This document shows positions 1 to 32,438 of a stretch of DNA of 32,438 nt, one piece after another. The notes under the pieces were generated by a model. The model ran no database searches and was not told where the DNA came from. It was given only the letters and a program-made list of their open reading frames with translations. The translations under genes were made by a program, and so were the position numbers. How positions within the stretch are numbered: the stretch's first letter is position 1; every line of letters starts with the position of its first letter. The DNA is taken from the NCBI GenBank assembly GCA_002269645.1, contig NIVC01004885.1, positions 1 through 32,438 of the forward strand. Direction: 5' to 3'. The stretch comes from Macrostomum lignano. Lineage: Eukaryota.

Positions 1-113
1 AAGTCTTTAAATGCGTATACTCAATAATTAAAAGTATCTGGCAACAATAGAAATCCTGTTTGTTTTTTCAACTGCATTTCTTTCAAAGTTTCTTTAGCAT
101 TCAATGCATAAAT

Positions 114-118
114 GAAAC
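114..118 (+). repeat. Target-site duplication, left copy (GAAAC)
   Basis: Identical 5-mer flanks both element ends (114-118 and 4362-4366). Confidence 0.93.
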
Positions 119-334
119 TGTTAGCACTGTGATGAACTTTTATTTATTAGAGAATGCACTTTGCTTAGTAGCCGTCAACGGCTGAGAATCCTATTGATGT
201 CTATGGACATTTGTACAGTTCAATTCGGTGGCTTAAAGAGTTGCCAAAATATAATTGAAAAGACCAAGCGTCTGCAGAGTTAAGCTAAAGGCTGAGACTC
301 GATCAATTTTCTTACTCGTCCCAAAAAACGAACA
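119..334 (+). repeat. 5' LTR (216 bp)
   Basis: TGTTAGCACTG...CGAACA. Matches 4145-4361 except 3 substitutions and one extra A in the A-run. TATA-like TATAAT at 250-255. Confidence 0.97.
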
Positions 335-3300
335 CTGGCGACGACGGCTGGTCTTATCGAGCCTCTGGAGACAGAAGCCCCAGCGGAAATTGAGCGCTGG
401 TTCCAACGCTTCGAAGCAGTTTCCAAGCTTAACAAGTGGGATGACACCGCTCAGAAGTTCGCCCTCATCGCACACCTCGGCAAGAAGGCCTTCGCACTGT
501 TGGCGGATGCGCTATTGCCAGATAAGCCTGACGCCAAGACCTACGCTGATCTGAAAACTCAGCTGATCAAGGAGACGAAAGCGGCGAAATCCGAGATTGC
601 ATACCGGTACGCGTTCCATCACCTCAAGCAGGACGACGGCGAAGACGTTTCTGCCTACGCAAGAAGGCTGCGACTGGGTTCGGAGAACTGCGGCTTTTCA
701 ACCGCCGAACTGAATGACCGCCTGCGGGACCAATTTATCTTCGGATTGTCGAACAAGGAGATCGTCAGAAAGTTGCTCACGGAGAAACTGAAAGATCTGA
801 CGTGGGAAAAAGTAACTACGGTGGCCAATGCATGCGAGGCCGTAAGTCGCGGCGAGAGACAAATCTCAGGAGGCGAAATTCTACATGTCAAGTCAGATCC
901 TCCTTCGACATCGAAAGCCCACAAGCCAGCGTACCAGAAAAGCGACCAGAAGAACGGCCAATTGTGCCAAGTCAAGTGCTTCTGCTGCGGCAAGGAAGGA
1001 CATACAAAGGACCAGTGCCACCACCGGACTAAGACATGCCTTCAGTGTGGTAAGGTTGGTCATCTCAAAGCAGTTTGCAGGTGCGGACCGAACAAAGGTG
1101 GACAACGGCCTTCAACGAGCAACAAATGGTCACAAGGAGGCGGACGGCATCCAAGGAGCAGAGTCAGAGCAATCGACGATGCAGCTGATCAAGTCGGGCA
1201 CATTTTCTCGATGATGACGCCGGAAGATGGTCGTGGAAGCAGAAGGATAACGCGACATGTAGTAGTCAATGGTACGAAAATCAAGATGCTACTGGACACC
1301 GGGTCGTGCTCAACGTTCGTGTCAAGCTCGGTGTTTCAAAGCCTACTCGAACCAGCAAATGTAAGGCCCACAAGCAGACGATTCGCTGCGTATCAAGGGG
1401 ATCCAGTGCTAGTGAAAGGCGAAGCTATTGTGAACGCCAAGCTAAACTCAGTAAGTTCCGACCTAACTCTGTTTGTGGTGGACAACCCAAAAGCCGAATC
1501 TATCTATGGCCTAGATTGGATTGCTGCCCTTGAGCCAGACCTCTACACTTTTATTACAAAATGTACGGTGCCTGAGGAAGACGGCTCGAATCCTACAACG
1601 GCGTGCTCTGTAAAAAGATTTTCTGTATCATTGGCCATTGAGGCGGGAGCAAAGCCCATCTTTTTTAAACCTCGGCAAATTCCATACGGGATTCAGGACG
1701 ATGTCAAGGCCGAGTTGAAGAGAATGGAAGAGGCTGGACAGCTCCAGAAGGTGGAATCCAGCGAGTGGGCTACACCCATTGTCTGTGTTCGAAAGCAGTC
1801 TGGAAAGGTTCGGATTTGTGGTGACTACAAGGTTACCCTCAACCCACTGCTGAAAGACATGGTGTCAACAACGCCCACAATTGACGAAGTTCTGTCAAAA
1901 CTAGGCCGTGCCCGCCGATTCTCTACGTTGGATCTATCAAATGCGTACCTCCAAGTACCGGTGGATGAAGACAGCAGCGTGATGCTGACGTGGAGCACTC
2001 CGTTCGGCTTATACAGGCCCACTGCATTGGCATATGGAGTAAAGCAAGCACCAGCAATTTTTCAGTCATTCATGGACAGGTTGCTTCTAAACATAGAAGG
2101 TGTCATTTCCTACCAAGATGACATTCTTGTGTGGGGTTTCAACCAACAGAGTCATGACAACAGACTGTCCAATGTGCTACGAATTTTAAAGGAGAGTGGA
2201 CTGAGCATTAACGAGGAGAAATGCACTTTTAACAAGCCATCTATCATGTTCCTGGGATATGAGATCAGTGAAAACGGCATTCGTCCACCACCAAAGAAAG
2301 CCAAGGAGATTGCAGGATTAGAAGAGCCAAAGAATCTCAAGCAGCTGCAGTCATTTATCGGGATGGTCGATTTCTACGGACGGTGTATCAAGAATCTCGC
2401 GAGCCTGAAAGAACCTCTAACGAAACTGACCAGGTCAGGAACGAAGTGGGCATGGGGCCCAATCGAGCAGAGAGCCTTTCAGAGCATCAAGGACGAACTA
2501 CACAATGCAGTCGCTCTCAAGCCTTTTGATCCATCAGATAAGATCGTTCTCACTACTGACGCGTCACCATCGGGACTTGGTGCAGTCCTCGAGCAGTCGT
2601 CTGGGCCCGTAATATTCATTTCAAAGACTCTAACTCAAGCAGAGCGCAACTATGCTCAAACTGAACGCGAGGCCCTCGCCATTGTATGGGCTGTGAAGCG
2701 CTTACACAAGTATTTGCTGGGACACAAGTTCGTCATTCGCACAGACCACCAACCGTTAAAGTTCATCTTTGATCCTGGCAGATCCTTGTCAACTGTTGCT
2801 GCAGCGAGAGTGCAACGCTGGGCAATCACTTTGATGAGCTACGAATACGCCATTGAGTGCAAGAGATCTGCTGAGATTCCCGTGGCCGATGCCCTGTCAA
2901 GACTGCAGAACAGCACGTCTGAAGGAGAGCAGTTTGACATTAGCTCAGTGCAGGACTGCCTACTAGATTTTCCAATCAACAAGGAGCGTTTGAGAAGACA
3001 ATCGAAAGAGGATTCAGAGCTCCGGAAGTTATTCGCTCAAGTCAAGTTTGGCTGGAATGCAGAAGGACTTCGAGAACTACAACAGTTTAGCCGATTCAGG
3101 GACGAGTTAGTCATTGAGAATGGATTGCTGTACAGAGGTATTCGGCTGGTTGTACCAAAGCAGGAGCGTTCTGCAACTTTGCGATTGCTGCACGAAGGAC
3201 ACATCGGACCAGAAAAGATGAAATCCATAGCTAGAAAATGCGTCTGGTGGCCTGAAGTAGATCGAGACATCGAAAAGTATGCGAAAGGATGTAGTTCGTG

Positions 3301-4123
3301 CCAGGAAAACAAGGATCATGGGGCCACCCGACAATGGACTTCGTGGCCGGATGAGACCGAATGCTGGTCAAGAGTTCACATGGACTACGCAGGGCCTATG
3401 AAGGGAGGAAACTACATGTTGGTACTGATTGATGCGTTCAGTAAATGGGCTGAAGTTCACGTGACTAAGGGAACCACTTCATCTGAGACAATCAAGCGAC
3501 TGCGAAGAACGTTCGCCCAAGAAGGCGTGCCCGTGACTATTGTTTCCGACAATGGACCTCAATTTGTATCGAAAGAAATGCAAGGTTGGTTAAAAGGAAT
3601 CAACTGCCGACATGTTCTCACACCACCGTATCATCCAAGGTCAAATGGACTGGCCGAGCGCTTTGTGAGAGATTTAAAAAATCACGTCCGAGCCGCTGAA
3701 GAAGACGACCTTCAGAGTTGCGTCGACCGGTTTCTGCTTCAATACCGGAACGCGAAACATTCTACGACCGGAAAATCGCCCTCTGAGCTGATGAGAGGTC
3801 ACCTACTTCGCACCCCTGCATTTTCTCTGGCACGTGAGCCAGTCTGGGTGAAAACCTACAACAACGAGATGACAAAGTGGAAATCTGGCGAAGTGGTGGC
3901 AACAGAGGGAAAGGTTGTGGTCGACGTTGAGCTGGAGGACGGAAGGCGTGGACGCTACCATCGTGAACAGACAAAGCCAAGGAGTTCCGGTTCCGATGAC
4001 CTGGTGGAGACGCAGACTGAAGAACATGTGCACACGGATCAAGAGTCTGGTCTTCGGAGAAGTAATCGCCATCGGCAAGTACCAAGGCGACTTGAGTACC
4101 GCAAGCTTGGTGTACCTACCTAG
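335..4123 (+). CDS. gag-pol: Gag-Pol polyprotein (~1262 aa if initiated at CTG 335; start uncertain)
   Basis: Frame is open from 296 to TAG 4121-4123. Gag-like sequence (ERWFQRFE...LIAHLG...LLPDKP) lies upstream of the track's TTG at 500. CX2CX4HX4C x2 at ~977-1080; protease LLDTGS (DTG 1295-1303); RT YQDD (2111-2122); RNase H TDAS...EREAL...TDH; integrase HHCC zinc finger plus HMDYAG / SDNGPQF / NGLAERF (DDE). Confidence 0.93.
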   Translation: MATTAGLIEPLETEAPAEIERWFQRFEAVSKLNKWDDTAQKFALIAHLGKKAFALLADALLPDKPDAKTYADLKTQLIKETKAAKSEIAYRYAFHHLKQDDGEDVSAYARRLRLGSENCGFSTAELNDRLRDQFIFGLSNKEIVRKLLTEKLKDLTWEKVTTVANACEAVSRGERQISGGEILHVKSDPPSTSKAHKPAYQKSDQKNGQLCQVKCFCCGKEGHTKDQCHHRTKTCLQCGKVGHLKAVCRCGPNKGGQRPSTSNKWSQGGGRHPRSRVRAIDDAADQVGHIFSMMTPEDGRGSRRITRHVVVNGTKIKMLLDTGSCSTFVSSSVFQSLLEPANVRPTSRRFAAYQGDPVLVKGEAIVNAKLNSVSSDLTLFVVDNPKAESIYGLDWIAALEPDLYTFITKCTVPEEDGSNPTTACSVKRFSVSLAIEAGAKPIFFKPRQIPYGIQDDVKAELKRMEEAGQLQKVESSEWATPIVCVRKQSGKVRICGDYKVTLNPLLKDMVSTTPTIDEVLSKLGRARRFSTLDLSNAYLQVPVDEDSSVMLTWSTPFGLYRPTALAYGVKQAPAIFQSFMDRLLLNIEGVISYQDDILVWGFNQQSHDNRLSNVLRILKESGLSINEEKCTFNKPSIMFLGYEISENGIRPPPKKAKEIAGLEEPKNLKQLQSFIGMVDFYGRCIKNLASLKEPLTKLTRSGTKWAWGPIEQRAFQSIKDELHNAVALKPFDPSDKIVLTTDASPSGLGAVLEQSSGPVIFISKTLTQAERNYAQTEREALAIVWAVKRLHKYLLGHKFVIRTDHQPLKFIFDPGRSLSTVAAARVQRWAITLMSYEYAIECKRSAEIPVADALSRLQNSTSEGEQFDISSVQDCLLDFPINKERLRRQSKEDSELRKLFAQVKFGWNAEGLRELQQFSRFRDELVIENGLLYRGIRLVVPKQERSATLRLLHEGHIGPEKMKSIARKCVWWPEVDRDIEKYAKGCSSCQENKDHGATRQWTSWPDETECWSRVHMDYAGPMKGGNYMLVLIDAFSKWAEVHVTKGTTSSETIKRLRRTFAQEGVPVTIVSDNGPQFVSKEMQGWLKGINCRHVLTPPYHPRSNGLAERFVRDLKNHVRAAEEDDLQSCVDRFLLQYRNAKHSTTGKSPSELMRGHLLRTPAFSLAREPVWVKTYNNEMTKWKSGEVVATEGKVVVDVELEDGRRGRYHREQTKPRSSGSDDLVETQTEEHVHTDQESGLRRSNRHRQVPRRLEYRKLGVPT
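336..344 (+). other. Primer-binding site (TGGCGACGA), probably for a tRNA-Ser
   Basis: Starts 1 nt after the 5' LTR and begins TGG (complement of tRNA CCA). TGGCGACGA is complementary to the 3' end of metazoan tRNA-Ser(GCU); the tRNA identity is from recall and not verified for this host. Confidence 0.8.
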
Positions 4124-4135
4124 CTGTTAACTAAT

Positions 4136-4144
4136 GGGAAGGAG
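4136..4144 (+). other. Polypurine tract (GGGAAGGAG)
   Basis: Purine run abutting the TG of the 3' LTR. Confidence 0.85.
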
Positions 4145-4361
4145 TGTTAGCACTGTGATGAACTTTTATTTATTAGAGAATGTACTTTGCTTAGTAGCCG
4201 TCAACGGCTGAGAATTCTATTGATGTCTATGGACATTTGTACAGTTCAATTCGGTGGCTTAAAGAGTTGCCAAAATATAATTGAAAAGACCAAGCGTCTG
4301 CAGAGTTAAGCTAAAGGCTGAGACTCGATCAATTTTCTTACTAGTCCCAAAAAAACGAACA
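4145..4361 (+). repeat. 3' LTR (217 bp)
   Basis: Direct repeat of 119-334, preceded by the polypurine tract and followed by the TSD. Confidence 0.97.
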
Positions 4362-4366
4362 GAAAC
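4362..4366 (+). repeat. Target-site duplication, right copy (GAAAC)
   Basis: Identical to 114-118. Confidence 0.93.
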
Positions 4367-4800
4367 TTTAGCTATGAAACGTTCCTTTCCGGTGCCTTAT
4401 TCGTGAATTCCCTTCACCGGTGTAGGGTTCCATGAGTGTGTATATACTTCAATTGAACTTTCATGGCCAAATGTACTTAGATATTTGTAAATACTTATTA
4501 GGAAGCCACGTGTCCTGCAGGGTAATAGCTTTGCGGAAAATAAATTCCATGCAGACACAATAGCAATTCAGGACACCAGACAGCCAGTTGTTAAACAAAA
4601 AACACGGGCCATTCCGAACCAAGAAGTACATCTCGCATTCCAGTTTTCTGGATTTTCAATATATGCAATTCACTCGCTATACTTGCGCGCTTGGAAGCCA
4701 CAGCAACGTCCACAAGAACGCCGACGGTGCCATAAAAAAACTTGTATTTCCATACAGTCATGATAGTTTCCTGCGTGCAGCAGCATCGTGGGAACTCGCG

Positions 4801-5098
4801 CTATCTCTCTCTCTCTCTCTCTGCCCCGTTTCATGAACAGCGTTCGGAACCTCCCCCGAGGGAGACGATGCTGACGAAAGGCTGTGCAAAAAAAGCCAGA
4901 GAGAATGAGAGAGAAGAGAGAAATATGACTATTAGACGGTTGCCCGGCTTCCGTAGAATTACAGCAACGGCTGCAGCTCCGGCGCACAACGCGCAAGCAG
5001 ACGCGAAAGCAGCCAAACACAGCGGGAAGCCAGCTCGGTTGGAAATTGTTCGGGGATTGATGCGGCATGCGGGAGGCTGGGAGAGAGAGAGAGAGGGG
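4801..5098. repeat. (CT)n and (GA)n microsatellites flanking a GC/purine-rich intronic segment
   Basis: CT run ~4804-4822, GA run ~5081-5095. Confidence 0.7.
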
Positions 5099-5443
5099 AA
5101 CTAGTGGAGATAGGCTACAGCTGGGGCGGCCAGGGTAACGCAGCCAAGCGTTATTGATTTTTTTGACGCGTGCACTTCGGTTCCGAGTGGTTTTCCGGTG
5201 CCAGTTCAGCGCGTATCCTGCACAGTGCATTATGATATTATAATATTATTATAATATTATTTTAGCAACGTAGTGCAGTCAGCACAGTGCTACTAGAACT
5301 ATACTTCTGCGGTAGATCATTTTGTGTGACTCTGCTTCGGTTTTATATGCAAGAATCTCATTATTTAGATTTGCATTCCACGCTTAGGGATATGATACAT
5401 TGCCCGCTTAAAATAATCCTGAATTTATTATCTTCATCCTCAG

Positions 5444-5573
5444 GGAGGTATCTGTGGTTCTGGAAAGCCAGGAGGCCACCCAGCTTGAGTTGCACTTCTC
5501 CTACGTGGTGTCGAGGGCTCGATGGAGTCCGAAGTACGACATCCGTGTGTTCAGCAACGAGTCCGCTATGAAG
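5444..5573 (+). CDS. DUF4139 (F37C4.5/MuiA-like) protein, first visible internal exon
   Basis: Acceptor tcttcatcctcag, donor AAG|gtaagg. Encodes EVSVVLESQEATQLELHFSYVVSRARWSPKYDIRVFSNESAMK, matching the family 'SY.V..A.W.P.YD.R' motif. It starts mid-codon, so earlier exons lie upstream of the window. Confidence 0.85.
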
Positions 5574-5812
5574 GTAAGGCATAGAGACTGACGCTTTGTG
5601 AGACAAGTCTATATTCTATATTAGCAGGAATGTTCTAGGCATTCTAGAGCAATGCGTTCGACGACATCCGCTAACTCGTGCACACATGCAAGCGCGTCAA
5701 TACTGTACGATGGCACACACTCATACACACTCACACAGGGTGTACAGCGATCCTGTCTTTCCCATCGTCGCCCCAGGTACTTCCGCATACTCTGCCCTTT
5801 AATCCCTTGTAG

Positions 5813-5955
5813 ATAATCTACTACGGCATGGTGCAGCAGAACACCGGAGAAGACTGGGAGAACGCGCAGATCTCGCTGAGCACCAGCATGCCTGGTGTGG
5901 GCGGTACCGTACCGCCGCTCACGGTTCAAAAGGCTCACTTCAAGTCTAACAAGCC
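5813..5955 (+). CDS. DUF4139 protein exon
   Basis: cccttgtag|...CC|gtaaga. Encodes IIYYGMVQQNTGEDWENAQISLSTSMPGVGGTVPPL, with the family hallmark Q.TGEDW...LSLST..P. Confidence 0.9.
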
Positions 5956-7322
5956 GTAAGATTAAAATAAATCTAAGTAATCCAGCTTATAAATCTGAAT
6001 TATGATTTAAGGGACAGTCTTGAACAGCAGCGTAGTTTTACATGGTTCCTTATTGAGGTTATTAACATGAGCTCAACAGTACAACCATTTCAGCAGAACA
6101 CTTCCTAATGATAGTTGAAGGCTCTTCAGTGTTAGAATACCTTTATTTTGTGTTCCTGTCTATTTTTAAGTGCTACCAATATCCTTGTCTCATCTAAATT
6201 TGCGTTAAACTTATTTGTGTACACACGTATTCTGTTATCTAATTGTGCGAAGAGCATTTGGCTCCTGATTCGAAACTGGCCTTGAAGTCACAGTATTCGA
6301 CAATTATCTTGTACAGGGGTCAAAACTGGGGTTGTCGAGAATTGAGCTATGTTTCAAGTAGTGCGTAGTCGTTATAATGTAGTTAATATATGTAAAATTG
6401 CAATCAGTGTTTTGCTAGCTAATGTTGTCTACAAGCAATGCTAATTGTAGTGGATAACGCACAGTCGCACCAACTATTTCTAGCAATTCTATATAATTTA
6501 GTTCCAGTTTAATCTGATCTGCGCCACGCGTACGTTAGTTATAGCCTTTGTTTTAACAAAATTAATGCGGTCGTATACGTACGCTCGTAGTAGTCAAGCC
6601 ACTTGAGGAAAACCGAGTGAATCCCGGTCCTGCGGTTTTAGATGCTCCAATACACCCTACACTGACATGAAGTTGTCCGCTCTCTGACGCCCCCTGATGT
6701 TTACACAAGTCTCCGCCTCAATATCCGCCCCAATTCACATGATCTTAACTTGACATCAAACTCTGTATAATCGATGGCAATGCCAAGTATATAGCTAGTA
6801 TCTAAATTTAGGCAACCTTCATCGCCATACACAAATTTTCTAAACAGAATGCGTACATTAGGCGAATACCATTTGAAACTGACAAAATTATTAATGGATG
6901 GCTTGAAGCCAATTCACAAATTCAAGTGCAACAAATGCAAAACATTGCTGTCCTATAACCTACATTTACCGAAATCACTAGGCGATATCACCTCAGAATG
7001 GTTTGAATAAAAACAATAAACTATAAACTATAAATCAAGTCATGAGCTAAAAAGCTAGCTAGAGAGCAATGAAACTCGACCAAGTCGTCTGACACGTTGC
7101 ACAAAAACTTTCCTCGGGCAAGCAAACATTCTATTAATTCATTTCTGTCTTCTCGTGAATCCCGGATCATTAGACTGCAACCTGTGCAAATTTGTATCAC
7201 AATTTTGTGTCTGTCAAGTCAATGTTCCGAAATGTTATTATCATATAGCATGGCCTGTACGTACTTAGATCTCGTAGCTACAGAATTAGGTTAACGAACC
7301 ACGAAATTCCCTCACCATCCAG

Positions 7323-7500
7323 CGTCAGCTTTGTCAGCAGCGTTGTCGGCGGCGGCGGCGGCGTCAGTGGCAGCTCTCCGGTTCGCCGGGCCCAGAGCAT
7401 GCGCACTGGTGGCAGCTCCACCCTGCGCAAGTCCAAGCACATGCCGGTGGACGAGATCCTGGCAGCTGAAGCGGCCGACGACGCCTCGATGGCATCGGAG
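7323..7500 (+). CDS. DUF4139 protein, low-complexity linker exon A
   Basis: ccctcaccatccag| phase-2 entry matches the previous exon. GC-rich open frame VSFVSSVVGGGGG...ADDASMASE; donor GAG|gtagcg. Confidence 0.7.
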
Positions 7501-7970
7501 GTAGCGGGGATTTCCGGTGTTTTGGGATTATTTAAATAAAATTTTAGATTGAAGTTGAATTGAAAGACGTGATATAAAAATGTTGTTATTTATAAACTCG
7601 CAGGTAAGTGCAGCGTGATTTGAAATTTAACCTCTAACGCCTTACTTTACGTTTTCCTACTCTATAAATATTTTTAGTCACCGCTTTCCGCTTTCAATGT
7701 TTACGACAAAAAAGCAAACGCACTCAACTATTAATAGTTTTGTTATTTTTTCTACTTTGTTTTCCAGTTTTTTGTTTGAATGCTTGGTACGTAAAGATGC
7801 TTATTTTGTAAGAAATCGCTTTTGCTGGATCTGTGCAACATAGTCGATTGAACTGCGCTGCTGTTCAGTGTTAACAATGGGAGCAGGAACAGTCAAGATT
7901 TTACAAGAATGAAAGCCAGCCAGGCACTATTCTGCAATTTCACCTCGTACTCAAAAACACCCGCGTTCAG

Positions 7971-8244
7971 CGACTGCACGACCTCAGTGACTCTTCGTCG
8001 CAACGCCACCAAGGTAAAGAAAACGCGAAGCGTCGTCAAAGCGCTGAGTTTCCACGCCGCCAACGATCGCGGCTCGATGGCTCGTCTGGGCGACGATTCA
8101 CCGGGCCTGGACCCCGACGATGAGTCCTCGCTGATGCTCCGCTCTCCGACAACGGAGGTGCAGGGCTCGGCCTTGTCTAGCGCTGCAGCTGGCGCGGGTC
8201 CATTCTTAGATCTGGCGGCCAGCACCAGTGGCGGAGTAAAAGAG
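7971..8244 (+). CDS. DUF4139 protein, probable linker exon B (boundaries uncertain)
   Basis: GC-rich open frame within ORF 7909-8376 (DCTTSVTLRRNATKVKK...DDESSLMLRSPTTE...). Candidate acceptors end at 7868 and 7970; candidate donors after 8157 or 8244. Confidence 0.5.
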
Positions 8245-10464
8245 GTTTCCACTGCGCAGTACTTAGCGATCTATAGTTTAACCAGCTATTCGTTTATCTC
8301 AAATTTAGTTAATTTTTTAATTTGTGTTTTTGTCTCCTCGTCAGAAGCGCTCAAAGTGTTTAATACTGCCGCATAGTTCCGTCCAGTCATCGTTGTGTTG
8401 CACACCTCAAATGTTTTAATATAGCTCGTGTCCTTAAACAGCTCAATCAATCTATTAAAAATTAGAATCCCTCTCATGAGACGGCATAAATTTGGAGCAC
8501 TGACCCATAGTTTTAGCGCCTTAAGCTAGTACCAAGGCCTAGTCAAGTAGAAGGATGAAAAAACGCTTCTTGGAAAGTTTTAAGAGGCCGGTTTTACCGA
8601 AACAATACAAGGCTGAGATAGTAGGTTTTTATTTTTCCAGCACAAAAATTGTTATTGCTTTTGATAGGAGGCAGACCCAGTGGTTATCTTTTGATATAAC
8701 TTAGCTATCTTACTTATTTATAGCTCTGGTGATATTCATACAGAATTTCGTTTAGAAAATTGAGAGTTTATTTAAACTTTATATCTTACGTACAGGTCCT
8801 ATGCCAAAAATCATAAGAATTCCCCAACTTGACTGATCATTGGTTTCATGAATCTTTGCTTCCATTCTGTTGCACATTTTGTTACACAGTCATTAAGCTA
8901 AGAATGATAAATAGATTCATGAATCCATTTTGGCACAGAAGATGTACAATTGTACATAAAATAAAATATTAACATCGAATCCTACTTTTATAGACGAAAA
9001 GCTTTACGAATATCCCCAGAACTATAAGAAAGGCAAGACATCATTGGTTCTGCCCCTGATCAAAAGCCACGTAGATTTTGTTCTAAAACCTCCTATCTCC
9101 GAAATGTATTTTTCGGCAAATCCTGCCTCCTAAAATTTCCCAAGAAACGTACTTTCCCGTTCTTCGAATTGACTAATCCTTGGCTAGTACTCGTACTAAT
9201 TTACAGCATTCTATTTTTTGGCCTAAGCGTTTGCGATTATCTGTCGTCATAGCCAACTAGTTTTGATGCCACATGTGCCATTCCGGATTTATATTTTTGT
9301 GGGAGATTTTTTCATCTGGGCTGTGGCTGACTCTTCTACCGAAGTGGAACGATATTGAACTCTCACTTTGAAAGCGTCGTATTAACACTTCTCTAGACTA
9401 TAGGCGGGTTGTTGACAGCTTTTTAGCTTACAGCTATCGTATGAGCATAAACCCTCGTAGTCTATAAGCGAAAAAATACAGCCCTGACAGTGAGTGGCCT
9501 GGTAAAAAAAGTACTTCACTCTGGTAGCTAGCGCTGACTCATCGCTGGCTGAGAGAAGAATTGAATAGCGAAGGGTATTATACGGCGGAGGAAGGAGAGG
9601 GGTTTGGCTATTCAGCATTTGAGAGTGACTGAATGGGCTGACTGAACAGCAAAAAAGCCCCAAAGCCAAACCATGCACCCTCGTGCCTGCACAGCGACTG
9701 CAAGCCTCTGAATGTCTTCACCACAATACACACCCTACAACTAGTGCACCGCTTTGACTGACTCTTGGGCGCTACAGAGCACAAAGTCTAATCCTTCACA
9801 TATGATCTTTTTTAATAATAAGTTATTAATGCACAACCTCTCATGAACAGATAATTGAATACAAATCGTTTTTTTGTTATTCATCGCTTCCCAATCCCAA
9901 GGCTTAGCTTTGCCGCCAGCGTATATTTTGGATACACTCAACTGTCGGGCCGAAACTTTAATTTTGTCCACGCGCAAAGTCTAAACTATTCATTGTACCT
10001 ACTCCTGCCCATCAAAGTTAGATTGAGATCAAAGCAGACATAACTGAATTAATCGACTGTTTGAAAAATTAGTTTATCCCGTAAAACATTCCGCGACGTT
10101 GATAGACGTGGCTGGGAAATTGGTACTTTTGCATTAGGCCGCAGGATGACGATGTTATACGTCGATCGAGCGTCGGTGTAATTTAAAGGTACCTATTTGC
10201 CAGTGACATACATCAACGTCGGATTGCTGTACGGGTATAATAGATAATCAACGACTGTGATTCAATAGAATATATCTGGGATATCGGGATATTAGAAGTT
10301 TCTTTAAAGTTATCCGTACCGGATGGAATCTAGATCTGTCTTTGTAATTACTTTTCGTCCGAGTTCGTATTAAACGGTGATCCCAAATTTTTTGCGTTGT
10401 CTTTTTGGAGCCTAGTTTTTTTTAAATAAGCGTTAATCGCACTATTACTAAAACAACTTTACAG

Positions 10465-10737
10465 CAAGCTGGTCGCGCCGGAGACACTCTCAGATCGGGC
10501 GGTTCCAACATCCAGAGCACCCAGTTCGAAGTGCCTCGCCTTTTCACTATTCCGTGCGACGGCGAAGAGCACAAGGTGACCATCGCCATTATCGACCTGT
10601 GCCCCACATTCGAGTACGAGTCTGTGCCGCAGAGGGCTCCGTATGCCTACTTGAAAGCTGCCGTTACTAACACGTCTAACTATGCTCTGCTGGCTGGACC
10701 TACAAACATCTATGTGGATAACAATTTCATCGGAAAG
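10465..10737 (+). CDS. DUF4139 protein exon
   Basis: Encodes ...STQFEVPRLFTIPCDGEEHKVTI...AYLKAAVTNTSNYALLAGPTNIYVDNNFIGK, the core DUF4139 motif. Donor AAG|gtgaga. 5' boundary could instead be 10494. Confidence 0.88.
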
Positions 10738-11320
10738 GTGAGAGTCGAAGCATATTTAGTGCCGATTCTAGTAAAACAATTTAACAAAACTGTGCAACAA
10801 CTATGGAATAATGTAGATTTTCTTTTCATAGTAACCATTTGAAGAAAATTTTATTAAGCCCATCTACGGAAGCTCCTTATTTTCTCTACGCCGGTTGGAA
10901 CCCCGGCGTCTGAATAAATTTAACGGCTGATAAATTTAACGATAAACAGAGGTGGGGTCAAGTATCTTGATTGTCTATGGACCGATAGCAGGGCCGCTTA
11001 GTACGGAAATATTGAATCAATAGAAGACATCCGTTGTTTCATAATAATTCGATATCTATATAGTTAAGTCGTTCCTGACGCAAAGCCTAATTTACAAACT
11101 GGGATGAATTTTTTGCGTCGGTATAATGATCGAAAGCAATTGTAGTTTGGATTTGAAAAATATAGTACACCACATCGTTATTTACATGCAATATCATCAA
11201 TTATATTATCGCGTAGTTGTAGTACGTAATGGATAATCCATGCTGCAAACATGTATCTGATATACTGTATAAATCACTACGTGAACTAATTAAATCCATT
11301 TATACCTCCGTCCAATTCAG

Positions 11321-11548
11321 TCGGAGCTAAAGGCCGCCGCCCCATCTGAGGAGTTCCACTGCCACCTGGGCGCCGATCACGGCATCAAAATGAGTTACAA
11401 GCCAATGTACAAGAAGCGCGAAGGTGGCCAGTCCAAGACGGCACTGTTCTCGCACAAGCAGGTGATCGAATTGCGCAACACTCACCAGAAGCCAATCCGA
11501 GTTCAGGTCATCGAGCCGGTGCCTCGCCCTATCGAGGACAAGATCAAG
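11321..11548 (+). CDS. DUF4139 protein exon
   Basis: ccaattcag|SELKAAAPSEEFHCHLGADHGIKMSYKP...LRNTHQKPIRVQVIEPVPRPIEDKIK|gttaga; 228 nt, phase 0 to 0. Confidence 0.9.
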
Positions 11549-11686
11549 GTTAGACCAGTAGTCATTCTACAGAGGCCTGCAGTGACATTACTTATGACAC
11601 ACCCGAAGTAGTTAGAATTAAACCAATTAACAGTGTAAGACCACGGGTGCTATCGATGCTAAACACTGATCAACAAACATTCTCAG

Positions 11687-11795
11687 GTGAACATCGTTGA
11701 GCCGCCTAAATTGAACTCGGAAAAGTACGACAAGCAGAAACCGATTCGGCTGAGCAAGTCACACTGCGTCGAATGGGACGTCGATTTGGATGCTG
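11687..11795 (+). CDS. DUF4139 protein exon
   Basis: cattctcag|VNIVEPPKLNSEKYDKQKPIRLSKSHCVEWDVDLDA G|gtaagc; phase 0 to 1. Confidence 0.88.
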
Positions 11796-12271
11796 GTAAG
11801 CGAGGTTTTTAGAGAAAAATCATTTGCTTACTGGAGATAATATTTCATATTGTCATGCAAAAACTACGTAATATTCTTTCTGAGTTAGCTTTACCAAAGC
11901 TCCATGCTCGACACCAGATCGTCAGGCCAAAAAGTACTAAATAATGTCGATATGAAACAGTCCGATTTATTTTACCACGTTGCACGTTTCTGTCAAACTA
12001 GCGGAATTCTTCAGCTGAAGACAACAAAATTATGCAGAATGTATAAATTTAATTTCCCTTCTTAGGATACTTTTCAGGCTATTTAGAATAATTATTATTA
12101 CCAGATACAATTAATCACGGCTTCTATTCAGCGAATAACTTTTTGTTCATTATGACCAACGTATAGCTTAGATGCTGTACTTGTACGGGTTTCATATACA
12201 TATATACATGTATGTATAAGTAAAAAAATATTAAAAATGGTTATGCATGTTGATTAAATTTCACCTCGCAG

Positions 12272-12354
12272 GCGAGGGCAAGGAGCTAGTTCTTCGTTAC
12301 AACATCGAGCTGCCAGCCGGAGAAACTTTGGAGTACACCGTGTCAGAGAATTAG
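12272..12354 (+). CDS. DUF4139 protein, last coding exon
   Basis: tcacctcgcag|GC EGKELVLRYNIELPAGETLEYTVSEN*; phase matches; TAG 12352-12354; ATTAAA at 12367-12372. Confidence 0.88.
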
Positions 12355-15300
12355 ATATTTTTATTGATTAAAAACGAATGTATCAACTGATCGAACTTTG
12401 AAACTATTAGGCACCTGTTACGTTTATAACAATATAATATTCGCGAGCTTTATTTATAAATGCTTCATTGTAATAACCAAACTCTCGACTATATTGGTTA
12501 CTAGTATATATTCATGTTTAATACACATATAGATATGAAAACATCTAAATACGTATATAGTGTGTTGTTGCGCGCATCTTTAGTTCTTAAACAAATTATT
12601 AGTCGAAGCTGTTGTTTCTTTGCTTCTGACTATTTGCTGGCTACTACTGTCTATAACCACAAAGACAGCCCCTCCTGCGCCCAATCCTTCTAAGGCTGTC
12701 TATTGTCATAATTTGTTTGCCACGTTAATATACGCAAGATTAATTATCTTCTCCTAGCTGAGTGCTTTATGTCTCGCTTTACCGAAAATATCCATTTTAC
12801 ATTAAAATTTGAAGAAGCTTGCCGAGATTTAACCGAACTGAATCATAGAGTTAAAATACCATTAAAATGTTTCAGACCATAAGAATCGATTTATGCTTAA
12901 ACGCTATTCCTCACAAGTTTGTGCGTTTGAAATTTCCCATTTGTTTGTTTAAATTCTGTGGCATATTTTTGTGCACAAAACTGTACAGACTGCACAAAAA
13001 ATAATCGCACCAACTCGCTTTGCAATTTCGGTAATGATTGTTGAAGTTTTATAGAATTGTTACGATACCCGAGTAGCAATTTACTCATTTTATTTGCTTT
13101 TCCGAGCGCAAGCTGACTTTGAAGTGCTTATATTGCTTTTTGCACTAATTCTGGTAATTCAGTTTTGTTATTATCATGTTTATAGCCGCTCGTAATATGG
13201 CACTTTGCCTTCGCAATTCGCTGAAGCTGTGTAATTCGTTAATTTAAGATCGAGATCTTATTAATTGACTTCTCTGATGGGGATAAAGTTGGTTCCGGAA
13301 TCACTTTTCACTACAGAAGCTGACAACTCAAAGTAGACACGGATATCTAGATGAGGGTTCAAAGAAACATAGACGAAAAATCGATGAGTTTATTCGTCGT
13401 AAATTTTTTATGCTCGTGTGTGCGATTGAAGCGCATGTATGGCGCAGGAAAATAAAAAAACTTGCTTCAGCGTATCTCTTAATACGACTATGTTTATTTA
13501 TATTATAATTGACTCCATGAGTATTTATTGCTCTTGTTTGTCAGTGACCTTACTCTATGACAAAAATAACAAAGACAGAATTTTGATGGTTACCTGAGAC
13601 TGCAAAAATATTTTGAGCTTTGTTTCCTTAAACTTTGGCTTCTATTTGTTTCCTATTCTTTGGATTGACTGTCCGCCAGCAGTACTAGCTGCTCTATGCA
13701 TAACCATTATGATTTTAATACTTGCTACTCAAACTCGTCACTACTCGTAAATAACCCCTGCTATTTACAATTTATAAATTGTCTTCAAGTTTAATTTACG
13801 CCATCGGCCTTCAATGTATTACAATTCTGTGCAGCTATATTACGCTTAACCAGTATGAGCAGTAAATATTCACAGCCTTTGTCTAGTTGTTATCATACAA
13901 GCCACATTACGCTAGGCGCATTAAATATTTTTTAATAATTTCATATAAGGACAGTTTAAACGCTTTTAATCCTTGCCCCCTAAGTACAAGTTACATGTGC
14001 AATTTTAAGGTCGCTTTTTAAACTCAATTGCTGATTTTTTGTAAAAAAATCGACCTAAATATTTAATTAATTACAAAATCGCCTGATTCATGTAAAGCTC
14101 GTATTTGATAGGATTGGATTGCGACTTCGTATTCAAAGTGAAAATACTTCATTGAAAAAATTACAGTGCGGTAGTGAATTTTGTTTTTAACGTAGTTTTT
14201 ATATTAGCGATTTTTTGTTAATCGGAATCCCATGTGTCTAAAAATTTTATTTCTGCAACACTTTTGTCCCTTTTAGTCACCAAGGCCAAATTGGTTTTTT
14301 TTAAAACAGTTTTTAATCTGAGTAAGATTATTTTGTTGTAATTCCTGCTGTTTTTTTTAATATTCCGCGAGTTCCTACAATTAGTCTGCTGTTCAAGTGC
14401 GAAAGTCATCGGAGAATTAAAACAAGATAGGTGCACTCATGAAGTCGCTAATATTTTCGATCCATAGTACACTATGTCCGATCTAGCAATACTGTTCTTT
14501 TCAAGTCTTAATTTTCTATGTCTACTGTCGCTTTGCCCAATCAATATATGGCTAATATTGCACTGGTTCTCTGTTAATTCTATTTTTTTGTCATTTTTAC
14601 GAGTTTGGTGGCAGCAACCTCTCCCCCGAATTATTAATTTTTATTCGATTTTGATCAGCCAGCATTATTAAATGATTTTTATCTGATTTTATTACTGCTT
14701 ACAGCTTTTAAAATTCTATTTTACCGTCTTTTAATACGAGCAATATAATATAAATGACACTGTTAATCTATCTAACAATAACTATTAACGTTAAAAAGCT
14801 GAAGTACACCATATATAAAAGTTATACAGTGATCTTTTAATTCTTGCAACGTTACTATTATTACTACTGCCTGGACTATATAAACAGTTGAAATCTTTTA
14901 GAAGTCTTCTTTTTGTTTTAATTGATGCAGGAGTCCTGGTACATGTACATCTGATTAGTTGATACTCCGCAAGATATCGAGAATGTTGCAAGATATTTAA
15001 AAAATTAAATTAGATTATCTGAAACGTCTATACAATCTGACTGACGTAACCCGGGCTGCATGAGAATACATTGACCACAATTGTACTAGAAATGGCCGAC
15101 TATAAGGGACTCTATCGGTCACGGATGATCCAGGAGTCTCGAGTTATGGTGGGCGTTAGGGGAGGTCGCAAAAGATGGGGAGAGCAGGACAGTAAGCACA
15201 ATTATAGGCACAAAAACTTAAGCTCTCTACGAGCGTAGTGAAGCGTACTAACAAGCATTATCTATACCTAGGAATCAAATCAATACGGAAAACTTTCACT

Positions 15301-17560
15301 CCTGTGCTTCAATAAGCTTGCGTCAAGGTGCCCTCAAGAGTTGAGTTGGCTTTATCTAGATTATTTCCATTTAAATTTTTTCAAGTTTAAAACTTTGTCA
15401 CGTAGTTTACATGTACATGTAGGAATTGCAATTCCAAGAAGTATTTAGTTTTCTTAAAGCAAACGATTTAGCACGAGTCATCTACAAGTAAGTAATCTTC
15501 AAACTCAGAGAATATCAATTAAACAAAATCTGGTATTATATAGTTAATCTAATCAGACAAATGATGTAAAAAGAAACAAATAAATTTCCACCAGCCCTTT
15601 AATCGAATAAAAAATTCGTTTTTCTTACGATGAAGCGGCGTAACAGTTTTAAAATGAGTAAAAATTCACTGGTCACAATCAAAATAAAAACAGCGCAAAT
15701 GCAACCAGCACTGAAATGCCACCATAAAGTACAACATTTCAATAGCACCCAAATAGATTTCGTTCAAGTAAACATTAACGCGACGAATCGCATCTGCTTC
15801 TGGCGTACAGTATATAACAGCGTAGATAACAGCATGCGGCATCATCATATCGAACCGCTGTTGCTCTTGAAATTCCCCATTAAAATGCGTAAAAGCGACC
15901 ATAATTTATGGAACTGCAAGCGGGAAGTCAGATAAGATTTTCATTTACCTCATTGACCAATATTTTTCATATCGATGCCGAGAAGCATTTCATATTTTCT
16001 GCCGAAAGGCTTTTCTGTACGATGAATTTTTTTCTGTCCGTGCGTTTGAAAACAGAATCTGCAGAAACTATATTGCGTTGTGACGATTCTGAGGAAGCCG
16101 TCTTATAGCTACTGCATGAATGTCACAGAAAAAATGAATCGATTTAGTGCATGATCTGAATTAAATAAAAAAATCTGACACTTTTATGAGTTATCTGAAA
16201 GGAATTAAGGCAGCAAGAATCCAAAAGCCGATTGTAAATGATTAAAACGTAAGAAGAAAATTTATTACTTAATAATATTTTTTCTTATGCATTGTACCCT
16301 GTAAAACTGTAAAGCAATTATGTTAATTCATCGGTATTATCTGCTCGTATGTGATGAGGATGGAATTTCAGCCGCAGATGGGGAGGGCTCATGAAATTCT
16401 TTCCCTGCAATGTACTCACTACTCACAGTAAGCATTAGCATGTTCTCTCTCTCTTTCTACTTTCTCTCCTTTTTCTCTCTGTATCCTTATTTTCTCTTTT
16501 ATCATAAGTCACCAGATGTCAAGTGATTAGGCCACCAACTGACCATGCGTTAAACATTTAACTTTTTCTGCTCCAATCTCGACCTTTCGATTTTTCCCCT
16601 AAACAAAGTCTTTCTCTGAAATTGGGTCTTGGTAACTCGAATTTTACTCCAGCCACTTTGTACTGAGATTGCATAACAGCTGTAGCAGCAAAGTACTTTA
16701 AATTTTTGCCGCGGGAAACCGATACTACCAGTCTCGGTGAGGGCTCAACTTTGTGAAAATAAAAATATATTATGACACAATTCAATGTAGGATTTGTAAT
16801 ACCCATTTATTGATTATCGTTTCCGGCAACTGCGTCTCGCGCATCCACGAGAGACCTGGCACATCCACCAGGTGATTCATCTGCTCAAGAAGGGCGTTAT
16901 GAGAATAATGACGTCATATCAGCGACAGTGCGGGTGGACAACATGGAGAAAGCGATCCCGGTCTTCCTTGTCAAGTCACAGTGGTTTACTACAGTGATGA
17001 TCGGGAAACACCTGGTCCAAGTTCTTCAGTCTGACGCAAACGTCAATTTTTACTCTCAAGATGTTGGCAAAAATTATATTGTTTCTTAAATCTAAATACG
17101 AGCTATACTAATGCAAATGTCTAATATTTAGTGACTAATTTTTCTAAAATGAATCGCATTAGCTACTGTAGTGATCCGCTAGTTTGGTGTTAGAGAAAAA
17201 CACCGAAGCAAGACTTAATCGATATGTTCGAGAGGGGAAACCAAGATATGTGGCGTCGCACTATTGTCAGCAGCTTCCCTCGCCCTCGCCCTCGCCCTGG
17301 GTTGCTGTCTGCCGCTGGGCAGCCTCCCTCCCTTTTTGCTGCCTGTTCTCTGTCACCCCCCTCTTCTCTGCGCTCTTTGCTTGCAGCCACGAGCTTCTCT
17401 GCTGTGGCCTGCTCTGCGTTTCGTTCCTGTCCTGAGGTCACGCTGGTTGCTTGTTTCCCTTGTCATGTGAGCAAGTCACCTGACAAGTCTTGTTTTCTCG
17501 AAGTCCTAAAGTGCAGCCTCCCTCCCTTTTTGTTCGTTGGCCCGTGTTTACGGAAGGAAT

Positions 17561-17762
17561 CACGTGCTTTGGGCCCCTTGCCTTCTCTAAGGTAATAGGT
17601 GACTCATGTTTCTAAAAATAGATACTGAAGTCATGCGGCCCTGTGCACTTTACCCGCAGACCCTGCCTTCTCTAAGGCGGAGGGTGACGTCAGTTCTAAA
17701 AATAAAACAGAGTCACGAGGTCGGCGCACACTGGCGCAGCGGGGATTCCCTGCCTATAAATA
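17561..17762 (+). promoter_or_regulatory. Candidate enhancer/promoter module: 85-bp-spaced duplicated unit with AP-1/CRE and MEF2 sites, kappaB-like site, TATA box
   Basis: CACGTG 17561; TGACTCA 17600; CTAAAAATAG 17612; TGACGTCA 17685; CTAAAAATAA 17696; GGGGATTCCC 17741; TATAAATA 17755. The motifs are in the sequence; function is inferred. Confidence 0.45.
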
Positions 17763-18968
17763 CGTGGCCCTCACCCTTGGTAAATAGTCAAGGATTTTTG
17801 TTCTTGTTGTTCTTCTTTAGTCTAGTTTTCCAGACTTCGTTCACTTGCCCGTTTAAGATATCTGTAATTGGCCTGACTAAACTTAGACGCCAAAGCCTAA
17901 GGGAGGCTAACACTGCCTTCCCAGCCACCCCCTTAGCCCGGCGGGATCTGCTGACCATGACGCCTTGTTCATTAATCTGTAAATCTGCACGCTGTGCTGA
18001 GTTCTTTGACTTGTTTATTTCGTTCCGACGGGAAGCTCACCTCACTGAAGGTCGAGACCTGAAGGAACTGGTGGCAGCACTACCTACGCTACTAAGAGCT
18101 AATAACAAGCTTAGATAATAAGAGGCTCGAGACTTGAGGTAAAGCTCAAGTGCCTAAACCAGGAAGCTAAAAGCCCTCTACTTCACTACCATGGAAACGT
18201 TTCCATCATTTTTTGTACGCGTGGATTTCTGTATACTATTAATCTCAGCGTTAATTTCGCCGAGGCCGAGTGACTCATGGAAACTCCATCATCTTCAAGT
18301 GCCCCGACAAGGACTGTGCGACCTTCGTTAAAGACTAGCTGGCTACAGCAACTTCCTACGAGGCCTGTGCGGTGCGGCAACTGCGGTGACTGCGGCCTTC
18401 ACGACATCGACTGCTGCCCGAATGCGTGCAAGTTGGACCAAGACTTCTTCCACAGCGTTCGGCAGGCCTTTGTCGCTGCCGGACCGAACCTACGGGCACT
18501 TTTCCACAGCTGGCTTGACACGGACCTTCAAAAGCGATTTAGTAGTAGATCTCGATACATATCGGCAATTATATTCCTACACAACTTGGAAATTTAAAAA
18601 ATTGAGTATACTAACATTTGGCTTTATTTGATGGCGATATTCAACAAGCCCTTCAATTCTGATTTCGTGCTTGCATAAGTTACGGTGAGATTGAACATCA
18701 ACCGACTGGTGATCACGATGAGTCATGATGAGTTCCTGCACCGGATACTGAAACTTTTATTCAGACCAAAATGACAAGTCAAAACGGCCATTATTACACA
18801 ATTCAGCGACTTCTTCGGTAAATGCTTTACCAATCGATAAAAGCAGGCGTACTGCTGTGATTTACTTAAACTAATTAAACATTTATGACTAAATTATACC
18901 TATTATCTTATCTGACCGTCAATTAAAGTGTCCCACGCCACTCGCAACCGGGAAAGGCACCGCTGGAA

Positions 18969-19077
18969 CAACGTGTACCAACGGCGGACCAACGGTTACA
19001 AATGTCCGGCGCAAAACCGTTGGAACAACGGTGGCAATACAACGGTTATACAACGCTATACCAACGCCAAACCAACG
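18969..19077. repeat. Cluster of nine CAACG motifs, mostly at ~11-bp spacing
   Basis: Forward at 18969, 18979, 18990, 19026, 19040, 19051, 19062, 19073; reverse at 19018. Confidence 0.7.
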
Positions 19078-19810
19078 CCTGTGTGGCCAATTGTTGGTGA
19101 CTTTTTAAATGTAAGTACATTTTAGCTTATACTCGCAGCCTTTCGATCATCCGAATGATCTTAATCGCAAATATCTCCTGAAATTTCACAATTTGAAACA
19201 GTGCCATTCTCTTAAGTTAGGGATCCAAATGCGTATCCCAATGTCCAATGCAAAAAAATTGTACTCGTATAAAAATATGACGAGTACATTCAATGAAGAT
19301 CATGCAAGTTTTTTTTTAAATAAGCTGTTAGAATGTTTTTTTAATTAAGTTTAATTAAGCGTTCTGATTTATTATGTTAAGTTATCCAAATGCGTATGTT
19401 AAGTTATTAGTAAAATTGTATATAAGCTGTTAATAGCAAAATTTGTAGTATGAAATTGAACGGCTATACTATGTTAATAAGTGACAACGGTGGCTTACTC
19501 ATTCATCATACATCATACTCTCTACCCAAGTGACCAATCAGCTCACCCACCTCTCCTCTCGTCCAATCAAACCATGTTTAATGAAATGACCGGAAAAGTG
19601 TGTTAATTTGACCCGGTGTGCTGGGTAAAAGTTTGATACAATACGCTTTACGTGCACTCGTATTTTGGGCCATTGTTTTCAACTCCGCATCATACTATGC
19701 AATCTACACAATTCTCGAACTATTGCTTAACTTTTGTGTCGCGTGAAATCGTCCATTTCGGGGGAGGGGGTTTGCTGTTTCTAAGTGTTTATTGCTGACG
19801 TGAATCGCAT

Positions 19811-20033
19811 TGATGCTGCTGAGGGGGAATGATTGCTGAGGGATAATGAACTGAGAGGAATGATGCTGAGGGAGAATGATTCTGAAGAGAATTATGCTGA
19901 GGGGAATGATGCTGAGGACGAATTATGCTGAGTGGAATGATGCTGAGGGCGAATGATTAAGCTGGGTAATGATGCTGAGGGGAAAATGATGGTGATGGTG
20001 CATGATATTCTGAGGGGAAATGATGCTGAGGGG
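19811..20033 (+). repeat. Degenerate ~17-18-bp minisatellite (AATGATGCTGAGGGG-like)
   Basis: About a dozen imperfect copies of aatgatgctgaggg; strongly G/A-rich on the + strand. Confidence 0.85.
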
Positions 20034-20728
20034 ATATTCCACGAGGGGATTTTACTGTGTCGGTCACGCGTAGTGGGGGATCGACTAGTTTCTTAAGAAA
20101 AATGTCTTTCTAGTGGAAAAGTATGCTGAATTTCCAACTACGCTAACCGATTTCAATCTTCTAAAGATTCTGACTTGCATTTTATAGCATAGCTTTGCAC
20201 AGTACTCCGCGTAGTTTAAATAATGTTTTGCCTCTTACAATTAATTAGCAAGTCAGATTGAAAAAAAGAAAAGACTTACCCACGCGTTTTTGTTTATTAC
20301 ATTCGCCAGATGTGAAGAGTGCGTGGGGCTGTTGAAATAAAACAGTCCACAAAGTGTGCGAAAGCTGAGTGAAAGTTTATAACAAATTGTACAGGAAGGT
20401 TGGTACGAACTAGCAGTTGAAGACTGGCTGTGCATAAAAAAATTGGTCTGGCGTAAATGCTAGGTAGCCTCGTACACTGTTCTGTACCCATTTTTTTCTG
20501 ACTTTGACGCGGTGTGGTGTTGTAGTTGGAGCCGAAATGCAGCTTGGCTCGCACTACACTATTGAATCGTACGTACACCGTATTGATACTTTGCAGGCCC
20601 AAACGCTGAATATAAACAGAACTGACTTGAATTTGCTAGCAAGTCTTACACTTCAGTTTCTGCTCTGTAGAGCCTTGCTTAACTAACTTCTATTTTAGTA
20701 CAAGTTGGACGACAAATTCCAGAGCAAC

Positions 20729-20779
20729 ATGGCCAACCAGGGACCCAGCTACGGACTCAGCGCGGAACTAGAGAGAAAG
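20729..20779 (+). CDS. Myophilin / transgelin-calponin family protein, coding exon 1
   Basis: ATG 20729, MANQGPSYGLSAELERK (transgelin-type 'MAN.GP.YG.S' N-terminus). Upstream acceptor ctattttag (20698) with CTAAC branch point (20683). The donor is anomalous (see findings). Confidence 0.82.
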
Positions 20780-20855
20780 TTAGCCAATTCTAAATCGGGG
20801 TATTATTGCAATAAATTAAAGATTTATTTCTCACCCGGTGACTCGCCAATTTCAG

Positions 20856-20967
20856 CGACGAGAAAAGCGAAACCCAGCTCAAGAGTCGCAGGTGCTCGAC
20901 TGGATTGAGGCGGTTCTGAAGCAACCGCTCGACCGAACCAAGCCATACGAAGACCTGCTTTGGGATG
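20856..20967 (+). CDS. Myophilin-like protein, exon 2 (start of CH domain)
   Basis: aatttcag|RREKRNPAQESQVLDWIEAVLKQPLDRTKPYEDLLWD G|gtgaat. Confidence 0.88.
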
Positions 20968-21270
20968 GTGAATATCGGTTCTATAGTTATTTAGTTTTTA
21001 TACTTTATAATTTGCTCCCTTGCCCAGCAGCCCTTTGATAGAGGACAAGCTGGCGAAAATTGTGGGGTCTGTAAACGTTAGAGAGACCCCAGTTTGGGCC
21101 GAAGTCGGTGACAATAAAGTGCTCGGAATTCACAACACCTAAGGAGCAGAGAGGCCAGTCCTCACTATGGATTTTACCCAGGAGGTAGCGATGTCTAACG
21201 AAGCAGCCGGGATCCAAAAGGTTACCACCCCTATTTCCCCAAGGTTCGGTCGTGTTAGATGGGGTGTTCA

Positions 21271-21672
21271 ATGACGTCAACTTTGTGTGTCAGTATCGTC
21301 AACTTTGGATGCTCGGGTGACGTCAAACTTGTGTTAGTTACTCGTACGTCAACTTTGTATGTCAACGACGTTATCTTTGTGTGTCAGTGAAGTCAACTTT
21401 GGGTGTTCAGTGATATAATTTTTATATGTCAGTGACATCAAATTTTGGCTGCTCAAGGAAGTCAGCGACGTCATATTTATGTCCAGTGACGACAACTTTG
21501 TGTGTTGGTTACGTCAATTTTGTGTATAAACGACTTCAACTTTGTATGTCAGTGACGTCAAATTTAATTTGTATGCCAGTGACGTCACCTTTGAATGTTA
21601 GTGACGTCAAATTAGACTTCTCCGTGACGTCATCTTCGTGTGCCAGTGACGTCAACTTTGTATGTCAGTACG
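21271..21672 (+). repeat. Degenerate ~22-bp minisatellite in myophilin intron 2 (GTGACGTCAACTTTGTATGTCA-like)
   Basis: Many imperfect copies; seven exact TGACGTCA at 21272, 21318, 21553, 21580, 21602, 21625, 21647. Confidence 0.88.
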
Positions 21673-21822
21673 CAAACTCTGGGCATAGGGATGTTAACAG
21701 GGTCGTCAAGGTGCAATCGGAGTCCTTACCCCACACCGCCGATTGCCGACTTTCTGTAGGTAACCTGTGAGCAATTGGCTAATAGTGAATATTACAAAAT
21801 AGTTTTTAAACTTATCTCACAG

Positions 21823-22046
21823 GCATCCTGCTGTGCAAACTGATGAACACCATCCGTCCTGGCAGTGTGAAACGCATTCACGAAAACACTAAGATGCCAT
21901 TTAAACTGATGGAGAATATCGACAGCTTCCTGAAAGGCATGACCGCCTTTGGGGTGCCATCGTCGGATCTGTTTCAAACCATCGACCTGTTTGAGAAGAA
22001 GGACATCTGCCAGGTCACCCAGAGTCTCTTCGCTCTGGGTCGTACG
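21823..22046 (+). CDS. Myophilin-like protein, exon 3 (CH domain)
   Basis: cttatctcacag|GC ILLCKLMNTIRPGSVKRIHENTKMPFKLMENIDSFLKGMTAFGVPSSDLFQTIDLFEKKDICQVTQSLFALGRT|gttggt; calponin-homology signature. Confidence 0.95.
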
Positions 22047-22171
22047 GTTGGTACTTTTTTGTAGTTAGTACTTTTGGAACCTCATGAAGATCAGTAGTTT
22101 AGTTTATTACTGTTTACTTTGAAATTTGAGTAGCATCAGTCGGTGTCAGAGGTTCAACTTTTATTCGTTAG

Positions 22172-22478
22172 CGATTTAATTTGATGGGTTGCGATTTAAT
22201 TTGAGGGGGTGCCGCTTAATTTGAGAGGCCACCATTTCATTTGAGACGCCGCCATTTTATATGAGAGGCCGCCATTTCATTTGAGAGGCGCCATTTTATT
22301 TGAGAGGCCGCCATTTCATTTGAGAGGCGCCATTTTATTTGAGAGGCCGCCATTTCATTTGAGAGGCGCCATTTTATTTGAGAGGCCGCCATTTCATTTG
22401 AGAGGCGCCATTTTATTTGAGAGGCCGCCATTTCATTTGAGAGGCGCCATTTTATTTGAGAGGCCGCCATTTCATTTG
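22172..22478 (+). repeat. 39-bp minisatellite (19+20-bp dimer) in myophilin intron 3
   Basis: TGAGAGGCGCCATTTTATT + TGAGAGGCCGCCATTTCATT, perfect on the right and degenerate on the left. It generates the RGAILFERPPFHL-repeat ORF. Confidence 0.93.
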
Positions 22479-22575
22479 AAAGGGGGGGGGGCATTTGCAC
22501 ACCTTTAGATTCAATACCTTTCTCTGTTAACTGTAGCACTGGAGCTGGAAACGCATGCCTACGCCCCATCCGCAG

Positions 22576-22761
22576 TGCCAGGTGCAGCCGGACTACTCCG
22601 GTCCCATCCTGGGCCCCAAGCTGTCCGAAGAGAATCGTCGCACATTCACCGAAGAGCAGCTGAACGCCAACAAGACGGTGATCGGGCTGCAGGCCGGCTA
22701 CAACAAGGGCGCCAGTCAGGCTGGAATGAACTTCGGCAAAACCAGGAAGATTCTCGACTAA
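22576..22761 (+). CDS. Myophilin-like protein, exon 4 (calponin repeat)
   Basis: ccccatccgcag|CQVQPDYSGPILGPK...IGLQAGYNKGASQAGMNFGKTRKILD*. Single calponin/CLIK repeat (GLQ.G.NKGASQAGM). Confidence 0.95.
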   Translation, partial: CQVQPDYSGPILGPKLSEENRRTFTEEQLNANKTVIGLQAGYNKGASQAGMNFGKTRKILD

Positions 22762-22978
22762 GCTGCATGGTGCTCGTCCGACCTGCAGGTCCAAGAAATG
22801 ATTTGAGACGGAAAAATAAGGCTTTAACTCGATGGCAAAATAGTTTGAAACAATTTTAGAGTCAAATTCTATACTCAGTAGGCAATGAAGGGCGCGACAA
22901 TATTACTAAAGTACTCGACGTACTTTTGGTTTAAATATTATATTTTTAGATTTACAATAAGTCTTAGCTTGCTGCGGC

Positions 22979-22984
22979 AATAAA
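22979..22984 (+). terminator. Candidate poly(A) signal of the myophilin gene (alternative at 23119-23124)
   Basis: AATAAA downstream of stop 22761. Confidence 0.45.
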
Positions 22985-23189
22985 TACTCTTAAGGACATA
23001 GTTGCTATCTAATTAAGAGATCAGTAAAAATTTGGAGACTTACGTTTTGTTTTGTTAATCTAAATTCGTTATGCTTTGCTTACCGAAACGCGATAAGAAA
23101 CCAAAATTTTACCGCAAGAATAAACAATTATTAAAATGTATTCTCATATCGCAAGAGCAGTTATGACGGCTATATTTAGCTTCTATTTT

Positions 23190-23195
23190 TTTATT
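23190..23195 (-). terminator. Candidate poly(A) signal of the DEG/ENaC gene
   Basis: TTTATT on + (AATAAA on -), ~85 nt after the stop. Confidence 0.5.
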
Positions 23196-23278
23196 TGTAT
23201 AGAAAAGCAAAAAGGTGCAAGGAATTTCCTGGACCACAATAGTACAGCTCCTCATTATCAAAATAAGCGGGGAAAACT

Positions 23279-24907
23279 TCATACAACAGTCGATCTGGCA
23301 TTTTTGATGGACTTTTCGGCCTTTTTCTGCTCGTGAACTATGAGGTCATAGATCAACTCGATGAACTCGCACAGGGTGAGCAGGGACATGCCCAAGTAGA
23401 TGCCCATGATGCCGCCCACGTCAGAGATGAAGTTCTGCAGTCCGTAGTCGATGGAAAAGGTCACCTCGTCGCTGAGAACCCGGTCCGGCTTAAAGTGCAC
23501 CTTCAGTAGGTTGTTTCTCACGTAGGATATCATAGTCGATTCGTTGCTGTTCAGAAGAAATTCAAGCGCAGGTACGCTTAGGTTCTTCGACTTGGCCCGC
23601 ATCAGGGCCTCTGCGATTGAGGTTCTGACGTACCTGCCGACAGAGGACTGTGAGGGCCAGTCGGAGCTGGAGATGCTCGCGCTGTAGGTCAGAGTGTTGC
23701 ATGGCTGTTTGGACTGGCACCTTCTCTTTGTCTCATTGGCAATCAGGTCTACCCGAGCATTTAAATTCTTGTCCCGATAAAACACGAAGAAATTTGGATC
23801 GCCTGTCAGATTCAAAACAAACTTTTTGTCTCTGAGAGGCCACGGGAGCGGACTGATGACACCTGAGAGGTTCACCAGTTCCTGGAACTGCTTGTGGTAC
23901 TCGTAGTAGAAACAGTACGAATAGCTGTACTTGTGGCTGTACGGTGTCTGGTCGTATGGGTTCAAAAACTGGACGTCGCTTGTGTCACTGCTGCAATCGA
24001 ACTGTCCTTCCTTCTTCACGTGTCTGGTCATGATCATATTCACCGTGTGATGCTTGCCAGGTGCCAGCGAGAACGAGTCGACAAAGTCTGATGGGTACTC
24101 GCCGGGCGAAGTGAGAAATATTCGAAAGCCCAATCGCCTATCCAGCGTGTTAAAGTCCCTAACCGACAGGGACCAATCTGACACAGGAACCGGCGTGTCT
24201 TTTGTAATGACATAGTCCTCGATAGGGTGACCGGTCGAGTTCATTCCGGCGAAGCTCGAGTCGAGCAGCAGTGTCACATCGAGGCCAGAGGACAGACCCG
24301 TCTGCAGAACCTTGCTCTGCAAGTCGGCGCTCAGAATCCACCGGTAGCAGCGCATGTACCTTGGGTGGTAGAAGCTGGTTGCTGGCAGAGTTTTGTACTC
24401 TGGTAGGCCGTTCCCGTTACTATAAGTTACGTCGCTCGAAATGACATCCTGCTCCGGTCTGTGCGCCAGCTTGTCCACAAGCAGTCTATACGGAAGCGAT
24501 TGAAGATTGACGAAGGACGTTTCCATAAACATGCTGATTTGTTCATCTGGACTGTCCGCCACGGTGGCAATCTGCTGCTTCAGTACGTAGTCATTAATGC
24601 GCAGTCGCGAGTTGATCTCGTTTGCCGAGTCGGCATCAATATTAGCCGCATAGCTTGCCGAGATTGGGTTTTCGAAGCAAATGTACACGTCCGGGAACTG
24701 GAAGTGTAAACTGTCGGCCTCAAGCGAGGTTGTCACCTGGCGTTGCTGCAGTTTGATTATGAAATCAATGAAGCCCTTGAAGAAGAGGCCGCTCATAAGC
24801 AGGAAAGCCAGCACCCAGGAAAACCGCACGTGCATCGGTTTACCAGTTACAGTACGAGGAAGACCGTGGGCTGTTGTGGCTTTGAGCGCTGAAATCACTG
24901 GAAGCAT
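23279..24907 (-). CDS. DEG/ENaC/ASIC-family amiloride-sensitive sodium channel subunit, 542 aa, intronless CDS
   Basis: True ATG with an in-frame upstream stop. TTAHG pre-TM1 motif; TM1; FPDVYICFENP (FPAVT.CN.N signature); GFRIFL..PGEYP; PC....Y...S...WPS; TM2 FISDVGGIMGIYLGMSLLTLCE with G-x-S filter. Confidence 0.95.
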   Translation of the reverse strand: MLPVISALKATTAHGLPRTVTGKPMHVRFSWVLAFLLMSGLFFKGFIDFIIKLQQRQVTTSLEADSLHFQFPDVYICFENPISASYAANIDADSANEINSRLRINDYVLKQQIATVADSPDEQISMFMETSFVNLQSLPYRLLVDKLAHRPEQDVISSDVTYSNGNGLPEYKTLPATSFYHPRYMRCYRWILSADLQSKVLQTGLSSGLDVTLLLDSSFAGMNSTGHPIEDYVITKDTPVPVSDWSLSVRDFNTLDRRLGFRIFLTSPGEYPSDFVDSFSLAPGKHHTVNMIMTRHVKKEGQFDCSSDTSDVQFLNPYDQTPYSHKYSYSYCFYYEYHKQFQELVNLSGVISPLPWPLRDKKFVLNLTGDPNFFVFYRDKNLNARVDLIANETKRRCQSKQPCNTLTYSASISSSDWPSQSSVGRYVRTSIAEALMRAKSKNLSVPALEFLLNSNESTMISYVRNNLLKVHFKPDRVLSDEVTFSIDYGLQNFISDVGGIMGIYLGMSLLTLCEFIELIYDLIVHEQKKAEKSIKNARSTVV

Positions 24908-26132
24908 TGCCGATCTCGTTAGTTATGTGACTTGTGTGATGCGAAGCTACGGAGATGGTCTCCTGTGCTAATGAATCTATTTTTTTCTGTTTCCCTGGCA
25001 TGCGGTTACTGTGCTCAGAATAACTCATTGGGCAGACTTTTGTGAGTCATGAGGACTCTCCCTGGTCTAGTAAAAAATCCTTAACCAATAAGGGAAGCCC
25101 CTAATGCTGATTAATCCCCACATCGTTTTTTTCAGTTCGTCTCCCTTGACAATTCCCTCTCCCTTGGATCAACGCCCAACCCCCTATCTATTGTTTTATT
25201 TTTACTCAGATCATTGACCACACGTTGAGCCGGCAGAGACCACAGATACTAATATCTGTTATTATATCAATAGTATCAGTGCTAGCGACCACAACCCGAA
25301 AACCTATTAGTCGTCAGCCAGAGCTCAATTCCTAATCGAAGCAATATGGGCGTATTGCTTTCATAATCCCCACAGCGGCACTAAGTGCATTATGGCTACT
25401 ATAGTCTACCTAACTAATCTAAGTTAGGTAGACTATAGGTAGTTAAGCAGTACATCTGATTTGTTAATATTATACGAGCGTATCCAAGTCAGCTGTACTG
25501 CAATAAATAATTAATTTACAAGCTCTCGATCTTGAGTGCATGCGAGTAAATAAACAACTGGGACTAAATTAATTATTCATATTCTGCAGCAGCGTTCATA
25601 ACGAAAGGACACGAAGTCATTTTTATGGTAAAACAACCATCACATTTTCGGTAAAGTAGAAGAGATTAACGATTCGCAAGTAGAGCTAAGCTCAGAAATT
25701 AAAATCAATAAGCTATATCAATTTTAAGCTTATCAACCTCTCTCCGCTGTAAAACCTTCAAAGTTTCATTTTAAAAACTTTTGGCGCATGCCATTATCAA
25801 TACCAATACTCACACAGGCACTGGCTGAACCAATTACAATTTATGAGTCCAATGACAGCTCTCAGCTTGATTGGAAATATACTAGTAGTTAAGCCATATA
25901 TGCGCGAGTTATGGCTAAATTTTGTTTCTAAATTTAGACAATTTGTCAATACCTCAGTTAATAGCTCAGGTAGCTTGCCAGGCATTTTAGGATAGTTATG
26001 ATAATTTGAAAATATGAAAGAGGATTTCACGCCAGCTCAGGGTGCTGAAGGGTAGAGCCAGAAATTCCGTGATCGCAGAAGTCTAGATATATCTAGCTCG
26101 GCGGTCTGGTTCCCGACGTCTGCTAGCGTGGC

Positions 26133-29100
26133 TGTGAGATTCCATCCCAGAGTGTGAGATCCTATCCCAGAGTGTGAGATTCCATCCCAGAGTGTGAGAT
26201 TCCATTCCAGAGTGTGAGATTCCATCCCAGAGTGTGAGATCCTATCCCAGAGTGTGAGATCCTATCCCAGAGTGTGAGATTCCATCCCAGAGTGTGAGAA
26301 TTCATCTCATAATGTGAGATCTCATCCCAGAGTGTGAGATTCCATCCCAGAGTGTGAGATCCTATCCTTGAGTGTGAGATTCCATCTCATAATGTGGGAT
26401 CCCATCCCAGAGGGTGAGATTCCATTTCAGAGTTTGAGATTCCTTCCGAGAGCGTGAGATTCCATCCCAGAGTGTAAGATTCCATCTCATAATGTGGGAT
26501 TCCATCCCAGAGTGAGAGATTCCATCCCAGAGTGTGAGATTTCATCCCAGAGTGTGATATTCCATTCCAGAGTGTGAGATCCCATCCCAGAGTGTGAGAT
26601 TCCATTTCAGACTGTGAGATTCCATCCCATAATGTGAAGTTCCATCCTAGAGTGTGAGATTCCATCCCGGAGTGTAAGATTCCATCCTAGAGTGTGAGAT
26701 TTCTCCCAGAGTGAAAGATTCCATCCCAGAGTGTGAGATTCCATCCCAGAGTGTGAGATTCCATCCCAGAGTGTAAGATCCCATCCTTGAGTGTGAGATT
26801 CCATTTCAGAGTGTGAGATTCCATCCCAGAGTGTGAGATTCCATCCCAGAGTGTAACATTCCATCCAAGAGTGTGAGATTCCATCCCAGAGTGTGAGATT
26901 CCATCCCAGAGTGTAAGATCCCATCCTTGAGTGTGAGATTCCATTTCAGAGTTTGAGATTCCTTCCGAGAGCGTGAGATTCCATCCCAGAGGGTGAGATT
27001 CCATCCCAGAGTGTAAGATTCCATTTCAGAGTTTGAGATTCCTTCCGAGAGCGTGAGATTCCATCCCAGAGTGTGAGATTCCATTTCAGAGTTTGAGATT
27101 CCTTCCGAGAGCGTGAGATTCCATCCCAGAGTGTGAGATTCCATTTCAGAGTTTGAGATTCCTTCCGAGAGCGTGAGATTCCATCCCAGAGTGTGAGATT
27201 CCATTCCAGAGTTTGAGATTCCTTCCGAGAGCGTGAGATTCCATCCCAGAGTGTAAGATTCAACCTCATAATGTGGGATTCCATCCCAGAGTGAGAGATT
27301 CCATCCCAGAGTGAGAGATTCCATCCCAGAGTGTGAGATTCCATCCCAGAGTGTGAGATTCCATCCCAGAGTGTGAGATTCCATCCCAGAGTGTGAGATC
27401 CTATCCCAGAGTGTGAGATCCTATCCCAGAGTGTGAGATTCCATCCCAGAGTGTGAGAATTCATCTCATAATGTGAGATCTCATCCCAGAGTGTGAGATT
27501 CCATCCCAGAGTGTGAGATCCTATCCTTGAGTGTGAGATTCCATCTCATAATGTGGGATCCCATCCCAGAGGGTGAGATTCCATTTCAGAGTTTGAGATT
27601 CCTTCCGAGAGCGTGAGATTCCATCCCAGAGTGTAAGATTCCATCTCATAATGTGGGATTCCATCCCAGAGTGAGAGATTCCATCCCAGAGTGTGAGATT
27701 TCATCCCAGAGTGTGATATTCCATTCCAGAGTGTGAGATCCCATCCCAGAGTGTGAGATTCCATTTCAGACTGTGAGATTCCATCCCATAATGTGAAGTT
27801 CCATCCTAGAGTGTGAGATTCCATCCCGGAGTGTAAGATTCCATCCTAGAGTGTGAGATTTCTCCCCAGAGTGAAAGATTCCATCCCAGAGTGTGAGATT
27901 CCATCCCAGAGTGTGAGATTCCATCCCAGAGTGTAAGATCCCATCCTTGAGTGTGAGATTCCATTTCAGAGTGTGAGATTCCATCCCAGAGTGTGAGATT
28001 CCATCCCAGAGTGTAACATTCCATCCAAGAGTGTGAGATTCCATCCCAGAGTGTGAGATTCCATCCCAGAGTGTAAGATCCCATCCTTGAGTGTGAGATT
28101 CCATTTCAGAGTTTGAGATTCCTTCCGAGAGCGTGAGATTCCATCCCAGAGGGTGAGATTCCATCCCAGAGTGTAAGATTCCATTTCAGAGTTTGAGATT
28201 CCTTCCGAGAGCGTGAGATTCCATCCCAGAGTGTGAGATTCCATTTCAGAGTTTGAGATTCCTTCCGAGAGCGTGAGATTCCATCCCAGAGTGTGAGATT
28301 CCATTTCAGAGTTTGAGATTCCTTCCGAGAGCGTGAGATTCCATCCCAGAGTGTGAGATTCCATTCCAGAGTTTGAGATTCCTTCCGAGAGCGTGAGATT
28401 CCATCCCAGAGTGTAAGATTCAACCTCATAATGTGGGATTCCATCCCAGAGTGAGAGATTCCATCCCAGAGTGTGATATTCCATCCCAGAGTGTGAGATT
28501 CCATCCCAGAGTGTGAGATTCCATCCCAGAGTGTGAGATTCCATCCCAGAGTGTGAGATCCTATCCCAGAGTGTGAGATCCTATCCCAGAGTGTGAGATT
28601 CCATCCCAGAGTGTGAGAATTCATCTCATAATGTGAGATCTCATCCCAGAGTGTGAGATTCCATCCCAGAGTGTGAGATCCTATCCTTGAGTGTGAGATT
28701 CCATCTCATAATGTGGGATCCCATCCCAGAGGGTGAGATTCCATTTCAGAGTTTGAGATTCCTTCCGAGAGCGTGAGATTCCATCCCAGAGTGTAAGATT
28801 CCATCTCATAATGTGGGATTCCATCCCAGAGTGAGAGATTCCATCCCAGAGTGTGAGATTTCATCCCAGAGTGTGAGATTCCATTCCAGAGTGTGAGATC
28901 CCATCCCAGAGTGTGAGATTCCATTTCAGACTGTGAGATTCCATCCCATAATGTGAAGTACCATCCTAGAGTGTGAGATTCCATCCCGGAGTGTAAGATT
29001 CCATCCTAGAGTGTGAGATTTCTCCCCAGAGTGAAAGATTCCATCCCAGAGTGTGAGATTCCATCCCAGAGTGTGAGATTCCATCCCAGAGTGTAAGATC

Positions 29101-31853
29101 CCATCCTTGAGTGTGAGATTCCATTTCAGAGTGTGAGATTCCATCCCAGAGTGTGAGATTCCATCCCAGAGTGTAACATTCCATCCAAGAGTGTGAGATT
29201 CCATCCCAGAGTGTGAGATTCCATCCCAGAGTGTAAGATCCCATCCTTGAGTGTGAGATTCCATTTCAGAGTTTGAGATTCCTTCGAGAGCGTGAGATTC
29301 CATCCCAGAGGGTGAGATTCCATCCCAGAGTGTAAGATTCCATTTCAGAGTTTGAGATTCCTTCCGAGAGCGTGAGATTCCATCCCAGAGTGTGAGATTC
29401 CATTTCAGAGTTTGAGATTCCTTCCGAGAGCGTGAGATTCCATCCCAGAGTGTGAGATTCCATTTCAGAGTTTGAGATTCCTTCCGAGAGCGTGAGATTC
29501 CATCCCAGAGTGTGAGATTCCATTCCAGAGTTTGAGATTCCTTCCGAGAGCGTGAGATTCCATCCCAGAGTGTAAGATTCAACCTCATAATGTGGGATTC
29601 CATCCCAGAGTGAGAGATTCCATCCCAGAGTGTGATATTCCATCCCAGAGTGTGAGATTCCATCCCAGAGTGTGAGATTCCATCCCAGAGTGTGAGATTC
29701 CATCCCAGAGTGTGAGATTCCATCCCAGAGTGTGATATTCCATCCCAGAGTGTGAGATTCCATCCCAGAGTGTGAGATTCCATCCCAGAGTGTGATATTC
29801 CATCCCTGAGTGTGAGATTCCATCCCAGAGTGTGAGATTCCATCCCAGAGTGTGAGATTCCATCCAGAGTGTGATATTCCATCCCAGAGTGTGAGATTCC
29901 ATCCCAGAGTGTGAGATTCCATTTCAGAGTGTGAGATCCCATCTCAGAGTGTGAGATTCCATCCCAGAGTGTGAGATTCCATTTCAGAGTTTGAGATTCC
30001 TTCCGAGAGCGTGAGATTCCATCCCAGAGTGTAAGATTCAACCTCATAATGTGGGATTCCATCCCAGAGTGAGAGATTCCATCCCAGAGTGTGATATTCC
30101 ATCCCAGAGTGTGAGATTCCATCCCAGAGTGTGAGATTCCATCCCAGAGTGTGAGATTCCATCCCAGAGTGTGAGATTCCATCCCAGAGTGTGATATTCC
30201 ATCCCAGAGTGTGAGATTCCATCCCAGAGTGTGAGATTCCATCCCAGAGTGTGATATTCCATCCCTGAGTGTGAGATTCCATCCCAGAGTGTGAGATTCC
30301 ATCCCAGAGTGTGAGATTCCATTTCAGAGTTTGAGATTCCTTCCGAGAGCGTGAGATTCCATCCCAGAGTGTAAGATTCAACCTCATAATGTGGGATTCC
30401 ATCCCAGAGTGAGAGATTCCATCCCAGAGTGTGAGATTCCATCCCAGAGTGTGATATTCCATCCCAGAGTGTGAGATTCCATCCCAGAGTGTGATATTCC
30501 ATCCCAGAGTGTGAGATTCCATCCCAGAGTGTGAGATTCCATCCCAGAGTGTGAGATTCCATCCCAGAGTGTGAGATTCCATCCCAGAGTGTGATATTCC
30601 ATCCCAGAGTGTGAGATTCCATACCAGAGTGTGAGATTCCATCCCAGAGTGTGATATTCCATCCCTGAGTGTGAGATTCCATCCCAGAGTGTGAGATTCC
30701 ATCCCAGAGTGTGAGATTCCATTTCAGAGTTTGAGATTCCTTCCGAGAGCGTGAGATTCCATCCCAGAGTGTAAGATTCAACCTCATAATGTGGGATTCC
30801 ATCCCAGAGTGAGAGATTCCATCCCAGAGTGTGAGATTCCATCCCAGAGTGTGATATTCCATCCCAGAGTGTGAGATTCCATCTCAGAGTGTGAGATTCC
30901 ATCCCAGAGTGTGAGATTCCATCCCAGAGTGTGAGATTCCATCCCAGAGTGTGAGATTCCATCCCAGAGTGTGAGATTCCATCCCAGAGTGTGAGATTCC
31001 ATCCCAGAGTGTGAGATTCCATTTCAGAGTGTGAGATTCCATCTTAGAGTGTGAGATTCCATCCCAGAGTGTGAGATTCCATCCCAGAGTGTAAGATTCC
31101 ATTTCAGAGTGTGAGATTCCATCCCAGAGTGTAAGATTCCATTTCAGAGTGTGAGATTCCATCCCAGAGTGTAAGATTCCATTTCAGAGTGTGAGATTCC
31201 ATCCCAGAGTGTAAGATTCCATCTCGGAGTGTAAGATTCCATCTCGGAGTGTAAGATTCCATCCCGGAGTGTAAGATTCCATCCCGGAGTGTAAGATTCC
31301 ATCCCGGAGTGTAGGATTCCATCCCGGAGTGTAAGATTCCATCCCGGAGTGTAGGATTCCATCCCGGAGTGTAGGATTCCATCCCGGAGTGTAAGATTCC
31401 ATCCCGGAGTGTAGGATTCCATCCCGGAGTGTAGGATTCCATCCCGGAGTGTAAGATTCCATTCCGGAGTGTAAGATTCCATCCCAGAGTGTAAGATTCC
31501 ATTCCGGAGTGTAGGATTCCATCCCGGAGTGTAGGATTCCATCCGGAGTGTAAGATTCCATTCCGGAGTGTAAGATTCCATTCCGGAGTGTAAGATTCCA
31601 TTCCGGAGTGTAAGATTCCATTCCGGAGTGTAAGATTCCATTCCGGAGTGTAGGATTCCATTCCGGAGTGTAAGATTCCATTCCGGAGTGTAAGATTCCA
31701 TTCCGGAGTGTAGGATTCCATCCCATATTGTGAGATTCCATTCCGGAGTGTAATATTACATCCCATATTGTGAGATTCCATCCCAGAGGGTGAGATCCCA
31801 TCCTAGAGGGTGAGATCCCATCCCAGAGTGTGAGATCCCATCCCAGAGGGTGA
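26133..31853. repeat. 20-bp satellite array (consensus GAGTGTGAGATTCCATCCCA), ~285 monomers, with higher-order structure
   Basis: Continuous tandem monomers; diagnostic variant monomers recur at 1159/1160-bp offsets. Confidence 0.99.
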
Positions 31854-32375
31854 GGTGTTATTTTTGTCGTGTATTTATGCCGCTAATCATATTGCTGTTT
31901 TTATGACTAGAATAAAAATTAATGAAATAAAACAAAGCACAATAATTTTTGTTTATTCGAGCTACAAATGATGCGAAAATATGCAGCCGTTGTTTATTAC
32001 AAAATTCCATCCAAATAAAATCTCGCTTATGTCGCTAATTTACGGTCTTTAATACAACAATTTATCGAACTTAAATTCATTCAATAGAATTTAAAGCAGA
32101 ATAGAATTTTCAGCAGCTTGGAAAATTTTGCAGCTGGAAATAATTAGCATGAAAATTAGCGCTGAAAATTTGGTGGAAAAAACAAAGCATGAGATGAAAA
32201 ACTTTAATTCGGCGAAAAATTGCAAAGGTGAAAAAACGTGGATTACAAATTCGACTTTAATTTTCAGTTTTAAGTCAATAAATGTAGCACTCATTTTGTT
32301 ATATAATTACTGAGCACAGAGAGTTAGTTATAAATATATTAGGATAAAATTTTCTGTTCATCTAGTAAGCGCACA

Positions 32376-32438
32376 GAGTGACACATCATAGAGTGACACA
32401 TCATAGAGTGACACATCACGGAGTGGCACATCACAGGG
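32376..32438 (+). repeat. 15-bp minisatellite (GAGTGACACATCATA), truncated by the window end
   Basis: About four copies visible, diverging rightwards. Confidence 0.85.

Follow-up and report, generated by a model that had tools for sequence, protein, structure and literature searches.

A young Mag-like retrotransposon of Macrostomum lignano whose single Gag-Pol probably starts at a CUG formed by the LTR/primer-site junction

Introduction

The Mag lineage is the largest group in the flatworm Macrostomum lignano, with 78 families according to a section of one survey (PMC12801592), and its primer-binding site is described, in passages of another paper, as matching tRNA-Ser or tRNA-Leu (PMC3286476). 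The element studied here resembles the Mag elements of those passages in its tRNA-Ser primer site, its LTR of about 200 bases and its 5-base target duplication, and several Culex Mag families likewise have a single gag-pol frame (PMC3286476). It differs in having no ATG for Gag, a point on which the Mag passages of both sources are silent, as they do not mention start codons (PMC3286476, PMC12801592).

CUG initiation of Gag proteins has been described elsewhere. As is proposed for the present element, the glyco-Gag of murine leukemia virus has a CUG in good context and is a Gag-frame protein made from genomic RNA (sections of PMC3265304 and PMC11775842). PEG10, with a Gag derived from Ty3/gypsy, also has an in-frame CUG start, which in that gene was proven by mutation (passages of PMC2800197). 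In the literature covered, which leaves most subscription papers and the repeat databases outside, we found neither a mobile retrotransposon in which Gag-Pol starts solely at a non-AUG codon nor an account of a start codon built from the junction of LTR and primer site.

Results

The window, that is the whole analysed stretch of 32,438 nucleotides (contig NIVC01004885.1, forward strand), contains at bases 119-4361 one young Ty3/gypsy LTR retrotransposon with a single open reading frame; features are on the plus strand unless stated otherwise. The 5′ LTR (119..334, 216 bases, TG...CA) and the 3′ LTR (4145..4361, 217 bases) differ by three substitutions (157, 190 and 317) and one extra A, and the target-site duplication GAAAC lies directly outside them (114..118 and 4362..4366). 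Together with the polypurine tract (4136..4144) and a primer-binding site, the paired TG...CA LTRs and the target duplication complete the set of features by which Ty3/gypsy elements are recognised. The frame is open from 296 to 4123 (1275 codons) and encodes Gag and Pol together, as the initial annotation had stated. It comprises a capsid-like Gag domain (335..900; DUF7041 and structure model), two CCHC zinc knuckles (977-1018 and 1037-1078) and, in the same frame as Gag, protease, reverse transcriptase, RNase H and integrase (1259..3637; Pfam). The order Gag-PR-RT-RH-IN is that of gypsy elements, as judged by Pfam and by capsid-like fold scores that are weak. Gag of the Mag lineage carries two CCHC knuckles, and this feature is present here. 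The element is Mag-like by these features, while the trees described below hold only copies from the same genome. The Gag structure model (pLDDT 66.7) comes closest in fold to retroviral and PEG10/PNMA2 capsids, but no match reaches E<=0.001; residues 1-15 have a pLDDT below 50, and the need for the N-terminal IEPLE motif can therefore not be judged from the model. Canonical heat-shock elements of the published pattern, a trait of the heat-inducible Mag family Mlig-id115, were not found in the LTR at 119-334.

Further along the window, host exons at 5443-5571 and 5811-5955, which may be DUF4139-like, are joined across a GT-AG intron in four of four runs taken as RNA. No upstream host exon falls within 1-6500, which probably places the element in a host intron. 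On the minus strand, 23279-24922 is a single-frame gene for an amiloride-sensitive sodium channel (ENaC/ASIC family; Pfam ASC, E 4e-45), and about 26000-31900 is taken up by a satellite array of 20-base units whose minus strand carries long open frames.

As had been noticed before, the first in-frame ATG lies at 1211, downstream of both zinc knuckles; it is directly followed by a second one (1211..1216), and codon 1211 reads ACG in four of 13 copies compared. The 292 codons of 335-1210 are thus free of Met, which has a chance of about 0.6% at the Met rate of the remaining frame; the corresponding region holds one Met in the related lineage b and two to six in ATG-bearing relatives. On the 5′ side, the earlier claim of a single in-frame ATG at 203 has to be corrected to two (197 and 203), but both are indeed terminated at TAA281, and TAA281 and TGA293 are present in both LTRs as claimed. 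The resulting short LTR frame (197..283, 28 and 26 codons) is possibly situated 5′ of the site where transcription begins. In lineages b and d the LTR ATGs are likewise terminated 5′ of the junction, so that neither these lineages nor the family of the window (lineage a) have an LTR ATG whose frame extends into Gag. The A-run before the junction varies in length (6, 7 or 9), showing that the upstream frame is not kept.

At the end of the LTR, the codon CTG at 335..337, the proposed start, joins the spacer base C to the TG with which the primer-binding site opens. Its context, with A at -3 and G at +4, and its overlap with the primer site, which begins with TGG at 336, are as first described. 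Outgroup families of this genome show CA-A-TGG at the junction, with the ATG in frame with Gag, whereas the clade of the window reads CA-C-TGG. CTG335 aligns with the ATG of families g and h, and its -3 and +4 bases as well as its register to the conserved IEPLE motif (356..370) are those of the outgroup ATG, and the proteins of families g, h, i, j, k, m and n, all with an ATG junction, start with MATR or MATT at the homologous codon. The alignments show the start codon of the related families to be made of the one-base LTR/primer-site spacer and the TG of the primer site. Among 150 protein homologues, 116 align near the N-terminus, and 85 of these start at most 8 residues from codon 335, the most frequent offset being 0 and the most frequent first residues MAT. 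One homologous protein (P0001, 66% identity), which is not among the DNA loci compared, has its annotated Met at the codon-7 position.

The lineages with a C spacer form one clade in the trees of Gag (99/99, 30 rows) and reverse transcriptase (100/99, 25 rows), nested among the families with an ATG junction. These trees were built from raw copies of the same genome only and rooted at midpoint; rows with short cover were left out (L098 and L111 for Gag; L090, L097, L160, L100, L098, L111 and L153 for RT). In a second Gag tree the base of the clade is unresolved and a long-branch ATG family falls inside it, and the matching RT tree keeps the clade (97/99). A census of junctions covered 90 of the first 100 among 328 pattern matches (control 109). 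Among the matches listed, 67 had Gag and fell into 24 clusters, which became 22 families after one duplicate was merged and one deleted copy of the 119-4361 family was removed. Of the seven families that lack another ATG close to the start of Gag, six carry spacer A and the remaining one is the CTG family, whereas the spacer is C, G or T in 13 of the 15 families with their own ATG, again among the matches listed (Fisher p 0.002 for spacer A against absence of another ATG, with families classified by eye and kin not independent).

The primer-binding site (336..351) makes nine perfect pairs with tRNA-Ser(GCU), followed by five more around two mismatches; no tRNA matched it over 18 bases. Sixteen of 27 primer-site pattern matches share one common 3′ end, and the four that were tested are all tRNA-Ser(GCU) genes. 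This end pairs perfectly with 336-344 and with five further bases, its CCA lying over CTG335, and the duplex has -22.9 kcal/mol, against -23.3 in family g. The full 18-base tRNA complement occurs next to the C spacer in deleted copies whose LTR end is that of lineage a (L105) or lineage b (L203 and L215). This identifies the primer as tRNA-Ser(GCU), a type found in the Mag lineage, and shows that the spacer comes from the element and not from the tRNA. Primer pairing accounts for the conservation of TG in CTG335, which leaves the C as the one informative base. In retroviral reverse transcription, it is established that the spacer is the first base to be copied when the primer is extended. A primer switch in lineage n was considered and dropped, since none of the five pattern matches was a tRNA. 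At three loci (L155, L053 and L261) at least 40 bases of tRNA-Ser(GCU) complement follow the LTR, beyond the usual stop at 18 bases.

Lineage f lies inside the C clade and has kept the C spacer, and carries its own ATG four codons further on, within a tRNA-matching stretch that resembles a duplicated primer site. Lineage f appears to have regained its AUG through a copy made from the primer tRNA. Some copies among its loci (L143, L144, L093, L204, L205 and L219-L221) have a primer site rewritten by the tRNA, and the start region occurs in two lengths, one base apart, both with an in-frame ATG and an open frame.

We consider it likely that the single Gag-Pol of the 119-4361 family is started at the CUG of 335-337 by scanning ribosomes, since the relatives have ATG at the same junction, the family itself has CTG, and its frame still evolves as a working gene (see below). 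What is expected of a non-AUG gene at the sequence level was found here: no usable in-frame AUG, and a near-cognate codon that is conserved, in good context and at the homologous start position. Further near-cognate codons lie in frame (ACG at 341 and 344, ATC at 356 and CTG at 365), and it is conceivable, although unlikely, that the main start is ACG344 (344..346) or the ACG at 341. ACG344 likewise stands in strong context (A at -3, G at +4), lies 5′ of IEPLE and is retained in the aligned relative lineages and lineage c. Most outgroups have AGG in its place; the change to ACG maps to the base of the CTG clade and deviates from the tRNA complement. However, it is not homologous in position to the outgroup ATG, the ATG family n has ACG at the same place, and the codon is GCG in one young full-length insertion. 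A weak further point against it is that Ala-Thr at codons 2-3 is kept by synonymous changes in one decayed insertion. CUG is generally the stronger near-cognate codon. Taken together, the near-cognate readings, with CUG335 or a neighbouring ACG as start, are quite probable. A hairpin 3′ of CTG335 was not above shuffles (z 0.16).

A DNA search of the same genome, in which 40 of 67 candidates were scored, gave 19 loci of 98-100% over the whole query, representing 14 distinct target-site duplications. In all 19, CTG follows the CA of the LTR, and ATG does so in none. The 17-base junction motif is preceded by C in 28 of 28 exact genome matches. The concern that sister copies might carry ATG is not borne out, as both the near-identical loci and lineage b have CTG, and a point mutation or base error at 335 is excluded by the 19 loci and the 28 motif matches. 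Four further matches of the junction motif have a different third codon, three of them without Gag; the three loci whose motif has ATG as its third codon were rejected as relatives, being unrelated repeats without Gag. Another set of 11 loci also had no Gag. The junction is shared by the older lineages b, c, d, e and n. Lineage b (85% DNA identity) is represented by two independent full insertions, which have CTG and whose first ATG comes no earlier than about codon 200. In lineage d (66%; five loci that are one insertion), ATG occurs in frame at codons 40 and 48. The deep lineages c, d and n are represented by one decayed insertion each. The insertion of lineage c has ATG at codon 8. Lineage e is decayed as well, with one copy carrying ATG at codon 3 and another CTA at codon 1; the decayed copies overall show CTA, CCG, or ATG at codon 3 or 8 in the start region. 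A metagenome scan gave three loci of 27-32% identity, too distant to be of use. Among the other loci, L175 is a young-family copy with three LTRs, a tandem with a shared LTR and one target duplication, and L046 and L047 have an ATG and then the protease region directly 3′ of the primer site, without Gag.

Between the window and lineage b, dN/dS over Gag codons 4-190 was 0.115 and 0.134 at dS 0.56 and 0.50, that of reverse transcriptase 0.083 and that of integrase 0.10-0.13; codons 4-12 differ synonymously only. Values for Gag against lineage d were 0.12-0.14 at a dS of 1.7-2.0, near saturation, and those against the decayed lineage c were 0.34-0.38. Within the young family (the window and 13 insertions), shared variants comprised 13 synonymous and 12 replacement changes, that is 52% synonymous compared to 26% expected (p 0.005), and private variants 68 and 115. 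These comparisons show purifying selection on the frame in the lineages without AUG. The 119-4361 family therefore appears to be autonomous, as both recent insertions (14 target duplications) and selection on its own frame (dN/dS about 0.1) were found. It seems quite unlikely, by comparison, that the frame is a relic of a family that no longer makes its proteins and depends on ATG-bearing relatives for copying in trans. Such proteins could come from lineage f, a young lineage with intact frames and a Gag identity of about 69%, most lineage a insertions have deletions or frameshifts, and the contrast between shared and private variants in the young family is not significant (p 0.19). However, the low dN/dS across Gag and Pol when two lineages without AUG are compared at a dS of 0.5, the synonymous excess among the shared variants and four insertions that are open to the last codons argue against a relic. 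The LTR pairs of the young insertions are 0-3 substitutions apart.

With CUG335 as the favoured start, an AUG or a ribosome could still be delivered from upstream, by read-through or reinitiation after the LTR frame, by a cis-splice, or by a leader spliced inside the LTR, all of which we regard as improbable. The motif ATGTCTATGG is kept in the LTRs of lineages a, b and d, and an acceptor-like YTNCAG site lies within the LTR at 272-277. Against this, the stops at 281 and 293 intervene, the frame from LTR to Gag varies among copies and lineages, and no AG dinucleotide occurs in 297-359. A leader joined at 278 would open a frame of just two codons, in register with Gag, and lineage b lacks the site. 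The contigs of the four runs, taken as RNA, show no upstream joint among those listed, and reinitiation would still require a near-cognate codon.

The second proposal of the initial annotation, that trans-splicing of a spliced leader at 362 or 371 provides the AUG, is very improbable. The host leader does have a terminal ATG, trans-splicing affects roughly 30% of genes, and the published acceptor motif is YTNCAG (passages of PMC8629364), and leader-bearing retrotransposon transcripts are suspected in flatworms, with leader reads making up 0.001-0.1% of the data (passages of PMC12582326). In-frame codons do follow both proposed acceptors (AG at 360-361 and 369-370), and AG369 is retained in lineages a, b, d and e. 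However, both sites read GAG and depart from the published motif; no conserved in-frame YTNCAG acceptor was found near the Gag start, and the CAGs at 375, 384 and 420 are out of frame. AG360 was removed in lineage b by a synonymous change and both AGs are absent in lineage c, while AG369 belongs to a Glu codon that is also kept in the ATG-bearing lineage f. Splicing at either site would cut into the conserved IEPLE, which contains both GAGs, and the synonymous-only differences at codons 4-12 between lineages a and b also speak against a splice there. In all four runs, contigs pass through 335-371 without a break; none has a different letter at 335-337, and the joints listed include none in this stretch. 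This evidence is weak, since contigs drop rare forms and multi-copy DNA or transcription of the host intron could give the same cover, and a rare spliced form would be compatible with it. Contig joints at 1404-1450, 2610-2824 and 3034-3362 were rejected as splicing, as they match genomic deletions in copies.

Discussion

Our analysis favours CUG335 as the probable start of Gag-Pol in this family. The first proposal of the initial annotation, a CUG start overlapping the primer site, is kept as an argument from sequence comparison and gains from the homologous ATG of the outgroups, the fixation of CTG in young copies and purifying selection. Points against it are the C spacer that lineage f retains next to its own ATG, the single decayed insertions behind lineages c, d and n, the altered start regions of decayed copies, the ATGs of lineage d, the second Gag tree, the non-significant contrast between shared and private variants in the young family, and the lack of an unusual hairpin. 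The AT-rich TATA- or poly(A)-like motif at 248..256, a putative promoter mark, has counterparts at comparable distance in the LTRs of lineages b, d, f and g, and would place the transcription start near 280. The leader would then be A-rich, free of AUG and about 55 bases long. A fraction of the scanning ribosomes would initiate at CUG335 and some possibly at ACG344, whereas the remaining ones would leak to the out-of-frame AUG at 441 (37 codons), and the output of Gag-Pol would be low. The annealed tRNA-Ser(GCU) would cover the last two bases of CTG335 and the +4 base, so that primed RNA would be closed to initiation.

A wider reading is possible, and we offer it tentatively. An autonomous clade may have replicated over a long time (synonymous divergence up to about 2) with this CUG as its sole Gag-Pol start. 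The first base of the codon would template the first reverse-transcribed nucleotide and the other two would pair with the CCA end of the tRNA, such that one three-base site would set expression and toggle between translation and priming, and one sister lineage would have regained an AUG from the primer tRNA.

In many families of this genome, start codon and primer site share bases. The junction ATG, the junction CTG and the ATG apparently copied from tRNA form a natural series in a flatworm that is capable of transgenesis, and this series is suited to asking how retroelement RNA divides between translation and packaging. A non-AUG start of Gag-Pol would offer a simple heritable way of lowering expression. 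Annotation pipelines would mislabel elements of this type as Gag-truncated or dead.

The ATG-junction families g-k, m and n of the same genome share junction, primer and register with the 119-4361 element, but have spacer A instead of C. Glyco-Gag, in the sections cited, is an accessory extended form whose CUG lies 264 bases 5′ of the normal AUG, away from the primer site, and it is not the sole route to Gag-Pol (PMC3265304, PMC11775842). PEG10, according to the cited passages, is a domesticated mammalian gene that is immobile and also has an AUG 102 bases downstream (PMC2800197). The known CUG starts of retroelements, glyco-Gag and PEG10, are extras next to an AUG, whereas the 119-4361 element, which belongs to a spreading family, appears to depend on a non-AUG start for its sole protein, structural and enzymatic parts alike.
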